Below are positions 1 through 64,000 of a stretch of 64,000 bases of DNA, piece after piece (positions within the stretch are counted from its first letter, which is position 1; every line of letters begins with the position of its first letter). Source of the stretch: a virus; IMG/VR virus record IMGVR_UViG_3300046167_000870. The stretch is one strand, 5' to 3'. The position numbers and the translations under genes are program-made. Below the pieces are notes generated by a model that saw only the letters and a program-made list of their open reading frames with translations, was not told the origin of the DNA and made no database searches.

Positions 1-655
1 TAGGTGCATGGTTAACTCTATCTTTAATTTTATCTAATGCTGGTTTAATAGTTGCTTCACCTACTAAATTACCTGCTCTATCCCAAAAATTAGGTATAAC
101 AGGATTAGGCCATAATTCTTTTACACAGTCATGAGGTTCACCCATACTCATTACATAAAATGCTTGAATATCATTTTCATATTCTTTAAATTTTTCAAAT
201 ACTTTATATAACCTATCACTTAAGGGATGTTCAGCTATTCGTTCAGCATCTGGGATATGTAAACAAAATCCACCATTTGGTCCTTTAGTCCAAGGTATAT
301 CTTTAACTGCTTCAACATCATCTAATGTCATTCCTACTCCTGTTGAAAATGCAGATAAAGGGTGTCCTTTGTAGTTAGCATACTGCATCATTTTAGTACA
401 TTCTTTATTTAACCAAGGTTCAGTAAACCCAGAAAATGTAACTCTTACTTCTTTAGGTAATTTATCTACAATTTGAATAAATCTAGCTAGTGATAAGGTT
501 TTAGGTTGACCCTTGTGAGCATGATAAATTTTCTCTAAAGTTCTTTGAGGGCAAAAGGCACAATTTACAACACAACCCTTAGGCGAAATAGAAGTTGTAA
601 ATTCCATAGTAGGCCATTTTGTTGTTTTCCAGTAATCTCTCTTCTTAAATTCCAT
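1..655 (-). CDS. Radical SAM protein, 3' end truncated by window edge (not in ORF track)
   Basis: Manual translation from ATG at 655: MEFKKRDYWKTTKWPTMEFTTSISPKGCVVNCAFCPQ...VTFSGFTEPWLN...; CxxxCxxC motif plus GGEP-like GFTEP; frame open to window start. Confidence 0.85.
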   Translation of the reverse strand, partial: MEFKKRDYWKTTKWPTMEFTTSISPKGCVVNCAFCPQRTLEKIYHAHKGQPKTLSLARFIQIVDKLPKEVRVTFSGFTEPWLNKECTKMMQYANYKGHPLSAFSTGVGMTLDDVEAVKDIPWTKGPNGGFCLHIPDAERIAEHPLSDRLYKVFEKFKEYENDIQAFYVMSMGEPHDCVKELWPNPVIPNFWDRAGNLVGEATIKPALDKIKDRVNHAP

Positions 656-679
656 ATTATTCAATATACGTAAGTTTTT

Positions 680-1615
680 TTAAATTTCAAAGGAAGATAA
701 TGCATTTATATGAGGGTTTAAATCTAAACTCCATTCTAAATCGTTAAAAAATCCTTCTAATTTGTTTAATAAAATTGATTCAAATACTTTTTGTCTGTCA
801 GCATAAATATCAAGGAAATCTTGAATTTTTGATGGCATGTCATAATCAAAGAATGCTAATGCTTCTATTTTATATGGGTTATCTTTTAAATAAATCCATT
901 TTACTTTATCGGCTTGAGTAATTAAGTTATGTTTTCTATCTAAACTCCATAATCTTAATAAATCATTATATCGAATTGCTGCTCTAACTGGTGCTGGAGC
1001 TCCTTTTAATATTTCAGTAAACATTTCACCTGCTCTTGCTTTAGTACCAGAGTACTTATCTAACTTTTTTACTGATGTTGGGTTGCCTAGTTTTGTTAGT
1101 GGAATATCACCTCCTAATATCTGTTTTTTAAATACTTTAATTTGTTCTAATACACTATCTTTCTGTTCACCCTTTAATACTTGTTGTAAAATATCATTGA
1201 AGAAATCTCCTAATATAGGTGGGAAATTTGCTTTCATAAATTCTAAACCTTTAATATCTAAAGATTCTTTTTCAATACCTTCTTGCTTAGTAATCCATTG
1301 AGCATAACGTCTAGTAGCTCTAAAATAGGCTGAACGAATAACACATTCTGTTTTCATTTCTAACCTATGTTCAGTTACATTAAATGCTTCACGAGCTAAT
1401 CTATCATAATCATCATTTATAATATCTTGATATTTAAGTGCTACTTTTTCTAAAATATCATCTTTTTTCTTATCATCAAAAGATTCAAAATCAGGATACA
1501 AATATTTTAGTATAGGTTCAGCATTAAAATAATTTGAATCAGTGTCTACATAAGCACAATAATTAACATCATCCTTATCACAAATCCACCAAGGAGTATC
1601 TTCTATATGTTTCAT
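680..1615 (-). CDS. Family B DNA polymerase, C-terminal part (motif C, thumb)
   Basis: YVDTDS (motif C), RRYA, IKGLE. Confidence 0.92.
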   Translation of the reverse strand: MKHIEDTPWWICDKDDVNYCAYVDTDSNYFNAEPILKYLYPDFESFDDKKKDDILEKVALKYQDIINDDYDRLAREAFNVTEHRLEMKTECVIRSAYFRATRRYAQWITKQEGIEKESLDIKGLEFMKANFPPILGDFFNDILQQVLKGEQKDSVLEQIKVFKKQILGGDIPLTKLGNPTSVKKLDKYSGTKARAGEMFTEILKGAPAPVRAAIRYNDLLRLWSLDRKHNLITQADKVKWIYLKDNPYKIEALAFFDYDMPSKIQDFLDIYADRQKVFESILLNKLEGFFNDLEWSLDLNPHINALSSFEI

Positions 1616-1980
1616 CTATATTCTTTTATATCTTTAAAATTTGAACCTGAAATGATATTAATATCATTTTTTAATTGATTTCTAACTTCATTATATTCAA
1701 ATATCATTAATGATGCTTTCCTAAATTCTTTATCTGTAATACTTTTATCTCTAACTCTGTTTTCCAGATCCCATAACATACGATTTACTTTTGACAACTC
1801 CAAAAATAATACCTTAATTTCTTTACCATTTTTAGTAAATAAATCTACAACACCTGGATTTAGACTTGCAAATTCTAATTCTACATTAGCTAAATTCTCA
1901 GGATCCACCATATTCAATTTTTTAATTTCTAAAATTGAAATTCTATCTAGTAATTCACCATTTGATACTTCTATTTTCAT
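1612..1980 (-). CDS. Hypothetical protein (DUF6165-like) inside split polB locus
   Basis: N-terminus EVSNGELLDRISILEIK and C-terminal KEY resemble a family common in marine phages; ATGA overlap with downstream gene. Confidence 0.6.
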   Translation of the reverse strand: MKIEVSNGELLDRISILEIKKLNMVDPENLANVELEFASLNPGVVDLFTKNGKEIKVLFLELSKVNRMLWDLENRVRDKSITDKEFRKASLMIFEYNEVRNQLKNDINIISGSNFKDIKEYR

Positions 1981-1981
1981 T

Positions 1982-2248
1982 TTAAAATGTGCGTTCCCCA
2001 GGTAATTTGGGTACTGTTTGTGGTTTTTCTCCTTTTGAGTTAATATCTTCTCTTTCTTTTAAATCAATCTTATAAGTAACACCTTTTATTTTAAATCTAA
2101 ATACTCCTTGTTTTAAACATTTTCGGAACATTTTTTCTTGATTTTCAGACCAGGTTTCACTTACTTTAATTAGCTCATCCTTTGTAATTAGTTCATTGTC
2201 TGCATAAACTGTCATGTTGTTTCTTATAGATTGTTTTTTTAATGTCAT
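1982..2248 (-). CDS. Hypothetical protein inside split polB locus
   Basis: 88-aa ORF, ATGA overlap with stop of polB N-terminal part. Confidence 0.6.
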   Translation of the reverse strand: MTLKKQSIRNNMTVYADNELITKDELIKVSETWSENQEKMFRKCLKQGVFRFKIKGVTYKIDLKEREDINSKGEKPQTVPKLPGERTF

Positions 2249-3946
2249 ATTTGTAGTTTGATTTTGTTTTTAATTACTTTATTCATATGCCTATTGGCAC
2301 ATAAAGCACTTTCTTGAATAATTCTTTGACCTGATAATGTAATAGCTTCTGATAATATTACGTTACCATATCTAAAACTACCTAATGCTGTTGCTCCATA
2401 TAAACTATTAAGCAAAATTTTCATTGTGTATTGCATTAAATGATTATATTCACCTGCTTCTGTATCTCCAGCTTTATAAGCTTTTTTCATACGTCCTTTA
2501 TAAATAACACGCTCTTCAAACCATTTCTTAAGAATAGTAGATAATACTGATTCTCTATCTGTTTCAAAAAATACACCATTAGCTGAAATAGCTAAATTAT
2601 TTTCTTCAATCATTTGAATTAGTTTCTTAACAGGAACATAAGCTTGTCTTCGGTGTTTGTTTTCTACTAATAATTCTTCTTCAGGATCACGTTCTTTTAA
2701 ATCGTTAAGTGCCAATCTATTATTACGGTCATCTGAATCTATGATGCGACCCTTGAGTGTTTCTTTACCTATGTTAATTGACATTATTATAGATGGATAC
2801 AGTGATGTTAAATCTTCATCAAACATATACTTGTATAGTCCTGCTTTGGGGCAAAAAAGGTAACCACCAGCATAATTCTTTTTATGAATTGGATGTTCAT
2901 CTCTTCTTGGTGGTATAATATTTTTACTTAATAAGTAAGCTGAAATCGCTCCATCTTGTGATACTGTATTAGCATATACTTCACTATAATTGTGCTTACC
3001 TTTATGTGATAGGTTTTTAGTTAAAGCAATATATTGTAATTTTTCATCTAATTTTTGAAGTATTTCAACATCAACAAAGTTATATTGAATAAATTTATGG
3101 ATATCAGTTTCAAATAATTGATCTAAATTACCTTCATATTCAACCTTACCCATACCAACATACTTTTCTCCAATAGCATCTAATTTCCAGCTTGGTTCAT
3201 CTTTCCAGCTATATTTTTTATGTAAACGAATATAATCAAGTGATTCAACTCCTACAATTTCTACAAATTGATTACGCTTATACCAATATTGATTACCCTT
3301 TTTACAATTTACTACTCCAATAGGTGATAAATGTTTAGCAAAATCCTCTCCAATAGTATTACACATTCTATAATACAAATAAGGAATATCAAAATAATCT
3401 GAATTATAACCAATTAAAATATCTGGATCGATATCTCTGATATGCTCAATAAATTTACCTAATAATTCATTTTCTGTTCTACAAGGTATAATTTCTTTGT
3501 TTTTTGCTTTAGTATGTTTAAGTTGGTTTTTCTTATCAAGAATTAAAATGTGCCAAGTATTAGGTGTTTTATCCCACCAAGCAATAGAGGTAATAGGCAT
3601 CGGGGCACTTTCAATATAATCTTCGGTCAAAGCGACCCCCGATTTCACACTCAATATCAAAAAATACTTCTCTATGACCAGTAGAAGGAGTATCATCAGT
3701 ACCATATCTTTCGATAAGGAACTTTTGATATGGTTTCATATCATGAAAATGTATATTTGAAGTATTTTTATCCCACTTATATGTTTTGCTTAGTTTTTCT
3801 CCATTAATTCCAGTAAATTCACCATCTGGATCTTCAACATAAGCTGGGTTCCACCATTCTATTTCATCGTAACCTGCTTCATCCCAAAGGTGGATTTTGA
3901 ATTTGTTTTTCCCTAAACTTTTTGCAAAACATTTTTTATAACTCAT
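2245..3946 (-). CDS. Family B DNA polymerase, N-terminal part (3'-5' exonuclease, motifs A and B); apparent 1-nt insertion near 3634-3640
   Basis: ExoI FFDIECE (ORF 3611-3946) joins ExoII GYNSDYFDIPY, ExoIII YNFVDV, motif A DLTSLYPSII and motif B KILLNSLYG (ORF 2245-3705) after removing one base in GGGGGTCGCT. Confidence 0.9.
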
Positions 3947-4112
3947 TTGGTCTTATCTGTGATAATATTTCCATTAATTCTTCAACTTCAAATTTACATA
4001 ACTGCCCCTCACATAAATCTTGACAACACTTGTCGGTATTAAGATAAATAAATTCTAGTGATTTATCAACCTGTTCCCATTGTTCTTTAGATAATTGTTT
4101 CGGGGTCGGCAT
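3936..4112 (-). CDS. Small Cys-containing protein, 58 aa (not in ORF track)
   Basis: MPTPKQLSKEQWEQVDKSLEFIYLNTDKCCQDLCEGQLCKFEVEELMEILSQIRPNEL; fills the gap and overlaps both neighbours. Confidence 0.65.
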   Translation of the reverse strand: MPTPKQLSKEQWEQVDKSLEFIYLNTDKCCQDLCEGQLCKFEVEELMEILSQIRPNEL

Positions 4113-4662
4113 TGGGTAAACATTTTTCTATTTCATCCTGAGTAAAAAACTTACTCAAATCTGGTCTATAATAATTAATTGATTTCATTACTTTCTTATC
4201 CCTTGATCTATAGACAATGTACCGTCCTTCCTCAAGTTTCTCAAAATGGCAGGCCTCACCTTGTTCCTTACTTCTTTGGCTGACGGTGAGTATGGCCTCT
4301 TCTTCAGTTTTACAAGCTTTTGACATATTACTTCCTTGTACCTCGAGATATGCTGGCCATACCTTATCCTTAAGACCATGTAACATAGCACCGTTCCCAA
4401 GGGAAACATAAGTAATGTCGCACAAAGCGTCCAAAACTTCCACAATGTCTCCTCGTTCGCAAGCCTCTCTATATTCTTCGAGTTCTTCAAGTATAAAGTC
4501 GTAAACAAATTTCCATTCTTTTTTTTCTGGTATAGTTGGTTCATAATTATTTGGTTTGCCAAATGTGGCATTAAATGTTTCTACTTCAGAAACAAAGGGT
4601 ACTTCATTAACCCATACAGGTAGCTCTTCATCTTTAAATTTTAATTTTAGCTGCTTGCTCAT
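4087..4662 (-). CDS. MazG-like / PRA-PH family nucleoside-triphosphate pyrophosphohydrolase
   Basis: EELEEY...EVLDALCDITYV acidic helices, SNMSK, KVMKS. Confidence 0.85.
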   Translation of the reverse strand: MSKQLKLKFKDEELPVWVNEVPFVSEVETFNATFGKPNNYEPTIPEKKEWKFVYDFILEELEEYREACERGDIVEVLDALCDITYVSLGNGAMLHGLKDKVWPAYLEVQGSNMSKACKTEEEAILTVSQRSKEQGEACHFEKLEEGRYIVYRSRDKKVMKSINYYRPDLSKFFTQDEIEKCLPNADPETII

Positions 4663-5259
4663 AACTTTTTATTTTTTATTTTATTTTGGAATTTCATAAA
4701 TGATCCTTCTTTGTCATTTGACATACCTGCAACAAGATGAATTCCTTCTCTTTTATCAAGATCCGAAATAGCAGCATCTTGCATTTCAGCAAATTCTAAC
4801 CATTCATCACTTTTATAATATTCCTCTAATGCATCTCTTTCTTTTTTAGCATCATTAGCTAAATAATCTTGAATTGGAAGTGAATCTTTAGTTTCCCAAG
4901 GGTAAATAACCCATTCATCTCTTTCATGTAATTCAGCCCACAAATTAGGTTGAAAACAAGATGTATGTGGTTTATAATGTAATACTGCTGTATAAACTCC
5001 AGGACCTTTTTCTAATGTAACTCCAGAATCACATATATCATCAACTACTAATGTATTCTTTCCTACTGCACCTACATAAGGTAAACCTAGTTTATGTGAT
5101 ATTAATACTGCTGGAATTAATCCACCTCTGGGAATACCATGAACTGAATCTATATTAATTTGGTCGTGTCCTAATTTTGTCACATAAGTTGTTAACAAGA
5201 CCATTTACATCATCCCAACTTAAGTACATTTTGTTTTCTTCTTCGTTTACTAATGCCAT
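4659..5259 (-). CDS. Purine-type phosphoribosyltransferase (xanthine-guanine PRT-like); apparent 1-nt insertion near 5170-5171
   Basis: N-terminus MALVNEEENKMYLSWDDV... lies in the adjacent frame; GIPRGG, PRPP-binding LVVDDICDSGVT, WVIYPWE. Confidence 0.85.
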
Positions 5260-5262
5260 ATT

Positions 5263-5955
5263 TTATATATTATGTCCTCCGTTATTAATCTTCAGACTAT
5301 CAAAAAATTCTTTTCTTGCTAAATTATCATTTTCTCTAAATACACCTGATGCTTTAGTAGTAACCATTGCTGCTCCTTGATGTTTAACTCCTCTACAGCT
5401 AACACAATTATGTGTTCCAACTATAGTAACAATTACACCTTTATTACCTTCAGTAATTTTACATACTGCATTATGGATAGCTGATGTTAATTGTTCTTGT
5501 ATTGCTCCTCTACGACCAAATAATTCAACAATTCTATTTAATTTAGATAAACCAATTACTCTACCTTCATCACCTGCTATATAACCAATATGAACTACAC
5601 CTCCAATTGTTTGGTGGTGGTGTGAACACATTGAGGTAAGAGGAATATTTCTTTCAATAATGATTCCATCATATCCATCCGAAGGAAAGGATGTTATAGG
5701 TGACATTTCAGTATATCTACCTGCCCATAAATCATTAACATAGGCTTTAGCTACTCGCATAGGAGTATCTGCTGAATTTGGATCTTGTCTCCAATCACAT
5801 TTTAATTCATCTAAAAACAAACCAAATTTATGGGCTGCTTTTACTATCATGTCTTTTTTTTCTGCATCGCTAAAAGGAAATCCTGGTGCTACACCATTTG
5901 CATAACCTTCTTGTACAACTTCTAATTCTTGGTGAATTTTTCTTCTATTGCTCAT
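5263..5955 (-). CDS. folE: GTP cyclohydrolase I
   Basis: TPMRVAK, SMCSHHH, GLSKLNR, IQEQLT, HNCVSCRG. Confidence 0.95.
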   Translation of the reverse strand: MSNRRKIHQELEVVQEGYANGVAPGFPFSDAEKKDMIVKAAHKFGLFLDELKCDWRQDPNSADTPMRVAKAYVNDLWAGRYTEMSPITSFPSDGYDGIIIERNIPLTSMCSHHHQTIGGVVHIGYIAGDEGRVIGLSKLNRIVELFGRRGAIQEQLTSAIHNAVCKITEGNKGVIVTIVGTHNCVSCRGVKHQGAAMVTTKASGVFRENDNLARKEFFDSLKINNGGHNI

Positions 5956-6079
5956 TTATATAACTTTCTAATTTATCTATTAATACTAATACTTCGTCTG
6001 GTTCCATAGTAATGGCACAACAGACATTTACATTTTCTTTTATATCATCTAATATACGAAGGGCTTCTTGCTTATCCAC
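5945..6079 (-). CDS. Small Cys-Cys protein, 44 aa, GTG start (not in ORF track)
   Basis: (M)DKQEALRILDDIKENVNVCCAITMEPDEVLVLIDKLESYINEQ; start overlaps the queE stop (TAGTG). Confidence 0.6.
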   Translation of the reverse strand: MDKQEALRILDDIKENVNVCCAITMEPDEVLVLIDKLESYINEQ

Positions 6080-6864
6080 TATACTTCTCGCTTATCTTCA
6101 AACGCAATAATATGTGGTCTCCAAGTCATTCTATAACCATTATCCCTTACCCAATCAAATAATACTGGATATGATTTAAATAAAGCTTCCCTTGAATCAC
6201 CAGCAGGCATAAACCAAACTTTTTCTGATTTAACCTCTAATTGAGCTAAACAATCCATAATTTCAGCTAATGCATCTTGATCTTTACCATCCCATACTGG
6301 TTTAATATGATAATCAGAGTGATAAGCTATTGATTGTTTAATTGCATCATAATTAAGTCTTAACTTATTATGTTGTTTTACCATTTTTTCATCTGTAACT
6401 TTTCCTTGAGGAGTAAGAGTACCAACAACGGGGACGCTATTACTAAACTTAGGAGAAATTGACAGGAGATTAATAGGATAATCAGTAGGAAGGAAATGTG
6501 ATCCTTCAGTTTCAATAGTAATGAATATATCGTTTTCATGTGCGAAGTGTGTTAATTCATTTACTAAAGCAGCATGCATAGTAGGTGAACCTCCAGTCAA
6601 CATCATTTCCTTTATATGAGGGTTTTTCTCATACATGGCAATAATATCTTTAAAGTTAAAATGACCTTTTTCTGGGTGGATACTTGTATACCAACTATCA
6701 CACCATCCACCTTCGCCAAAATAGCATCTGTGGGTGCATCCTGTTGTTCTAATAACTACTGTTGGGTATCCTGCTCTTGAGCCTTCTGATTGTACTGCAG
6801 TGTAAATTTCTACAATAGGGAGGTTTTTATCGTAATCCTCAATACGTTTCAATTGTTTGTGCAT
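6079..6864 (-). CDS. queE: 7-carboxy-7-deazaguanine synthase (radical SAM)
   Basis: EIYTAVQSEG, RTTGCTHRCYFGEGGWCDS (Cx3Cx7C), LTGGSP, IETEG, SISPK; ATG at 6864 preferred over GTG at 6897. Confidence 0.92.
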   Translation of the reverse strand: MHKQLKRIEDYDKNLPIVEIYTAVQSEGSRAGYPTVVIRTTGCTHRCYFGEGGWCDSWYTSIHPEKGHFNFKDIIAMYEKNPHIKEMMLTGGSPTMHAALVNELTHFAHENDIFITIETEGSHFLPTDYPINLLSISPKFSNSVPVVGTLTPQGKVTDEKMVKQHNKLRLNYDAIKQSIAYHSDYHIKPVWDGKDQDALAEIMDCLAQLEVKSEKVWFMPAGDSREALFKSYPVLFDWVRDNGYRMTWRPHIIAFEDKREV

Positions 6865-6906
6865 ATTGTTAATTTTTTTAAGTGGTTTTTCATTCACTAT
6901 TATAAC

Positions 6907-7371
6907 TTATTCGCTGTAATAAGCAGCGTTTTTACCGTGTTCTGCAAACTTAACTTTAATAACTCTTACTCTGTTATCAGTTTCAGTTTTAACAAAATCA
7001 TTTAATTTGTGATAAATATATTCAGCAAATTTCTCTGCGCCAGTAGCTGGAATTACTCTTACTTGTGCTACACCTGCTTTGTCCATTTGTTGAAATGCTT
7101 TTAATTCAGGATCATCTTCTGCTATAATCATAGTATGATCAAACATATAATCCATCCATGCTTTAGGAGATTTACCATCAATTAGAGTTTTAGCTCTTTT
7201 CATTCCACCAAAATCCCAAACCCAATTCCTTTCATCTAATTCACCTTCAAAATATACTTTAAAGGAAATACCATAACCATGTACAAATCTACAGTGTGTT
7301 GTTGTTGCTTTCCATTGACGAAACACTGTACTAAAACCGTCAAATACTTTACTTGATTGAAATTTACCCAT
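6907..7371 (-). CDS. queD: 6-carboxy-5,6,7,8-tetrahydropterin synthase
   Basis: HCRFVHGY, WDFG, FDH, GAEKFA; cluster context. Confidence 0.9.
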   Translation of the reverse strand: MGKFQSSKVFDGFSTVFRQWKATTTHCRFVHGYGISFKVYFEGELDERNWVWDFGGMKRAKTLIDGKSPKAWMDYMFDHTMIIAEDDPELKAFQQMDKAGVAQVRVIPATGAEKFAEYIYHKLNDFVKTETDNRVRVIKVKFAEHGKNAAYYSE

Positions 7372-7612
7372 TATACCAATTTAATATGTCTTCCCTTGAC
7401 TGATTACCAACTGTTCTCTTTATCTCATTATTACTATCATCTACTTTAATTAAAGTTGGGACTGATCTAACAGAATAATGAGCTGCTTTTTCCATATCAT
7501 TGTCAATATTTACTTTATGAATAGGAATTTCTAAACTTAACTTGTCCATTACTGGACCTAGTGCTTTACAAGGTCCACACCAAGGAGCTGTAAAATAAAT
7601 AATTTTTGCCAT
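7364..7612 (-). CDS. Thioredoxin
   Basis: WCGPC active site, SVPTL. Confidence 0.93.
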   Translation of the reverse strand: MAKIIYFTAPWCGPCKALGPVMDKLSLEIPIHKVNIDNDMEKAAHYSVRSVPTLIKVDDSNNEIKRTVGNQSREDILNWYNG

Positions 7613-7662
7613 GTTTTCTAATTTATTATTATACTAAATATACGAAACTTATTTCTAATTTC

Positions 7663-7854
7663 CTAATTACTTCCATTTTCTTTATAATCTATAAAAAATC
7701 CAATTGCTACTATTAAATTCATTCCTATGGATGCCCCAATTTCTACTAAATCGTGAAAATTATGGATAGATAAATGGATATGTCCTACAACCCAAAAAGG
7801 AATTGCTAAATTTTGACTAATCCAAATTATAAGAAATTTTAAAAAACTTTTCAT
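7663..7854 (-). CDS. Small membrane protein (63 aa)
   Basis: Start MKSFLK at 7854; two hydrophobic segments; the longer track ORF runs through tRNA-Gln. Confidence 0.65.
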   Translation of the reverse strand: MKSFLKFLIIWISQNLAIPFWVVGHIHLSIHNFHDLVEIGASIGMNLIVAIGFFIDYKENGSN

Positions 7855-7867
7855 ATTATAACTTTTG

Positions 7868-7940
7868 TTGTCCCTACAGGGGTCGAACCTATACTCTTCT
7901 GGACCAAAACCAGACGTGTTGCCAATTACACCAAGGGACA
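7868..7940 (-). tRNA. tRNA-Gln (UUG)
   Basis: Acceptor TGTCCCT/AGGGACA, anticodon arm TCTGG-TTTTGGT-CCAGA, GTTCGA T-loop; CCA not encoded. Confidence 0.93.
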
Positions 7941-7943
7941 CTG

Positions 7944-8017
7944 TGGAGAATATCGGAGTCGAACCGATGACCTCCTGCGTGCAAGGCAGGCGCTCTAGCC
8001 AGCTGAGCTAATTCCCC
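7944..8017 (-). tRNA. tRNA-Ala (UGC)
   Basis: GGGGAAT/ATTCTCC acceptor with G3:U70, CCTGC-CTTGCAC-GCAGG anticodon arm, GGTTCGACT T-loop. Confidence 0.95.
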
Positions 8018-8023
8018 TACCCT

Positions 8024-8164
8024 TTAGACGTTTCTCCATCTACGTCTATCAGACCATTGTACTTTTTTGGTCTGACCTAACATAGCTAATCTACTTACTT
8101 TCTGATTGAAAGCATTTCTGTCTTGATTTAACTGTGTGTTACCGTTTTGTTGTTCGTTGTTCAT
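8024..8164 (-). CDS. Small basic protein, 46 aa (not in ORF track)
   Basis: MNNEQQNGNTQLNQDRNAFNQKVSRLAMLGQTKKVQWSDRRRWRNV; fills the gap between queC and the tRNAs. Confidence 0.55.
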   Translation of the reverse strand: MNNEQQNGNTQLNQDRNAFNQKVSRLAMLGQTKKVQWSDRRRWRNV

Positions 8165-8199
8165 TACTAGATTGTTAAATTATAATTACATATATGTTA

Positions 8200-9045
8200 C
8201 TATACGTATTCAGCAAGCACTTTTTCGACATGAGATTTTGCTACTTCATAATCAACTACTCCAGTTTCATCTGCATAACCAACAGGATCAGGTCTTCCTA
8301 ATTTAATAAATGCTTCAATACGTTCAACACTAGAAGCTGATTTATAATCACTGTACCATTCGTATGCATTAGTTTCAGGTCTACTATAAACTTTAAGTGG
8401 TTTATAAGAAGTGTTAGTTCTAGAATAAACTTCATCAAAATCAATACCTAAAATTTCACATAACTTTTCTCCATCCTGTAGGATACCAAATTTATCAGTA
8501 TCTAAATAAGGTGTAAAGTAACCTACTCTATCTGCATCCCAATTTCCAATTCTAAAAGCTGCATCATCTGCATCTCTAAATTCTTGTCTACAATCAGGGT
8601 AAACTGCATGATCACCAGCATGGATACCTAAAGCAATATCACAAACATCTTCTGTTCTATTTGCTACAGATAATGCTACTGCTTGAGTAATTGAAGCAAA
8701 CATTTTGTTTCTATTAGGAACAACTGTTTCTTTCATATTATCTTGTTCATAATGTCCTTCTGGTACATCATCTCCTCCTTGAACTAAAGCTGAATCTAGT
8801 AAATCTACTAATCCATCTAGTTTAATTTGACGATAATTAACTGTACAACCATTAAAACAATTTTCATCTACTGGGCAGATTTTATTGATATAATCAACTA
8901 ATTGTTGAGCTCTTTCTAGCTCTACTCTATGCTTTTGACCATAGTCAAAAGATATAGCTGTTACAGAATCATACTTTTCGATAGCTCTTAACAATAGGGT
9001 GCTGCTATCCATTCCACCACTTAAACTAACTACACAATGTGCCAT
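8200..9045 (-). CDS. queC: 7-cyano-7-deazaguanine synthase
   Basis: SGGMDS, FDYGQKH, VPNRN, YPDCR. Confidence 0.95.
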   Translation of the reverse strand: MAHCVVSLSGGMDSSTLLLRAIEKYDSVTAISFDYGQKHRVELERAQQLVDYINKICPVDENCFNGCTVNYRQIKLDGLVDLLDSALVQGGDDVPEGHYEQDNMKETVVPNRNKMFASITQAVALSVANRTEDVCDIALGIHAGDHAVYPDCRQEFRDADDAAFRIGNWDADRVGYFTPYLDTDKFGILQDGEKLCEILGIDFDEVYSRTNTSYKPLKVYSRPETNAYEWYSDYKSASSVERIEAFIKLGRPDPVGYADETGVVDYEVAKSHVEKVLAEYV

Positions 9046-9048
9046 AAT

Positions 9049-9234
9049 TTATTTATTTAATTTTTGCCAGGTATTTTGCGTATAGGCTAACGCTTGTTTA
9101 AATTTACATTTTATATATAATCGAACATACGAAAATATAGTGGATATTCCTACCCCTCCTAAAAGAAGTGTCCAAATATTTGGATGAAAGTGCTCTCCAC
9201 AAAGCCCTAATGCGTGTTTTATTACTTCTGCCAT
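9049..9234 (-). CDS. Small membrane protein
   Basis: HALGLCGEHFHP followed by a hydrophobic helix. Confidence 0.55.
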   Translation of the reverse strand: MAEVIKHALGLCGEHFHPNIWTLLLGGVGISTIFSYVRLYIKCKFKQALAYTQNTWQKLNK

Positions 9235-9235
9235 A

Positions 9236-9433
9236 TTAGTCGTTTTCTTTAAATTCTACGTCACCGTAATCATCAATCGGTTTATCTCTTACCAGGTCCC
9301 AATCTGCATCATCTATAATTTCTTGTTGAAGGTCTTCATCACCTGTTTTCCATTTTGCTAGTTCTTCTTCTGTTAAGATATATTCTTCCCATCTGAAGTT
9401 GCAATAATTTACTGTTCTTGTTAATTTAGCCAT
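9236..9433 (-). CDS. Hypothetical acidic protein
   Basis: 65-aa ORF tightly packed in the operon. Confidence 0.6.
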   Translation of the reverse strand: MAKLTRTVNYCNFRWEEYILTEEELAKWKTGDEDLQQEIIDDADWDLVRDKPIDDYGDVEFKEND

Positions 9434-10229
9434 AATGTTTAATTTTCTCTATATTATTTATTTCTCTAAAAACTGTTGTATTATGAATTATATTTAAATA
9501 ATCAACATCTTTAAAGTCAATATCAAAATAATCATTCATATTTGCTTTTGGTTTATTATTTAAACCGTGCTCTTTATATAAAGTATCTTCTAACCCTGCC
9601 ATTACTGGGTTTGAAGTGTCTATTGTTTCTATTCTAGGATCATTATCATACCAACCAAATTCTTGTGGTATTGCACATCCTAATAAATGAAACTTAATAT
9701 CCTTTAATTGATCTAATTTAAGTAAACCCTGTACAAATCGTACTCTACCTAATGCTTTTCCCATATCTACATTACTGTGTGGAAAGAAATCATTATACCA
9801 AGTAGCACCATATGATACACATAATTTTTTATATCCTAACCCATGTAATAGGTTGGCACATAAATATGCTTGGTTTTTATTTTCTCCCTGAATTACTGCA
9901 GTTATTTTTGTATTTTTATGATATTTAAATTGTCTCCAATATTTAGCTTGAGCTGCTGTTTGAGCACAATTCATCCAAACATCTGGGACTATAAATTCAT
10001 TTGGTTGTAATTCTGTTACCCAGTGACGCAATCTATCATAATCATATGCTTCACCTAATTCATGAAGTGAATTATCCATTATAACATACCTACCTTTATC
10101 TCTAGCATCAATAAAATATTGAAGATATTCTTCATCTTGATCTAGTAGATGAGGTAAACAATAATCATAATCATTAAATTCTATTGAGGATGTTAATAAA
10201 CATCGAGGTACTTCATGGCTTACTTTCAT
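9426..10229 (-). CDS. TGT/DpdA-like TIM-barrel protein (probable 7-deazaguanine transglycosylase)
   Basis: IMDNS, VPDV, AVIQG, FHLLG, IDTS in the order seen in TGT-fold proteins; heads the preQ0 cluster. Confidence 0.65.
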   Translation of the reverse strand: MKVSHEVPRCLLTSSIEFNDYDYCLPHLLDQDEEYLQYFIDARDKGRYVIMDNSLHELGEAYDYDRLRHWVTELQPNEFIVPDVWMNCAQTAAQAKYWRQFKYHKNTKITAVIQGENKNQAYLCANLLHGLGYKKLCVSYGATWYNDFFPHSNVDMGKALGRVRFVQGLLKLDQLKDIKFHLLGCAIPQEFGWYDNDPRIETIDTSNPVMAGLEDTLYKEHGLNNKPKANMNDYFDIDFKDVDYLNIIHNTTVFREINNIEKIKHYG

Positions 10230-10738
10230 ATACTTAATTTTTTAGGTCGTCCTCTACGCTTTAATGGATAAGGCATGTGAACTATTTTATACTTTTCTTC
10301 AATAATATAATAAAGATCTATCAGGGTACCACTACATTTTAACATTTCTTCTTCAACTTGTTCTCTATTGCATTTGAAATATTTGGTAAATTCAACTGTT
10401 AGGGAACGTAATCTTTCATTTTCATCTTTTTCAAAATCCTCAATCAAACGTTTTCTTCGAGCTCTGATAACTGATGTTTTTTCCAAATATTTTTGGTAGT
10501 CAATACCACATTCTTCTAAAATATCATTCAATTGATATTCAACTTGATATTGTTGTGCTTTATAACATGAATAGTCAAAATCACCATTCAATATTCTATC
10601 ACGAAGTGGTTTGCGATTATCAAGCGGTTTATTCTTTGGTTGATAACTTCTCCACCATCTAAATTGATTGTAATTTATTTTTTGATATTTAGAGAGTTCT
10701 TTCTCTACCTGTTTCCTAGTTAATGGTATCTTAAACAT
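10226..10738 (-). CDS. Hypothetical protein with C-terminal AT-hook-like motif
   Basis: KRRGRPKK at C-terminus. Confidence 0.6.
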   Translation of the reverse strand: MFKIPLTRKQVEKELSKYQKINYNQFRWWRSYQPKNKPLDNRKPLRDRILNGDFDYSCYKAQQYQVEYQLNDILEECGIDYQKYLEKTSVIRARRKRLIEDFEKDENERLRSLTVEFTKYFKCNREQVEEEMLKCSGTLIDLYYIIEEKYKIVHMPYPLKRRGRPKKLSI

Positions 10739-10741
10739 ATA

Positions 10742-10864
10742 TTAATAAAAAATCCACATTGAAACATAAAACAAGAAACTTACAGTTCCAATAAATAACA
10801 TACTCATTATAAACTCAACTGGATCGTCTTTAATTGACTGGATGAATTGCTTGAATTCTAACAT
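10742..10864 (-). CDS. Small single-TM protein, 40 aa (not in ORF track)
   Basis: MLEFKQFIQSIKDDPVEFIMSMLFIGTVSFLFYVSMWIFY, directly downstream of a promoter motif at 10895. Confidence 0.6.
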   Translation of the reverse strand: MLEFKQFIQSIKDDPVEFIMSMLFIGTVSFLFYVSMWIFY

Positions 10865-10939
10865 AACTTTTATTTATTTTATTATTATACCCTAAATATA
10901 CGATGACTTCCTCGGGTATCCTAGTTTTTTTGTGGAAGT

Positions 10940-12151
10940 CTAATAAGTTTTTGTTTCATCATCTTCTAAATCAGAAACTATACCTTTTAATTTTTTTACT
11001 TCTTGTAAGGCTTTATCTACCCTATTTGAACTTTTAGTTATTCCACTACTAAGAATTGATTCTTCTAACTCAGCTATTCTTTTTTTTGCCTCTCCTATCT
11101 CTGAATCATCAACAATTCCATCTTTATTTAGATCTAATTCATCAAAATAATGTTCTCCATCATTACCATTTTGACCAATAATATCCATTCTTTTTTCCTC
11201 ATCATCACCATAGTTTTTGATATTGACTTTATCATCCCAATGTTTACCATGGTCTTTAATATACTGTTTTCTTTCTTCTTCAAGAGTTAAAGGTTTAACT
11301 TCAACATCTTCTCCATATAGGTTTTCTCTATATTTTCTTTTAGGGTATGCTTTATCAAAAGCAAAGTTAGCAGCCACAACTAATGAAATAGCTAAAGGAT
11401 CAAATACAAAAATTATAATAAGTAATAGTACATTTATGATTTTATCCATAGGAGTACCCGTCAAACCCGATAAATACTGCAGTGGTCCTAGTTCTCCAGC
11501 AACCTCGTTGTTACTTTCTAGTTCCAGCACTTGTAACTGGAATTTCTGAAGTGAATCAGCTGCTATTTCTCTCTTTCCTTGCGCCAACTTACGATTCTCC
11601 TCCTCAATATTAATACGATTCTGCGCCATTCTAAGCTCAGTTGTAGAGATTGTTGTTCTAACGCCCCCAGATACCGTGGTGTCTCGTACTTGGATGGACG
11701 AAGCTTTTGCATTAGATAAAGTACTAATATTACTAGATATTCTTTTAATTTCTTCATCGTATCTATTTACATCTGCTTGATAAAATTCTACTTTTTGTTG
11801 TATAAAACCCTTTTGATTTTCTGCTATAGTTAATTTACTATAAGTATCCTGATAAGCTGCACTTAAAAAACCATAAATACCCATACTAGTAATTAATACT
11901 AATACTATAGTTGCTATTGATAAATAAGTTCTTAATGCTTTATTAATTGAGTCCCAATATTGGTATAATAAAGATGCTGTTACTAATTTAGCAAATTCTA
12001 ATGAACCTGCCATTATAATAACTTGAAATTGGGCTCCAGCAAATAATTTGCTTAATCCATAAACTGAGTAGAATGCTGCCGATGCACTTACTGACAAAGC
12101 AGAAAATGCAATTAGGAACGGAAACATTCCCTTTTTAATTTCTTTAAACAT
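10940..12151 (-). CDS. Multi-TM membrane protein with periplasmic coiled coil and EF-hand-like loop
   Basis: Three N-terminal TMs, coiled coil, TM ending VFDPLA, DLNKDGIVDDSE. Confidence 0.7.
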   Translation of the reverse strand: MFKEIKKGMFPFLIAFSALSVSASAAFYSVYGLSKLFAGAQFQVIIMAGSLEFAKLVTASLLYQYWDSINKALRTYLSIATIVLVLITSMGIYGFLSAAYQDTYSKLTIAENQKGFIQQKVEFYQADVNRYDEEIKRISSNISTLSNAKASSIQVRDTTVSGGVRTTISTTELRMAQNRINIEEENRKLAQGKREIAADSLQKFQLQVLELESNNEVAGELGPLQYLSGLTGTPMDKIINVLLLIIIFVFDPLAISLVVAANFAFDKAYPKRKYRENLYGEDVEVKPLTLEEERKQYIKDHGKHWDDKVNIKNYGDDEEKRMDIIGQNGNDGEHYFDELDLNKDGIVDDSEIGEAKKRIAELEESILSSGITKSSNRVDKALQEVKKLKGIVSDLEDDETKTY

Positions 12152-12162
12152 AATTTTAGTTT

Positions 12163-12636
12163 TTACACTGTATCGTGGTCAATATACGTCACTTCTACGT
12201 CATCTCCACGCTCTATTGCTTCTGCTATTGCTGGGTATACTCTTTTATAAGCATCAACTGATGATCCTATAAACCCATTTGGTCTTTTAGTAATATTTTG
12301 ATATTGAGTATCTCCTAACAATAAACATCCAGCTGTGTGTTCATCTGTATTTCCAGTATGCCAAAGGATATATTTAAAATTAGGTACATCTTGTACATGA
12401 ATCATTCCTTTATGCATAGCACCATACTTTCCAGCATATCTACCATGAAAACCACCTACTTTTCTTAACTTTAATTTATAAGTACCTGCTGGTATTCTTG
12501 TTTCAGCCATTATTTTATCTTCTCTGTGTTCATCTTCTAGTGTATAACAAAGAAATTTAATTTCATCTGTTACATCCATTAATAGTCCATTTGTGCTGTC
12601 TTTCTGTGAACTAAATCTAATTACTTCTAATTTCAT
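12163..12636 (-). CDS. DUF5675-like protein, candidate endolysin
   Basis: CYTLED, RIPAGTY, VPNFKYILWHTGNTDEHTAGCLLLG (His/Cys pair). Confidence 0.75.
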   Translation of the reverse strand: MKLEVIRFSSQKDSTNGLLMDVTDEIKFLCYTLEDEHREDKIMAETRIPAGTYKLKLRKVGGFHGRYAGKYGAMHKGMIHVQDVPNFKYILWHTGNTDEHTAGCLLLGDTQYQNITKRPNGFIGSSVDAYKRVYPAIAEAIERGDDVEVTYIDHDTV

Positions 12637-12639
12637 AAT

Positions 12640-12822
12640 TTATAGTTTTACTACGCTAAAAATAGCGTACGTTATTAACATAAATAGTACACCACCCATT
12701 ACATCTTCATGATGTTTTTGTTCTGTTTTTGGCGTACAACATTTGTCAGCTGGAACTTTACTAGTCCCACACCCACTTAGTAATATTAAACTTAACGCCG
12801 CTGTTATCATTTTCTTTCTCAT
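12640..12822 (-). CDS. Small lipoprotein with C-terminal TM helix
   Basis: MRKKMITAALSLILLSG-C lipobox; C-terminal GGVLFMLITYAIFSVVKL. Confidence 0.65.
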   Translation of the reverse strand: MRKKMITAALSLILLSGCGTSKVPADKCCTPKTEQKHHEDVMGGVLFMLITYAIFSVVKL

Positions 12823-12838
12823 AGTTATAGTTTTAAAT

Positions 12839-12868
12839 AAAAATTCCCGCACCTTGCGGTACGGGAAT
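12839..12868 (-). terminator. Intrinsic terminator
   Basis: Minus strand TTCCCGTACC-GCAA-GGTGCGGGAA followed by a T-run. Confidence 0.75.
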
Positions 12869-12885
12869 AAATATTAAACACCTCC

Positions 12886-13140
12886 TTATTTTTTAACTAT
12901 GTGATACAATACAAAAGCACCTACTAAACCTAGTAGACCTTCTGCGTTAAGTCCGCCTAAAATTGCCATGATATTATCTACCACGGATATATTAGGCCAA
13001 AAGGGGATTCCTGCTCCACTGAATAGTACTTCTAGTACTACCCCTAAAGCAATTAAAGACACACCTATGTGAGTCAGTTTGTCAGCCCAAGAGCCGACCT
13101 TGTTTAGAATTTCCATAAAATTGGGTTTTAAGTTAAACAA
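12886..13140 (-). CDS. Small membrane protein
   Basis: Largely hydrophobic, 2-3 TM segments; true start probably MEIL at 13116. Confidence 0.7.
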   Translation of the reverse strand: MFNLKPNFMEILNKVGSWADKLTHIGVSLIALGVVLEVLFSGAGIPFWPNISVVDNIMAILGGLNAEGLLGLVGAFVLYHIVKK

Positions 13141-13153
13141 ATGTAACTAGCAA

Positions 13154-13393
13154 CTAATTGTCTTCGTCTTTTTTCTTTCCGAAGATTTTGCCTACCTCAG
13201 CGATTCCGAATGAACCGAGTGTTATGATTACAAAGGAGTTGTATATGTAATCTTGAATCTGTAATTCCTTGCCGTAAACACCTGTTACAATGTCTACTAC
13301 TGCAAAGATAACCATTACCATGAAGGACATAAAGCCCACCACGTTTTTTTCATTAATGTTGTTGTCGTCTTTAAACAAATCTTTAAATGCCAT
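13154..13393 (-). CDS. Holin-like 2-TM protein
   Basis: Two TMs and a charged C-terminal tail (KKKDEDN), near the DUF5675-like gene. Confidence 0.5.
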   Translation of the reverse strand: MAFKDLFKDDNNINEKNVVGFMSFMVMVIFAVVDIVTGVYGKELQIQDYIYNSFVIITLGSFGIAEVGKIFGKKKDEDN

Positions 13394-13455
13394 ACTTCTA
13401 GTTTTTAAAAATTAGTAAAACTATTAGCGGAACCTTATTGTTGTGATTATAAATA

Positions 13456-13881
13456 TTAGAATCTGTTAGAATTTTTAGCTTCTTCAATAGCTTCTTCAAC
13501 ATCTTCTTTGGTGGATGGGAATAGTAGATCTAATCCTGCTTTAAATTTGGATTGTATTCCATCTTGAGTTATAATAAACATGGTAGGAGCCATTCTAACT
13601 CTATATTTTTTCTTTGCTAGTGGAGCTTTAGAAATATCTACTCTATAATATTCTATGTCTGGTCTACTTGCTAGCTCTTGCCAGTGTTCGTAACAATTTA
13701 TTTCATTAAATTTGGCCCAATATTCTACTACTACAATTTTGCTATCATCATCACCAAATGCTGAATTGCCATTTACAATTTCTTCGTAATTTGAATCATC
13801 TAACCAATATTTTTCAGGAACTTCCTGTTGTGCTAAAAGCATTAAAGGAAAAATATAAAATAATATTAAAAGTTTTTTCAT
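13456..13881 (-). CDS. Secreted thioredoxin-fold protein lacking CxxC
   Basis: Signal peptide; VVVEYWAKFN...YRVDI...YRVRMAPT. Confidence 0.7.
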   Translation of the reverse strand: MKKLLILFYIFPLMLLAQQEVPEKYWLDDSNYEEIVNGNSAFGDDDSKIVVVEYWAKFNEINCYEHWQELASRPDIEYYRVDISKAPLAKKKYRVRMAPTMFIITQDGIQSKFKAGLDLLFPSTKEDVEEAIEEAKNSNRF

Positions 13882-13883
13882 GT

Positions 13884-14168
13884 TTATCTTTGTTTAGATA
13901 ACTCATAAAGACGCTCTTCTAGCTTTTCCATTTTCTCCAGTATCATTTCAACGTCTTCTTGGGTATCCATTATGGTTTGGCGAATCAACTCATCCTTTAA
14001 GTCATATTCGACCCTTTCAATAACTGGTTCTGGTTGTGTTGCAGCGTATGCTATATCTGCTTTTAATGTAAAATACATACCTGCTAGGGAAACAGTGAAT
14101 GCCACTATCATCCCAATAGTTTTTAAATCTAGAGTTACTTTAGTATCTTCTCCTATTTGCTTTGCCAT
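13884..14168 (-). CDS. Single-TM coiled-coil protein
   Basis: One hydrophobic helix followed by a heptad-rich acidic tail. Confidence 0.65.
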   Translation of the reverse strand: MAKQIGEDTKVTLDLKTIGMIVAFTVSLAGMYFTLKADIAYAATQPEPVIERVEYDLKDELIRQTIMDTQEDVEMILEKMEKLEERLYELSKQR

Positions 14169-15364
14169 TATTTAAATGTATAATTTAATCCGAAGGTTGT
14201 TTGATATAATTTGCTATCCCACATTTTTGAATATTCTCCTTCTATGAATATCCCTAAGTTTTTACCAATTTTAGTTCCTAAATTAACACCAAAAGAATAA
14301 TCATGCCATTGCTCACCTTTTAAATTATTATTGTGACCTCCAAGTCCCCAACTATTTCTGTGTAAGTAACTAAAATCTTCATTTCCTCTAATATACCTGT
14401 GGTATGGTAAAATATAATTAGCATATCCGTGTAGCCAAAAATCTTTTTTGTAGTGGTAAAAATCTACACCTACTATTGGGGCTAAATCTAACCATGGGTC
14501 TAATAAATCCCAAGCTTCACCGTTAAACCTATTCATTAACATAGGCATTACAGTTTCTCTAAAATCTAAATCTGAGTGTGCTACTTGGTTTCCATCTTCA
14601 TCTACCCAACACCAGTCTTGCATTGTTGTTTCTTCTCCTGTAATTGGGTCTGTGCTTGTTTGTGTATAGAAAATATCATTATAACCATAATTTCTTCCTA
14701 ATTCATACCATTGATTTACTGCGTTCCCATTCTCATCAATTTCATTTAACCATATTTCGACTGGGTTATAACCGTAAGCTCTTTCATGTCCTCTTAATAT
14801 TGCTCCAGCTGAAAAGCTAAACTTTTTTCCTATTGGTAATCTACCTCTTACTTCGGCTGAATTATATTTAAGATTAATTTTACCTACTTCTCTAGCTTGA
14901 AGTTTTACAATATGATATTTACCTGTGTGTTTTAAAAAGTAATTATAATTTGTAAAATTTTCTCCTCTCCATCTTTCTTTTTCATAATGGAATTGGTATT
15001 CTAATCCTTGTACTGCTGATGTTGGGGCAGAAAATACTAATTGTTCTTCTGTACCATCATAAAAATTCTTTGGTTTTCTCTCGTAATCAAATCTAGCTAA
15101 TTTTCTTATTCCAAATCCATATCTGTAATCAAATGGATATTTTGGAGTATTATCAACCACATCAGGAATTGAATATAAACTCCCATCTGGATTTGTTCTT
15201 AAAAAGTAAGTTGGCTCTGCAGCCTCTATTGAATTTGAAATATCACCCGCTCCATAAACAGTACCATATTTCAAGAAATCTTTATAAACTTCTTTTAAAA
15301 TTTGGGCTTGTGAAACTGTTGGTGAAAATAAAATAAACGAAACAATTAATACTAATATCCTCAT
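14168..15364 (-). CDS. Secreted probable outer-membrane beta-barrel protein
   Basis: Signal peptide, aromatic alternating strands, BAM-type C-terminal strand TFGLNYTFK. Confidence 0.65.
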   Translation of the reverse strand: MRILVLIVSFILFSPTVSQAQILKEVYKDFLKYGTVYGAGDISNSIEAAEPTYFLRTNPDGSLYSIPDVVDNTPKYPFDYRYGFGIRKLARFDYERKPKNFYDGTEEQLVFSAPTSAVQGLEYQFHYEKERWRGENFTNYNYFLKHTGKYHIVKLQAREVGKINLKYNSAEVRGRLPIGKKFSFSAGAILRGHERAYGYNPVEIWLNEIDENGNAVNQWYELGRNYGYNDIFYTQTSTDPITGEETTMQDWCWVDEDGNQVAHSDLDFRETVMPMLMNRFNGEAWDLLDPWLDLAPIVGVDFYHYKKDFWLHGYANYILPYHRYIRGNEDFSYLHRNSWGLGGHNNNLKGEQWHDYSFGVNLGTKIGKNLGIFIEGEYSKMWDSKLYQTTFGLNYTFK

Positions 15365-15424
15365 ATTATTATCGTTTTATGTTTGCCGATAAATATATGA
15401 AAATTTATGAATATTCGAAGAAAT

Positions 15425-15865
15425 TTAAAATTTTATTCGATCAATTGCCTTTTTTACTGCAGAAGAGAATGTTGTTTTATTAAATGGTAATTTTTCATTA
15501 CTTAAATCAATAAAAGTTGATTCTACTGTGGATTTAGCTTTACCAGTTACTTCAATTTCTTTACCATCTATGTAAACTAGCATTTTAACAATTGTTTTTT
15601 TTGCGGCTTTACTCCAGACTCCAAATTCAATACTTGTTGTAGGTGCTTCTATAGATTTTACTATTACCCTTACAGGTTTTCCATCCATACATAATTCATA
15701 TTTGTCTGAGATTACATCTTCCATTATTTGTTTTATACCAAATATTATACGGTTTTTGCTAATTTCTTTCATTTCAATCTGTGTACTTACTATAGTTACA
15801 GTATAACATTCTTGTGATAATGCAAATACAGGTAAGCACATTAATAGTATAATTATTTTTTTCAT
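15425..15865 (-). CDS. Secreted CsgG-fold-like paralog
   Basis: Signal peptide; FNKTTFSSAVKKA matches FNKSTIGIATKKA of 17044-17748. Confidence 0.5.
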   Translation of the reverse strand: MKKIIILLMCLPVFALSQECYTVTIVSTQIEMKEISKNRIIFGIKQIMEDVISDKYELCMDGKPVRVIVKSIEAPTTSIEFGVWSKAAKKTIVKMLVYIDGKEIEVTGKAKSTVESTFIDLSNEKLPFNKTTFSSAVKKAIDRIKF

Positions 15866-15866
15866 A

Positions 15867-17063
15867 TTAAAATCTTATTTTACCACCAGTTAATATCTGG
15901 AAATTTAATGCATTTCCTTGTGAATGCCAAACTCCAGTAAAACTGATATTATATTTAAATGTTTTTGTTATTTTTATATCCCATGAACTAAAAGGTACTA
16001 TTAGCATACCTGGATCCCACCATTTACCTTCATAGTATTGTGTAAATGGAGAATAAACGCCTAATAATAAAGCTGATGTTGTTATTTTATCACTTATTCT
16101 AAAATTTCTATGTAATCCAGCAACGGCTGATATGTTTTGTAGTTCTCGTTTACCTAATTTACCTATTGTAAGATTGATACCAGCCATACCAGTATACTTT
16201 TTTTTATAAAATTTAAAGGATTCTAAAACTGTAGTTGTATTTAAATGGTTGTACTTCCAATCTGTCATTGTAGTATTTGCTCCTACTAAATTAAATGTTC
16301 TATTTGGATTAATCCATGATTTATAAAGTGTTAAACTAAAATCATTAGTAACAGATGTATATGTAAATAAAGCTCCTTTAATTCTAGTTTGTTCTGTATT
16401 AGCATGAGTTATTGAGCTAACTACTTTTATTTGACGTCCATTTGAATTATCTTGGTTATCAATAACTACAATATCACCTGATGCAATTAATGAACCTGCA
16501 TTTTTATTAGCTTCTGCACTTCCTCCATCTGCTGCATTTGAGAGAGAATTAGCTAGTGAAACAGCAACCGCACCTTCAGCTTCTTCTTCTTCATTACCTG
16601 ATCCTTCATCTTCATCTTCTTCATTACCTGATCCTTCATCTTCATCTTCACCTGCTGAATTATCTATTGCTTCTGCTACTGGGGCTGCTGCTGCTGAAGT
16701 TGCTTGAGGTAACATATCTCCTCCTAGTATAGACATTATACTTGTAACAACTGTAATTGTATTTTGTACTGCTACGGAATTGGTAGTATTTAATAGTACT
16801 TGAGTTACACTTTCACAAGGACTTGATGAATTAGCTTGAGTAACTAAATCTAACCAAGAATCAAAAGCTCCATTTGTAAAATCATCTTGTGAAAATGTTT
16901 GGACATTTCCAAAATAATTTAAGGCAACAGCATTACTACCTCCTATTTGAATTGTTTGTTGAGTTAAAGTACAAGGATCTGTAAATGTATAAGACCACTG
17001 GCCATAACTTACCAATGGTAAGAAAAATAAAATTAATAGTATTTTATTCTTTAAATATCCCAC
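15867..17063 (-). CDS. Secreted protein with acidic linker and C-terminal beta-barrel-like domain
   Basis: Signal peptide, DPC..SPC Cys pair, EDEDEGSGNE repeats, C-terminal ILTGGKIRF. Confidence 0.6.
   Translation of the reverse strand: MGYLKNKILLILFFLPLVSYGQWSYTFTDPCTLTQQTIQIGGSNAVALNYFGNVQTFSQDDFTNGAFDSWLDLVTQANSSSPCESVTQVLLNTTNSVAVQNTITVVTSIMSILGGDMLPQATSAAAAPVAEAIDNSAGEDEDEGSGNEEDEDEGSGNEEEEAEGAVAVSLANSLSNAADGGSAEANKNAGSLIASGDIVVIDNQDNSNGRQIKVVSSITHANTEQTRIKGALFTYTSVTNDFSLTLYKSWINPNRTFNLVGANTTMTDWKYNHLNTTTVLESFKFYKKKYTGMAGINLTIGKLGKRELQNISAVAGLHRNFRISDKITTSALLLGVYSPFTQYYEGKWWDPGMLIVPFSSWDIKITKTFKYNISFTGVWHSQGNALNFQILTGGKIRF
16590..16649. repeat. 30-bp tandem repeat x2 (encodes EDEDEGSGNE)
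   Basis: ttcattacctgatccttcatcttcatcttc occurs twice in tandem. Confidence 0.9.
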
Positions 17064-17748
17064 GTTTTATCATCCTTTTTACGATACGGGCAGTTCCAGA
17101 TTCTAAAGCTTTTTTAGTGGCAATTCCAATAGTAGATTTATTAAATTTAACTTCATTGTCTTCTCCAATTTGAGATCGTTTAATTGTAACCGCTTCACCA
17201 CTACCACTTCCTGTAAAAATAGTTCCAGTTTCAGCATTAACAAATCTAACTTGCATACCAATAATTGTTTTTAATACAGTTTTAACTCCATTAACTGTAA
17301 CTTCTTCTTCTTCTGATACTGAGTAGTCATAGATTTCTACATATACAAAATATTCTGCTAATACAACATTACCTACAACTTTAATATCATTTGATGATAT
17401 ACCTTTTGCAGCTGCCTTATGTTGTTTAACCATTCTTTGTTTAATATCTTCTTTATCTTCTGTAAATAGGAATCTATCAGTCCATTCTAGATAAGATAAA
17501 GTAATATTACTAACACCTAATCCTACTCTGTTTTCTCTTAATTCAGGATAAAATTCATATAATTCTGGTGTAAAGCCAATATTTAAGACTTGAATTGGTA
17601 ATTGGTAATCTAACATATAATCAGATACTTCATCTATATCTGCATCTTGTTCAAATTTACCTTTATAATTTTCTGTTTCAGTTTTACCTAATTGAGCATT
17701 AGCTGTAAAACTTAAGAGTAACGATATTATTAAAAAAATTCTTACCAT
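17044..17748 (-). CDS. CsgG/HfaB-family envelope protein
   Basis: Signal peptide; TDRFLFTE, AEYFVYVEIYDYS, MQVRFVNAETGTIFTGSGSGEA. Confidence 0.7.
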   Translation of the reverse strand: MVRIFLIISLLLSFTANAQLGKTETENYKGKFEQDADIDEVSDYMLDYQLPIQVLNIGFTPELYEFYPELRENRVGLGVSNITLSYLEWTDRFLFTEDKEDIKQRMVKQHKAAAKGISSNDIKVVGNVVLAEYFVYVEIYDYSVSEEEEVTVNGVKTVLKTIIGMQVRFVNAETGTIFTGSGSGEAVTIKRSQIGEDNEVKFNKSTIGIATKKALESGTARIVKRMIKRGIFKE

Positions 17749-17999
17749 GATATTTCTTCTTCTTTTTCTTCTTTCTTAGGAGGTATTACTATTGTTTTAG
17801 AAATTACAATAGTATCTTTAGAAGCCGCTGGTGGGTTAATTCTTTGTTCCATTATAGGTTGTTCTACAACATCTTCTTTAGGTTCAAATATTGATTGCAT
17901 ATTAGCTATTAATAATCCAAAGGCTGCTGTTATAACTAATCCTATACCTGTTACTACTTGGTTTTTGATTTCCGAAAAAAATCCTTTATTTTCACTCAT
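17742..17999 (-). CDS. Single-TM protein
   Basis: N-terminal TM, Pro/Glu-rich tail with DTI. Confidence 0.65.
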   Translation of the reverse strand: MSENKGFFSEIKNQVVTGIGLVITAAFGLLIANMQSIFEPKEDVVEQPIMEQRINPPAASKDTIVISKTIVIPPKKEEKEEEISW

Positions 18000-18730
18000 T
18001 TTTTAATTATTTTAAATGTTTTAACAAATCTACCATTACTTACTTGTAATAAATAAATTGCAGATGCTAAGTCTGATAAATCCATTTGGAATGAAACGTA
18101 ACCACTAAAAAATTCCCTTGTAGTTGATTTCATTAATGTTCCGTTATACGTAATTACTCTTATTGTATAAGAACCATTATCCGGTACTGTTAATTCAAAT
18201 GTTAATGGACCTTTTACTGGGACAGGATATACTATACCATAAATGCCATCTGCTGGTTGTGTATCAAATGGAAGAGACATTTTATTAACATATCCATCTG
18301 TGTTATCAACATCAATATCCCACCCTAAATCTGTACCTGCTGTTTTTCTTCCTATGGTAATTGGTATTTCAGTCCAATTTTGATCAATAACTTTAAATCT
18401 TACTGTAAATAACTCAGTTGTATTACTTATAGTAAAGTTACCAAAAGAGGCATCATAACCTCCCCATCTTACTGTTTCACCTTCCCAATCCTGTGTATAT
18501 GTTAACCATTCTTGTGCCTTAGCTGTTACAGTAATTTCCTCAAATTCTAAATATTGAGAATCAAATTCTAAAGCAAATTCTAAACTTCCAACTGTTTCTC
18601 CTGATGTTTCAATTTCTACAGGTAAATTAATATATTCACTAACAGGAACCTCAATCTCAGGTACGTTAAATACGACCTGAGAATGAGCTACTGTTGTTAT
18701 GGTTAGTAAAAATATTAATAGTTGTTTCAT
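17996..18730 (-). CDS. Cohesin-domain protein with T9SS type A C-terminal sorting domain
   Basis: Signal peptide; VGSLEFALEFDSQYLEF...ELFTVRFKV (cohesin); IVYPVPVKG...DLSDLASAIYLLQVSNGRFVKTFKIIKK (CTD). Confidence 0.8.
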   Translation of the reverse strand: MKQLLIFLLTITTVAHSQVVFNVPEIEVPVSEYINLPVEIETSGETVGSLEFALEFDSQYLEFEEITVTAKAQEWLTYTQDWEGETVRWGGYDASFGNFTISNTTELFTVRFKVIDQNWTEIPITIGRKTAGTDLGWDIDVDNTDGYVNKMSLPFDTQPADGIYGIVYPVPVKGPLTFELTVPDNGSYTIRVITYNGTLMKSTTREFFSGYVSFQMDLSDLASAIYLLQVSNGRFVKTFKIIKK

Positions 18731-18733
18731 TTA

Positions 18734-19816
18734 TTAATTTAACCCTGTTCCATTTGCATCACCTAATACTAATATGTAGAAATTACCTGTTGTAGTTCCA
18801 TTTATATTTGGTGATAAGAATTCTGCTAGACCTGGTATTGAGCTAGACTGATCTGAAGTTGCATTATTAATAGTATTGTACTGTGCTTCAGTGAAGAACA
18901 ATACATCTGGATTATTAGCGTAACTTGTACCATTAGTTGCTAATCTAGCAAACAGTAAATAAGAATCTGATACTGTAACTCCATTTGCTTGATTTGGATT
19001 TGCAGTATAAAATTGTATACCTGATGTTGCTTGTGCTCCTGCTGCTATTTGAGCAATCATATTAGCATCAGCTGTTGATAATGCTGTACTTGCATTTAAC
19101 CCACTTGCAATTTTAAGTCTAATTTGCCAGAAAGCTTGGTCTAGATTTGCTGAGAATGTTGCTTTTCCATCTGCTCCAGTTGTTACTGTAGATACATTTG
19201 TCCAAGAACTACCATCTGAAGATTTTTGTAAAATTACAGGGATCGATTGAGCTGGATTAGAAGGACTATTTAGAATAGTTGCTACATAATCAAATGCTGG
19301 TTCTGTAAAGTTACCACCATTATCAGAAGTACCTAAGGTAGCATCAGTACCATCAGCTTTTGCATAATAAGCAGTTAAGTTATTAGTAAAATCAATGTCA
19401 GCAACTGCACCATTAGTATAACTAGATTTAAATGGTAATGAAACATCAAACATATTACCTGCAGTAATGTCAAAAGTAGTAGTGGCACCAGTATAAGCCC
19501 ATACAACTTTTACTATACCATTTGCTATACTTGTAGATAAATAAGCATCAGTACCTGAGGTGTTGTTATAAGTTACAGTTGGAGGATCAAATACACTTGT
19601 ATCATAGTTAAAAGAAAATTGAATACCTTTTACTTTGGTACCTGAAGTATTGTCATAATAAAGATCAACTACAGTTGGATTTGAAGAATTAGTAGATTCT
19701 AAAGCATAACTCGAATCAAGAATCACATAAGGCTTACTAGCATCAGGTGATGTTGTTTGTGCATTAATTGTAGTTGTTAGCATTAACCCTGCTAACAAGA
19801 AGAGTAGTTTTTTCAT
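18734..19816 (-). CDS. Secreted cohesin + Ig-like + dockerin-like protein
   Basis: Signal peptide; VKGIQFSFNYDTSVF; TVTTGADGKATF; LSTADANMIAQ...QFYTANPNQANGVTVSD...LGDANGTG. Confidence 0.7.
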   Translation of the reverse strand: MKKLLFLLAGLMLTTTINAQTTSPDASKPYVILDSSYALESTNSSNPTVVDLYYDNTSGTKVKGIQFSFNYDTSVFDPPTVTYNNTSGTDAYLSTSIANGIVKVVWAYTGATTTFDITAGNMFDVSLPFKSSYTNGAVADIDFTNNLTAYYAKADGTDATLGTSDNGGNFTEPAFDYVATILNSPSNPAQSIPVILQKSSDGSSWTNVSTVTTGADGKATFSANLDQAFWQIRLKIASGLNASTALSTADANMIAQIAAGAQATSGIQFYTANPNQANGVTVSDSYLLFARLATNGTSYANNPDVLFFTEAQYNTINNATSDQSSSIPGLAEFLSPNINGTTTGNFYILVLGDANGTGLN

Positions 19817-19851
19817 CGTAGTGTATGTTTTTTTATTATAAATATGTAGGG

Positions 19852-21033
19852 CTAGTTCTTATGTCCAGCTCTTATTACATAGAATATAGTAGAGTCTCCA
19901 TTATTTCTATCAAATAGACTATAACTCCCATATCCAAAACTTTCAGATTTGTCATCAGTATCTGTATCTAAAGGATCCCAATAAAATGGAGTTTGCTGAT
20001 AATGAAAAACTTTTGTAGAAGGAGTAGTATTAGCATATTGTGTAAATATACCATTCATATAAGCTAACATAGAATATAAATCTGCAACACTAAATTTCCC
20101 GTCATTATTAACATCCATTCTCCAATAATCTTTAGAATTATAAACCCCACTAATTAATTTAGTAGTAAAGTAACTGACATCATTTAGGGTAGGTATTGAT
20201 AATGCAGGCTGTACTACATCAATAGTGTAGTCATAGCTATTATAATCTAAAGTAGTGTTAAAGGAGTAATAACCATTTGAGTCTGTGGTTGTAGTAGCTT
20301 GAGTTGTATATGAGAAACCAACTTGATTTTTGTTTTGGGTTTTCAGCTGTACTGTAACTCCAGATAAGGCTTCTTCTTCTGCTCCATAAACATATCCAGT
20401 ATGAGTTATAGGGTCAATAGGTTCAGTAGTAGACCATTCTGCAAATGGATGACCGGGACTGAGTTGATTATAGCTACTACCATTCGGTATTTTATATTGG
20501 AAATTTGCAGCACCTATACCACCAAAATTTTGAATTCTATATTCAAACTCATACCATGTATTTTTATCTAGGGTTGCCGTACCATAAGCCCATACATTCC
20601 AACCATAATGTTTAGTAACTATATCATTAGTCTTACCAATACCTTTAATCATAAACTCATGTGAGTCATCAGTAAATGTTCTAAATGAATATACGCCTGA
20701 TTTATTAGGTTTAAACCAACCAGAATAGATAATTGCATACTCTTTGAGTACTCCCATCTTGGTGGGATTCCATAGTTGATAAGGGGTATGATTACCACCT
20801 CTTGGGCCTTGATAACTTGTTATATCTACAGGTCCTTCTGTATAGAGTGTAGTACCACCATCAGCAAGATTAACCATGTTATCAAATTCTGTATGGCTGT
20901 TAGCATTACCTGTATAATACTGACCTGAGTTACTACCACCATAATGAGTCTTAAGTGACCTTATGTTTACTGTAGTTTGTGCATTTATAAATCCACTAAT
21001 TAAAATAAAAAAACAAAGTATTCTGGTTTTCAT
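19852..21033 (-). CDS. Secreted PA14 + Ig-like + dockerin protein
   Basis: Signal peptide; YSGWFKPNKSGVYSFRTFTDDS (PA14); LSGVTVQL...TTTDSNGYYSF; RMDVNNDGKFSVADL (dockerin Ca loop). Confidence 0.78.
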   Translation of the reverse strand: MKTRILCFFILISGFINAQTTVNIRSLKTHYGGSNSGQYYTGNANSHTEFDNMVNLADGGTTLYTEGPVDITSYQGPRGGNHTPYQLWNPTKMGVLKEYAIIYSGWFKPNKSGVYSFRTFTDDSHEFMIKGIGKTNDIVTKHYGWNVWAYGTATLDKNTWYEFEYRIQNFGGIGAANFQYKIPNGSSYNQLSPGHPFAEWSTTEPIDPITHTGYVYGAEEEALSGVTVQLKTQNKNQVGFSYTTQATTTTDSNGYYSFNTTLDYNSYDYTIDVVQPALSIPTLNDVSYFTTKLISGVYNSKDYWRMDVNNDGKFSVADLYSMLAYMNGIFTQYANTTPSTKVFHYQQTPFYWDPLDTDTDDKSESFGYGSYSLFDRNNGDSTIFYVIRAGHKN

Positions 21034-21038
21034 GTTAT

Positions 21039-22751
21039 TTATCCATCACAGCTGATGCAATCTGCCATTCTAGATCCTAAATCACCTTTGATTACTGAAT
21101 CAGTTCGTAGGTAATATAAAGTTTTTACACCTAATTTCCAAGCTTCCATATGAACCTGATTAATCCATTTAGGAGAATCATTAGGGTCAAATGATAAGTT
21201 TAAAGATTGAGTTTGATCTATATATTTTTGTCTTTCAGCTGCTTGTTTTACTAATTCTAATTGATTTGTTTCTGAGAAGGTTAAAAATACTTCTTTTTCT
21301 TCTGCAGATAGTATATTATCTGGTAAACCTAATACTGATCCACCTTCTTGTAGCATTTGATCCCACCATTTAGTTTTATTTTGTCCTTTTTCTTCAAGTA
21401 ATGCTTCTAATACTTTATTTTTTCTAATAAAAGTACCTTTAGCACCATTAAAAGTATAAACATTAGCAGGTAGGGGTTCAATTCCTGCACTAATACCACC
21501 ACAAATAACAGAATTTGATACTGTTGGGGCTACTGCTAATAAGTGAGTATTTCTCATACCAGTTCCTCTACACCATAATGGTTCTCCATATTCAGCTGCT
21601 AAATTCATAGATGCTGATTCTGCTTTACTTCTAATTTTATTAAAAATATTTCTAGTATGAACTGTAGATGCTACAGAATTAAATGGTAATCCTTTTTGTT
21701 GAAGGAAAGTATGCCATCCCATTACACCTAAACCTAAAGCTCTACCTTTAGCTGCATGTTTATGAGTTCGTTTTAAACTTTCTTTACCATTTGATTTATC
21801 AATAAATTCTTGCATTACACCATCTAAAAACCAAATTGCAGTCTCAATACAATCTGTGTCTTTATATTCTTCCCACTTAGCTAAATTAAGAGAAGATAAA
21901 CAACAAATAAATGAGTGTTCTTCATCTGTAAATAATGTAATTTCAGAACAAATGTTAGTCATAGAAACATCTAAATTATGCATTCTATAAGCTATAGGGT
22001 TATTTTTATTTACATTATCCTTGTACATAATGTAAGGTTCACCTGTTTCCATTCTTGATTTTAAAACAGTAGCCCATCTATTCATTGCTTCTGGGTCTCT
22101 TGCTTCTAATTTCCTCATAAATGAATCTCCTACAACAACACATTGATGTAAGTTTAAACATTGTCTATTTGGATCACCCTTCGGTCTACGAATTTGCATA
22201 AATTCTTCAATATCACCATGTTCAATATCTAAATTAACTGATGCTGCTCCTCTTCTTACATTTCCTTGATTAGTTGCAATAATTGATGAATCATAAATTT
22301 TAGCCCAAGGTACTACACCTTCACTCTTACCATTACCTGAAATATATTCTCCACGTTGTCTAATACGAGATAACGAAATACCTACACCTCCGCCGGATGC
22401 TGTTAATTTCATTAGTTCTGCGTTAGTTAAACCGATTCCACGTATTGAATCTGGCGTATCAATACCAAAACATGATATTGGTAAACCTCTATCAGTTCCC
22501 ATATTTGATATAACAGGAGATGCTAATCCAATCCAACCATTCCAAATATATTTAAAGAATTTATTTGCTAATTCTGGTTTTTTTAGTCTAGCTGCTGAAG
22601 CATTTGCTACTCTTTTATATGCTGTTCTTACAGTTTCTCCAGGTAGTAAATAACCTTTTGAAATTGTTGCTAAAGAAATTTCATCCATCCATATTGGGTA
22701 TTGCTTTCCAGCTTCCCAATTACTATAATCTACTTGTAAGTTATTATCCAT
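21039..22751 (-). CDS. nrdA: Ribonucleotide reductase class Ia alpha subunit
   Basis: PISCF, TNICSEI, APTVSNS, TLYYLR, C-terminal CISCDG; start MDNN at 22751 preferred. Confidence 0.95.
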   Translation of the reverse strand: MDNNLQVDYSNWEAGKQYPIWMDEISLATISKGYLLPGETVRTAYKRVANASAARLKKPELANKFFKYIWNGWIGLASPVISNMGTDRGLPISCFGIDTPDSIRGIGLTNAELMKLTASGGGVGISLSRIRQRGEYISGNGKSEGVVPWAKIYDSSIIATNQGNVRRGAASVNLDIEHGDIEEFMQIRRPKGDPNRQCLNLHQCVVVGDSFMRKLEARDPEAMNRWATVLKSRMETGEPYIMYKDNVNKNNPIAYRMHNLDVSMTNICSEITLFTDEEHSFICCLSSLNLAKWEEYKDTDCIETAIWFLDGVMQEFIDKSNGKESLKRTHKHAAKGRALGLGVMGWHTFLQQKGLPFNSVASTVHTRNIFNKIRSKAESASMNLAAEYGEPLWCRGTGMRNTHLLAVAPTVSNSVICGGISAGIEPLPANVYTFNGAKGTFIRKNKVLEALLEEKGQNKTKWWDQMLQEGGSVLGLPDNILSAEEKEVFLTFSETNQLELVKQAAERQKYIDQTQSLNLSFDPNDSPKWINQVHMEAWKLGVKTLYYLRTDSVIKGDLGSRMADCISCDG

Positions 22752-22752
22752 A

Positions 22753-23739
22753 TTAAAATATTGATGCGGCATCCCAATTTTGAACACCTTTACTATAATT
22801 TGTTACTCTATTTGCAAAGAAATCTGTATGTTGTTTTCCACCTGATAAATTATCAAACCAACTCATTCTTTGTACTGCTTCTTTATCTATTCCGTTTACA
22901 ATTGGTCCATATCCTAAATCACTCATTTTAGTATTTACTCTATGTTTAATAAATGAAATTAAATCATATTTAGGACAACCTTGTAAATCTCCCATTTCAT
23001 ACACTTTATCAATAAAATCTAATTCTAGTTTTAAAGATAACTTAGCTGCTTCTTCAATATCAGCTTGTAATTCTGGTGTATTAAATTCTGGGTGTTCTTG
23101 CATTAGTGTTCTAAATAACCAACATCCTGCTTCAGAATGTAATGATTCATCTCTAATACTCCACTCTACAATCTGTCCTACTCCTTTAAGTTTATTATCT
23201 AATTTAAAAGAAAGTAATACTGCAAAAGAAGAAAATAAATTTACACCTTCTGTAAATGCAGAAAAGATTGCTAATGATTTAGCTCTTTCATGCCAGTTAG
23301 GAGTACCATCATGAGAATCTCTTACTTGCATTAATGTTTCTATTTTATTCATTGTTGCTTCATCTTCTAAAAATTCAGCAAAATTATCTAATCCTAATTC
23401 CTCATTTAATAAAGAATAGGCTTCTGCATGAATAGTTTCAAAAGCACCAAATGTAACAGCCATTTTAATTACTTCTGGTTTTCTAAACCATTTAGTAACT
23501 AATGTTGACCAATAATCATTTACTACAGTTTCAGTTTGAGCAAATCCTTTTAATATAGTTCCTATAATATTCTTTTCAGAATCAGTAAGATTCTGTTTCC
23601 AATCATTAACATCAGACATCATAGGTACTTCTGTATGTAACCAATGTGCTTGTTGTTGTTTTAACCAATAATCCGATGCCTCCTGATATTCAAAGGGTTT
23701 GTAAACGATACGTTCTTGTAATAATGATGTTTTTGCCAT
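22753..23739 (-). CDS. nrdB: Ribonucleotide reductase beta subunit
   Basis: ETIHAEAY, EGVNLFSSF, RDESLH, DFFANRVTNY. Confidence 0.95.
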   Translation of the reverse strand: MAKTSLLQERIVYKPFEYQEASDYWLKQQQAHWLHTEVPMMSDVNDWKQNLTDSEKNIIGTILKGFAQTETVVNDYWSTLVTKWFRKPEVIKMAVTFGAFETIHAEAYSLLNEELGLDNFAEFLEDEATMNKIETLMQVRDSHDGTPNWHERAKSLAIFSAFTEGVNLFSSFAVLLSFKLDNKLKGVGQIVEWSIRDESLHSEAGCWLFRTLMQEHPEFNTPELQADIEEAAKLSLKLELDFIDKVYEMGDLQGCPKYDLISFIKHRVNTKMSDLGYGPIVNGIDKEAVQRMSWFDNLSGGKQHTDFFANRVTNYSKGVQNWDAASIF

Positions 23740-23759
23740 TTTAAAATTGTTTTAATTGT

Positions 23760-25145
23760 TTATTTACTTAGTTCAAAGAAACCTGGGTCATATAACTCAC
23801 GAAGTTTCTGTTTGTCAAATTTGTCTGTGTCAGTATCAAACTTATTTGACTTAGTAGCAGGAGTGAAATTTTCTTGTTCGTCTAGATCCGTATTATAGTT
23901 ATGTACTTCAAAGTGGCCTGTAGAAGTATCTGCTTTAACAGCAAATGTTAGACCATCAGTTCCATATCTGTTTTTCATAATGTGAAATCTACCAGTTCCT
24001 TTTACTTTATCTTCTTTTTTCCTTGAAAGAGACATACAAAAGTCAGTGATCATCAGCTTATCATAAGATCCAGCTGCTTTATCTCCTTCTATAATGTCAT
24101 CATTCGAACCAGCTCTATTTACTTGAGATACTGACCAAATAGGTATGTTCAATTCTCGAGCTAGGCCTTTTGTGCTGCCATAAATATCATCAATTTCGTC
24201 CTTACGCTCCCTATTTTTACGTCCTGATGAAAGGAGGTCAACATAATCAATAATTACTAAATCAGCTTTAACTCCCATACTTTCTACTTTCTTAATATGT
24301 GATTCAACTGTTGACATAGTCGCACGACCTGTGGGGAATTCTTTAATTATTAACCTACCTGGTAATTGAGGTATGATCTCTTCTGCCTTAGGCCTAAGTA
24401 GATGAGTTTTATTAACTGGTATATTAGTGAAAAAGGCGTCATATCTTTTTCCAACATAATCTTCACCTAACTCTAAAGTATAGTGAATTACATTAAATCC
24501 TAATCTAACAGCTTCACCTCCAATAGCTACTAATGACCAAGATTTACCACCTCCTGGATTACCAAATATGAGACCAAAATCTCCATTTCCCAATCCACCT
24601 TGTAGTAAATTATTGATCTTTTCCCAAGGTGTAGGTATAGTTGTCCTCGAATTTTCTCTATACCTTTCTTCAATATCTTTAACATATTCATGTCCTACGT
24701 TTTTATCTTGTCCCGCTCTTAAAGCTCCATCAACAATATATCTAATACCATCAAAGTCGCCTGCTTTCAATAAGTCCACAGACGACATTAAGGCCTTCTT
24801 CAATTGTTGGTTTCTACAAAAATTAGTAAATTCTTCTTGTACATACTTTAAATCTTCATCAGATGATACATAAGCCTGTTTTAATTGTTCTTTAATTGAT
24901 ACTTGTAGAACATCATTATCAACTTTTTTTAACTCTACTTTTAAAACATCTAATGAAGGTGTTGTATGGTATTTATCGTAATATTTTAATATTTCTTTTA
25001 CAGCCCACTTATGTGCACTATTTTCAAAAAATTCTTCACTGATAATATCATGGATATTAACTAATAATTCTTTATGGGTAAGCAATGCTGATATTGCTTT
25101 GATTTGGAAATCAGGACCATATTGATTCAGTGTTTGTAATGTCAT
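23760..25145 (-). CDS. DnaB-family replicative helicase (T4 gp41-like)
   Basis: GNPGGGKS Walker A, TLEL, IIDYVDLL, SQVNR, KNRYG. Confidence 0.92.
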   Translation of the reverse strand: MTLQTLNQYGPDFQIKAISALLTHKELLVNIHDIISEEFFENSAHKWAVKEILKYYDKYHTTPSLDVLKVELKKVDNDVLQVSIKEQLKQAYVSSDEDLKYVQEEFTNFCRNQQLKKALMSSVDLLKAGDFDGIRYIVDGALRAGQDKNVGHEYVKDIEERYRENSRTTIPTPWEKINNLLQGGLGNGDFGLIFGNPGGGKSWSLVAIGGEAVRLGFNVIHYTLELGEDYVGKRYDAFFTNIPVNKTHLLRPKAEEIIPQLPGRLIIKEFPTGRATMSTVESHIKKVESMGVKADLVIIDYVDLLSSGRKNRERKDEIDDIYGSTKGLARELNIPIWSVSQVNRAGSNDDIIEGDKAAGSYDKLMITDFCMSLSRKKEDKVKGTGRFHIMKNRYGTDGLTFAVKADTSTGHFEVHNYNTDLDEQENFTPATKSNKFDTDTDKFDKQKLRELYDPGFFELSK

Positions 25146-25162
25146 AACCTATATTATAGTTT

Positions 25163-26203
25163 TTATTGTTTATAAATGGGGAATTGTGAAAAAATATCTT
25201 TTAACCATGTATCTAGATTTCTAATCATTCCCCCTAATTTGTCTTCATTATAAAATGAAACAAACATTTCAGCATTAAATTCAGGTAATTCCTCAACTAT
25301 TAGATCATCAATATGTTCCTTTCCTTTATCATCAATCATTGGAATACTTAAATCCATAACTTTATAATTAGTTTCAATCCGTTTTTGATCTTGGATTATG
25401 CGTGAATATACGACATGATCCTTAAATTTCCTAGCACAAATGTCAAAAATGTCATCTAATGTTAAGTCATGTGTTTTTAATTCAGGAAACTTTTTAAATA
25501 TACCTTTAGCACCTAATCCTTTTATACCTGGAATATTATCTGATTTATCCCCTAATAATACTTTATGTAATAAAAAATTCGATGGTAATAAACCTACTTT
25601 TTCTTCTACAACTTTTGGAGTATAATATTCTTTCTCCATTGGTCTATATACAATAATTTTATCAGTAACTAATTGTAAGAAATCTTTATCTGAAGATACT
25701 ATAAAACAAGTTGAATTATGTTTTTCTACTAGTTTTTCAGCTAACACGGCTATAATATCATCAGCTTCTACTTTATCCAATATAGTGGTTTTAACAGGTA
25801 ATAGCTTTAAATACTGGATTATACGCACTATTTGGTCAATTTTTGAGTCATGTTCTTCCTCTAAATTGTCAAATGCTTCCCAATTAGTAATTCGTTGTAA
25901 ATTTCTTGTACTTTTGTATTCGGAGAGCAGGTTCTTACGATTTACTGTTGAACCTGCTCCGTCGAATACTACATAAACAGATGTTGGATTTGTTTGTCTA
26001 ATCATGGCGCCTAAAGAACGAAAGAACCCTCCTAACCCTCCAATATGAACCCCATCAGGATTTACCATATTCATCATTGCAAAGTTTCTAAAAAATAGAT
26101 TTAATCCATCTAAAATTAATACTTTATCATGTCTTTTTGGAGTAGTTTCTTCCCCTTGCTCCTGAACTTCGTCCAGCAACTTAAATAAATCTTTATGCTT
26201 CAT
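25163..26203 (-). CDS. 5'-3' exonuclease / flap endonuclease (T4 RNase H-like)
   Basis: ILDGLN, VFDG, YKSTR, EADD, SSDKDFLQL, GDKSDNIPG. Confidence 0.92.
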   Translation of the reverse strand: MKHKDLFKLLDEVQEQGEETTPKRHDKVLILDGLNLFFRNFAMMNMVNPDGVHIGGLGGFFRSLGAMIRQTNPTSVYVVFDGAGSTVNRKNLLSEYKSTRNLQRITNWEAFDNLEEEHDSKIDQIVRIIQYLKLLPVKTTILDKVEADDIIAVLAEKLVEKHNSTCFIVSSDKDFLQLVTDKIIVYRPMEKEYYTPKVVEEKVGLLPSNFLLHKVLLGDKSDNIPGIKGLGAKGIFKKFPELKTHDLTLDDIFDICARKFKDHVVYSRIIQDQKRIETNYKVMDLSIPMIDDKGKEHIDDLIVEELPEFNAEMFVSFYNEDKLGGMIRNLDTWLKDIFSQFPIYKQ

Positions 26204-26212
26204 GTTTTCTTT

Positions 26213-27286
26213 TTAAATGTCCTGAGAATCAAATAATACTGGTGTATGATCTTCTTCGTCTTCTTGGATTGTGAATGTTCCTCCTCCTAAGATTTTAGAC
26301 CATTCATCAGCATGTTCTTTTTTATATGCATTTTTATCCTTGTCAGTATCAGTAATAAAACCGTGGTTTGTCATAACAATTTTACCTCTTGATTGCATAC
26401 CATTAACGTGGTTTTTATCAATTTGTAAATTTGTTCTTTTACCCCATTCTACTTGCTTACCACCTTTAATTGCTTTAATTTTAGATGTTCCTGCATTTGA
26501 TACATTACCAAAAGTAGCTACGAAAGTTGCATCATACCACATTGCCATTCCACCTTTGTTCATCATTTTAGGTTGACCCATAGGTGATTCTGCTTTAGCA
26601 GTCCATACTTTATTAATAGCACAAAGTGTATTAGTATATGGTGATGATTCTTTACGTGACATTACAATACTTTGATTAACTGTGTTACCAAATTGTGTTG
26701 ACATTGCTCCTGCATTCCATTCATTGTTGTTTTTCAGTTTTTCAACTGACATTGCACAAGGAATAGATCCAATTGAATCCCAGAAGAACGCTAAATCATA
26801 AGGTAAATTACCTTTTTTCTGTTCATTCTGTAGATCCATAATAAATGCTGCTACGTCTTCAATTGTATGTAATGTTTCTCTATCAACATAAATGAAATTA
26901 CCTTCATAATCTACAACATTATCTTCCTCATCTTTGATTAGTTTTACTTCTAATCCCATTTGAGCGGCATGTTCCCAATTCCATTTCATCTCAGTAATTA
27001 TAAAAACAGGTAATACACCCATTTTTTGTGCTGATACTGCTGCTTCAAGTAGAGCAGTTGTTTTACCTGTATCAGAATGTCCTCTAAGTAATGAAATATG
27101 TCCCATTGGAATACCTGGTACTCCAGATATTTCCTGAAATGCAGGAGATAGTGGTATCCATTGTTGTTCCTTAAATTTGACGTTTTTATCTAAACCTTTA
27201 GTGGCTTTAAATTTATTTAAATCAAATTTTGTCTTAATCTCGGCAGACACTGCTGCCGAGAGAGACTTTGATACTTTTCTTGCCAT
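26213..27286 (-). CDS. RecA/UvsX-like recombinase
   Basis: GHSDTGKT Walker A, FFWDSIGS Walker B, KGG. Confidence 0.85.
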   Translation of the reverse strand: MARKVSKSLSAAVSAEIKTKFDLNKFKATKGLDKNVKFKEQQWIPLSPAFQEISGVPGIPMGHISLLRGHSDTGKTTALLEAAVSAQKMGVLPVFIITEMKWNWEHAAQMGLEVKLIKDEEDNVVDYEGNFIYVDRETLHTIEDVAAFIMDLQNEQKKGNLPYDLAFFWDSIGSIPCAMSVEKLKNNNEWNAGAMSTQFGNTVNQSIVMSRKESSPYTNTLCAINKVWTAKAESPMGQPKMMNKGGMAMWYDATFVATFGNVSNAGTSKIKAIKGGKQVEWGKRTNLQIDKNHVNGMQSRGKIVMTNHGFITDTDKDKNAYKKEHADEWSKILGGGTFTIQEDEEDHTPVLFDSQDI

Positions 27287-27288
27287 AT

Positions 27289-28128
27289 TTAGAAAGGAAG
27301 ATCATCTGGTTCGTTACTCTTTTTATCATCAAATAATGTATCAAAAGCATCTGCTTTATTTTTCTTAACATTATCTTTTGTAGTATCTAAACTAAAATTA
27401 GACTTAGCTGGTGTTTCAACTGCAGCAGGTGTAACATCACCATCTGTATCATCATTAGTTTCTGGCGCTAACCACTTTTCTAATGCTGACTTCATTTCAT
27501 CAAAAGTAAATTGTTTGAATTCTTTTGTTGGGTTTGGTTGATCTGAAATCCACTTATCAACTAATTCAGCATCATCACTTAATGGAGTTTCTTTTAATCT
27601 AACTCTCACTGATGATTTATTATACTGAGTACCTGTTGATTCTGGTCCTACTGTTTCAATTGTAAGATCTCTACCTGAAACGATATCAGTGTAATCTCCA
27701 ATTTCATCATCTACAGCTAGTGAAAGTAATTCTTCATATATTAGCTTTCCGAATTGCCATAGTCGAACTCCTTTGTCCTCCTCTCCTCTAACAATAACCG
27801 GAGCAAAAATTCTAGTTTTTGCATCTAACTTTTTAGCAAGTAGATAATTTTCTTTGCTATATTCTTCTCTAAGTTTACTAGCGAATAAAGCAATCGGGTC
27901 TTTTTCACCCCAAGTTTCAGGTGATAACATCACCTTGTTTGTAATACCATAATAGAATTTTAATTCTGTAAATGGGTTATTAGAATTAAATGCACTAGGC
28001 ACAATTCTAATTTGTTGTTTTCCTACTGTAGGTCTCCAAAATGTAAGAGAATAATCTCTTTTGGCACCACCAGCAGGTGTTTTTTGTTGGAGCGTATCCA
28101 ACTTCTGTTTAAGCATTGATAAATCCAT
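27289..28128 (-). CDS. Single-stranded DNA-binding protein (T4 gp32-like)
   Basis: FWRP..GKQQIRIVP, LWQFG, GRDL, acidic tail ending DDLPF. Confidence 0.85.
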   Translation of the reverse strand: MDLSMLKQKLDTLQQKTPAGGAKRDYSLTFWRPTVGKQQIRIVPSAFNSNNPFTELKFYYGITNKVMLSPETWGEKDPIALFASKLREEYSKENYLLAKKLDAKTRIFAPVIVRGEEDKGVRLWQFGKLIYEELLSLAVDDEIGDYTDIVSGRDLTIETVGPESTGTQYNKSSVRVRLKETPLSDDAELVDKWISDQPNPTKEFKQFTFDEMKSALEKWLAPETNDDTDGDVTPAAVETPAKSNFSLDTTKDNVKKNKADAFDTLFDDKKSNEPDDLPF

Positions 28129-28203
28129 AATTTAATAACTTTTTTTAATTATAACTGTTTTAAATGTAACACCAATATACGAAGCCAAATTTGGGGAGCC
28201 AAA

Positions 28204-28671
28204 CTATACTTCGATTATTTTGTGTATTTTTGTATTTAATTGATTCAATTCATTGTGTTGGGTAAGTAAAACACAATTTCTATAATGTTGCCAATCTACT
28301 TTAAATTTAGTATCAACAACACCATTATTAAGCTTTTTAATTAATTCATTTAAAGCATTAATAGTGTATAAGGTATTAGACTCCTTTTTTCTATGTACTA
28401 GAATAGTATTATCTGGAATAGAGTGAACATTACCCTGGTCTACGTTGTATGTAACAACATATTCATCACTTCCGACAATCTCTAAAACAAACATCTTATT
28501 ATAAATAATTACGTATTGGGATGTTATATTCTGGATTAGATCATCTAAGTGCTCTAGCGTGGTAAATGTACAAAACAGCTTGTTATTCAAATCTCCTATA
28601 TTATTTAATGATGTTTCAACATCATAATTCATCTTATACGTATTTAAGGGTCTATTTAAAGTCGTAATCAT
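28204..28671 (-). CDS. Hypothetical protein
   Basis: 155-aa ORF containing VHRKKESNTLYTINALN. Confidence 0.65.
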   Translation of the reverse strand: MITTLNRPLNTYKMNYDVETSLNNIGDLNNKLFCTFTTLEHLDDLIQNITSQYVIIYNKMFVLEIVGSDEYVVTYNVDQGNVHSIPDNTILVHRKKESNTLYTINALNELIKKLNNGVVDTKFKVDWQHYRNCVLLTQHNELNQLNTKIHKIIEV

Positions 28672-29921
28672 AACCTTCTTTTGTTTTTATGTTAAATTTA
28701 TATTTTTTGAAAACATTCTTTATGTCTCCTATTAATTCTTTTTCTTCTTTATCCCAATCAAACAAAAACGAATCATAAGTATATAATACCAGTTTTGTTT
28801 TTTTACCTCTTAATAAACGAAGTACGTCCCATAGTATACGAACGTTCATTGACGTCTCCAAGTTTTGTAACAAATAATTAAACAGCTTTTTGCGGATTCA
28901 TGTTTTCCAACGTATCCTTTTTATAAACAAATTTTGAAACCGGGCACGTTATCTCTCCGTCGCTTTGAAATTTATACCAGAGTTCTTTTACGTATATATC
29001 AATTTTCTTAAAAAATTCGATATGTTTATATTGATCAAATACTCCTCCGTATAATTGCTTAAATGTCAGTTCCTTTGATTTACCGTAACTTACTCCATAG
29101 AGTTGTTGTAAATGACTGTGAATATCCACAGTGGCAAAATTATAATCGATGAGACGACAAGACAAACTAGGATGATAAGCGCTAATATCAATTTCGTACA
29201 AAATATCATTGCTTGGTACAAACGATTTTCTACATCCATTTTCCTTATTAAGTGCTGCATAGTTTACTCCTTTAAATTTGTTTGATGGTCTCGTTGTTGT
29301 AGTTTTAAGGTTGTATTGAGTGTAAACTTTGGGTCTACTCTCATCATAAAAGTGTTTTTTGAATTGTTCGGGATGTATTTGTATTCCCATCCTTTCGATG
29401 GCGTTGAACACCACGGATACTCTATGGTTAAAAAATTCGTCATAGTCTGTTTTTTTATGGTTAATATTATCTTTTAAATCATTGTATATTTGCTCACACA
29501 TTTCATAGTGTTTAACAACTGGAATAAAAGTATTAATACTTGGGTTATCTTTATGTTTATAATTTAATACCTCATGTGCTTTTGTATATGGTCGTATATA
29601 CGTAGTAGGAGGCACATTTATGTCGTAAAGAGCTTTGTTTGGAAAATAATGTAACATCTCCTTTTTATCGCGACAATACAAAATATCAAACTTATTTATC
29701 AATTCGTCTATACGCGTATTTAACGCATTCAATGTTTCACTATGTGAAACGCATAACATATAGCCTTTACTTGCATTAATCGGTCTAATATACACTAAAC
29801 TAATGCTATTTAATGTGGGGTGTACGTGGTCACTATAAGGGATTACCTCAATAAATGCTTGTTTGTAACCACTATTAATTAAAAATTTTATTTGATCTTC
29901 TTCTTCTACTAACCAGTACAT
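28652..29921 (-). CDS. Short family A DNA polymerase-like protein; apparent extra base in A-run at 28887-28891
   Basis: TTTRPS, motif A EIDISAYHP, motif B KELTFKQLYG, repaired KLFNYLLQNLET, motif C LYTYDSFLFD. Confidence 0.75.
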
Positions 29922-29959
29922 ATAACCATATTCAGGACATGAATATACGAATTATTTTG

Positions 29960-30643
29960 CTAGTAACCACTTATTCTTGGAGAAGCGGTTGATTGTTTTC
30001 TTGATGGAGTTTCTTCAATATGAAATTTAGTAAATCGATTATTAAAATAACTTACAAACCCCATTATTTTATTTTGGGTTTCATATAATTTTACAATATT
30101 TTTATTTGTATTATAAACATCTTCTAATTTACCCTCTAAAACCCAATTAATAGTAATTGGAGTATATAATTGCCATTGTACTTTACCACTTTTATCCTTA
30201 TATAGTTGTTGTTGTTTTCCTTTTACTTCTATATATTGTACTTCATTATTTTTCTTTAAAAAGTATCTTTGGTACTCTCCTAATTCATAATCACTTTCTG
30301 TTGGTATACAAATTTCTTGTACTGGTTTGATAGGGGCATTATTTGTAGTATTATAATTTCTTCCTGTAGCACCGTAGTAAGGATAATCTATATTATAAAA
30401 AGATGATATTCTACCACTTTCAGGTTTTCGGTCTAAATTTTCTAAATATAATGGACTTTCATTATTAACCCCATTTTTAGGTTCAAGTTGTCTACTACCA
30501 TTTGCTTGGGGCGTAGCTCCACTATAATATTCTCCTTTTGAATTTATGTAATAAAATCCTTTATAGTCAGCCCCATTAATAGAAAGTTCACTTCCATTAG
30601 TGTATAGATTGGTTTTGACTTGGGATGAAGGATAATATGGCAT
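29960..30643 (-). CDS. Probable baseplate/virion protein
   Basis: Last gene of the tail operon; no catalytic motif. Confidence 0.5.
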   Translation of the reverse strand: MPYYPSSQVKTNLYTNGSELSINGADYKGFYYINSKGEYYSGATPQANGSRQLEPKNGVNNESPLYLENLDRKPESGRISSFYNIDYPYYGATGRNYNTTNNAPIKPVQEICIPTESDYELGEYQRYFLKKNNEVQYIEVKGKQQQLYKDKSGKVQWQLYTPITINWVLEGKLEDVYNTNKNIVKLYETQNKIMGFVSYFNNRFTKFHIEETPSRKQSTASPRISGY

Positions 30644-30645
30644 AA

Positions 30646-33600
30646 TTATGGTAATTTAGTTATTTTTCCTGCTCTAAACTGTGCTTGAGCATCTAATATT
30701 TCTGCATTTACTCTTGGATCCGATCCTTTTATAACTCTTTCAGGTCTTGGTAACGATAAATGGAAGTGAGCACCTGATGCTACTGCTGTTGGTTCTCCAT
30801 ATTCATCTAAATAATACCAATTTTTAGGACCTACAATGAAACTATTTAATACTTTTTTAACTAATTCTAAATTAGTAGCTGTTGGGTTATTAATGGTAAA
30901 ATCAATAGCGTTACCTATCTCATGTCTACTTGTATAGTTTTTAACTTTATTATGGTGATATAAATCATTACCTGCTGTTATTGTAATTCTTATATTTGGA
31001 GCTTCTGTTCTCATAGCTTGTAAAACAGCAATTGTCATATCAGCACCTGCAGATGAAATATCTCCTCCACTAGTTAATTCTCCTTTTAAATTACCATCTG
31101 CATCTATACCTACTGTATATCCTCCTCCACCATCTTGGCCTGATAGTTTTTCTTCTATCTGTGGTATTGGTTTTATATATTCTCTAACTCTATCAGCATT
31201 TGGTGTTGGTCCTAAATATTCTGGTTTTCCATTTCCTCCACCTGTAACATAAGTTTCTGCTGCTTCTGATAATTCTGAGAAATTAAATTTACCTGAAACG
31301 AATGTTCTTGGGATAGTGACAGTATCAATAGATGTTGACCATGAATTTTCTGATATTTCATGGTTTACCTTTGAAACTAAAAATTTATAAGTTTTAGGAT
31401 ATTGATTAGGTAAAAACCCTTGTTCAACATTAATTTGATTATATATTTTAACACCTGATAATCCTTCAAATGTTAAACTCATATCTATAGGAATAAAACC
31501 TATCATTCCTGATGGTGCTCCAGTTTTTTGATAAAGTGTATTATTAATAGTTGTAACATAAGCATTAAATGCAGCTTTTCCTTCTTTTATAATAGCGTCG
31601 TTATATAAAAAGTAAGCGTATTTATTTTTAGCCGTATAACCTATTTTATCTTTACTTGCGACTGCACCAGCAGAATCATTAGTTCCTGCTGCAAAATCAC
31701 CCCCTAATAGTCTTGTTAAATAAAAAATATAATTATTTGAAAATTTAGCTGCCAATTCTTCATGGCTCATTTGCCCTGTAATTTTCTTCATCTTCTCAGC
31801 ATGTAAATAATCTGCTACTTTATTAACATACTCTTCCCAGTTTAACCCACCATTAGTGTCTTCACCTACAAAGGGGTAAACTGAGTTAACTAAAGCTATT
31901 CTATATCCTTTATTTTCAACCCCACAAGCTTTAAAAGTTTTGTTTTGAGAATAATTATCATCTCTTCTCTCTGATAAATCAGGATTAGTTATATTTGCTA
32001 CATTGTCTGTTCCAAAAGTAGATACTTGTTCATCATCATCCCTAAACCAGTTACCAACTGAGTTGTAAATATCTACGGCAAATTCTGCTGCTGCATCTGT
32101 GGCATGACCTAAACCTTCAACTGCTGTGTATGCTCCATCTGCTACAGCATTAAATGCATCTTGTACTACTTCGTCGTGACCTCTATCTTCTTCACCTCCT
32201 GTCCAAGCATTATATAATTGTGTTGCTTGTATTGATGTAATATCTCTAAAACTCGTTATTCCTAATTCATTAGCTTGATCTGCTAATGCTAATTGTTCTT
32301 TCATTATAGCATCTAAAGCAGGATCTATAAATTCTTTATTGTATCTATCATATAACCCAACATTCCATTTAGAAAAAGCAGTTGCATCATAGTCTTTAGT
32401 ATTCCCTCCCGCTGCTGTTGCACCAACAGAAATCATAGTTGCTAATTCGGGTGTAATTTTTGTATCAAAATTAAAATCAGTTACAAAACTTCCTCTATCT
32501 TTTTTTACTCCATAAACATTAAATGAAGGGATAGAATTCATTTTTCCTTTATTAAAAGAAAGTGCTTCTATTCCTGGTATAGTATTTTGTTCTACTATGG
32601 TAATAGTATTATCATTTTTTAATGCTACCTCTAAGTTATTAATACCACCTAAAGCATCATTAATACCATCACATATATTTGTTAAAAATGAAAATATAGA
32701 AACTTGTTTACCTCTATCAGTTTCATCAGTTGCTTTTGCTAATAATTTTGAAATAAAATCATAATTAAGATAAATATTCATTATTTGCCCATATATAACA
32801 GTTTTATCTCCAAAATCTTGTGTTTGTGCAAATGGTTTTAATCTTGCCCACCCAGCGTTATTGTATAACCAAGTTGTTGAACTTTGTTCTTGAGAATTAA
32901 TTGCAAGTGGAGGTCTTATAAGACAAACTCTAGGGTCTAATGATATTTGATTTGGAAAAGCTACACATAAATTTGTGTCTGTATTAGAATCAAAATAAAT
33001 CATTTCTGATGCTTCTCCGAAATCATTTAATAATTTTGGGATACAATATGTTTCTAATTTTCTTACTAACTCCCCAAAAGTCATATAGTAATTATATTTA
33101 TCTAAAGAACCTGCTTCATTAGCTTTTTGAGAAGACTCAAAATTATTAAAGTATAATGATGGGTTAGTAAAATTGGATTGCTCAGCATCCCATTTTTGTC
33201 CTAATATATCAGTAAACATATCTTGAGATAAAGCTGTACTACCCGCGTTTGATACTATTGGTGAATCATCAGCTGTTAATCCTGTATTTTCAAAAGCATT
33301 TGATCCTGTAGTGGCATTTATTTCTTTTACTGATAATGCTGTTGATTTTGTAGCTAATGTTAATGATTCAATTACATCTCCTACAGATATTAAATCTATA
33401 CTAACACCATAAGTACCATCAGTATCATATGACCAATTAAAGTTAGTTACCCTACCATAAAAACCATCATAATTACCATGATATAATTCTTGATAAGCCT
33501 TAATAGAATTAATCATTTCAAGTTGAGTCATGTTAGTATTATTTTGGAACCATTTATCCTCAATAATTGTATTACCAACATTATTTATATCTTTTCCATT

Positions 33601-34257
33601 TGTAGTATACTTATCCCATCCCCATTCAATCATTAAAGTAAAACCTAATCTAAGGTATACTAATTCTATTAACTCAAACTGGAACCTATTATAACATTTT
33701 AACTCTATTGTACCTTTTCTAATAGATCCTCTATTTTGGGAATCCATAGTAAATGAAATTAATCCAGGTGCAGGTACTAAACCTTTATTTGTACCTCCTA
33801 AACCGTATGAATTTGAATTATTCCATAAAGAATTAGTTTTACTTACCCCAGATCTAAAATTGTAATTACCTTCAATATCAACCGTAGTTCCATCATCATC
33901 GTAAGATGTTGGATTTAAAGTTGATAATGTATTAAATAATACTGTTTTTTCAGCTAATCCACTACCTACAAATTCATCTGTATTTGTAATACCTATATCC
34001 CTTAATCTTTTCTCTCCAGTACTAATATTAGCGTCTACATATTCTCCTGAAGTTTTATTAAATATTGAAGGTGAAGAATTACCTACTACAGCAACTGATG
34101 ATGCCATTTTTAACCAAGCTTGTTTATTATTGAGTAATTGAAGTTGGTTTTGATTTCGTAGAGAATCTTCCCCTACCCCACTTCCATAGAGATTTTGCCT
34201 TACTCTTATTTGGTTAAGGACATAATTTTCAAATTGTTCTCCTACAATGTTCCCCAT
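30646..34257 (-). CDS. Baseplate hub / tail-associated lysin with C-terminal peptidase M15-like domain
   Basis: Hub-like N-terminus (LMIEWGW, GRVTNFNWS); C-terminal ITAGND..H, SRHEIGNAIDF, HFHLS. Confidence 0.7.
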   Translation of the reverse strand: MGNIVGEQFENYVLNQIRVRQNLYGSGVGEDSLRNQNQLQLLNNKQAWLKMASSVAVVGNSSPSIFNKTSGEYVDANISTGEKRLRDIGITNTDEFVGSGLAEKTVLFNTLSTLNPTSYDDDGTTVDIEGNYNFRSGVSKTNSLWNNSNSYGLGGTNKGLVPAPGLISFTMDSQNRGSIRKGTIELKCYNRFQFELIELVYLRLGFTLMIEWGWDKYTTNGKDINNVGNTIIEDKWFQNNTNMTQLEMINSIKAYQELYHGNYDGFYGRVTNFNWSYDTDGTYGVSIDLISVGDVIESLTLATKSTALSVKEINATTGSNAFENTGLTADDSPIVSNAGSTALSQDMFTDILGQKWDAEQSNFTNPSLYFNNFESSQKANEAGSLDKYNYYMTFGELVRKLETYCIPKLLNDFGEASEMIYFDSNTDTNLCVAFPNQISLDPRVCLIRPPLAINSQEQSSTTWLYNNAGWARLKPFAQTQDFGDKTVIYGQIMNIYLNYDFISKLLAKATDETDRGKQVSIFSFLTNICDGINDALGGINNLEVALKNDNTITIVEQNTIPGIEALSFNKGKMNSIPSFNVYGVKKDRGSFVTDFNFDTKITPELATMISVGATAAGGNTKDYDATAFSKWNVGLYDRYNKEFIDPALDAIMKEQLALADQANELGITSFRDITSIQATQLYNAWTGGEEDRGHDEVVQDAFNAVADGAYTAVEGLGHATDAAAEFAVDIYNSVGNWFRDDDEQVSTFGTDNVANITNPDLSERRDDNYSQNKTFKACGVENKGYRIALVNSVYPFVGEDTNGGLNWEEYVNKVADYLHAEKMKKITGQMSHEELAAKFSNNYIFYLTRLLGGDFAAGTNDSAGAVASKDKIGYTAKNKYAYFLYNDAIIKEGKAAFNAYVTTINNTLYQKTGAPSGMIGFIPIDMSLTFEGLSGVKIYNQINVEQGFLPNQYPKTYKFLVSKVNHEISENSWSTSIDTVTIPRTFVSGKFNFSELSEAAETYVTGGGNGKPEYLGPTPNADRVREYIKPIPQIEEKLSGQDGGGGYTVGIDADGNLKGELTSGGDISSAGADMTIAVLQAMRTEAPNIRITITAGNDLYHHNKVKNYTSRHEIGNAIDFTINNPTATNLELVKKVLNSFIVGPKNWYYLDEYGEPTAVASGAHFHLSLPRPERVIKGSDPRVNAEILDAQAQFRAGKITKLP

Positions 34258-34259
34258 GA

Positions 34260-34580
34260 TTAAATAACTCCATTTATTGCATTATATAATTTTATAATAG
34301 CTTCAATGTTTGTTGGAATTCTAATCTGTTGATTTAAAGGTAAGTAATATGAATCTTGTTTTAAATTTTCATTTGCAATTGATATAACCCACCAATGATC
34401 AGAATTACCATAATATTCTAAAGCTAAGGTATCAAAACGATCTCCCTGTTCTGCATATACATAAGTGTCATTTACAGATAAAGGGATTCTTGGATATCTT
34501 GTACCTAAATAATTTTTAACTCCTAACTGTTGTTTAGGATTAATTTTTCTAACTATTTTTCTTCTTGTATATCTTCCCAT
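34260..34580 (-). CDS. Baseplate wedge / LysM-like protein (gp53 or tail X-like)
   Basis: GDRFDTLALEYYGNSDHWWVISIAN...QIRIP. Confidence 0.8.
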   Translation of the reverse strand: MGRYTRRKIVRKINPKQQLGVKNYLGTRYPRIPLSVNDTYVYAEQGDRFDTLALEYYGNSDHWWVISIANENLKQDSYYLPLNQQIRIPTNIEAIIKLYNAINGVI

Positions 34581-36476
34581 TATTCTCCAGATTTAGGTGG
34601 CATATAATTTAAAGACCCATTTGAAACTTCTGTATTGCCTGGTCCTCCATCATAGTTAGATCCTAATCCACCTTTCAAGTTAATGAACCTTTCTTGTCCA
34701 TATCTTGAAATGAAATTACCACCACCTTCTACTTTACCTCCATTAAATGAATTTCTTTGTAATCTAGGAACAAAGTCATGAATTGGAGTAAATTGGAATC
34801 CTGATACATTAACTATCATAGGCATTTCTTGTACACTAGGATCTGAGTTTATTTCTCGTGTTCTATCTCCTGCTCCTATTGATGTTACATTCCCTGCGTC
34901 TGTTATTCCAATTTCCCATGGGGCTTCTTGTGGTACATCTAATGTTATACCACTCATAAATCCAACTTGTTCTTGGAACCAACCACCTACAGATAATGTT
35001 ATTAAATTTCCTCTCATATACCCAACATCTGAATAATCACCAGCACAAACTGAAGCTAAATAATTTAATTTTTGATACATTGGTATTAGTTCTTGTTTTG
35101 ATTGTGCTGCTACGGTCCAATCTAATGAAACTGTTCGGCCAAACCCCTTATATTTGTAAAACTCTTCAGATCTTCCCATAAATCTTTGACCTCCCCATTC
35201 TGATTGGTATGAATCACTTAAAGAATTAATTATGGCTCTAAAATGGATATAAGTTTTTTCACTAGGATTATTATTATCTATAACACCAATTCTAAATTTA
35301 ACAAAATCATTTTTATCATTGTCAGATGTTACTGAAGTCGACTTATATAATGGAAAGGCATTAATTTTATCTACAGCATTTTTATATCCTGAATTATTAG
35401 ATATTGATCCAGATATTGAAGTATTAATGTCTCTTTTACCTATAGTATAACTTGATAAATTTCCTCTTTTACCAGGATTACCTAAGTTAACTCTTTGTTC
35501 AAATTGTTTATCAAATTCCCAAGCTATAGTTGAAGGTCTTGTTTGACTTGGACCTAATGTTTGTTGGAAATTAGGGTTAGTTAAATTAGTACCTCCTTGA
35601 CTGTTTGGTATTCTTGGAGTTGAATTACCTGGAATTAAAGGAAGTGAGGGGATACCAAATAATCCAGAAATTGTATTAACAACTGATGTAACAGCATTTA
35701 AAGGATCACTTGATACATTAAATAATTGATTATAGGATAATACTGATTTACCTATACTGTTGCTTGTACCACTACCATAAAAATTTACATCTGTTGGTTG
35801 AAATGTTGTTCTACTAGTAATTGGAATTCTTGTTTTACCAACACCTAATATTGCTCCTGGTCCTCCTGAGTATGTTAGTAAATTTTGCTCACTTGGAGCT
35901 GCTATATTATCAATTTTTGTTAATTGTAAATTTTCTAATCTACTTCTTATTACACCATCAGGCATAATAGTACGTAAATAAGTTGGAAATGCTAATGGTT
36001 GATTTCGATTTGAACTAAATCCAAAATTTCTTGGACCATCTGGGTTTAAGTTATCAAATGGATTGTAACCTTGTTTTGGAACGTGCATTCCAATTGCATT
36101 AGTTCCTGCTTGTATAATTGCTTCTAAAGGAGTATAAACTCCTTGATTCATTACTAGTTTTGCAGGTTCTGCAAATCCTGCTTCACCATTAACGTTAGTT
36201 AATGATAATACATTTTGTTTTGCTATAAATAATGGACCTGCTGGTGATTTAAAATCAAAAAACATTTGTGCCAATCTAGATACATCATTACCTATTCTTC
36301 TAGGTAATAAAGTTCCCCCCACGTAATAGAAAGTCAGGTCCCCCTGTTCTTCCTACATCGTCAATATCTTTAGGAATTGACCTAGTTACATAAGGTTGAT
36401 TACTATTACCACCACCTACTGTATCCTTGCCATACCTTAAAGATTTAAGGTTTGTTGTCAAATTGACTAATGGCAT
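34580..36476 (-). CDS. Baseplate / tube-initiator-like protein; apparent extra G at 36315-36320
   Basis: Upstream frame MPLVNLTTNLKSLRYG... joins after removing one G; FRAIINSLSDSY..W...GRSEEFYKYKGFGR. Confidence 0.65.
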
Positions 36477-36482
36477 ACTGTT

Positions 36483-36713
36483 TTATTTTGGCAAATTATT
36501 CAAATATTTGTCTTGTGGTGATACTGCTCTTTCCAAAGTTGATGGTAAAGGTAGTACTCCGTTTTCTGGTTTTACTTCTTGTGCATTAGGTTTTCCTACT
36601 ATAGAATAATCCTTATGTAAAGTAGACTGTTGAAAATTAGGAACACTTGGTGTTTGACCATTCAAGCCTGATAATTGAGTTTTACCTGATGTTAATTTAT
36701 CTAATAGACCCAT
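36483..36713 (-). CDS. Small virion-associated protein
   Basis: MGLLDKL...YLNNLPK, downstream of a late promoter motif. Confidence 0.55.
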   Translation of the reverse strand: MGLLDKLTSGKTQLSGLNGQTPSVPNFQQSTLHKDYSIVGKPNAQEVKPENGVLPLPSTLERAVSPQDKYLNNLPK

Positions 36714-36757
36714 GATTTTTAGTTTATGTTAATTAATTTATTATAAATATTGATTTT

Positions 36758-39127
36758 TTAACCTCTCGTTATTTGATATAAAGGTACTGGTTTTTGTCGT
36801 TTAAGACCTTTAGCCGTTTCAGCTGATGATTGTGCTATTGTTTTTAAAGAATTAGCCATTGCTGCCATTGCTTTACCATTACCTCCTCCTAAGTTAGTTC
36901 CTGCTACTACAGTATCTTCATTATTTAATGAAATTGAACCTTTAGGTGTTGATAATATTCTATCACCATAACCAGGTGATGAAGGAGCCATTGCCATATC
37001 ATCTGCTTTTAATGACTGATAAGCACCTATGGCACCAGCAACTGCTACTCCCCCTAATGCTAAACCTGCTATAACACCTGGAGGTCCTAAAGCTGACATT
37101 CCACCAACTACTTTTGCAAACATCTGACCAACAGAAATTGCAAAATTTAATAATGCTTTACCTGCTACTACTGTTAATGCTACTCCAACAGCACCAAGAA
37201 TACCTACTAAAGCTGCCATAGCAACTTCTGATTGTGCAAGGGCGGATGCTACACTACCCATCATTTCTACAACAGGAGCAAATGCAGCTCCTATCTTTTT
37301 AACAAATTCATTTATTTTATCAAATGATGCTTGTATTTTTTCTGTTTCACTAGCTTGGTTTAATAAGTTTTTTAACCCTTTTTCTTTTAACATTTGTTGG
37401 GCTTTTTCTAAACCATATTGATCTGTTAGAGATTCTAGCATTTTAGCTCTATTCTCTTTATCAATACCACTAGCTCCTTTTAATTGTTCTTGTATAAATA
37501 AAGTTTTACCTAACTCATCTCTAGACATACCAACAGCTTTAGCTAATGCATCTTGTTGAATTCTATTCATTTCTGCAAACTCAGCTGCTGATCCTGCTTG
37601 TTTAGCTATTTCTGTTGCTACTGTTTCAAGGTCATTATTTAATGCTGCTTGTCTTGCTTTTTCTAAATTAATATTTTTACCTAACAGTAATTCAGCTGCT
37701 AATTCATCTTGTATTGATTGTTCGAAATTTAAAATACTTCCTGCAATATCCTCTACTTTAGATAATTCCATACCTAAACCTTTTGCAGTAGTAATTGCTG
37801 CTGCTAATGCAGGACCACTTTTTCCTAAAGATAATTGTGTGGCTTCAGATGTATTTGCAATCTCAGCCATAACCTTTTTAGAATTTATCTGTATTCCTGT
37901 TGATTCATTTAGGGCTGCTACTTGTTTTAATGTTGAATCTGCAATATCATCAAAAGATTGTCCTGTTGCAAGGGATAATTTTTGTATCCCCATCATTTCT
38001 TCACTAGTTAGACCTGCTGTTTCTCTTAACTTTGTAAATGTAGCTAAGTTTTCGGCATTAAATCTAACAGTTGTACCTAAAGCATCATTTATATCTACAG
38101 TACTTTGTGCTAACCCTTCACTAGAAACAAATAATCTATCACTTCCGATAGCTGCTGCTGCAAAGTCTTCTGACATTTGTCTAGCTTCTTGAGCACCTAC
38201 ATTTAGATTTTTAGCTAGTTTTCCTGTATCTTCTTCTAGTTGTTTTATGCCTTTTATTACTGCCCCAATTGACATTTTAAACCCAGTAGCAAAGGCTTTT
38301 GCTGCTATAGCTACTTGAACTAGTGGATCTTTGAGGGCTGTTTCGATAGCTTCACCAGATAATTCAATTCCTTTTTGAAATATTTCTTGACTGCTTGCTC
38401 CAGTTTCAGCAAATTCTCTTAAATCCGCATTAATTTGATCGAAGCCCATGGCATTCGATAAATCACCTAAACCTATTTTTTGTAGAAGCCCTTCTATCCC
38501 CTTTAACGCAGCACCTGTGCCGCCCATTCTTTCTAATAACTCTTTCTCTTTCTTTATTCTATTATTAATCTTATTGTTTATAGACTCAACAGTTTTGTCT
38601 TCTTTTTGTAAGAATCCAAGTGCTGATTTTTGAGCGTCAGTAAGGTCTTTATATGCTTTTGTTCTTTTATCAATTTTTTCATTGATCATACCTTGAAGAC
38701 CAGATTCTTGAAGCAATTGGATCGCTGCCTCTTTAGCATCTGCTGTTCTTTTAAGAGCTCTTTTTTTAAGGTTTTGAAGCTGTCTTAGATTTAAACTATC
38801 AAGGCCTTCTTCTTCATATTTTAATTTTTTTACTTCAGCAAGTACCCCTTTAAAACCTTTAGCAAATTTTTGTGTTGCAGTAGGTCCTTTTGATATTTCA
38901 TTTATGGTTGCTTCTAATTGGGCACTTAAATCAGAGAAAGACTGGCTCATATTCTCTACTTGAGATTGAACCCCCATTAAAGCATTTTCTAACTTTTTAA
39001 CTTCATTTACAGACTTAGAAATTTCCCCAGCATCCATTCCTGCATAAGGGTTGATTTTTCCAAGTCTATCATATAAAGACTGGATTTGCTTTAATTGTTC
39101 TTGAATTTTTTTAGGATCGGCCGCCAT
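36758..39127 (-). CDS. Tape measure protein
   Basis: Long helical Ala/Lys/Gln-rich protein with a hydrophobic C-terminal region, downstream of tube and chaperone genes. Confidence 0.8.
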   Translation of the reverse strand: MAADPKKIQEQLKQIQSLYDRLGKINPYAGMDAGEISKSVNEVKKLENALMGVQSQVENMSQSFSDLSAQLEATINEISKGPTATQKFAKGFKGVLAEVKKLKYEEEGLDSLNLRQLQNLKKRALKRTADAKEAAIQLLQESGLQGMINEKIDKRTKAYKDLTDAQKSALGFLQKEDKTVESINNKINNRIKKEKELLERMGGTGAALKGIEGLLQKIGLGDLSNAMGFDQINADLREFAETGASSQEIFQKGIELSGEAIETALKDPLVQVAIAAKAFATGFKMSIGAVIKGIKQLEEDTGKLAKNLNVGAQEARQMSEDFAAAAIGSDRLFVSSEGLAQSTVDINDALGTTVRFNAENLATFTKLRETAGLTSEEMMGIQKLSLATGQSFDDIADSTLKQVAALNESTGIQINSKKVMAEIANTSEATQLSLGKSGPALAAAITTAKGLGMELSKVEDIAGSILNFEQSIQDELAAELLLGKNINLEKARQAALNNDLETVATEIAKQAGSAAEFAEMNRIQQDALAKAVGMSRDELGKTLFIQEQLKGASGIDKENRAKMLESLTDQYGLEKAQQMLKEKGLKNLLNQASETEKIQASFDKINEFVKKIGAAFAPVVEMMGSVASALAQSEVAMAALVGILGAVGVALTVVAGKALLNFAISVGQMFAKVVGGMSALGPPGVIAGLALGGVAVAGAIGAYQSLKADDMAMAPSSPGYGDRILSTPKGSISLNNEDTVVAGTNLGGGNGKAMAAMANSLKTIAQSSAETAKGLKRQKPVPLYQITRG

Positions 39128-39151
39128 TAATAGGTTTTATTATAAATATTA

Positions 39152-39400
39152 TTACTTATAACTTGTTTTACCTTTATATGGAGCACTTGCTTGTTTGAAG
39201 TCAGGTACATTTATTTTACCATCTGCATTTACCATATTTTTTTCCCCTTTCTTTTTATCTAATTTTTTCATTTCAGCATTCTGAGCGTCAAAATGGTCCT
39301 GGATTTCTTTAAATGTAAATTTTCGTAGCCAGATAGGCATATTATAAACAGTGTGATAATCAAATCCACCATTACCATGAAATACTATATCATGGATCAC
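39152..39400 (-). CDS. Tail assembly chaperone C-terminal ORF (possible frameshift extension of 39435-40163)
   Basis: VYNMPIWLRKF motif; frame open back to the T7 run at 39449-39455. Confidence 0.6.
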   Translation of the reverse strand: MIHDIVFHGNGGFDYHTVYNMPIWLRKFTFKEIQDHFDAQNAEMKKLDKKKGEKNMVNADGKINVPDFKQASAPYKGKTSYK

Positions 39401-39434
39401 TTTAAATAAATTCTTCCTTGCTAGGGGTGCGGTC

Positions 39435-40163
39435 TTAAGCGTCAGGCCAAAAAAAGTTCAACCCAATGGGTACAACTACCTCCTTCCCATTGTCCAAAAT
39501 ATAGGACAAATCAACATCTGGTTGACTATTTTTAATGTGTTCTCTGAAGGCTCTAGAATCTCGTGCTAAAAATGCTTTATCAACCCATTCTCTGATATAT
39601 TTCTTTTCCTCATTACCATCAACTGATAATATCATATGTTTATATCTTGTACTTAAAGTGGCTGCAGAATCTTTACTTATTTTCTTTAGTCCAGCAATTT
39701 CTCTTTCAATTGCTTTTTCAAGTTTTCCAGTTACTAATTGGTATGTAATAATTGTTCCTGAGGTTGGTAATGTAAATGAAAATTCATTTTTACCTGCTTC
39801 ATATTTAGATTCATCGAATTTTCTATTTTCTAAAGTAGATACATCAATAGTATGTTCTGATTCATCTACTGTTACTTTATAATCTTTACCGTAACCTAAT
39901 ACTCTAGATGCAATCAATAATGCATTTTTATCTCCTATAATTAAATCATCAATATTAATTTTATCATCAACAATTAATGATTTTAATAATTTATCTAATA
40001 CTACACCTTTTTGAATATAAGCTTGGTTAGAAAGAATATCTTCTTCTTTAGCAGTCATATATTTCATTTCTACTTTACCGCTTGATAGTGGGTTTTCTTT
40101 TGAATAAATTAATCCTTTAGAGGGTAAATCTACTTCTTCCGTGGGGAATTTAAAATCACTCAT
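39435..40163 (-). CDS. Baseplate hub assembly / tail chaperone (T4 gp26-like)
   Basis: LPSKG, MTAKEEDIL, GDKNALLIASR..YG, ends NFFWPDA. Confidence 0.75.
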   Translation of the reverse strand: MSDFKFPTEEVDLPSKGLIYSKENPLSSGKVEMKYMTAKEEDILSNQAYIQKGVVLDKLLKSLIVDDKINIDDLIIGDKNALLIASRVLGYGKDYKVTVDESEHTIDVSTLENRKFDESKYEAGKNEFSFTLPTSGTIITYQLVTGKLEKAIEREIAGLKKISKDSAATLSTRYKHMILSVDGNEEKKYIREWVDKAFLARDSRAFREHIKNSQPDVDLSYILDNGKEVVVPIGLNFFWPDA

Positions 40164-40212
40164 ATAATCTTTATTTAGTTCGTAACGTGTTTCTAGTTAT
40201 ACATATCAATAT

Positions 40213-40240
40213 AAAAAAAAGCTTGACCGAAGCCAAGCTA
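40213..40240 (-). terminator. Intrinsic terminator after tail tube gene
   Basis: AGCTTGGC-TTCG-GTCAAGCT followed by a T-run. Confidence 0.85.
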
Positions 40241-40265
40241 TTTTTCAAAATATGCGTAAAATTTC

Positions 40266-40754
40266 TTAGAAATTTAATATACAGTAATCTGGTTGTACTT
40301 CTAAGCTAATTTCTTGAGCGGCATTTTCAGTGTCCCAATTGAAATCTCCGAAATCTGCTGAAGTAATGATTGCACCTTTTATAATCCATTCAGATACGAT
40401 ATCACCTACAGGTCCTAGTACATTTAATGTTAGATCTTTTTTATAGAAATCACTATATCCATCTCTACCTGTTACTGATTCGTGATGTAATCTAACCCAC
40501 TCCATTACTGCTTGAGCACCTGATGGTGTAATTGGATCAAATAACGTCATTGAAATTGGGTTCCAAGTAGATTTACCTTTTACAAATCTTTGAACGTTGA
40601 TATGATTTAAAGCTACTGTGCCTTGTGAGATTGTTACAGCTCCCATACCTTTAATCTGGTAAGATGGGATTCCATCTACATAAAGAATAAATCTATTCTT
40701 TTGTTTTGGCTCAAAAGCTGTGAAAAATATTTCGTTTGGGTCTAATACTGCCAT
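40266..40754 (-). CDS. Tail tube protein (gp19-like)
   Basis: FEPKQKNRF, GKSTWNPISMTLFD, YKKD, W.IKGA; follows sheath. Confidence 0.88.
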   Translation of the reverse strand: MAVLDPNEIFFTAFEPKQKNRFILYVDGIPSYQIKGMGAVTISQGTVALNHINVQRFVKGKSTWNPISMTLFDPITPSGAQAVMEWVRLHHESVTGRDGYSDFYKKDLTLNVLGPVGDIVSEWIIKGAIITSADFGDFNWDTENAAQEISLEVQPDYCILNF

Positions 40755-40800
40755 TTTATTATTTTATTTATTTTATTATAAATATTCTGTTTTTTAATTC

Positions 40801-42807
40801 TTATGATGGAAATGTTGCTCCAGTTGGTAAAACATTGAAATCTAGAATTATGAATTCAGCTGTTTTAGTTGGCTGTAAGTAAATTTGTCCTACTAGCTCG
40901 TTTCTATCGATTACATCTGGTGTGTTATTTGTAGCATCCATTACAACTTTAAACGCGTATAAACCTTGTCTTTGTTGTACACTTTCTAAGTATGGGTTAA
41001 CTTGTGCTAAGAAATTATTTCTTGTGCTTATTGTATTTTGTTCAAATACTAAGTTATCTGATACTTGTACAATGTATGATTTTAATGCTATTAATAATCT
41101 ACGTACATTTACTCTATCTAAAGCACTTGCTCTTTTCTGTAATGTTTTCTGTCCAAATACTACAACTCCACTTCCTGGGAATGTTGCAATTGGGTTAACA
41201 TTTGCTTCATATAGGTTATCTCTGTTACCTGATGTTAATTTTCTTTCTGCTTTAACTACGTTACCTAGCGCACCTCTAATTAGACCTGCTGGTGCGAACC
41301 ATGGGTCTGAAGAAGCATCTGTAAATGCGTATACTCCCGGTATAAACACAGAAGCTGGCGACCAAACATACTGAGCGTTTGCGTCAATTGATTGTAGCCA
41401 AGGCCAATATGTTGCTGCATATGAACTATCAAATGCTGATGCTTGAGTTACTACAGTATTTACTGTACTGTTATAAGGTACTAAATCAACTACTGCAATA
41501 CAGTCAGTTCTTGATTGAGCTAATGCTACCATCTGAGATACTACTGGTGAGTGATCTGATAATGAGTTAATTAGTCCTGGAGCTGTAATTACATTAAAGT
41601 TGTAAGCATCGGTATTTGACAATAAGTTTAATGATTGTGTATATTCTGCTGCAATTAATCCTTGAATGTTTGTATTCGTGATATTTTCGTTAAATTTCAC
41701 AGGCCCCATTGCTATATTATTACCACTACCACCTTGGAACGAACCTGATCCTATAGCTGGAATGCTTGTAAAATATGCTGGTTTAGCTGCTCCATTATTA
41801 TCAAAATAATTTGGTGTAGGTGAATTTACTGCGCTTACATAAACATAAGCACTATTGTTTGGATATTCACCATTTGATTTTACATAATAATCAACACCAT
41901 CTTGTTCTACTGAGTAGTAAGTATTACCAATAACTTTTTCTACATAATTTGCAGCCAATGGATCCATTGATAAGTTATTGTATTGTTCTAATACTGCTTT
42001 TTGAGTAGCTGTGTCATTACCACGTCTAATAGCTAATGAAAATTGTCCAGATCCTGTATTAGCACCTGTAATTTCCCATCTTACATTATTTCTAGTACCA
42101 TTTGTTAATGTACCATTTGCACTATCTGGTCCTGCTTGGTAATTATTCATTACAGCACCTTCTGATATTGTAGATAATTTAAATGCTACTTCACTTTCTA
42201 AATCTGAAGCTTTAAGAGTAATTACAAATGTTCCACTTCCTCCTCCTTGACTTCCTTGAACGGTTAATGCGTTACCAGCTACATAAGCTTGTCCTGCTGT
42301 AAAATTAACTGAAGTAACAACTCCATCTGCAGTTACTGTATATGTTCCTGCTGCTGAATTTCCTGCTCCACCAGTAACTGTACCTAAAGCATGTGTTCCT
42401 GCAACTTGACTTGCAAGAGTATTTGCTGAAATAGAAGCAGACATATTAATGTCAGTTCTCAGTACTCCTGCTGGGGTAGTAGCTATATTATCAATTGAAG
42501 ATGAAGCTTCTGACCATCCTGCTGATCCACTAACTACTCTTACGACTAGTAATGATTCACCACCTTGTTGGAAGTAATTAGATGCTGCTGCTGAGTTTAG
42601 GTATGAGTATGATCGTGAGCCACTTTCAATTGACCCTCCGAATATAGCTTCGTATTGCGAGAATGAAGATACTGCCGTTGGAATTCCAACTGGACCTTGA
42701 ACTGCTGGTCCAATTATTGCAGCACCAAATGAAATTGGTGGTGCTCCAATGAAGGATTGATCATTTTCTCTTGCTAATACACCTGGAGATATTAATGTTT
42801 CTGCCAT
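40801..42807 (-). CDS. Tail sheath protein (gp18-like)
   Basis: SPGVLAREND, WFAPAG..RG, RVNVRRL, FEQN, KTAEFI. Confidence 0.95.
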   Translation of the reverse strand: MAETLISPGVLARENDQSFIGAPPISFGAAIIGPAVQGPVGIPTAVSSFSQYEAIFGGSIESGSRSYSYLNSAAASNYFQQGGESLLVVRVVSGSAGWSEASSSIDNIATTPAGVLRTDINMSASISANTLASQVAGTHALGTVTGGAGNSAAGTYTVTADGVVTSVNFTAGQAYVAGNALTVQGSQGGGSGTFVITLKASDLESEVAFKLSTISEGAVMNNYQAGPDSANGTLTNGTRNNVRWEITGANTGSGQFSLAIRRGNDTATQKAVLEQYNNLSMDPLAANYVEKVIGNTYYSVEQDGVDYYVKSNGEYPNNSAYVYVSAVNSPTPNYFDNNGAAKPAYFTSIPAIGSGSFQGGSGNNIAMGPVKFNENITNTNIQGLIAAEYTQSLNLLSNTDAYNFNVITAPGLINSLSDHSPVVSQMVALAQSRTDCIAVVDLVPYNSTVNTVVTQASAFDSSYAATYWPWLQSIDANAQYVWSPASVFIPGVYAFTDASSDPWFAPAGLIRGALGNVVKAERKLTSGNRDNLYEANVNPIATFPGSGVVVFGQKTLQKRASALDRVNVRRLLIALKSYIVQVSDNLVFEQNTISTRNNFLAQVNPYLESVQQRQGLYAFKVVMDATNNTPDVIDRNELVGQIYLQPTKTAEFIILDFNVLPTGATFPS

Positions 42808-42865
42808 TGTCTTATATTATATTTAATATTGTTTTATTATAAATATTAGAAAATATCTCAAAAAT

Positions 42866-43117
42866 TTATTCTGCTGTGGTAAATTCTCCTTTTTCTAAGT
42901 CTATATTACCATCACCATACTTTTCTTGTAACTCCTTACCAAATTTAGCTTGGTCTTTTGTTAATTTTTGAAACTTTTCTAAAAGTTGTTCCTTTTGTCT
43001 CTCTAGGACATCAATTCTTAATTCAGTTGCTCCTGTCTGTACTACAATATCATTGTTTCTAGTTTGGAATTCTTCTAAAATTTGCAACTCACTTTCTGAT
43101 AACTTTTTACTCGCCAT
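42866..43117 (-). CDS. Small coiled-coil protein
   Basis: 83 aa ending KYGDGNIDLEKGEF. Confidence 0.65.
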   Translation of the reverse strand: MASKKLSESELQILEEFQTRNNDIVVQTGATELRIDVLERQKEQLLEKFQKLTKDQAKFGKELQEKYGDGNIDLEKGEFTTAE

Positions 43118-43164
43118 AATTTTTGGTTTTTAATTTATTATAAATATGTTATTATTTGTTAAGA

Positions 43165-44112
43165 TTAACTTCTACTTCTATGGTCTGTAGTAGGGTTTGA
43201 AGTTTGTATTCCTGCTCCTTCTACATCACTTACAGTTTCCATGTTAATTGTAACTTTTGCTTTTGAATTATATTTTTTAGTTGATGCTAAATCTTTTTGT
43301 ATAGTATCAGGGATTAAATATCCACGTAATCTAATATTAAAAGTTCCAGTAACCAACCTATCTTTATTAATTGTTAATTCTGTGGCTGTAGAAAAACTAT
43401 CTATAAATGATCTAAACATAAATCTTTCAGGATTGCCCCAATACGCATCTGATGCATACTCGCATGCTTCAATAATTTTATTTAGTTGTTCCATATAATA
43501 AGTTTGTATTAAACAACTATAGTCCATAGTAACATAATCTGGTTGTGCTACTACATGAAATGTGTCTACTGGTATTCTATTATTTAGAGCTGCAAAATTA
43601 CCATAAAAGTTTTTAGCACTAAATTGTTTAGAAAATACCCCAGTTAAATTTGGTTGATTTGCATCTAATTTATTTGCAACTGTTCTATCTTTTGTTATTT
43701 TATCTCTTTTTAATACGATAATAGGTAACATAATTGCACCTTTTTTATCTCTATAATATCCATCACGTTGAAATGATTTCCATCTTTCAGGAGCACCATA
43801 TATTATAGGTACTTCTCTTCTAGCTCCATTTTGATAAACAAAAGGTTTAATTTTATTTTCAAAATAATAAAATACTGCTTCATCAATATCTTTAACACCT
43901 ACAGAAAATTGTTTAGTATCATCATCTCTAAAACTCATTTGATCCGATCTATTATGTTGGATACCAGTTTCTGAGTAATTTGGATTATTAGGGATAATAT
44001 CATTATTAGGATTAGTTTGTATCCCTTGTTCTTCTCTACCCCTAAAAGCCGTATGTTTATTTGTGCTTAAGGTTAATTGTGATTTTGGTATGGGTTTTCT
44101 TGGTTTTGCCAT
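43165..44112 (-). CDS. Tail terminator / sheath stabiliser (gp15-like)
   Basis: VPIIYGAPERW, LPII; position between neck and sheath. Confidence 0.65.
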   Translation of the reverse strand: MAKPRKPIPKSQLTLSTNKHTAFRGREEQGIQTNPNNDIIPNNPNYSETGIQHNRSDQMSFRDDDTKQFSVGVKDIDEAVFYYFENKIKPFVYQNGARREVPIIYGAPERWKSFQRDGYYRDKKGAIMLPIIVLKRDKITKDRTVANKLDANQPNLTGVFSKQFSAKNFYGNFAALNNRIPVDTFHVVAQPDYVTMDYSCLIQTYYMEQLNKIIEACEYASDAYWGNPERFMFRSFIDSFSTATELTINKDRLVTGTFNIRLRGYLIPDTIQKDLASTKKYNSKAKVTINMETVSDVEGAGIQTSNPTTDHRSRS

Positions 44113-44642
44113 TAGAATCTTTCTTGATATGGTGAAATAGCTACTTTATCAGCAGGTATATAATAAGTTGAAACTAGAATTGATATGTTATTACCAAATT
44201 CTTCTAATCCAGGATTAAGTGGATTAGGTTCTCCATCAGAATCATTATTAGGATATTCAGGATTTTTACCTCCCCAATATTGGTTTGCTACTGTACTTTG
44301 TACTCCATAATATCCTTCTTGATATAATATGATATCACCTACTCTAGGTACTATATCTTTTTCTACTAAATCATCTCTTAAAAAATAAAATTCAATAGGT
44401 TGGTTAAATTGGATACCTTCTACATTTTCACCATATTCTTCATTTGACCTATTAATTAAAACATTGAATAGAAAAGGACCATTATAATATTTTTCTTCAG
44501 CTGCTTCACCGTAAATATTAACTTTTGTTTCTTCTAATTGAAACTGATAGATAGCGGCTTGTTGAGTTATAATGTTACCCATTACTTCTCTATTTAAGTG
44601 CCTCATAAGGGACCAGTCCCTTTGTCTTGTAAACATTGCCAT
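44112..44642 (-). CDS. Neck / head-closure protein (gp14-like)
   Basis: NIYGEA, PRVGDII; position. Confidence 0.65.
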   Translation of the reverse strand: MAMFTRQRDWSLMRHLNREVMGNIITQQAAIYQFQLEETKVNIYGEAAEEKYYNGPFLFNVLINRSNEEYGENVEGIQFNQPIEFYFLRDDLVEKDIVPRVGDIILYQEGYYGVQSTVANQYWGGKNPEYPNNDSDGEPNPLNPGLEEFGNNISILVSTYYIPADKVAISPYQERF

Positions 44643-44643
44643 A

Positions 44644-46140
44644 TTATGCTATATAAATTGTGTAAGGCACTTGTTGTAACTCAATCATCTTAGATTCAGC
44701 CTCAGATGCTCTTCTATTTAATAATGCTTGTCTTGATGTTTCATCAAGATATGTTCTTAATCTTTCTATTAATGCTGCTTTTTCTGTTGTTGCTGCTGAT
44801 ATTAAATCACCTTGATTTAAATTAACTTCAGCATTTGGTATTGGAATACTACTATATTTTCCTCTTACATACCCTAACATTTCTTTTGCTAAAGCTAGTG
44901 TGTATTCGAATATCCATTGTCTACCTACTGAATTAATAAATTCATATGTAGGATTTTCAAATGGTGCATTTGATACATTTGTAACTTTAGTTGGAGTTTG
45001 TTTAACTGAACTATTTATTCTTTCATCTCTTAAAATGTAATCAAACCATAAAGTTCCTCCACCACAAATAGCTGTTATGTCTTGTTCTCTTAAAGTAAAT
45101 ACTAAATCTCCAGATGCATTACTAATATCATTACTAGAACCATCTATAGTAGCTGCTGATATTGTAATTACATCACCAGCTGTGTATCCACTACCTGATG
45201 ATTTTACTTTAAATTCATATGTAGTATTTGTTCCTTGACTTCCTATAATAACACCTTGTGCATCTTTACCTTCACCAGTTCCTCCAGTTATATCAATTAA
45301 AGATGAAGTTAAATCACTTGCAAATGTTATTGATGGTGGATTGGATGCTGATAAAGCATTATTTAATAGTAAAGATGAACCTGAATGGAATGTCCCATCA
45401 AAATTAGGTATAGGGAATATTCTTAATTTATCATCTTGTACTCTAAATGAATAGTTAGACATTCTAACCATTTCATTCATTTCTATTTGTTGTATTACTT
45501 GTAAATCATAATTTAATGGAGCCATTAAATATCCCATTCCTTGACCAAATCCTCCAAATCCAACAATACCTGCTGCTACAGCACCTCCAAATCCAAATCC
45601 ATTATAAGGATCTAAATATCTTGCTGATGCTGGGAATTTTGGTTCATAATATACTTTTTTTACTTCTATACCATTTTCGTATTCAGACCCTGTTAATCCA
45701 CTTCCTGTCATAAAAGTTTGGAAATCATAATCTTGAATACTAGAAGTTAATTGGAATGAGCCTGAGTAATACGGTACATTTCCTCCACTACCTGCTTCTT
45801 CACCATATTGTTCAGTTAATCTAACAATTGGTTCAAAACTTGGTGTTATTAATGCCTGGTTTAAAGATGACCCTGTTGTAATTCCTTCAAGTGATAATTG
45901 ATTATCACGTATTTTATATGCATATAATTCATTTCCATATGTAGTTACTGCTTCTTCAAATGCCGTAAAAAATGAACTTGATTGTAGTTCAACATCTACT
46001 AAAGGATAACCTAACCTTGAAGCACAAAATTTTGTGACTTTTATAGCATCGATTTGAAATGTAGTATCGGTATTATAGAATCCAAATGGTACGGATTTTT
46101 CGTTCCAAATTGGACAACCATCATAAATTGGTACATTCAT
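44644..46140 (-). CDS. Neck / head-tail adaptor (gp13-like) with inserted beta-rich domain
   Basis: RLGYPLVDVEL; WIFEYTLALAKEMLGYVRGKY. Confidence 0.8.
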   Translation of the reverse strand: MNVPIYDGCPIWNEKSVPFGFYNTDTTFQIDAIKVTKFCASRLGYPLVDVELQSSSFFTAFEEAVTTYGNELYAYKIRDNQLSLEGITTGSSLNQALITPSFEPIVRLTEQYGEEAGSGGNVPYYSGSFQLTSSIQDYDFQTFMTGSGLTGSEYENGIEVKKVYYEPKFPASARYLDPYNGFGFGGAVAAGIVGFGGFGQGMGYLMAPLNYDLQVIQQIEMNEMVRMSNYSFRVQDDKLRIFPIPNFDGTFHSGSSLLLNNALSASNPPSITFASDLTSSLIDITGGTGEGKDAQGVIIGSQGTNTTYEFKVKSSGSGYTAGDVITISAATIDGSSNDISNASGDLVFTLREQDITAICGGGTLWFDYILRDERINSSVKQTPTKVTNVSNAPFENPTYEFINSVGRQWIFEYTLALAKEMLGYVRGKYSSIPIPNAEVNLNQGDLISAATTEKAALIERLRTYLDETSRQALLNRRASEAESKMIELQQVPYTIYIA

Positions 46141-46166
46141 AGTTGAGTATTTTATTATAAATATTG

Positions 46167-46196
46167 AAAAAAAAAGCCCGAACGTGAGTTCGGGCT
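46167..46196 (-). terminator. Intrinsic terminator after major capsid gene
   Basis: AGCCCGAAC-TCAC-GTTCGGGCT followed by a T-run. Confidence 0.88.
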
Positions 46197-46225
46197 AATT
46201 CTTACTAACTAAGAGTTATCTCTGA

Positions 46226-47938
46226 TTATAGAGTGTTTAATCCTGAGATGTTGATAGTACCATAAAATTCTGGTCTTACCATTTTCTTAGCATATCTAGT
46301 TAACAATCCTTTTCTTGGTGTGAAAGTATTTGGATCGTATACTAGTGGAGTCATGATTAACGGAATGTACGGAGCAAATACAGCACCACTTTCAAGGAAC
46401 TGAGAACCTCTAAATCCTAATAAGATTTTGTTTTCAGTCATGTAAGGGTTTTTGTATACTTTGTAACGTCCATTAATTGAACCTACTTTTTGTACACCAA
46501 ATGCGTAGCTAGCTTTAGCAGCATCGCCATCTGAATCAGCAGCAAATCCTGGAATACTTTCCAAAATTGTACCTACAGTTGGAGAACATACTAAGAAGTT
46601 AGCACCACCTCTAAGAGTTTTCTGGTGAATGATATTACTCAACTTTTGGATTTTAGTTCCTAAAGTTTGGAACCATTGTCCTTGTGAGTTATAGAATCCT
46701 AAGTCAGTAACAACAGCATTACCGTTAGCAGCTGTTGAAATTGCAGTATTGTTAACTGCTGACCAGTTTTCAGTTCCAGCTCCTGCTCCTTCGATCAACA
46801 TAGAAAGAATTTCTAGGTCAATTTCTAATGAGATATACTCACTAAGGATAGAAGTTAATTCTGCTTCAGCATCTAATGCATGGTATGCATTTAAATCCTG
46901 TGCGAATTCTGGAGTCCAAACTGCTTTAAGTTTTCTAGTTTTAGCAACGATTGCAGATGATTTCATCTGAATGTTGATTTCTGGAATAACTTGTGGAGGA
47001 CAGCATCCGCTGTTTCCGTTTGAACCTGAATCATTCCAAGTGTTTGGTACGCTGTTTCCAGCTTCAAAGTCACCTCTGTATTGATCAGTAGGTTGTACTT
47101 GGAATACAATTGATTGTGCAGTTGCAGCATTACCTGTAGCTCCAGCCCAATCAGCGGCTAGTGCAAGGAAATGTACATTAGTATCATCTACTGAAGTAAA
47201 TGCTGATACTTGTTTACCTGCAGATCCTGTTTTAACTAGTAAAGAAGGAATTCTTGATGCAGCTGAACCTGAGTATAATTGGAATCCTTTAACACCTTCG
47301 AAATCAGCCATTCCTAAACCTGATTTAGCGAATGAGAATTTCTTATAGTCTCCGAATGATGCTGAGTAATCAGAATCATAGTTAAAGTCAGACCATTTAG
47401 CTGTTGCTACTGCAGCAACGTTTACTTGTGAAGAAGTATTTTGAATAGAATATCCAAATCTACCTGCTCCATAAAGACCACCTTCGTTAGTGTTTCCGAA
47501 TGGTGCATTTCCACCTTCGTTACCGTATAATGAATCACCGGCAGCGAATGGAGTTTTGTCATTTCCGTATTGGAAATCTAGGTAAAATACTAGACCAGAA
47601 GGTAAGTTCATTGGCTGAACGCTAACAAATTCTTTTGCTGCGATTTGACCAAATACTTTTCTTACTAATGGTAAAGCAACTCCAGCCCATTGACCACCGA
47701 TGTTAACAGCAGTTTGGCTTGAGAATGTACCTGAAGACGCAGTACCTCCTCCTGTTTGAGAAGATTCTACTACAAGTTGTTTAGCTTGGTTTTCTAAAAT
47801 GATTCCCATGTTGTTTTTGTGGGCACCATTTAAACCTTCTAAAAGACCTGTTTTTTCCCATTTACCAGCTAATTTAGCTGCATCAGACTGTAGAGACTGA
47901 TATGGGTTAGCGCTTTCTAAAAGAGTATTTAAGCTCAT
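46226..47938 (-). CDS. Major capsid protein (T4 gp23-like)
   Basis: VQPMNLPSGLVFYL, AKTRKLKAVWTPEFAQDL, APYIPL, TRYA. Confidence 0.96.
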   Translation of the reverse strand: MSLNTLLESANPYQSLQSDAAKLAGKWEKTGLLEGLNGAHKNNMGIILENQAKQLVVESSQTGGGTASSGTFSSQTAVNIGGQWAGVALPLVRKVFGQIAAKEFVSVQPMNLPSGLVFYLDFQYGNDKTPFAAGDSLYGNEGGNAPFGNTNEGGLYGAGRFGYSIQNTSSQVNVAAVATAKWSDFNYDSDYSASFGDYKKFSFAKSGLGMADFEGVKGFQLYSGSAASRIPSLLVKTGSAGKQVSAFTSVDDTNVHFLALAADWAGATGNAATAQSIVFQVQPTDQYRGDFEAGNSVPNTWNDSGSNGNSGCCPPQVIPEINIQMKSSAIVAKTRKLKAVWTPEFAQDLNAYHALDAEAELTSILSEYISLEIDLEILSMLIEGAGAGTENWSAVNNTAISTAANGNAVVTDLGFYNSQGQWFQTLGTKIQKLSNIIHQKTLRGGANFLVCSPTVGTILESIPGFAADSDGDAAKASYAFGVQKVGSINGRYKVYKNPYMTENKILLGFRGSQFLESGAVFAPYIPLIMTPLVYDPNTFTPRKGLLTRYAKKMVRPEFYGTINISGLNTL

Positions 47939-47969
47939 AATAAATAGTTTAAATTGTTAATAATAATTT

Positions 47970-49181
47970 TTAAATTAATCCCGCTAGCTTACGCATACGG
48001 TTGTAAACGTCATTTGACTCAATGATTGGTTGTTTTGTTGACGTCGCTTTTGGTTCTAAACCACTAGCTTTCGATGCAGATCCTAAGTTTCTTGATTCAT
48101 TTACTGGAGATTTATCTAGTAAACCTTCTGATAATGTTTCAAAAATTGTTTTCGCTGCTTGTACATCCTTCGCTTTGTCAAACGCTTTTAATACCTTAAC
48201 TTTTTTACTTTCAGTTAAGTTTTTTGCCTTGAAAATTTTGTTAGTGTAAAGTAACTTAGCATTTAAAAGGTTAACTTCATTCAATTCAACTTTAAGCGCT
48301 TGAATTTCATCCATTGCTTCTTTGAATCTCATTTTTTCAGTTTCTTTTTCGATTTTAGAGTCATCTTTGTCTCCATCCTCGTTTCCGACACCTTTTTCAC
48401 CTTTTACACGAGATGCTTCATCGATCTCGTCTTTTGCTTCATCAACTTTTTCACTTTCATCCATTTCTTCTTTTTTGGCTTCGTCGATTTCTACATCTAC
48501 GCTTAAGTCGTCTACAACATCAATGTCTTCAACGTCTTCAACTTCAACTTCGTCTTCTACGAATTCGTCACCTGGCTCAATTTCGCCGTCAGCGACCATG
48601 TCTTTAATGACATCCTCGATAAATCCTTTAAGGTCGTCTTCTGACATATCTTCGAGATCAATTTCCTCGTCTTCCATGTCTTCTTTTTCGTCCTTCATTC
48701 CATCTTTGTACCCTTCTTCTTCTGCGTCAGTACGAGCATCTTCTTCAAGATCTTCTTTCTCGTCTTTCATGCCATCTTTGTAGCCTTCTTCTTCTGCGTC
48801 AGTTCTAGCGTCCTCAGATAAATCTTTAGAATCTTCAAGTTCAGCTAATAGTTCATCAAGATCGATTTCTTCATCCACTTCCTCTTTTTCTTCTTGCACT
48901 GTAGATTGACCTACTTTTTTCGGCGCAAGATCTTTTAAAGAGTCACCGGCTGGAGAGTTCTTTCTTTCGAAACTAGAAGCATCCATTTCTTCAACTTTGT
49001 CTTCTTTTTCTTCTTTTACTTCATCATCTTTGTCCATTTCTTCTAACTTTGCAGCTAGCATAGATTTTAGATGTGGAGTGAAAGCTTCTTCAAGAGCAAG
49101 TTTGGCGTTTGCGATTGCTGTTTCCCTTACGGACTTCGCATCGGCAATTGCCTCTTTTAGCAAATCTCTGTTTGTTGCCAT
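47970..49181 (-). CDS. Prohead scaffold / core protein (gp22-like)
   Basis: Highly acidic and coiled, ends RMRKLAGLI, between protease and MCP. Confidence 0.8.
   Translation of the reverse strand: MATNRDLLKEAIADAKSVRETAIANAKLALEEAFTPHLKSMLAAKLEEMDKDDEVKEEKEDKVEEMDASSFERKNSPAGDSLKDLAPKKVGQSTVQEEKEEVDEEIDLDELLAELEDSKDLSEDARTDAEEEGYKDGMKDEKEDLEEDARTDAEEEGYKDGMKDEKEDMEDEEIDLEDMSEDDLKGFIEDVIKDMVADGEIEPGDEFVEDEVEVEDVEDIDVVDDLSVDVEIDEAKKEEMDESEKVDEAKDEIDEASRVKGEKGVGNEDGDKDDSKIEKETEKMRFKEAMDEIQALKVELNEVNLLNAKLLYTNKIFKAKNLTESKKVKVLKAFDKAKDVQAAKTIFETLSEGLLDKSPVNESRNLGSASKASGLEPKATSTKQPIIESNDVYNRMRKLAGLI
48677..48814. repeat. 63-bp imperfect tandem duplication in scaffold gene
   Basis: EDARTDAEEEGYKDGMKDEKED occurs twice with synonymous differences. 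Confidence 0.85.
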
Positions 49182-49308
49182 AATCCCAAAATTTAGTTTG
49201 TGAAATACGTCTATTCATGAGACGTAATAGAAAATTATTAATAGTCTAACATCATATAAAGATAATCATGATGTATTACGGTTATACGTATATGAAAATA
49301 TCTTAAAA

Positions 49309-49908
49309 TTACATTACAGGACAAGAGCCTTTTGAGCAAAGGATCTCAGTAACAATTTGGTTAACTTTTGTATAATCATAATTAACCATTTCTTTACCTT
49401 CTTTAATAGTATGCATATAAGAACCTGGGTTTGATGGTGTTGAAACAAAATCCCAACATAGTAATTCAAAGTCATCTTGTACTTCCATTACACCACCTCT
49501 ATCTTGTAATGAACCCATTCCTCTTGATGATACACCTACTGTAACACCATGTCCTATTAGTTCTTTAAGTATATTTCCTGAGGGAGTAGGTAAAATTTCT
49601 ATTTTACCCATTACGTTATCTCCATCCCACCAAAAATCAGATATTAGGTGAGATACATTTTTTAAATTTACTACTGATGATTCAGGGTGATCTAGTTCTC
49701 CCATTGAACGTCTTTGTTCAACAAGTTCAGCATATTTATTCATTTCTCTTTCCCATAAATCTTTAGAGTAGTAACGACCATTACCGTTTTTAACTTCAGC
49801 AGTTGCTAAAACACCCTCAACTAATAAATTACCATTTTCAGATACATTTTCAGTTAGCTGTTGGGGTGAGGCCTTAAACTCGTGAGTTTCTATTAGTAAT
49901 GTCTTCAT
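49309..49908 (-). CDS. Prohead protease (T4 gp21-like)
   Basis: NGNGRYY, GELDHP, VSH, GVSSRGMGS, DFVSTPS. Confidence 0.95.
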   Translation of the reverse strand: MKTLLIETHEFKASPQQLTENVSENGNLLVEGVLATAEVKNGNGRYYSKDLWEREMNKYAELVEQRRSMGELDHPESSVVNLKNVSHLISDFWWDGDNVMGKIEILPTPSGNILKELIGHGVTVGVSSRGMGSLQDRGGVMEVQDDFELLCWDFVSTPSNPGSYMHTIKEGKEMVNYDYTKVNQIVTEILCSKGSCPVM

Positions 49909-49920
49909 ATAATAACTTGA

Positions 49921-51255
49921 TTAATCTTTGTAGTTGCCTACGTATTTAGCGTTAATTGCACCTGCAATTTTTTCAGCATCTTCTCTTGATTTACCTTGAT
50001 CCATGATATCATCTACTACACTATCAAATGATTCCTCTACTTCTTCAGTTTCGTCTACCATTTCTTTTTTAGCATATTTTTTACCACAAGATTTTTCGTA
50101 AATCTTTTCCATTTTAGATTTTTTCTTTTCTAGTTCTTTAATTTCTTTCTGCATTTGCTTCATCTTAGCTTTATCAATTAATTCTTTAAGATTTTCATCT
50201 TCATTAATTGAATTTACTCTATCTACTTTTTCAGCAATATGATCATGTAAGAAATCTAACTGTGCCTCTAATTTTACTGCTTCAGCTTCTTTACCTATTT
50301 CAGCTAATTTAGTATCGATTGATTCTTTTTTTACTTTCTTTTTCTTTTCTTTATCTTTAGCTGCTTTAGCCATTGGCTCTTTTCTATCACCATCTCCATC
50401 GATATCTGGATAATCTGGTCTTGCTTCTTCAGCCATACCTGCTTTTTCTTGAGATGATTCTATAGCTTTTTCTCTTGCTTCATCAAATTTATCTTCACTC
50501 ATTGGAAGATCATCTTCTTTATTTAATTCATTTACAAAATTATCTAATGAATTTGGAGTTTCAACTAATCCTTCTTCAGCTAACATTTTATTAATAACTT
50601 CACCTGATATTGAAGCAAAGCTACTTTTGTTACCATTACTAACACCCATAAAGTGTTCTTTAAGTATATTTTTAATTTTTGATGTAGTTGATTCTTTAAC
50701 TACTTCCATTTGATTATCAATTGCAGGTAAACCAGCTGATTCTTCTTGGTATCCTAATCCTGCAACACCAAATTGTCCTTCTTTTACATAATACATTTGA
50801 TCTTTAGCTAAATTTTTAATTACTTTAGCTTGAGCTTCTTCTAATGTTAGTTTTGGATTATTTTTTATTTCACAGTATACACCATTCATCATTTCTTGAG
50901 CATTAACATTGTTAATGTTATCTACTTTTGGAGAATAGTCGTAATTATGTGAAGCGATATTTTCTACACCATCAGAGACTTTATATGAACCCGCCAATTT
51001 ATTATCCATAGAAAACTTATAATTAGGATCTGCAGATACCTTTTCTTCTGATTTTAGGGTATTAGCTTTCATATCATCGTTAACGATAGGATTAAGTGAT
51101 TTTTCACCTGCTTCATTAATGTAATTAAAATATTTAGCTTCCCATCCTTCTTTAGGGGTTGCCTCGATTTTGTTGATTGGTTTTAAATCAACATAATTTT
51201 CTGTAATTAACTTATCTGTTAACTCCTTGTGTAGTTGTTCAGCTGTTTTTTTCAT
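49921..51255 (-). CDS. Probable head/internal protein
   Basis: Charged; many L/I/V-x-E sites; NLAKDQMYY; head module position. Confidence 0.55.
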   Translation of the reverse strand: MKKTAEQLHKELTDKLITENYVDLKPINKIEATPKEGWEAKYFNYINEAGEKSLNPIVNDDMKANTLKSEEKVSADPNYKFSMDNKLAGSYKVSDGVENIASHNYDYSPKVDNINNVNAQEMMNGVYCEIKNNPKLTLEEAQAKVIKNLAKDQMYYVKEGQFGVAGLGYQEESAGLPAIDNQMEVVKESTTSKIKNILKEHFMGVSNGNKSSFASISGEVINKMLAEEGLVETPNSLDNFVNELNKEDDLPMSEDKFDEAREKAIESSQEKAGMAEEARPDYPDIDGDGDRKEPMAKAAKDKEKKKKVKKESIDTKLAEIGKEAEAVKLEAQLDFLHDHIAEKVDRVNSINEDENLKELIDKAKMKQMQKEIKELEKKKSKMEKIYEKSCGKKYAKKEMVDETEEVEESFDSVVDDIMDQGKSREDAEKIAGAINAKYVGNYKD

Positions 51256-51260
51256 TGTTT

Positions 51261-51500
51261 TTATTTTTCTAATAATGTTTTAATATCTTTAATATAATCT
51301 TTAATTAAATCTGTTCCATAAACGACAGAATAACTTTTAGGTTCATCTTGTCTATAATATTTAACCGTATCTATTTTTGCCTGTCTTAAGGGTTTAATTA
51401 GAGATTTTAATTCATCTTCAATTTCCCCAAAAGCATCAATACGGCTTTGTTGGAATTTTTCTAATTTAGCTTCTTCTTCTTTAACTAGTCTATCCTTCAT
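51261..51500 (-). CDS. Hypothetical head-module protein
   Basis: ATG at 51500 directly after a late motif (track start 51563 is likely too long). Confidence 0.6.
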   Translation of the reverse strand: MKDRLVKEEEAKLEKFQQSRIDAFGEIEDELKSLIKPLRQAKIDTVKYYRQDEPKSYSVVYGTDLIKDYIKDIKTLLEK

Positions 51501-51513
51501 GTTATAAATATTA

Positions 51514-52587
51514 TTATTCTCCCCAAAGTTTACGAACTGGTAAAGTTGATGGAGGCTGTACATAAGTACCGTCTTTATTTTTCTTAACTAGTTTATATTT
51601 AAATTGTTTTACATATGCATTATCTGCTACCCCATTTTCACTTGCTTTAGGGCCTGGGCCTAATGTTGCTCCTGGGTTTTTGTTATTTTCATTTACAGTT
51701 TCTGTCCATACTTTAGGGATTTCTAACCCTAATTCTTTAGCAGCTTTTAATATAAGGTTTCTTACTTTATTAGTATGACTTAACTTTATTGCTTGTTGAA
51801 AATAAGTAATAGCTTCTTCATTACCTTCATTAACAGAATAATCCATATAATTGACTAAACCTGAAGGTTTATTCATTTTAACTCCTTTTTTCTTTTTACC
51901 TTTTTTTAATTTTTTTCTTACAAAAGCATATGGTGTATTATAAGCACCAGCTGCACCTGACATTGACGCTTCATCTACATCAGTTTCAGACATTTGACTT
52001 CTTAAAAGTGATTTCCAACTAACCATTATTTCAGCTACTCCTCTTATAAAATCAGGATTATTTAAATCACCTTTAAATTTACCAAATAATGTTCTTAAAT
52101 CTTCTTTAAATTGATCTACTTTTCCCTTTATTCTTTGAGAAGTTGGTTCAAATTTTTTGTAATCTGGGTCTTCTGGGTTTCTTATAAAACCACTATAAGC
52201 TTCACCAATCCTAGTCATTCTTTTATACTCGTCTGGGTATTCGTTTCTAAGATGTGTTCTTACTTTATTTCTTAATTTACGAGCTTCATCATAAATTTCT
52301 CTAAATTTATCATCATCCTTAGTTTTAACATAAACTCTTTTAGATACATCAACTAACTGATCCATTTCGTCATATAATTTATCAAATCCAGGTAATTGTG
52401 TAATTTTCCAAGAAACAGCACCTGTTTCACTATCTATATTAGTAATAGTAGATTTGGATTGACCATCTGCAGCATAAGTAACTTGACCTACTTGGAATCC
52501 TTCTCCATCTTTACGTTCAAGTTCTTTTGCTGCTGCTTCTGGTGAAGCAGTTTTGGACATTTCACTAAGTTTATATTTGTACGCCAT
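51514..52587 (-). CDS. Probable head/internal protein
   Basis: AGAYNTPYAF motif, multiple x-x-E sites. Confidence 0.55.
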   Translation of the reverse strand: MAYKYKLSEMSKTASPEAAAKELERKDGEGFQVGQVTYAADGQSKSTITNIDSETGAVSWKITQLPGFDKLYDEMDQLVDVSKRVYVKTKDDDKFREIYDEARKLRNKVRTHLRNEYPDEYKRMTRIGEAYSGFIRNPEDPDYKKFEPTSQRIKGKVDQFKEDLRTLFGKFKGDLNNPDFIRGVAEIMVSWKSLLRSQMSETDVDEASMSGAAGAYNTPYAFVRKKLKKGKKKKGVKMNKPSGLVNYMDYSVNEGNEEAITYFQQAIKLSHTNKVRNLILKAAKELGLEIPKVWTETVNENNKNPGATLGPGPKASENGVADNAYVKQFKYKLVKKNKDGTYVQPPSTLPVRKLWGE

Positions 52588-53437
52588 TTGCTACTTGTAT
52601 TTCTTTTACTAGTTCGTAATATTGTAACAAATCAACTAAATTATCATTATCTACTTTATCAGTTTTATTTAATTCAGTCAATAATTTAGCTACTTCTGTA
52701 ATTTTAATTTTAGTAGCTGTATCTTTTATTGATTCTGATATAGTTTCTAAAGTTGATTTTAAAGTATTTACTTTATTATTGTAAAATTCTCTTAATGAAG
52801 GTGTTGAATCTACTGAGTATATAAATTCTTTTAGTATTTCTTTTTGCTCTATACTTAACCCATCATACTTATCATTAAATTTCTCTAATAATATTTTATA
52901 AGTTAAAGTTCTTAAATCTTTATCATAAGATGTAAATTCTTGAACTACTTTTTCTTTTGGTGCTTTAACTACTTTAGTTTTAGTTAAAAATTCTAATATA
53001 GTAACTTTATTATTGTTAATTTGATCTATATTAGTAACTTCTTTGTAGTTATAACTTTCTATTAAAGTATAAATAGAAGCTATTTCTTTATAATTTTTTA
53101 CTTTAGACCCAAAAAAGGATTCTAAGTTATAATGTTTTTTAATTTCATTAATTAGATTGTACTTTTGTTTTCTAAGTACAGATCTATTAAACTTTTTAGA
53201 ACTTTCTAAAATAGTAGATATTAAAGAATTAGCTTTTCCTTCTGATATTACCTTTGATTTCAATATGGATTCATACAATTTATACTCACGTCCCAGTTCT
53301 GTTTTTACAAAATATTCTTTAAGTATATCAATTGCAGGAGAATCTCCCCCTTTTAAAGTATCCGCGGTAATCTGTCTTACTAGCAATTCGAATAATATAC
53401 CAGTATTTTTAAATTTTGAATGTTTTATTTTCATCAA
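52571..53437 (-). CDS. Head-module protein
   Basis: KHSKFKNTGILFELL; follows portal. Confidence 0.65.
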   Translation of the reverse strand: MMKIKHSKFKNTGILFELLVRQITADTLKGGDSPAIDILKEYFVKTELGREYKLYESILKSKVISEGKANSLISTILESSKKFNRSVLRKQKYNLINEIKKHYNLESFFGSKVKNYKEIASIYTLIESYNYKEVTNIDQINNNKVTILEFLTKTKVVKAPKEKVVQEFTSYDKDLRTLTYKILLEKFNDKYDGLSIEQKEILKEFIYSVDSTPSLREFYNNKVNTLKSTLETISESIKDTATKIKITEVAKLLTELNKTDKVDNDNLVDLLQYYELVKEIQVANGVQI

Positions 53438-53458
53438 AAATATATTTATTTATAAATA

Positions 53459-55351
53459 TTAGCTTTTTAGTTGAGATTCATCAAGTAGTGACGATGTGTT
53501 TTCATCTTCCTCAAATATTAATTTTTTCTTGTTAAGAGATCTAAAAATGTCCTTGTTTTTTAAATAAGTTACATGGGCACTTTCTGATTCACTTAAACTT
53601 GGTCTTCCATCACCATCATTTTTATCTGTATCTTTCATACGTTTTACGCCTAATGGATCTTTACCAAAATTATTTTCTTGTTTACCTCTTGTAGTCATTG
53701 AATCAATTGGTCTTCCTTTTTTAGGATCATCTTTAGCATATCCATCAGGTACATTTGCTGGGTCTGATTGTGTTCTACCCATACCATATAATGAAGCTAA
53801 ATCATGAGGTGTACCATATGATTTACCAGTTGCAACTGGGTCATTACCTTCTGCTTTTATTTGATCTAATCTAAATTGACGTTTAGCATCTTCTCGAGCT
53901 AAATCTCTATATTCATCATATTGATCTTCACTAAAGTGGAATACATTATGATAAATCCAATCAGATGGAACTAAACCTTGTTCTAATAATGAACCTGCTA
54001 ATTCTGTTTTAGCTTTTAATAATTCAATTTTTTCTTGGTCATATATAATAGATGGAGTAGTCATTGATAATTCAAAGTTTGTCAATGTCTCATCTGTATA
54101 GCCTTGAGTATATAAGTGTACTAATGCTATTTTATTAAATTCTGATAGTATAATTCTTTGTATTCTATCAATTGTACGAGCAAATCTAATATCTTCAGCT
54201 GCTAATGTAGCTTTACCTTCTGTGTTTTCATCATATCCTAAGAATGCTTTAGGTATTTTAAGAGCAGCAAATAATTTATCTCTTAGATATTCTACATCTT
54301 GAATACCATCATATGATAATCCTGGAGTAGTATCTATTTTTGTTGCGTTATCATTTCCACGAACAGGAATATAGAAATCTTCTAACATATTTTGCATGTT
54401 ATATTTCAAGTTATATTCACCTGTTTTTTCATCCATCATAGGAGTACGTTTCATACTTGAAATAGTTTTCTGCATAAATGCTTCTACTTCATTAGGTGGA
54501 ATAGCTCCAACGTTTACATAAAATACTCTTTTTTCTGGAGCACGAGCAATTCTATGAATTAACATCGCGTCTTCCATTAATGTATATTGTTTAAATAATT
54601 TTCTAGCTGGTTCAATATATGCTCTACCATAAGGAAGATAATTAACATCAGCTACAAATCTAAAATGTGCCATTTCGTAATTATCAAACACAATACCACC
54701 TCTATCATCATTTACATTTTGATTAGGTACATTATAGTAACCATAAGAACCACCTGCGAATCCATCAGGATTCCATCTAAATTTTACTTCTGATGGGTTT
54801 TCAGGATTTTGACCTTCCATTCTTTCAATGTGATAAGCAGTATAAGGTATTACATTATAAACACCAAATTTTTCTGATATTTCCATTTTTAGGAAAAAAT
54901 CACCATACTTACACATTTGTCTAATCCACATCCAAGCATTAAATTCAATATTTAATACATCATAAAATAAATTATAAAGAATTTTTTGTATATCTTCATT
55001 TGAACTTCTAATTTGAAGTACTTCACCCATATCATTTTTAAGGGTAGATTCATCAGCTAATATATCTAAAGCAGAGGCAATAATAGCATCCTGATCCATT
55101 ATATCATATTCTGAATATAGTTGGGGTCTTAAATAATTATAATTTAAGTTAAATTGGGCTCCATATAAAGATGAAGGAGCTGTTGAGTATACTCGATTAA
55201 ATCGGTCAACTAAAGCATTAGTTTCATATTCGCCACTTGATTGTATATGACCTGAATCTATTGTTTTAATTTGATTACCACCAACGTTCCTGATAACAAC
55301 GTCAGTTGAAAATAATCTTTGTAATCTTGAAAATATGCTTGTATTTGCCAT
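53459..55351 (-). CDS. Portal protein (T4 gp20-like)
   Basis: EDAMLIHRIARAPEKRVFYVNVG, EDFYIPVRG, ALKIP. Confidence 0.95.
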   Translation of the reverse strand: MANTSIFSRLQRLFSTDVVIRNVGGNQIKTIDSGHIQSSGEYETNALVDRFNRVYSTAPSSLYGAQFNLNYNYLRPQLYSEYDIMDQDAIIASALDILADESTLKNDMGEVLQIRSSNEDIQKILYNLFYDVLNIEFNAWMWIRQMCKYGDFFLKMEISEKFGVYNVIPYTAYHIERMEGQNPENPSEVKFRWNPDGFAGGSYGYYNVPNQNVNDDRGGIVFDNYEMAHFRFVADVNYLPYGRAYIEPARKLFKQYTLMEDAMLIHRIARAPEKRVFYVNVGAIPPNEVEAFMQKTISSMKRTPMMDEKTGEYNLKYNMQNMLEDFYIPVRGNDNATKIDTTPGLSYDGIQDVEYLRDKLFAALKIPKAFLGYDENTEGKATLAAEDIRFARTIDRIQRIILSEFNKIALVHLYTQGYTDETLTNFELSMTTPSIIYDQEKIELLKAKTELAGSLLEQGLVPSDWIYHNVFHFSEDQYDEYRDLAREDAKRQFRLDQIKAEGNDPVATGKSYGTPHDLASLYGMGRTQSDPANVPDGYAKDDPKKGRPIDSMTTRGKQENNFGKDPLGVKRMKDTDKNDGDGRPSLSESESAHVTYLKNKDIFRSLNKKKLIFEEDENTSSLLDESQLKS

Positions 55352-55382
55352 TTCTATATATTAATTATTGTTATAAATATTA

Positions 55383-56954
55383 CTATAATAACCAATCAAT
55401 GTTTTCTTTACCCTTATTTGTATCAATTTGATAAGGATTTTTCATTTGTTGGTTATTACCATAACTCCCTTGATATGCTGTTCTATTAACTTGCATATTA
55501 TTTAAGGATTGTCTGGTTAAGTCTATTCCTCTTTGTTTAAATTTTAATGCTGTATCTCTAATGTACATAGCAATACTAAAAGCCATAACTAAATCATCAT
55601 TGTATCCTGATTGAGCTTCTGGTCTTCCATTACGCCATATAAATGTTTTCATTTCTTCTACTAATCTTTTAGATTGTATTGTTACTCCTTTATCACCTAT
55701 GTATTCTTGAAATTTACCAATTACCATAGGTCTCGTTCTTGATGACATAGTAAATCCAGGAACCATTTTTGAATGATCTTGATATTTATCAAAATACGAA
55801 TTAACATTGGCTTCTCCACCCTTTTGTGAATAGTAGAGGTTCTGATATTGTCTATCAATAACAACTTGTATAGTTGCCCACCCAATATTAGCATTTTCTA
55901 TTACTAACATTGCTTCATTATATTCTGTAGCTATACCTACTAATAAGTGTCCATATTCTTTAGTTCCAATTTGTCCTTTATATTCAGCTACTTGTACATT
56001 TGTTTCTGTATCTATAACATGAAATGCAGAATAATCTTTACCATCACCCCTAGATACATCAGCTACTACCATATAATTTCTTGAATAATCTGCTTGTTCC
56101 CAAACCCATAAATTTTGATCATTACCTCTTCTTTCTAAGGGGTCTTTAACAAATGATTTTTCATAGTATTCTATATATTCAGGATAAAATACAATATCAC
56201 CAGAGGTGCTAAAATCACAATCACATTCTTGTGCTGCCATTCTAGGATCACCTAATAATTCATCTTGTCTTTTTCTCCATGCTTCATCTCTATCTGGGTG
56301 TACATACCAAGGTAATTTGATAGGTAAAAAGTCATTTTCTGCTGCTTCTGCTCTTGACCATGTTTGGTGAAACCAATTACCTGTACCATAAGGTGTAGAT
56401 AATGCTATACAACCACCCCCAGTTGCTAGTGTTTGTTGTGCTGATGCCCATATTTCACCAATATTTTCAATAAAGGCTGCCTCATCAATTAGTAGTAAAG
56501 ATACTGCTTCTGATCTACCGGCATCACTTGAAGCTGATGTTGCTTTAATTTGGGATCCATTTGCTAATCGTAGTGTTAATTTATTATTTTCAGGTGCATC
56601 TATTTTAAGCCATGATGGTAAATTTTCATACATAAATTTTACCTTTGTTACCATGTTTTTAGCTGTGTCCTGCTTTGTTGCAATACAAAGTACGTTTTTA
56701 TCCTTATGGAAAGTCATTAACCATAAAGAATAACCTGCTGATAGAGTAGATATACCTAACTGTCTAGATTTTAATACAATAGAATAAGGATTATCACGCC
56801 ATAGCGTTAATACTTTATCTTGGAATGGATATAAATTAAATTGTATACGTCCACGTTGTGGGTGTTGTATATAACAATATTTACGCATAAAATGCACTGG
56901 ATCCTTAGCACATTTTAAATATTCTTGACGTATTACTTTTTTTAAATCTGACAT
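55383..56954 (-). CDS. Terminase large subunit (T4 gp17-like)
   Basis: KSRQLGIST, LLIDEAAF, STPYG, VADVSRG, NDDLVMA. Confidence 0.96.
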   Translation of the reverse strand: MSDLKKVIRQEYLKCAKDPVHFMRKYCYIQHPQRGRIQFNLYPFQDKVLTLWRDNPYSIVLKSRQLGISTLSAGYSLWLMTFHKDKNVLCIATKQDTAKNMVTKVKFMYENLPSWLKIDAPENNKLTLRLANGSQIKATSASSDAGRSEAVSLLLIDEAAFIENIGEIWASAQQTLATGGGCIALSTPYGTGNWFHQTWSRAEAAENDFLPIKLPWYVHPDRDEAWRKRQDELLGDPRMAAQECDCDFSTSGDIVFYPEYIEYYEKSFVKDPLERRGNDQNLWVWEQADYSRNYMVVADVSRGDGKDYSAFHVIDTETNVQVAEYKGQIGTKEYGHLLVGIATEYNEAMLVIENANIGWATIQVVIDRQYQNLYYSQKGGEANVNSYFDKYQDHSKMVPGFTMSSRTRPMVIGKFQEYIGDKGVTIQSKRLVEEMKTFIWRNGRPEAQSGYNDDLVMAFSIAMYIRDTALKFKQRGIDLTRQSLNNMQVNRTAYQGSYGNNQQMKNPYQIDTNKGKENIDWLL

Positions 56955-56955
56955 A

Positions 56956-57366
56956 TTATTTTGCTAATAGTAGTACTATTCCTCCAACTACTAATGCGCC
57001 CGAACCTAATTGAAACAATTTAGTTTTGGCTTTTTGTTTTTTTAAATCTGTTTGTAATTTTAGAGATAATTCTTGTGATATAGCTAATTGGTCAGATTTT
57101 GCTAATAATATATTTTCAAAATTCATAACACTTTTATTTAAATTAAATATAACACTATCTTTAACAACTATTTTTGTTTCTAATAAACCTAATTTATTAG
57201 ATAATAATTTTAATTCTTCTTTGGCACCGTCCCCTATTATTAGGTCTTTAATTACTAGACGCGCTATCGGCTTTTTTAATTGAATCTTCGTAGTGTCTAT
57301 AACGCTCTGTGAAAAACCTTGTAAGCTCATCATCATTAAAAGAATCAACGGAATTAACTTTTTCAT
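56956..57366 (-). CDS. Secreted coiled-coil protein with C-terminal hydrophobic helix (spanin-like partner)
   Basis: SPI signal peptide, coiled coil, C-terminal TM; overlaps the upstream gene by 119 nt. Confidence 0.5.
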   Translation of the reverse strand: MKKLIPLILLMMMSLQGFSQSVIDTTKIQLKKPIARLVIKDLIIGDGAKEELKLLSNKLGLLETKIVVKDSVIFNLNKSVMNFENILLAKSDQLAISQELSLKLQTDLKKQKAKTKLFQLGSGALVVGGIVLLLAK

Positions 57367-57631
57367 TTACTTTATATTTTAAAGTGACAATCTTTTTATC
57401 TTGCTTGTCTATTTCTGTATCTAACTTTACGATTTGTTGATTTAAAGTATCTATTTTAAATACTAAATCATCGTTTATATGGTGTAAAGAATCTACTTTA
57501 GCTTCCAAAGCATCTATTTTAATATTATAGTCCTCTACATATTTTTCATCTCCTAAAAATACAAAATAAACTAGTGCACTTAATAGAATAAAAATTATAC
57601 TATAAGTAATTAATCTTTCTTTAGACAACAT
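57248..57631 (-). CDS. i-spanin-like protein (N-terminal TM + coiled coil)
   Basis: One TM followed by a long heptad region. Confidence 0.55.
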   Translation of the reverse strand: MLSKERLITYSIIFILLSALVYFVFLGDEKYVEDYNIKIDALEAKVDSLHHINDDLVFKIDTLNQQIVKLDTEIDKQDKKIVTLKYKVNEKVNSVDSFNDDELTRFFTERYRHYEDSIKKADSASSN

Positions 57632-58241
57632 CTTTTTCTAACTTTGCAACTAATGATTCTAGTTCTTTCTTTTGTGGAGTTTTTTTCCTTAATATATCTT
57701 TAATTTTTTCTTTTTCTGCTTCATCACCTTGACTATATTTTCTAGCTAATGATTTCATTTCTGCAGTGATTGATTTTAAAGCTTTAAGTGCTAAATCTAA
57801 TTTTTTATGTTTACCTCTAGCTCCTTTTGCAGCTTTAATTGCATCAGCATCTACATCATCGTCATCAATATCTTCTTCAATACCAGCATCTTTTTTTAAC
57901 TGTACAGTTTTTTCAAGTTCTGCGTTTAAATCTTGTTGAAGTTTAACATCTTTAGGGTCTACTTCTTTTAGATTAGCATTTTTTCCTACTAACTCATCTG
58001 CTTCTTTATCTCTACCACTTCTTCTTAAATAATCTATATATCGTTGATCATCTTCTTTAGGTTGGATTTCTTTTAAAGCATTCATTAGATCACGAATTGC
58101 TTGGCTTTCACCTACATTTCTATACTTCATAAACCTAGCTACAGCTTGTCTTGCCATTCTAATTTCTTCAGATGAAGGGCTTTCATTTAAAGTATCTACG
58201 ATGTTTTCTTTTATAAACGATTTTAATTCAGATTTCTTCAT
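57621..58241 (-). CDS. Probable internal head protein
   Basis: MKKSELKSFIKE...LNE, late motif upstream. Confidence 0.5.
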   Translation of the reverse strand: MKKSELKSFIKENIVDTLNESPSSEEIRMARQAVARFMKYRNVGESQAIRDLMNALKEIQPKEDDQRYIDYLRRSGRDKEADELVGKNANLKEVDPKDVKLQQDLNAELEKTVQLKKDAGIEEDIDDDDVDADAIKAAKGARGKHKKLDLALKALKSITAEMKSLARKYSQGDEAEKEKIKDILRKKTPQKKELESLVAKLEKDVV

Positions 58242-58268
58242 TATATTAGAGTTTTTATTATAAATATG

Positions 58269-58799
58269 TTAAAGACCAGTAATATTCAATATTTGTTCAA
58301 TTCGTTCCTCTGTTGAACCCTTAATTGTTTCTATATTTTTCATCATATATGCATACTTTCTAATAAAACTTGTAATAGTAAAATCAATTATATCCCTATA
58401 ATGTTCATCTGTTTCGCGTACTCCATTATCTTCAATAGGCAAGCCATCAGAAGAAATATAAAAAATATAATCATATTCTCTAATAAATTCTTTCGCATAA
58501 TCAATAAATTTATCTTTATCTTGATAAGGTATAGACTTAGCATTTTGTGTAAATGCCATAACATCAATAACAGTTCTATCTGTTATAATATCTGTTTGAA
58601 TTAATTCAGCACAACGTTCAGCCAAAAATATAGTTTGACCTTTTAATGTTGAATCTGTATTGAGTGGAATACCTTGCTCCATCAAATACTTAGAACGCTC
58701 TGTTCTAAACATATAATCTTTAAATTGCTTTGTTTCTTTTAAAGCATTTACTAATGTAGTTTTACCCACACTCATTGTACCGCATAAACCTATTTTCAT
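58269..58799 (-). CDS. P-loop nucleotide kinase (NadR/AAA_28-like)
   Basis: GTMSVGKTT, ITDRTVID, DNGVR. Confidence 0.8.
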   Translation of the reverse strand: MKIGLCGTMSVGKTTLVNALKETKQFKDYMFRTERSKYLMEQGIPLNTDSTLKGQTIFLAERCAELIQTDIITDRTVIDVMAFTQNAKSIPYQDKDKFIDYAKEFIREYDYIFYISSDGLPIEDNGVRETDEHYRDIIDFTITSFIRKYAYMMKNIETIKGSTEERIEQILNITGL

Positions 58800-58802
58800 A
58801 TC

Positions 58803-59072
58803 TTAGTTTCTATGATTTTGTCCTTTAGGTGCTGGTTGTTTATACCAAGGCAATCCTGTTTGATTTCTAATTGCTTCTTTATGATCAGCTTCACTATACT
58901 GAATACCATATAGATAATATTCTCTTTTTTTCTCATTACCTTCAGGAATCAAAGCTGGTCCTTCCCAGTTATGTAATTTATTATCCCAAAGATAAGCTAT
59001 AGTTCCATCTGCTTTTTTTAATTTTTGACTCTTAGGCCAATCATTGTTTGTATCTTGTTTTTTCATGCCCAT
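58803..59072 (-). CDS. Hypothetical protein
   Basis: KLHNWEGPALI...EYYLYG beta-repeat motif. Confidence 0.65.
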   Translation of the reverse strand: MGMKKQDTNNDWPKSQKLKKADGTIAYLWDNKLHNWEGPALIPEGNEKKREYYLYGIQYSEADHKEAIRNQTGLPWYKQPAPKGQNHRN

Positions 59073-59084
59073 AATATACGAAAT

Positions 59085-60398
59085 TTATTTTAATTTTCCT
59101 AGTAAACTCTCAGCAACATATGTACCTTGTGCACCACTTACCGTTATACCTCTAGCAGAAAGAGCATCACCAACAAAGTGGACGTTAGGATACTTAGTAA
59201 GAGCTAAATCGGAATAATCGACAAGTGGTTCAGGTGATAAGTATTTTACTTCAGGCACATAAATACCCCAATCATCTTTAAGTGTTGGGAATACTTTTTT
59301 CATGTCTTCAATAAAATCATACACATACATAAAGTATGGTTGCATTGCTTTTGATATTTTATGTAATGTATCTACTTGAATAGCTGATACATTTATACCT
59401 TCAGATGTTTGTGATGGTTTTCTACTTGGACTATAATATAATCCAGTACCATCTATCTGTAATTTTTTAACTACATCTCTAGACCAATCAAATGGTTTAT
59501 CAATACCTCTAACTTCCATTAGAATACCAAAATTGGTCATATCATTTCTGAATGATTCGTCTTTTTTAGCGTGTCCATTGTACGAATGATCTCCATACGT
59601 TTCTTCAACGGCAACATAAGCTGCGTTGTTGTTTGTACAGAATGAACGTAATGATACTCCTTTGTCTTCGAATTTACGATACAATTTGAAATCATAGCTT
59701 ACATCAATTAGTTTTTGGAAGTGTTTTTGTGGTGCTTCAAATCGAACACCTATTTGTACTGGTTTTGGTTCAGTTGGTAAATCGTATTTTTCAGCTAATT
59801 GTTTACCAAAGTCAATACCTGATTTACCTACACCAAATATAAGTTCATCATATTGAATTCCTAATTCTTCACCTCCATTTAAAATGCGAGCACGGAGATT
59901 ATTATTATCAAAGTCAATATCTTCTACTTTGGTTTCCCATAAGAATTCTACGCCACCATTAACTAAAAAGTCATACCAATTTTTACCTATTTCATGTAGA
60001 TAATCTGTACCAACGTGCCATACTGGAAATAATCTTAATCCAAAATAGGGTTTAATAAATTCTGGTTCTGCTATTGGATTTGAACATTGTACTTCTTCTG
60101 GTTTAGGGTGGAAACGTTTAAAATTATCAATCACCTGATCAAACAATTCCATTGCTTTTTCTTCACCACAATATTTAGATAATTGTCCTCCAATTGAAGT
60201 ATGGTAAGTTAATTTACCATCAGACCAACCTCCTGCACCTAGGAAGCCTGTCATTACTTCTTCATATGGTCTTAAATATGGGTCTTTACCCATATCAATT
60301 ATGGTAATTTTACCTTTAAAACCATTGTCAATTAGCTTAGTAGCAGCATTTACATTTGCTACACCTGCTCCAATCATTACTACATTTTTACTCACCAT
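59085..60398 (-). CDS. FAD-dependent oxidoreductase
   Basis: IGAGVA, GFLGAGGWSDGKL, GVRFE, RSFC, FVGDA. Confidence 0.85.
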   Translation of the reverse strand: MVSKNVVMIGAGVANVNAATKLIDNGFKGKITIIDMGKDPYLRPYEEVMTGFLGAGGWSDGKLTYHTSIGGQLSKYCGEEKAMELFDQVIDNFKRFHPKPEEVQCSNPIAEPEFIKPYFGLRLFPVWHVGTDYLHEIGKNWYDFLVNGGVEFLWETKVEDIDFDNNNLRARILNGGEELGIQYDELIFGVGKSGIDFGKQLAEKYDLPTEPKPVQIGVRFEAPQKHFQKLIDVSYDFKLYRKFEDKGVSLRSFCTNNNAAYVAVEETYGDHSYNGHAKKDESFRNDMTNFGILMEVRGIDKPFDWSRDVVKKLQIDGTGLYYSPSRKPSQTSEGINVSAIQVDTLHKISKAMQPYFMYVYDFIEDMKKVFPTLKDDWGIYVPEVKYLSPEPLVDYSDLALTKYPNVHFVGDALSARGITVSGAQGTYVAESLLGKLK

Positions 60399-60543
60399 AA
60401 AATCTATTTAAAGTATTATACATTCCTGCTACTCCAAAACTAGCACCGTGTTTTTTGTTTTGTTCTAAAAAAAACATCATTAATCTTTGAAATGAATTAC
60501 CTTCATTTTGTTTTACTAAGTAGAATTCTTTATCTATATTCAT
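60388..60543 (-). CDS. Small protein, 51 aa (not in ORF track)
   Basis: MNIDKEFYLVKQNEGNSFQRLMMFFLEQNKKHGASFGVAGMYNTLNRFYGE, downstream of the promoter motif at 60567. Confidence 0.55.
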   Translation of the reverse strand: MNIDKEFYLVKQNEGNSFQRLMMFFLEQNKKHGASFGVAGMYNTLNRFYGE

Positions 60544-60580
60544 TTGTCATTTATTTTTAACACGTTAATATACGAACTAG

Positions 60581-60606
60581 AAATGGCGTCTCCTAGGGAG
60601 ACGCCA
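60581..60606 (-). terminator. Strong hairpin / probable terminator
   Basis: TGGCGTCTCC-CTA-GGAGACGCCA-TTT. Confidence 0.7.
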
Positions 60607-60662
60607 CAGATGTCTGTTTTTTTTTTAATTAATTTCGACTGGCTATGAATCAGTCTATATGT

Positions 60663-60728
60663 TTAACAATGACAGCATGTACAGTTACATGATACTCCAC
60701 ACCCGCATGTTTTACAATTACATTTCAT
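60663..60728 (-). CDS. 21-aa Cys-rich metallothionein-like peptide (not in ORF track)
   Basis: MKCNCKTCGCGVSCNCTCCHC: 9 Cys in 21 aa; ATG one base after the cupin stop. Confidence 0.7.
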   Translation of the reverse strand: MKCNCKTCGCGVSCNCTCCHC

Positions 60729-60729
60729 T

Positions 60730-60975
60730 TTAATTTATTTTTATTTTTAAATCGGTTGTCCCTTTATGTATTCTATGGACATCTCCTTCGTTAATAAATA
60801 TACGATCTCCCTTTACTAATTCCAAGGGTAATTTATTATCTAGTTGAACTTTCCACCCTTTACCTTCTAATACTTCAATTTCTCTATCTTCTTTATCTTG
60901 ATGCCAAACCAATTCCATTGAATCAACATCTTTTGAAAACATTCTAATATTACCTTTATTTGTGTATGGGTTCAT
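60730..60975 (-). CDS. Cupin-domain protein
   Basis: WHQDKEDREIEVLEGKGW...GDRIFINEGDVHRI. Confidence 0.8.
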   Translation of the reverse strand: MNPYTNKGNIRMFSKDVDSMELVWHQDKEDREIEVLEGKGWKVQLDNKLPLELVKGDRIFINEGDVHRIHKGTTDLKIKIN

Positions 60976-60976
60976 C

Positions 60977-62050
60977 CTACCAAAATGTATTCATGTTAGC
61001 ACCTAGACCTAATTGGCTTGCATATCTTGGTAATCTACAAGACCAGTATCCTGGTTTGGTTCTATCTGTTTTTTCTTTACATCTATGTCGTTTAGCAAAT
61101 GCATTTCTTGCTTTAGAGTTTCTAATCTTAGCTCTTAAACCACCTGATCCAAATGATACTTTTTTAACTTTTTTAGTTTTAGGATCTCTTACATAAACAT
61201 AATATGCTTTAGAACCACCTCTTTTTGGTTTTCCAATTGGTGGATCTTTTTTCTTTTTCTTAGCTTTTTTAGCTTCATTTAATGATATTAAACTTGTTGG
61301 AATATAAGCATTAGTTCCATCACCAAATTCAACATGAACTCTTTTATCATTTTTATCTAAGATATAAACTTGTTCTTTTTCTCCTGCTTCAAAAGATTCA
61401 AAGTCATCATCATACCCTTCACCGGTATTCATTTTAACTTCATAATCATTTTTGAAAGTGATTATTGCTTTACCTTCATTTAACATATTGTCTATTTCAT
61501 CACGAACCCAATCTTTTTCATTTGAACCTAATTGATCATAATCCATACCAAATTCTTCATTTGCTATTTCATCTTCTATATCCATTTGTTCATTAATACC
61601 TACTAAATCTCTTTTATTCCAAATTTTAGATTTGTTTTCGTCACTACAATCTTTAAAATCACAATCAAATTCTTTATGTGCTATTAAGTCTAATCTATCT
61701 TCTTCTTCATGACTTAATTTTCTACCCTTATATTCAGTAGCTTCTCTTATCATAGGTAAATCTAAAGGTATAATCTGGTTTTTATATAAATCAAATTCAC
61801 CTAAATGTGTTTTCATTAATCCTTCATCTTCTTCACATAAATCAAGTACGCCACGTGAATATAATTTTCTTGCTTCTTTAATCATGGATAAATGAGCATC
61901 AGAACCAATTCTGAATACATTTTCCATTAATGAGATGTTATTGTCAATATGATAAGATAAGTTTTCAGATATAAGTTTTTTAACTTTACCTTCAGTTAAG
62001 AGTGGTCCTCTTATTGTTTCACAAGTATTACATCCACATTTTTGACACAT
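60977..62050 (-). CDS. Probable virion-associated protein with basic C-terminal domain
   Basis: CQKCGCNTC N-terminus, repeated L/I-x-E sites, KKVSFG...FAKRHRC...PGYWSC. Confidence 0.6.
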   Translation of the reverse strand: MCQKCGCNTCETIRGPLLTEGKVKKLISENLSYHIDNNISLMENVFRIGSDAHLSMIKEARKLYSRGVLDLCEEDEGLMKTHLGEFDLYKNQIIPLDLPMIREATEYKGRKLSHEEEDRLDLIAHKEFDCDFKDCSDENKSKIWNKRDLVGINEQMDIEDEIANEEFGMDYDQLGSNEKDWVRDEIDNMLNEGKAIITFKNDYEVKMNTGEGYDDDFESFEAGEKEQVYILDKNDKRVHVEFGDGTNAYIPTSLISLNEAKKAKKKKKDPPIGKPKRGGSKAYYVYVRDPKTKKVKKVSFGSGGLRAKIRNSKARNAFAKRHRCKEKTDRTKPGYWSCRLPRYASQLGLGANMNTFW

Positions 62051-62070
62051 ATCTTATTTTATTATAAATA

Positions 62071-63273
62071 TTACTTAGATTTTGTTATTCTTAAAGACAT
62101 TGGTAAAATTTGTCCTTGAGTGTTTCTACCTACAACATCATATTGAGAAGGTCCAAATAATGGACTATCAGCTTGTAGTTTAACACTAACATTCTTAGTG
62201 TTTTTACCTGGGTATTTTATTTCTGCCTTTGTTATTTGTCCTACAGCATCTAAAGCATCCTGAGCTGTAAGTATAGGGACAACTTTTACATCATCTCCTT
62301 TAATTTCTTTTACATAATAATAACCATATCCCACAGATGATGCTAAAAATGCTTCAAATTTATCATCTTCAATATTAACTTCAGACCAATCATCTACATC
62401 TCCTGTTTGGTTAATATAATTATCTATACCTTGTGCTGTTCTTTCTCTATCAATATTAAATATGTTAAATAAAACATCAATAGCAGGAGCAACACTGTCT
62501 TTACTAGAATCATAAACTACTTTTCCATCTTCATAAACAAAGAATGGTATATTTTTTCCACTATAAATTCCTGATCCTGCTTTATTTTTTAATGATATAT
62601 AATAATCTTTTCCTTTATAGTTAATAGTTAAATCTGAGATTGTTTTTCCTATATCTTTAGGACCTTCAAAATTTAAACTACGTTTTGTATCAGTAGCACC
62701 AGCAAATGAAATATCATCTGGTGATAATTCTGAATTGTCTATCCCTAAACCATTATATAAAGTTTGTAATCTTATTGGTAATGAATCATTAGGTTCTCCT
62801 GCAAGTGATTTTGCTTGGCCTACAAAATCTTGTTCATATTTTTCTCCTTCATTTCCACCACCAGCTAAATACATAGCTACATCACCATCTTCTGTTTTAA
62901 ATTTATATAAATTAAATTTACCACTTTTATTATCACCTGTTCTAGGACCTACTACTTCAATGTCATCTACAACATGAACTTTTTTAATAATATCAATAAA
63001 TTCTTCGCCTGATATTTTTTGTTTATTACCTATTCTAACAGAGTTAGCCATTTTAGTTAAACCTGCATTTTTACCCACTTCTGAGTCTAATATTTTTTCT
63101 ATTGCTTTTTTAGTATTTGATGTAACAGATGCTTCTTTTAAACTAAATTTTTCTTCAGTTAATCTACTAATATAAGATTCTAGTAAAGCTACATCATTAG
63201 GATTATCCATATCCGGATATCCTTTATCGAATTTGTAAGCGAATTTTGTAAAAAATTTATCAAATATATTCAT
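62071..63273 (-). CDS. PD-(D/E)xK nuclease-like protein with N-terminal propeptide-like segment
   Basis: GEKYE...TISDLTI...YYISLK; N-terminal KGYPD...LLE...LKE. Confidence 0.5.
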   Translation of the reverse strand: MNIFDKFFTKFAYKFDKGYPDMDNPNDVALLESYISRLTEEKFSLKEASVTSNTKKAIEKILDSEVGKNAGLTKMANSVRIGNKQKISGEEFIDIIKKVHVVDDIEVVGPRTGDNKSGKFNLYKFKTEDGDVAMYLAGGGNEGEKYEQDFVGQAKSLAGEPNDSLPIRLQTLYNGLGIDNSELSPDDISFAGATDTKRSLNFEGPKDIGKTISDLTINYKGKDYYISLKNKAGSGIYSGKNIPFFVYEDGKVVYDSSKDSVAPAIDVLFNIFNIDRERTAQGIDNYINQTGDVDDWSEVNIEDDKFEAFLASSVGYGYYYVKEIKGDDVKVVPILTAQDALDAVGQITKAEIKYPGKNTKNVSVKLQADSPLFGPSQYDVVGRNTQGQILPMSLRITKSK

Positions 63274-63722
63274 TATGCTTCTACGTCTACATCAACATCT
63301 ACTTCATCTTCTACTTCAGGTGCTGAATCGGTTTCACTTCCTTCTACTTCGGCTCCACTTTCTGGGCCATATTGTAATATACGAGCAATAGCTAAGGCAG
63401 CATATTCTTCTTCATCAAGATTTAGTAAATAGTATTTCTTACCTTCTACTTGTGCTATCCAACTACGTGGAGTAAATTGAAGTAAGAAAAATTGTCCATT
63501 CAGTAATTTAATTCTGAATGTTGATGGACGAGGGGCAACCCAATCTATTCCTTCTAAGAATGAATCAAATTCATGGGTTAATAACGAAACTATTATATCT
63601 TTGAGTTCTGGGAATTTAGTTAGCTCATCATAAGCCTCAGCAGCATCATCTGCTTTGCCTTTTTCATCTACCACTTGTAGTGCTAGAGCTCTAATTTTTT
63701 CTCTTAATTCAGCTGCTGTCAT
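63273..63722 (-). CDS. Hypothetical protein
   Basis: 149-aa ORF with an acidic tail. Confidence 0.65.
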   Translation of the reverse strand: MTAAELREKIRALALQVVDEKGKADDAAEAYDELTKFPELKDIIVSLLTHEFDSFLEGIDWVAPRPSTFRIKLLNGQFFLLQFTPRSWIAQVEGKKYYLLNLDEEEYAALAIARILQYGPESGAEVEGSETDSAPEVEDEVDVDVDVEA

Positions 63723-64000
63723 TATTTTTTCTGTTTAGATAAAAACGACGCTAATGCCATTTGTTTAATTTTTTTAAGGGATTTACCTTTAAATTGAGGT
63801 GCATCTGAATCTTTAAAATCTTCAACATGGTCTTCTACTGAAGATGATTTTGTTAGTTTTTCTTTCACTAAAGTAGATATTTTTTCATCTATAGTACCTG
63901 ATGTACGTCCTCTAGCGCTATAAAAATCACTTTGTGCTTTAGCTTCTCTTTCAAGACCACTCATTGTATGATCAACTGCTCTTTTTAACCCATCAATTGA
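63722..64000 (-). CDS. Hypothetical protein, 5' end beyond window
   Basis: Frame open to the window end; DFKDSDAPQFKGKS motif. Confidence 0.6.
   Translation of the reverse strand, partial: SIDGLKRAVDHTMSGLEREAKAQSDFYSARGRTSGTIDEKISTLVKEKLTKSSSVEDHVEDFKDSDAPQFKGKSLKKIKQMALASFLSKQKK

Follow-up and report, generated by a model that had tools for sequence, protein, structure and literature searches.

What would a lytic phage gain from a run of exported proteins that resembles the parts of a bacterial cell-surface assembly? The question is raised by positions 13456-21033 of a 64,000-nucleotide stretch of IMG/VR record IMGVR_UViG_3300046167_000870, which was analysed whole (the window). Ten contiguous minus-strand ORFs (g1-g10) lie here with gaps of -20 to +60 nt, as the initial annotation had described, and all ten products begin with a hydrophobic, signal-peptide-like or TM segment, again as claimed. 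The same is true of about 7 of the approximately 65 other ORFs in the window, 3 of which are directly downstream of the block. Since it encodes terminase, portal, major head and tail sheath, the window is a myovirus, as had been proposed; the phage is marine and related to Flavobacterium phage immuto, and from the relatives the host would be a member of the Flavobacteriia with a type IX secretion system (T9SS). Upstream of the block we found nrdB as well as the expected nrdA, the structural genes occupy 30-57 kb with the block outside them, and GC content and skew are uniform over the block. No catalytic domain was obtained in any Pfam or NCBIfam scan of the block proteins, which agrees with the earlier description of a non-catalytic block without glycoside hydrolase, and a PHROGs search of the block gave no structural matches. 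There is no terminator-like site inside 13154-21033. The features are as follows.

19852..21033, minus strand: g1, 393 aa; signal peptide, variable head with an unconfirmed PA14-like motif, prealbumin-type Ig domain, dockerin-like segment, conserved tail ending IRAGHKN (profiles and complex model)
18734..19816, minus strand: g2, 360 aa, putative adaptor; signal peptide, cohesin-like N-domain, transthyretin/Ig-like domain, dockerin-like helices, tail ending GDANGTGLN
17996..18730, minus strand: g3, 244 aa; signal peptide, cohesin domain, T9SS type A C-terminal sorting domain (PF00963, PF18962, TIGR04183)
17742..17999, minus strand: g4, 85 aa; single-pass membrane protein, Pro/Lys/Glu-rich tail, acidic end plus Trp, EEISW (family HMM)
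17044..17748, minus strand: g5, 234 aa; divergent CsgG/HfaB-superfamily protein, signal-peptidase-I type signal, no lipobox (intermediate sequences)
15867..17063, minus strand: g6, 398 aa; signal peptide, N-domain, acidic low-complexity linker, predicted 12-stranded outer-membrane beta-barrel (AF2, Foldseek, Atlas)
15425..15865, minus strand: g7, 146 aa; signal peptide, short g5 paralogue with CsgG-like core (hhalign)
14168..15364, minus strand: g8, 398 aa, accessory; signal peptide, aromatic-rich protein (homologue and shape searches)
13884..14168, minus strand: g9, 94 aa, accessory; membrane-anchored, charged C-terminal half (TM segment)
13456..13881, minus strand: g10, 141 aa, accessory; secreted thioredoxin-like protein without CxxC (PF00085)
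13154..13393, minus strand: 79-aa small membrane protein with NINEKxVVGF motif, outside the block, travels with the module
12843..12868, minus strand: terminator-like hairpin, 11-bp stem followed by a T run, the first strong one downstream of the block

Cohesin-like and dockerin-like parts

The annotation of g3 as a cohesin with a T9SS sorting domain, for which a TIGR04183 search had been advised, is upheld by three profiles above their cut-offs: Cohesin PF00963 (33.4 bits, cut-off 24.1), Por_Secre_tail PF18962 (31.4, cut-off 27) and TIGR04183 (33.3, cut-off 23). For g2, described earlier as cohesin-Ig-dockerin, the Cohesin match (17.6 bits) and the dockerin-like segment fall below the Pfam cut-offs by its own sequence; the transthyretin/Ig-like matches are weak and the dockerin-like segment has no canonical Ca-binding loop. 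In distant phages the g2 and g3 parts form one fused protein of about 634 aa, with Por_Secre_tail in 24/24, Cohesin in 18/24 and Dockerin_1 in 7/24 of the fused homologues. Judged by sequence, g2 is the detached N-terminal half of a protein that is a single g2-g3 chain in those phages. Neither g1 nor g2 has a T9SS sorting domain of its own, and for the split forms, which would have to cross the outer membrane, this counts against the surface chain proposed below.

The dockerin-like segment of g1 (about residues 283-335) has a single canonical Ca-binding loop, DxNxDG, and is likewise below the Pfam Dockerin_1 cut-off by its own sequence; the prealbumin-type Ig matches of g1 are below cut-off too. 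The PA14 domain assigned earlier to g1 was not recovered, as its own sequence gives no match to the PA14 profile and its relatives give only partial matches of 15-16 bits (cut-off 24). Among 36 heads of the g1 family we found Lectin_C in 20, Laminin_G_3 in 7, GEVED in 5 and PA14 in 1, so that the proposed lectin tip does have lectin-type heads behind it. By these profile matches the head is swapped between phages among C-type lectin, ConA-like, GEVED and PA14 domains.

Complex modelling, which had been recommended for the cohesin-dockerin pairs, docks the dockerin-like helices of g1 onto the cohesin-like face of g2 with a score of 0.69, whereas the best of 3 controls reached 0.11. It may be noted that 58 of 80 solved complexes but also 2 of 110 mismatched pairs attain this mark, that the model used custom alignments in a three-chain job, unlike its calibration, and that the score covers the g1-g2 contact. 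At least 97% of the contacts are common to the runs, with a partner pLDDT of 78 or more, and the modelled interface (g1 286-335 with g2 63-66, 92-113 and 147-158) sets two dockerin-like helices against a single cohesin face. The pairing claim is supported by the g1-g2 model, but not by the own-sequence dockerin-like and g2 cohesin matches, which are below the Pfam cut-offs; the pass may also reflect the memory that the model has of solved cohesin-dockerin structures. A chain in which the g1 dockerin-like segment would sit on the g2 cohesin-like domain, with g2 and g3 fused elsewhere, is supported by the model and the sequences together.

Putative envelope proteins and accessory genes

Within the module, conservation is highest for g5 (53-97% identity over 80 loci). 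Its membership of the CsgG superfamily is supported via intermediate sequences, with a PF03783 match in 22 of 46 relatives, a family profile that finds E. coli CsgG at E=3.3e-4, and bacterial homologues at 33-34% identity that exceed the CsgG cut-off. A conserved YPEL motif aligns with YPASNF of the CsgG constriction loop. In its bacterial relatives the domain serves as a periplasmic module, joined to caspase-like or kinase domains, and structure prediction gave no confident model for g5. The signal has no lipobox Cys, and where CsgG has its two membrane hairpins, g5 has segments of 20 residues (6 of them charged) and 17 residues (7 charged); a true CsgG pore was not confirmed for g5, and the missing lipobox and hairpins are a point against our preferred reading as well. 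The short paralogue g7 matches g5 (hhalign: probability 86%, E=4.8e-6, 110 columns) and is present in 69/80 loci. Of the earlier claim of two CsgG-fold proteins, the superfamily and the paralogue are supported; a secretion pore is not.

The AF2 model of g6 has pLDDT 70-86 over the barrel (about residues 190-398), which is preceded by a two-Cys N-domain (about residues 22-115) and a low-complexity linker, acidic or Lys/Ser/Asn-rich and of variable length. Top Foldseek matches are NalP (E=5.7e-4), EspP, NanC and KdgM, and the Atlas shape search returned autotransporter beta-domain (TM 0.52/0.57), DUF481 and YaiO clusters, so the model supports a 12-strand outer-membrane barrel. A second beta-barrel, g8, had been suggested and was not confirmed: its 2484 homologues include none with a name, its Atlas matches are viral clusters only with outer-membrane barrel families the nearest named ones at 0.93, and no relation to g6 was found.

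The g4 family is present in 90/92 loci immediately upstream of g5; the family HMM finds g4 of the window at E=5.4e-9, and the family C-termini read EE[ED]xW. The 79-aa protein family occurs in 42/92 loci, with a median distance of 281 bp upstream of g5, and in many loci it lies between g4 and g5. The TM segment described for g9 is seen. The description of g10 as a CxxC-less thioredoxin is right as to the CxxC, with WAKFNEINC where WCxxC is expected, but PF00085 Thioredoxin scores 23.1 bits, just under the cut-off of 23.5. As g8-g10 are found in only 4/92 loci (g8 next after g7 in the same number), they are outside the conserved core.

Distribution and closest known systems

A synteny search in IMG/VR, suggested earlier as a check on conservation, found the order g2-g3-g4-g5-g6-g7 kept in the best 80 of at least 581 matches, with identity going down to 25-35% for g2, g3, g6 and g7. 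The same gene order is present in the cultured Flavobacterium phage immuto (three sequenced isolates). Among 185,579 species representatives, no cultured bacterial genome has the module. It is carried by six MAG contigs; those with other module genes are probably mis-binned phage, and bacterial matches outside these contigs are only lone CsgG-like genes at 31-34% identity.

We found no paper describing the module. Like bacterial cohesin-dockerin assemblies, whether cellulosome-type or non-cellulosomal, it has a bona fide cohesin (g3), an adaptor with cohesin-like and dockerin-like parts (g2) and a dockerin-like cap (g1), with the modelled two-helix contact and a hierarchy that parallels anchoring scaffoldin, adaptor scaffoldin and dockerin-bearing subunit. 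Unlike them, it is encoded by a lytic phage, its payload is a lectin and not an enzyme, its anchor is a T9SS sorting domain and not SLH or sortase, it has one canonical Ca-binding loop in g1 and none in g2, its Dockerin_1 and g2 Cohesin matches are below cut-off, and CsgG-like proteins with an outer-membrane barrel always accompany it. The cryoconite 'Cryophage' has a gene with a type A T9SS sorting domain, through which it presumably exploits the secretion system of its host; one cargo has a PA14 domain and the cargo genes differ among phage variants (Bellas et al. 2020, PMC7468147). Sorting domain and variable cargo are shared with our module, but each Cryophage cargo, whether a single enzyme or the PA14 protein, has a tag of its own, whereas in our module the sorting domain is confined to the cohesin anchor and the variable lectin would be attached indirectly; CsgG-like proteins, barrel and cohesin are not reported for Cryophage (PMC7468147). 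Other marine myophages, namely pelagimyophages (HTVC008M group) and the Methylophilales phage Melnitz, have 'curli-like' csgG/csgF genes, also without curlin subunits, for which uptake, sibling capture and lysis control were proposed (PMC9004378, PMC7029224). Their CsgG proteins model as full pores and are paired with CsgF, in contrast to g5, which has neither lipobox nor hairpins, is paired with the truncated paralogue g7 and is embedded in a Bacteroidota-phage cohesin/T9SS/barrel operon. Finally, g6 resembles type Va autotransporters (NalP, EspP) in its order of signal peptide, N-terminal domain, linker and C-terminal 12-strand barrel and in its best PDB fold matches, but it has no Pfam Autotransporter match, a low-complexity linker that varies in length where those have a defined helix, and a passenger of only about 95 residues, and its N-domain may be on the surface or the periplasmic side.

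A candidate surface assembly and its alternatives

We consider it slightly better than an even chance that this conserved, non-catalytic operon exports its products to the envelope of the infected Flavobacteriia cell, where they would assemble into a lectin-capped cohesin-dockerin chain on an envelope platform. The g3 cohesin would be sorted to the cell surface by the host T9SS as the anchor, g2 would be the adaptor with its cohesin-like, Ig and dockerin-like parts, and the lectin-type g1 would plug its dockerin-like helices into the g2 cohesin-like face as the cap. The associated platform would comprise g4 as an inner-membrane stalk whose acidic, conserved C-terminus has Trp as its last residue, g5 and g7 as CsgG-like periplasmic or outer-membrane-associated proteins, and g6 with its N-domain on a flexible linker joined to the barrel. 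While domain identities, conservation, the fusion of g2 with g3 and the exchange of heads are shown by the analysis, physical assembly, surface location and role are what we infer; most likely the module alters what the infected cell surface binds. This could mask glycan receptors, leading to superinfection exclusion or to progeny shielded from debris, or could make the infected cell adhere to other cells or particles. Compared with the initial annotation, the observation is partly confirmed and the interpretation partly supported.

In many loci the module adjoins endolysin-like and holin-like genes, and hence a lysis role fits as well. To our knowledge, spanins have not been recognised in these Bacteroidota phages, and in their place g4 at the inner membrane with g5/g7 and the g6 barrel at the outer could form an envelope-spanning device that weakens the outer membrane or times its disruption. 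Consistent with this, the endolysin-like genes flanking distant loci have peptidoglycan-binding-type N-termini and the holin-like ones encode small membrane proteins, the 79-aa TM protein is often placed between g4 and g5, small TM proteins, a lipoprotein and DUF5675 come after the block in the window, and for phage csgGF genes a part in lysis regulation was proposed (PMC9004378). Yet it is not obvious what such a device would do with lectin heads, cohesins and a T9SS sorting signal, seven conserved genes are far above the number required by the known spanin or disruptin solutions, and the block comes after nrdAB among DNA-metabolism genes in both the window and immuto; we regard it as unlikely. 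Similarly low in probability is a phage-made outer-membrane conduit of g5/g7 and g6, curli-type (type VIII) or autotransporter-like (type Va), that exports g1/g2 or admits macromolecules, the cohesin-dockerin parts being cargo. The superfamily of g5 with its YPEL alignment, the layout and structural matches of g6, the lack of sorting domains in g1 and g2, and the curlin-less csgG/csgF of other phages favour it, while the absent lipobox Cys, the short charged hairpin-equivalents, the periplasmic use of the domain in bacterial relatives, the lack of a confident g5 model and a Pfam scan without Autotransporter, CsgE, CsgF or curlin match argue against it.

Phage capsids and fibres commonly bear Ig-like and lectin domains, and the g1 heads vary like receptor-binding proteins, as would suit decoration or adsorption proteins of the virion. 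That the proteins belong to the virion and not to the host envelope is nevertheless very improbable, given a cleavable-looking signal peptide or TM anchor on every one of them, the sorting domain of g3, the g6 barrel, the location outside the structural region and the PHROGs result. The concern raised initially, that the block is a chimeric bacterial insert, or else recently captured host DNA without phage function, draws on cohesins, T9SS sorting domains and CsgG-like proteins being bacterial inventions and on the six MAG contigs. The uniform GC content and skew speak against it, and we give it almost no credence, as it is already contradicted by the conservation data: an identical order in 80 independent viral contigs and the three immuto isolates, and no cultured bacterial carrier among the 185,579 species representatives.

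Layout and genomic setting of the ten-gene block

The initial annotation had placed ten contiguous, co-oriented genes at 13456-21033, and this arrangement is confirmed, all of them being minus-strand ORFs that overlap their neighbours or lie at most 60 nt from them:

19852-21033, minus strand, ORF g1 (proposed cap)
18734-19816, minus strand, ORF g2 (proposed adaptor)
17996-18730, minus strand, ORF g3 (proposed anchor)
17742-17999, minus strand, ORF g4 (single-pass membrane protein)
17044-17748, minus strand, ORF g5 (CsgG-like)
15867-17063, minus strand, ORF g6 (modelled barrel)
15425-15865, minus strand, ORF g7 (short g5 paralogue)
14168-15364, minus strand, ORF g8 (accessory)
13884-14168, minus strand, ORF g9 (accessory)
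13456-13881, minus strand, ORF g10 (accessory)

A simple hydrophobicity scan found an export-type N-terminus or a TM segment in 10 of the 10 genes, in agreement with the signal peptide or TM helix claimed earlier for each; the same flag is seen in three genes just 3′ of the block and in only about 4 of the ~60 ORFs that make up the rest of the window. Neither GC content nor skew changes across the block. As annotated, nrdA lies directly upstream, together with nrdB, and the structural genes (terminase, portal, major head, tail sheath) are elsewhere in the window. The first terminator-like hairpin past the block is found only at 12843-12868, with none between nrdA and that point. A sigma-70 promoter scan gave 54 sites against 73 expected and was uninformative. 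The GATATATA motif occurs at 3 sites in the whole window, which is below chance expectation, and is not present near the block. At another module-bearing locus (L003, 7570-7610) these motifs stand back to back in a divergent intergenic region upstream of g1, and the module there has its own upstream region, whereas in the window g1 trails nrdA by a gap of 5 nt. The PHROGs search returned two weak, uninformative matches only and PADLOC zero matches. Among sequenced isolates, similar DNA was found only in the 160-kb Flavobacterium myophages vB_FspM_immuto, and the host of the closest cultured phage is Flavobacterium sp. LMO8.

Several genes past the block may be noted here. Just beyond the strong terminator-like hairpin at 12843-12868, a 70-aa protein (12640-12852, minus strand) shows a classical lipobox (LILLSGC) as well as a hydrophobic segment at its C-terminus; it may be a small lipoprotein of the outer membrane or a lysis protein resembling a unimolecular spanin. 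It is followed by a DUF5675 protein (12163-12636, minus strand; PF18925, E=2.2e-26; phrog_1501, function unknown) and by a 403-aa membrane protein (10940-12151, minus strand), homologues of which lie a few kb past the module in 4 of 92 loci, L036 included. QueC (8200-9045, minus strand; PF06508, E=1.5e-36) belongs to a 7-deazaguanine cluster such as phage immuto also has.

The proposed cohesin-dockerin-like chain and its T9SS anchor

The family assignments of g3 lie above the curated cut-offs. It scores 33.4 bits (E=6e-8) against Cohesin (PF00963; curated cut-off 24.1 bits), and its residues 167-244 match the T9SS type A sorting domain with 33.3 bits for TIGR04183 and 31.4 bits for PF18962, the cut-offs being 23 and 27 bits. 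The predicted cohesin-T9SS CTD gene is therefore recovered, as is the TIGR04183 match anticipated for 17996-18730. T9SS type A cargo is defined by a C-terminal sorting domain above cut-off and an N-terminal Sec signal; the N-terminus of g3 is hydrophobic in the hydrophobicity scan, and by such sequence criteria g3 classifies both as T9SS type A cargo and as a Cohesin family member.

The adjoining g2 had been described as cohesin-Ig-dockerin, and this description holds in part. Its N-terminal domain reaches 17.6 bits against Cohesin, under the 24.1-bit cut-off, and only 2 of 8 homologues reach that family, at E=0.0045. Matches to transthyretin/Ig-like families are weak, and the PDB profile search gave nothing usable, with a weak transthyretin-like match only. 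Dockerin-like helices are present without a canonical loop. In distant loci, g2 and g3 form a single protein of ~634 aa, in the order cohesin-like domain, Ig, dockerin-like segment, cohesin and sorting domain. Por_Secre_tail is matched by all 24 of 24 such fused homologues and Cohesin by 18 of them (best E=2.7e-12); two cohesin stretches are visible in one. The break point of the split form lies directly past a conserved GDANGTG motif. Because of this fusion, g2 can be taken as functionally tied to the T9SS-sorted anchor.

With g2, g1 has in common the Ig domain, the dockerin-like segment and the tail; its matches to prealbumin-type Ig families are below cut-off, and a PDB profile search with it gave nothing usable. 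The PA14 domain annotated in g1 was not recovered, as its own sequence has no Pfam match to PA14 (PF07691) and three close relatives give only partial matches of 15-16 bits, confined to model positions 43-78, against a cut-off of 24 bits. One distant member of the family does match PA14 (E=1.1e-6). On classifying the heads of 36 family members, 20 were C-type lectin, 7 ConA-like, 5 GEVED, 2 Ig_7 and 1 PA14. The Ig, dockerin-like and tail parts are common to the members while the heads vary, and by sequence the g1 family can be described as lectin caps.

Dockerin type I (PF00404) consists of two tandem Ca-binding loop-helix segments together with the Pfam match. We found in g1 a single canonical DxNxDG loop (DVNNDGKFSVAD) preceded by a helix-only segment, and neither g1 nor g2 of the window has a Pfam match to Dockerin_1. 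Of the relatives 1 of 17 matches it (E=0.0052), and of the fused g2-g3 forms 7 of 24 (best E=7.8e-5). The multimer modelling suggested for the cohesin-dockerin pairs was done with three chains, namely the g3 cohesin, mature g2 and the C-terminal half of g1 as the scored partner. The score of 0.69, against 0.11 for the best of three controls, is read as a likeness of binding mode and not as binding, since the pass may reflect memory of solved cohesin-dockerin complexes and the job is also unlike the calibration, in which 58 of 80 solved complexes and 2 of 110 mismatched pairs reach the mark for a complex. The runs have at least 97% of contacts in common, with a partner pLDDT of at least 78. In the model, the g1 dockerin-like helices (286-294 and 309-335) are placed on the g2 cohesin-like domain at 63-66, 92-113 and 147-158.

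CsgG-like proteins, the modelled barrel and the accessory genes

Two CsgG-fold proteins had been proposed, and for g5 a superfamily link is found through intermediate sequences. Its own sequence has no Pfam match, and a PDB profile search with its shallow profile gave nothing usable. However, of 46 relatives collected by an exhaustive profile search, 22 match CsgG/HfaB (PF03783, cut-off 20.8 bits; best E=1.9e-17), and scores of 28.6 and 31.6 bits, above that cut-off, were obtained for homologues from Ignavibacteriales and Rhodothermales that have 33-34% identity. The family profile matches CsgG of E. coli (E=3.3e-4), and in this alignment the CsgG constriction loop faces the conserved YPEL motif; language-model features of g5 also point toward CsgG. 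An AF2 model from a shallow alignment was left out of the fold search because its pLDDT was 50.6. The second protein, g7, is a shortened g5 paralogue (hhalign probability 86%). The pore features did not follow. A CsgG secretion channel has a lipobox Cys and two amphipathic transmembrane beta-hairpins per subunit, building a 36-strand barrel. In g5 and its phage relatives the signal is of the ...ANAQ type with no Cys, which is present in distant bacterial relatives, and the counterparts of the hairpins, 20 and 17 residues long, hold 6 and 7 charged residues. Judged on these features, g5 is not a canonical CsgG. Curli (type VIII) systems combine CsgA/CsgB with CsgE/CsgF, and no Pfam or NCBIfam match to curlin, CsgE or CsgF was found in any of the ten proteins, so the block does not classify as such a system.

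In 90 of 92 loci a member of the g4 family stands immediately before g5, and the C-terminus of this family is always an acidic stretch with a Trp. For g6, a model from a 54-sequence alignment has a small N-domain, a disordered acidic linker (pLDDT below 50) and a 12-strand beta-barrel (pLDDT 70-86). The best PDB fold matches are NalP, EspP, NanC and KdgM, where the TM by query for NalP and EspP is only 0.26-0.34; matches by shape in the Atlas are to the autotransporter beta-domain (TM 0.52/0.57), DUF481 and YaiO clusters. In a type Va autotransporter (PF03797) the linker runs through a 12-strand barrel at the C-terminus and the passenger is displayed outside; g6 has no Pfam match to PF03797. 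Of the two barrel-like proteins annotated, g6 is supported by its fold model; g8 showed no relation to the g6 family in hhalign (probability 4%), and its PDB profile search gave nothing usable. It may be noted that the g6 linker (~16490-16700; alignment A5) has an acidic composition (E/D/G) both here and at locus L002, whereas in other relatives a Lys run comes first and is followed by a Ser/Asn/Glu/Gly-rich part; its span ranges from ~35 to >200 residues.

The CxxC-less thioredoxin of the annotation corresponds to g10, which is thioredoxin-like at the cut-off (PF00085, 23.1 against 23.5 bits) and has FNEINC with a single Cys at the active-site position; with fold and CxxC together defining the class, it falls outside thioredoxin proper by its sequence. 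A separate 82-aa protein (7364-7612, minus strand) has the canonical thioredoxin/glutaredoxin WCGPC and no signal peptide, in contrast to the secreted g10. Since only 4 of 92 loci have g8-g10 after g7, these three genes are regarded as accessory. A 79-aa TM protein (13154-13393) is found with the module in 42 of 92 loci.

Distribution, role and alternatives

Searching IMG/VR with g3 gave 11 loci with g1-g7 in order, and a search with the g5 alignment gave at least 581 viral stretches. In the best 80 of these the order is the same, with g5 in 80, g6 in 79, g3 in 77, g2 in 75, g7 in 69 and a g1-like gene in 68; g2, g3, g6 and g7 go down to 25-35% identity in this set and g5 stands at 53-59%. A search of 185,579 species genomes gave matches on ten contigs only, every one from MAGs. 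Six of them have further module genes beside g5 and are probably mis-binned phage: L093-L096 hold most of the module, L097 and L098 a weak g3 or g7 match only. The other four carry lone bacterial CsgG-like genes in unrelated contexts. The synteny comparison proposed earlier thus came out in favour of a viral module, and its conservation across viral loci, with near-absence in bacteria, excludes a chimeric or mis-assembled insert. A virion-protein reading was also rejected. The bins with the module are Flavobacteriaceae, Flavobacterium, Sediminibacterium and one unclassified Bacteroidetes bin.

The best-supported reading is an assembled chain with a co-inherited platform. Sec would export all parts, and the host T9SS would deliver to the surface either the cohesin g3 or the fused scaffold, where g2 would join g3 and g1 would cap g2, presenting the glycan-binding head. 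The g4 inner-membrane stalk, the CsgG-like g5 and g7 and the g6 barrel with its tethered N-domain would form the envelope platform. Swapping of the heads suggests an interface with variable glycans. We infer that the role may be the masking of glycan receptors, which would exclude superinfection or shield progeny from debris, or, equally, adhesion to cells or particles. The main rival is that the module is lysis-related, since endolysin-like and holin-like genes flank it in many loci; set against this are the sorting domain of g3 and the lectin heads. The second rival is a secretion conduit formed by g5-g7, for which the CsgG link speaks. Here the bacterial relatives of g5 are of use: P0320, P0329 and P0336 join a CsgG-like N-terminus to a caspase-like C-terminus, and P0327, P0347 and P0356 have a Ser/Thr kinase or its C-terminal remnant, a TM segment and a CsgG-like C-terminus. 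A periplasmic CsgG-like module fused to such domains suggests sensing or oligomerisation rather than a pore.

Cohesin-dockerin assemblies are known in bacteria. A cellulosome carries dockerin-bearing carbohydrate-active enzymes; as the annotation had held, this is not a degradative one, as neither the module nor the 36 g1-family members yielded a glycoside hydrolase or any other catalytic domain. For T9SS cargo encoded by a phage there is one report, on single enzymes and a PA14 protein of the cryoconite 'Cryophage' (PMC7468147), and csgG/csgF without curlins are described, with speculative roles, in pelagimyophages and phage Melnitz (PMC9004378). We found no description in the literature of the combined operon or of any phage cohesin-dockerin system. 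It is a tentative proposal, which we hold as possible but rather doubtful, that a large clade of Bacteroidota phages reprogrammes the infected-cell surface through a self-contained scaffold-and-lectin system, a T9SS-hijacking cohesin-dockerin chain on a CsgG-like and barrel platform whose exchangeable cap sets the glycan bound or hidden. Such a system would represent a new class of surface display directed by phages, with control over superinfection, over the loss of progeny to debris, or over attachment to particles or neighbouring hosts. Should the reading be correct, a dedicated non-enzymatic assembly in the host envelope takes up ~5-7 kb in hundreds of aquatic Bacteroidota phages. It would be the first case of a cohesin-dockerin system from outside cellular organisms, with a virus using T9SS as display route, and it would help to place the CsgG-like genes of marine phages, for which there is as yet no explanation. 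That the lectin caps can be swapped suggests an arms race with host glycans at this interface, which is relevant to how phages and hosts meet, to aggregation and to carbon export in marine Flavobacteriia. The split and fused scaffolds would be natural parts for Bacteroidota surface display. As the carrier phage immuto is in culture on Flavobacterium sp. LMO8, the system is directly testable.

In distant phages, endolysin-like genes were seen directly beside the module at L058 5277-6098, L038 13373-14580 and L036 12470-13069, and their N-termini appear to resemble peptidoglycan-binding domains (GLTADGVFG). Two MAG contigs carry the module on stretches far longer than the phage contigs of ~160-168 kb, namely L093 (CBFHJJ010000001.1, 248,233 bp, Flavobacteriaceae) and L095 (254,203 bp, Bacteroidetes); the extra length may come from larger phages, from concatemers, or from host DNA to which the phage DNA has been joined.

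Follow-up and report, generated by a model that had tools for sequence, protein, structure and literature searches.

A nine-cysteine micro-gene conserved in marine phages may encode a very short metallothionein-like peptide

The DNA analysed here (the window) is a 64,000 nt stretch of IMG/VR virus record IMGVR_UViG_3300046167_000870, with a G+C content of 31%. It contains 67 long ORFs, all on the minus strand and running in one direction. The large terminase encoded in the window and that of Flavobacterium phage vB_FspM_immuto share 60% identity, on which basis the window is assigned to an uncultured T4-distant myophage, whose host most likely belongs to the marine Bacteroidota. The genes and signals considered below are listed in Table 1. 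The central one is a micro-gene with nine Cys codons, which starts 1 nt past the stop codon of a gene for an 81-aa cupin-like protein, here called the mini-cupin, and is the last cistron ahead of a terminator-like hairpin. A gene for an FAD-dependent oxidoreductase follows on the same strand.

Table 1. Positions of the genes and signals discussed in the text
Feature	Position	Strand	Remarks
7-deazaguanine cluster	5263-9045	minus	FolE, QueE, QueD, thioredoxin, tRNA-Ala, tRNA-Gln, QueC
Radical SAM gene QueE	6079-6864		in FolE-QueD-QueE-QueC-thioredoxin cluster
COG2509-like FAD-dependent oxidoreductase, 437 aa	59085-60398	minus	best solved structure 3nlc_A, E 0.001
51-aa ORF	60388-60543	minus	between promoter and FAD oxidoreductase; overlaps oxidoreductase start
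-7/-10 box (CGTATATT plus AA)	60565-60574	minus	kept after terminator in aligned loci
Intrinsic-terminator-like hairpin	60583-60607	minus	11-bp stem, 7 G-C pairs; loop and 3' arm hold TAGGAG
hp1 hairpin, 19 nt	60637-60655	minus	5-bp covarying stem; 9-nt loop AUUCAUAGC, invariant (partly by construction)
Nine-Cys micro-gene	60663-60728	minus	ATG start; 21 codons and TAA stop
Mini-cupin gene, 81 aa	60730-60975	minus	weak Pfam Cupin_2 match, E 0.004, below curated cut-off
Promoter-like site in cupin coding sequence	60795-60825	minus	-33-like TTGG at 60822-60825; -7 box TATATTTA at 60795-60802
357-aa protein	60977-62050	minus	N-terminal C-x2-C-x-C-x2-C motif; no Pfam family

The first-pass annotation had described the micro-gene as a 21-aa ORF with nine Cys in CxC and CC motifs and one His, and it is present exactly so. 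Cys accounts for 43% of the predicted peptide (9 of 21 aa) with the spacing C-x-C-x2-C-x-C-x3-C-x-C-x-C-C-x-C, and the His is at position 20. When 200 Markov-simulated 64 kb windows that retained the dinucleotide content of the original were searched for ORFs of 10–40 aa, not one (0/200) contained an ORF with nine or more Cys, and ORFs with at least seven Cys occurred at just 0.04 per simulated window. Chance does not account for the nine-Cys ORF, which is almost certainly a genuine gene.

Viral contigs were searched with a degenerate DNA pattern that spans eight of the nine Cys codons, and at least 119 contigs matched. Among the matches listed, 128 in all, there were 72 distinct peptides, all of 19–23 aa, in which the Cys pattern and reading frame are kept together with the start and the stop, as expected if the ORF first noticed in the window encodes a peptide. 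Conservation was counted over the 64 distinct 66-nt genes among the matches listed. The Cys spacing is invariant across them, and four positions that the pattern does not force are also kept: an ATG at codon 1 (64/64), Ser13 (62/64, encoded by TCA, TCT or AGT), the ninth and last Cys (64/64; TGT in 37 and TGC in 27) and a stop codon immediately after it (64/64). Lys6 and Gly11, like Ser13, are strongly conserved in the same genes, and the spacer positions are mostly occupied by N, D, T, S, K, G, E, V or I. His20 was found in only 2/64 genes, one of which is that of the window. Thus, of the Cys and His make-up originally pointed out, the nine Cys are conserved and the His is not a conserved ligand. 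None of the 72 distinct peptides listed includes F, W or Y, and the first Cys is preceded by 0–3 residues. The peptides of the family therefore have polar spacers and end in Cys, and they lack both aromatic residues and a signal peptide. Several of the 25 loci that carry a relative of the mini-cupin have the same micro-ORF after it, with changes that are synonymous or conservative and with every Cys retained. Related DNA totalling 2.15 Mb contained no decayed copies of the micro-gene, and the other Cys-rich short ORFs in it are hydrophobic singletons, bar one six-Cys family. The closest cultured relatives, vB_FspM_immuto and Methylophilales phage Melnitz, do not contain the peptide pattern. 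A tblastn comparison of the peptide with 50,697 phage records yielded no match, probably owing to the low-complexity filter.

The micro-gene falls within a predicted transcript of ~210 nt whose 3' end is a conserved structured element (see below), so the region might be merely a small RNA or part of a 3' untranslated region in which the reading frame is incidental. Selection at the amino acid level makes this scarcely credible: TGT and TGC interchange for Cys, TCN and AGT for Ser, and the start and stop are kept amid unrelated sequence contexts. The start context is also favourable. Among 73 distinct start contexts, A is found at -3 in 85%, at -6 in 70% and at -12 and -13 in 81–84%, while A is at -3 in 53% of the window's long ORFs. 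The micro-gene in the window has A at all four positions. In Flavobacterium johnsoniae, whose phylum dispenses with Shine-Dalgarno sequences, A at these positions was measured to be a positive determinant of translation (PMC6847099).

Upstream of the micro-gene, the mini-cupin has retained the residues W-H-x-D-x-E-D-R and H-R-x-x-K-G in an alignment with its relatives. The motif CGTATATT is present in 13 copies in the window, all on the minus (coding) strand, compared with 1.7 expected, usually at a fixed distance after T(T/A)GGA. One copy (60797-60804) is within the cupin gene, with TTGGAA (60820-60825) 17 nt upstream of it. The Bacteroidetes sigma-A promoter consists of a -33 element, TTTG, and a -7 element, TANNTTTG (PMC6847099), and CGTATATT, read as TATATT(T/A)A, fits that -7 element, accompanied by a TTTG-like -33 element. 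The elements inside the cupin gene are TTGG and TATATTTA separated by 19 nt, for an expected Bacteroidetes spacing of about 19–20 nt, and several relatives have a perfect TTTG at the -33 position, 19 nt upstream. The predicted transcription start is near 60790. The embedded -7 copy encodes a conserved R-I-F-I strand of the cupin, and nearly all of the cupin homologues with this strand use CGT for the Arg and ATA for the Ile, which make up 13% of Arg codons and 37% of Ile codons in the window, respectively. As the retention of these rare codons represents nucleotide conservation beyond coding need, a Bacteroidetes-type promoter is likely to be embedded in the cupin gene. The promoter-like motif was seen in cupin homologues at about 70 loci, at 40–100% identity.

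The first-pass annotation had assigned this promoter to the micro-gene. The motif is backed by codon-level conservation, but it belongs to the cupin gene. In 34/112 loci the cupin gene is followed directly by the hairpin hp1 with no peptide gene between them, and in 22 of those 34 a -7-like box lies 73 nt before hp1. As the motif is present with or without the peptide gene, we conclude that the promoter is a property of the cupin gene. At the peptide-less loci, the embedded promoter would give a short RNA ending in hp1 and the terminator.

The hairpins downstream were likewise examined across phages. hp1 begins 7 nt past the stop codon of the peptide. At least 120 viral contigs contain its exact sequence, with one copy at each locus, and it is single copy in the window. 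An FAD oxidoreductase gene on the same strand follows hp1 in 116/116 loci with enough downstream sequence, usually about 100–125 nt after the hp1 start. An alignment of 33 module copies, from loci fetched without the exact 19-mer and located by the conserved loop motif, has 100% of cells paired in the 5-bp stem and compensatory changes in 4/5 pairs; the invariance of the loop in this alignment arises partly by construction, because the loop was used to locate the copies. The covariation score was 0.69, against 0.19 in shuffles, with 0/500 shuffles as high, and it collapses once the pairing register is slid. No Rfam family for hp1 or the region was identified, with chance-level matches only, and the loop motif is not enriched in genomes of the host genus (two matches versus one control match). 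The inner seven bases of the loop resemble an anticodon loop with the anticodon CAU. Two other identities for these elements were considered and rejected. A palindromic DNA operator does not explain an hp1 with a covarying stem and an invariant loop, and a generic mobile intergenic cassette comparable to the T4-type promoter-stem-loop does not explain a combination of hp1, terminator and promoter that is single copy and always found before the FAD oxidoreductase.

The order of the module is hp1, an A-rich spacer, the terminator hairpin and a promoter. Intrinsic terminators have a G+C-rich stem and then a U-run, and here the stem is evident in the window and the U-run comes from most relatives, as the tail in the window is T-poor and weaker than theirs. 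The homologous terminators start with CTGTGGC, and in most relatives a run of 8–9 T follows the hairpin. The TAGGAG in the loop and 3' arm corresponds to a -33/-35-like element of the next promoter, and this promoter, with its -7/-10 box at 60565-60574, would drive the 51-aa ORF and the FAD oxidoreductase. The 51-aa ORF is shared with some relatives and is absent in most; two (L118 and L133) have ORFs of similar size in the same place, and in two more (L155 and L207) homologous coding sequence lies directly before the oxidoreductase start. The oxidoreductase itself is about 25% identical to the 'NAD(FAD)-utilizing dehydrogenase' of Campylobacter phages.

Module and peptide gene are frequently found apart. 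In 91/112 module copies, hp1 and the terminator have no Cys peptide directly upstream, and 102/128 of the matches listed have the nine-Cys ORF without the hp1 module. The terminator therefore belongs to a conserved structured RNA/terminator/promoter module that is tied to the FAD oxidoreductase. The strong hairpin that had been interpreted as the micro-gene's own terminator is real, but given the 116/116 linkage to the FAD oxidoreductase, the hairpins are not the peptide gene's own. A more accurate description is that the peptide gene is flanked by a cupin-embedded promoter on one side and, on the other, by the RNA module that precedes the FAD oxidoreductase. The predicted promoter and terminator signals would fit a transcript of ~210 nt running from about 60790 to about 60578.

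Cys-responsive attenuators formed by poly-Cys leader ORFs occur in mycobacteria. As in these leaders, the ORF in the window is very short, dominated by Cys codons and upstream of another gene, and the local anatomy of a Cys-rich ORF, a hairpin 7 nt past its stop, a terminator and a gene would suit a Cys-sensing leader peptide in which stalling at the nine Cys codons controls read-through of the terminator into the FAD oxidoreductase. We consider this very unlikely. The separation of hp1 and terminator from any Cys ORF in most module copies argues against it, and so do the many loci, and the chromosomes, in which the ORF has no hairpins and lies 2–11 nt ahead of unrelated genes. There is a separate promoter beyond the terminator, no alternative antiterminator pairing is apparent, and the ORF and a terminator/antiterminator do not form the single conserved unit ahead of a regulated gene that characterizes an attenuator. 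Unlike a leader, which needs neither, the nine-Cys family has kept its non-Cys residues and exact length as well as its exact spacing, in many contexts and with downstream hairpins that are independent of it.

The surroundings of the peptide gene were surveyed in 100 non-redundant loci. The mini-cupin is directly upstream in 25/97 loci, separated from the peptide gene by -14 to +1 nt. About one locus in five encodes a Lys-rich protein of ~300 aa upstream and a 163-aa protein 11 nt downstream; the latter is conserved, contains two CxxC pairs in the representative sequence, and follows the peptide gene at this distance in 17/76 loci. A 130-aa membrane protein is upstream in a further arrangement, found in 11 loci. 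Metal-responsive regulators or transporters were not found adjoining the micro-gene. There is no obligatory neighbour, and the flanking genes vary by lineage. Four peptide-bearing IMG/VR contigs (L160, L179, L190 and L197) are 53–92 kb and were rated by CheckV as only 10–33% complete, and three of them (L160, L179 and L197) have the order Lys-rich protein, peptide, 163-aa protein. From their size and low estimated completeness, very large (jumbo) phages probably also carry the micro-gene.

Three further observations concern the neighbourhood. The C-terminal domain of the 357-aa protein (K-P-K-R-G-G-S-K ... V-S-F-G) recurs in 44 peptide loci, either upstream or downstream. A second micro-ORF family, of 28–29 aa with six Cys as well as hydrophobic and aromatic residues, starts with M-K-E-K-I-C and ends with K-C-C-x; it is unrelated to the nine-Cys gene and fills the same slot before hp1 in other phages (seven distinct variants, at about 2430-2520 in L009 and also in L003, L006, L008, L012, L057, L063 and L089). 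Finally, variable genes directly after the cupin gene share the N-terminus M-D/E-N-F-D-L-R/K-K-Y-L-A-E, followed by unrelated sequence, and are sometimes in tandem (L003, L005-L008, L011, L012, L014-L016, L024 and L025). The region after the cupin gene looks like a hot spot for gene replacement.

When a strict pattern was used to search one genome per species from 185,579 cellular species, matches were found in two uncultured Flavobacteriaceae, one SAG and one MAG of 1.4–1.6 Mb. A relaxed pattern returned 5/27 genomes of the same uncultured genus, in which genomes are 1.1–1.9 Mb, and no further genome among 401 sampled from the family. The five chromosomal copies (L255-L259, in genomes G001, G002, G403, G404 and G414) are in ordinary surroundings at sites that differ in each genome, and their downstream ORFs are mutually unrelated. 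In three of the five (L256, L258 and L259) the micro-gene adjoins a tRNA gene. Small hydrophobic or lipoprotein ORFs were seen directly 3' of the chromosomal copies. Neither the mini-cupin nor the FAD oxidoreductase is near any of them. A TANNTTT(G/A)-like box, resembling the -7 element, is found 4–6 nt before the ATG of each, and from this spacing the chromosomal copies look nearly leaderless; most F. johnsoniae transcripts have leaders (PMC6847099). As copies are found both in phages and in the chromosomes of 5/27 genomes, the family is common to phages and a probable host lineage. Thus, nine-Cys peptides are a large unannotated family in uncultured marine phages and one small-genome genus of the Flavobacteriaceae, and the micro-gene works without a fixed partner gene.

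Peptides with Cys-rich cores are known among RiPPs, for example the SCIFF/ranthipeptides, and epidermin is processed with the flavoprotein EpiD. The nine-Cys peptide is similarly small and Cys-rich with a C-terminal Cys, a flavoprotein gene is near it in the window, and the first-pass annotation had offered a RiPP-like precursor as an alternative, citing the neighbouring cupin and oxidoreductase and a radical SAM gene. The peptide would then be a precursor or substrate of the FAD oxidoreductase or cupin, with, for example, oxidative modification of the C-terminal Cys, which is invariant. The oxidoreductase starts within 130 nt downstream of the peptide gene in 29/76 loci, a placement commoner than chance, and within 3.5 kb in 12 more, and the six-Cys micro-ORF is found at the corresponding place ahead of this enzyme. 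However, about half of the peptide loci have no FAD oxidoreductase nearby, and it was not found on the four contigs of 53–92 kb, which are fragments. In most hp1 module copies no Cys peptide directly precedes the oxidoreductase, the peptide gene is set apart from the oxidoreductase by a terminator and a further promoter, and the chromosomal copies have neither enzyme nearby. RiPP precursors consist of a leader or follower and a core and are encoded with a conserved modifying enzyme. The nine-Cys peptide has no leader region, its stop codon directly follows the last Cys, and no maturase is conserved beside its gene. The flavoprotein in the window differs from EpiD in being COG2509-like, not of the HFCD type, and in having its own promoter. 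The cited radical SAM gene is QueE of the 7-deazaguanine pathway, 54 kb away, and the other cited neighbours are absent at many copies. The identity and distance of QueE weaken both this reading and that of a leader peptide. As two unrelated Cys-rich micro-ORFs occupy the same slot, a role as substrate or partner of the enzyme is kept as an account of low probability.

A further explanation is that the peptide is a small metal-dependent or thiol effector and not a buffer, either a Zn-knuckle-like modulator of a host or phage protein or a redox/thiol carrier. Possible partners are the coupled mini-cupin or, in other phages, the 163-aa Cys-containing protein that follows. Apparent translational coupling to the mini-cupin, the two CxxC pairs of the 163-aa protein and the strong conservation of Lys6, Gly11 and Ser13, which suits a defined fold or interface, are in keeping with such a role, and the nine Cys could equally hold one structural metal site for binding a partner protein. 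Nevertheless, no one partner recurs throughout the family, the genes beside the chromosomal copies are unrelated, and the composition is typical of metallothioneins. We regard an effector as unlikely, though less so than a RiPP-like precursor.

Metallothioneins are recognized by a low mass, a very high content of Cys in CxC, CC and CxxC motifs, and no or very few aromatic residues and His, and the nine-Cys peptides have all of these properties. When five family members were compared with the Pfam metallothionein families (Metallothio, Metallothio_Pro and others), there was no match at E values up to 10. Among solved structures, the sole match was to the wheat Ec-1 metallothionein (2kak), which at E 3.4 is not significant. 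A search of the literature found no description of a phage metallothionein or a nine-Cys family, and the top matches for bacterial metallothionein families were only to SmtA-type, Pseudomonas and MymT-type proteins.

The closest parallels are in composition. The beta-domain of mammalian metallothioneins has nine Cys in about 30 aa of a 61-aa protein and forms an M(II)3Cys9 cluster. The nine-Cys peptides resemble it in having nine Cys, mostly as CxC, in a short polar segment with no aromatic residues, and on this likeness about three divalent ions would be expected. They differ from it in their length of 19–23 aa, in being encoded by a separate gene, in the CC doublet and C-terminal Cys, and in sharing no detectable homology. 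The Cu-metallothioneins of the fungi Neurospora crassa and Agaricus bisporus, of about 25 aa with seven Cys, are to our knowledge the shortest metallothioneins known. These are also single-domain, gene-encoded peptides that consist of little but CxC motifs and small polar residues, but they are eukaryotic and have seven Cys in place of nine with other spacing, and even they are longer than the phage and flavobacterial peptides. The metallothioneins of bacteria have 50–80 aa, a fold like that of a zinc finger and His ligands that are conserved. SmtA/BmtA, the Pseudomonas metallothioneins and MymT have in common with the nine-Cys family that they are prokaryotic, Cys-rich and metal-binding or predicted to be so, but they are larger and use His ligands, while the nine-Cys family has no match to Metallothio_Pro and its His is not conserved. 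The Pseudomonas fluorescens protein forms a Zn3Cys9His cluster (PMC7387436).

A metallothionein-like role, as proposed in the first-pass annotation, is the best fit to the composition and context of the peptide, and a stand-alone metallothionein-like metal-thiolate peptide is the best supported function, one that we hold with about even confidence on the strength of these analogies. The proximity of the FAD oxidoreductase and the presence of the six-Cys ORF in the same slot hint at a link to the enzyme that the metallothionein-like reading does not explain. Under that reading, a metal-thiolate cluster would organize the fold of the peptide in the reducing cytoplasm, and the nine-Cys domains of metallothioneins suggest that the cluster would hold about three Zn(II) or Cd(II) ions or several Cu(I) ions. 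The gene would be of host type and phage-borne, and its product would buffer or donate metal on its own in the course of infection. In the window, the micro-gene would be translationally coupled to the mini-cupin as the last cistron of a unit that ends at the terminator, and the peptide is probably also made from the ~210-nt transcript begun at the cupin-embedded promoter.

Taken as a whole, and somewhat more tentatively than its functional core, we propose that the nine-Cys peptides (19–23 aa) are the shortest known family of gene-encoded metallothioneins, an auxiliary metal-handling gene of many lineages of marine phages, T4-like and probably jumbo phages among them, that is shared with one streamlined genus of the Flavobacteriaceae. 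Here the gene would lie on a ~210-nt transcript from a promoter hidden in a cupin gene, and the same RNA would also carry a conserved anticodon-loop-like hairpin that may have a function of its own. The locus illustrates that neighbouring modules, in this case an embedded promoter and the RNA element of the next gene, can mimic a self-contained gene. As standard gene callers skip genes so short, the family is invisible in the annotation of phages and marine bacteria, though it is common in contigs of uncultured marine phages. If the peptides do bind metal, the smallest gene-encoded metallothioneins would be smaller than those known so far, the functions that ocean phages bring to infected Flavobacteria would include the handling of trace metals (Zn, Cu, Cd), and the family would be relevant to trace-metal cycling in the turnover of algal blooms.
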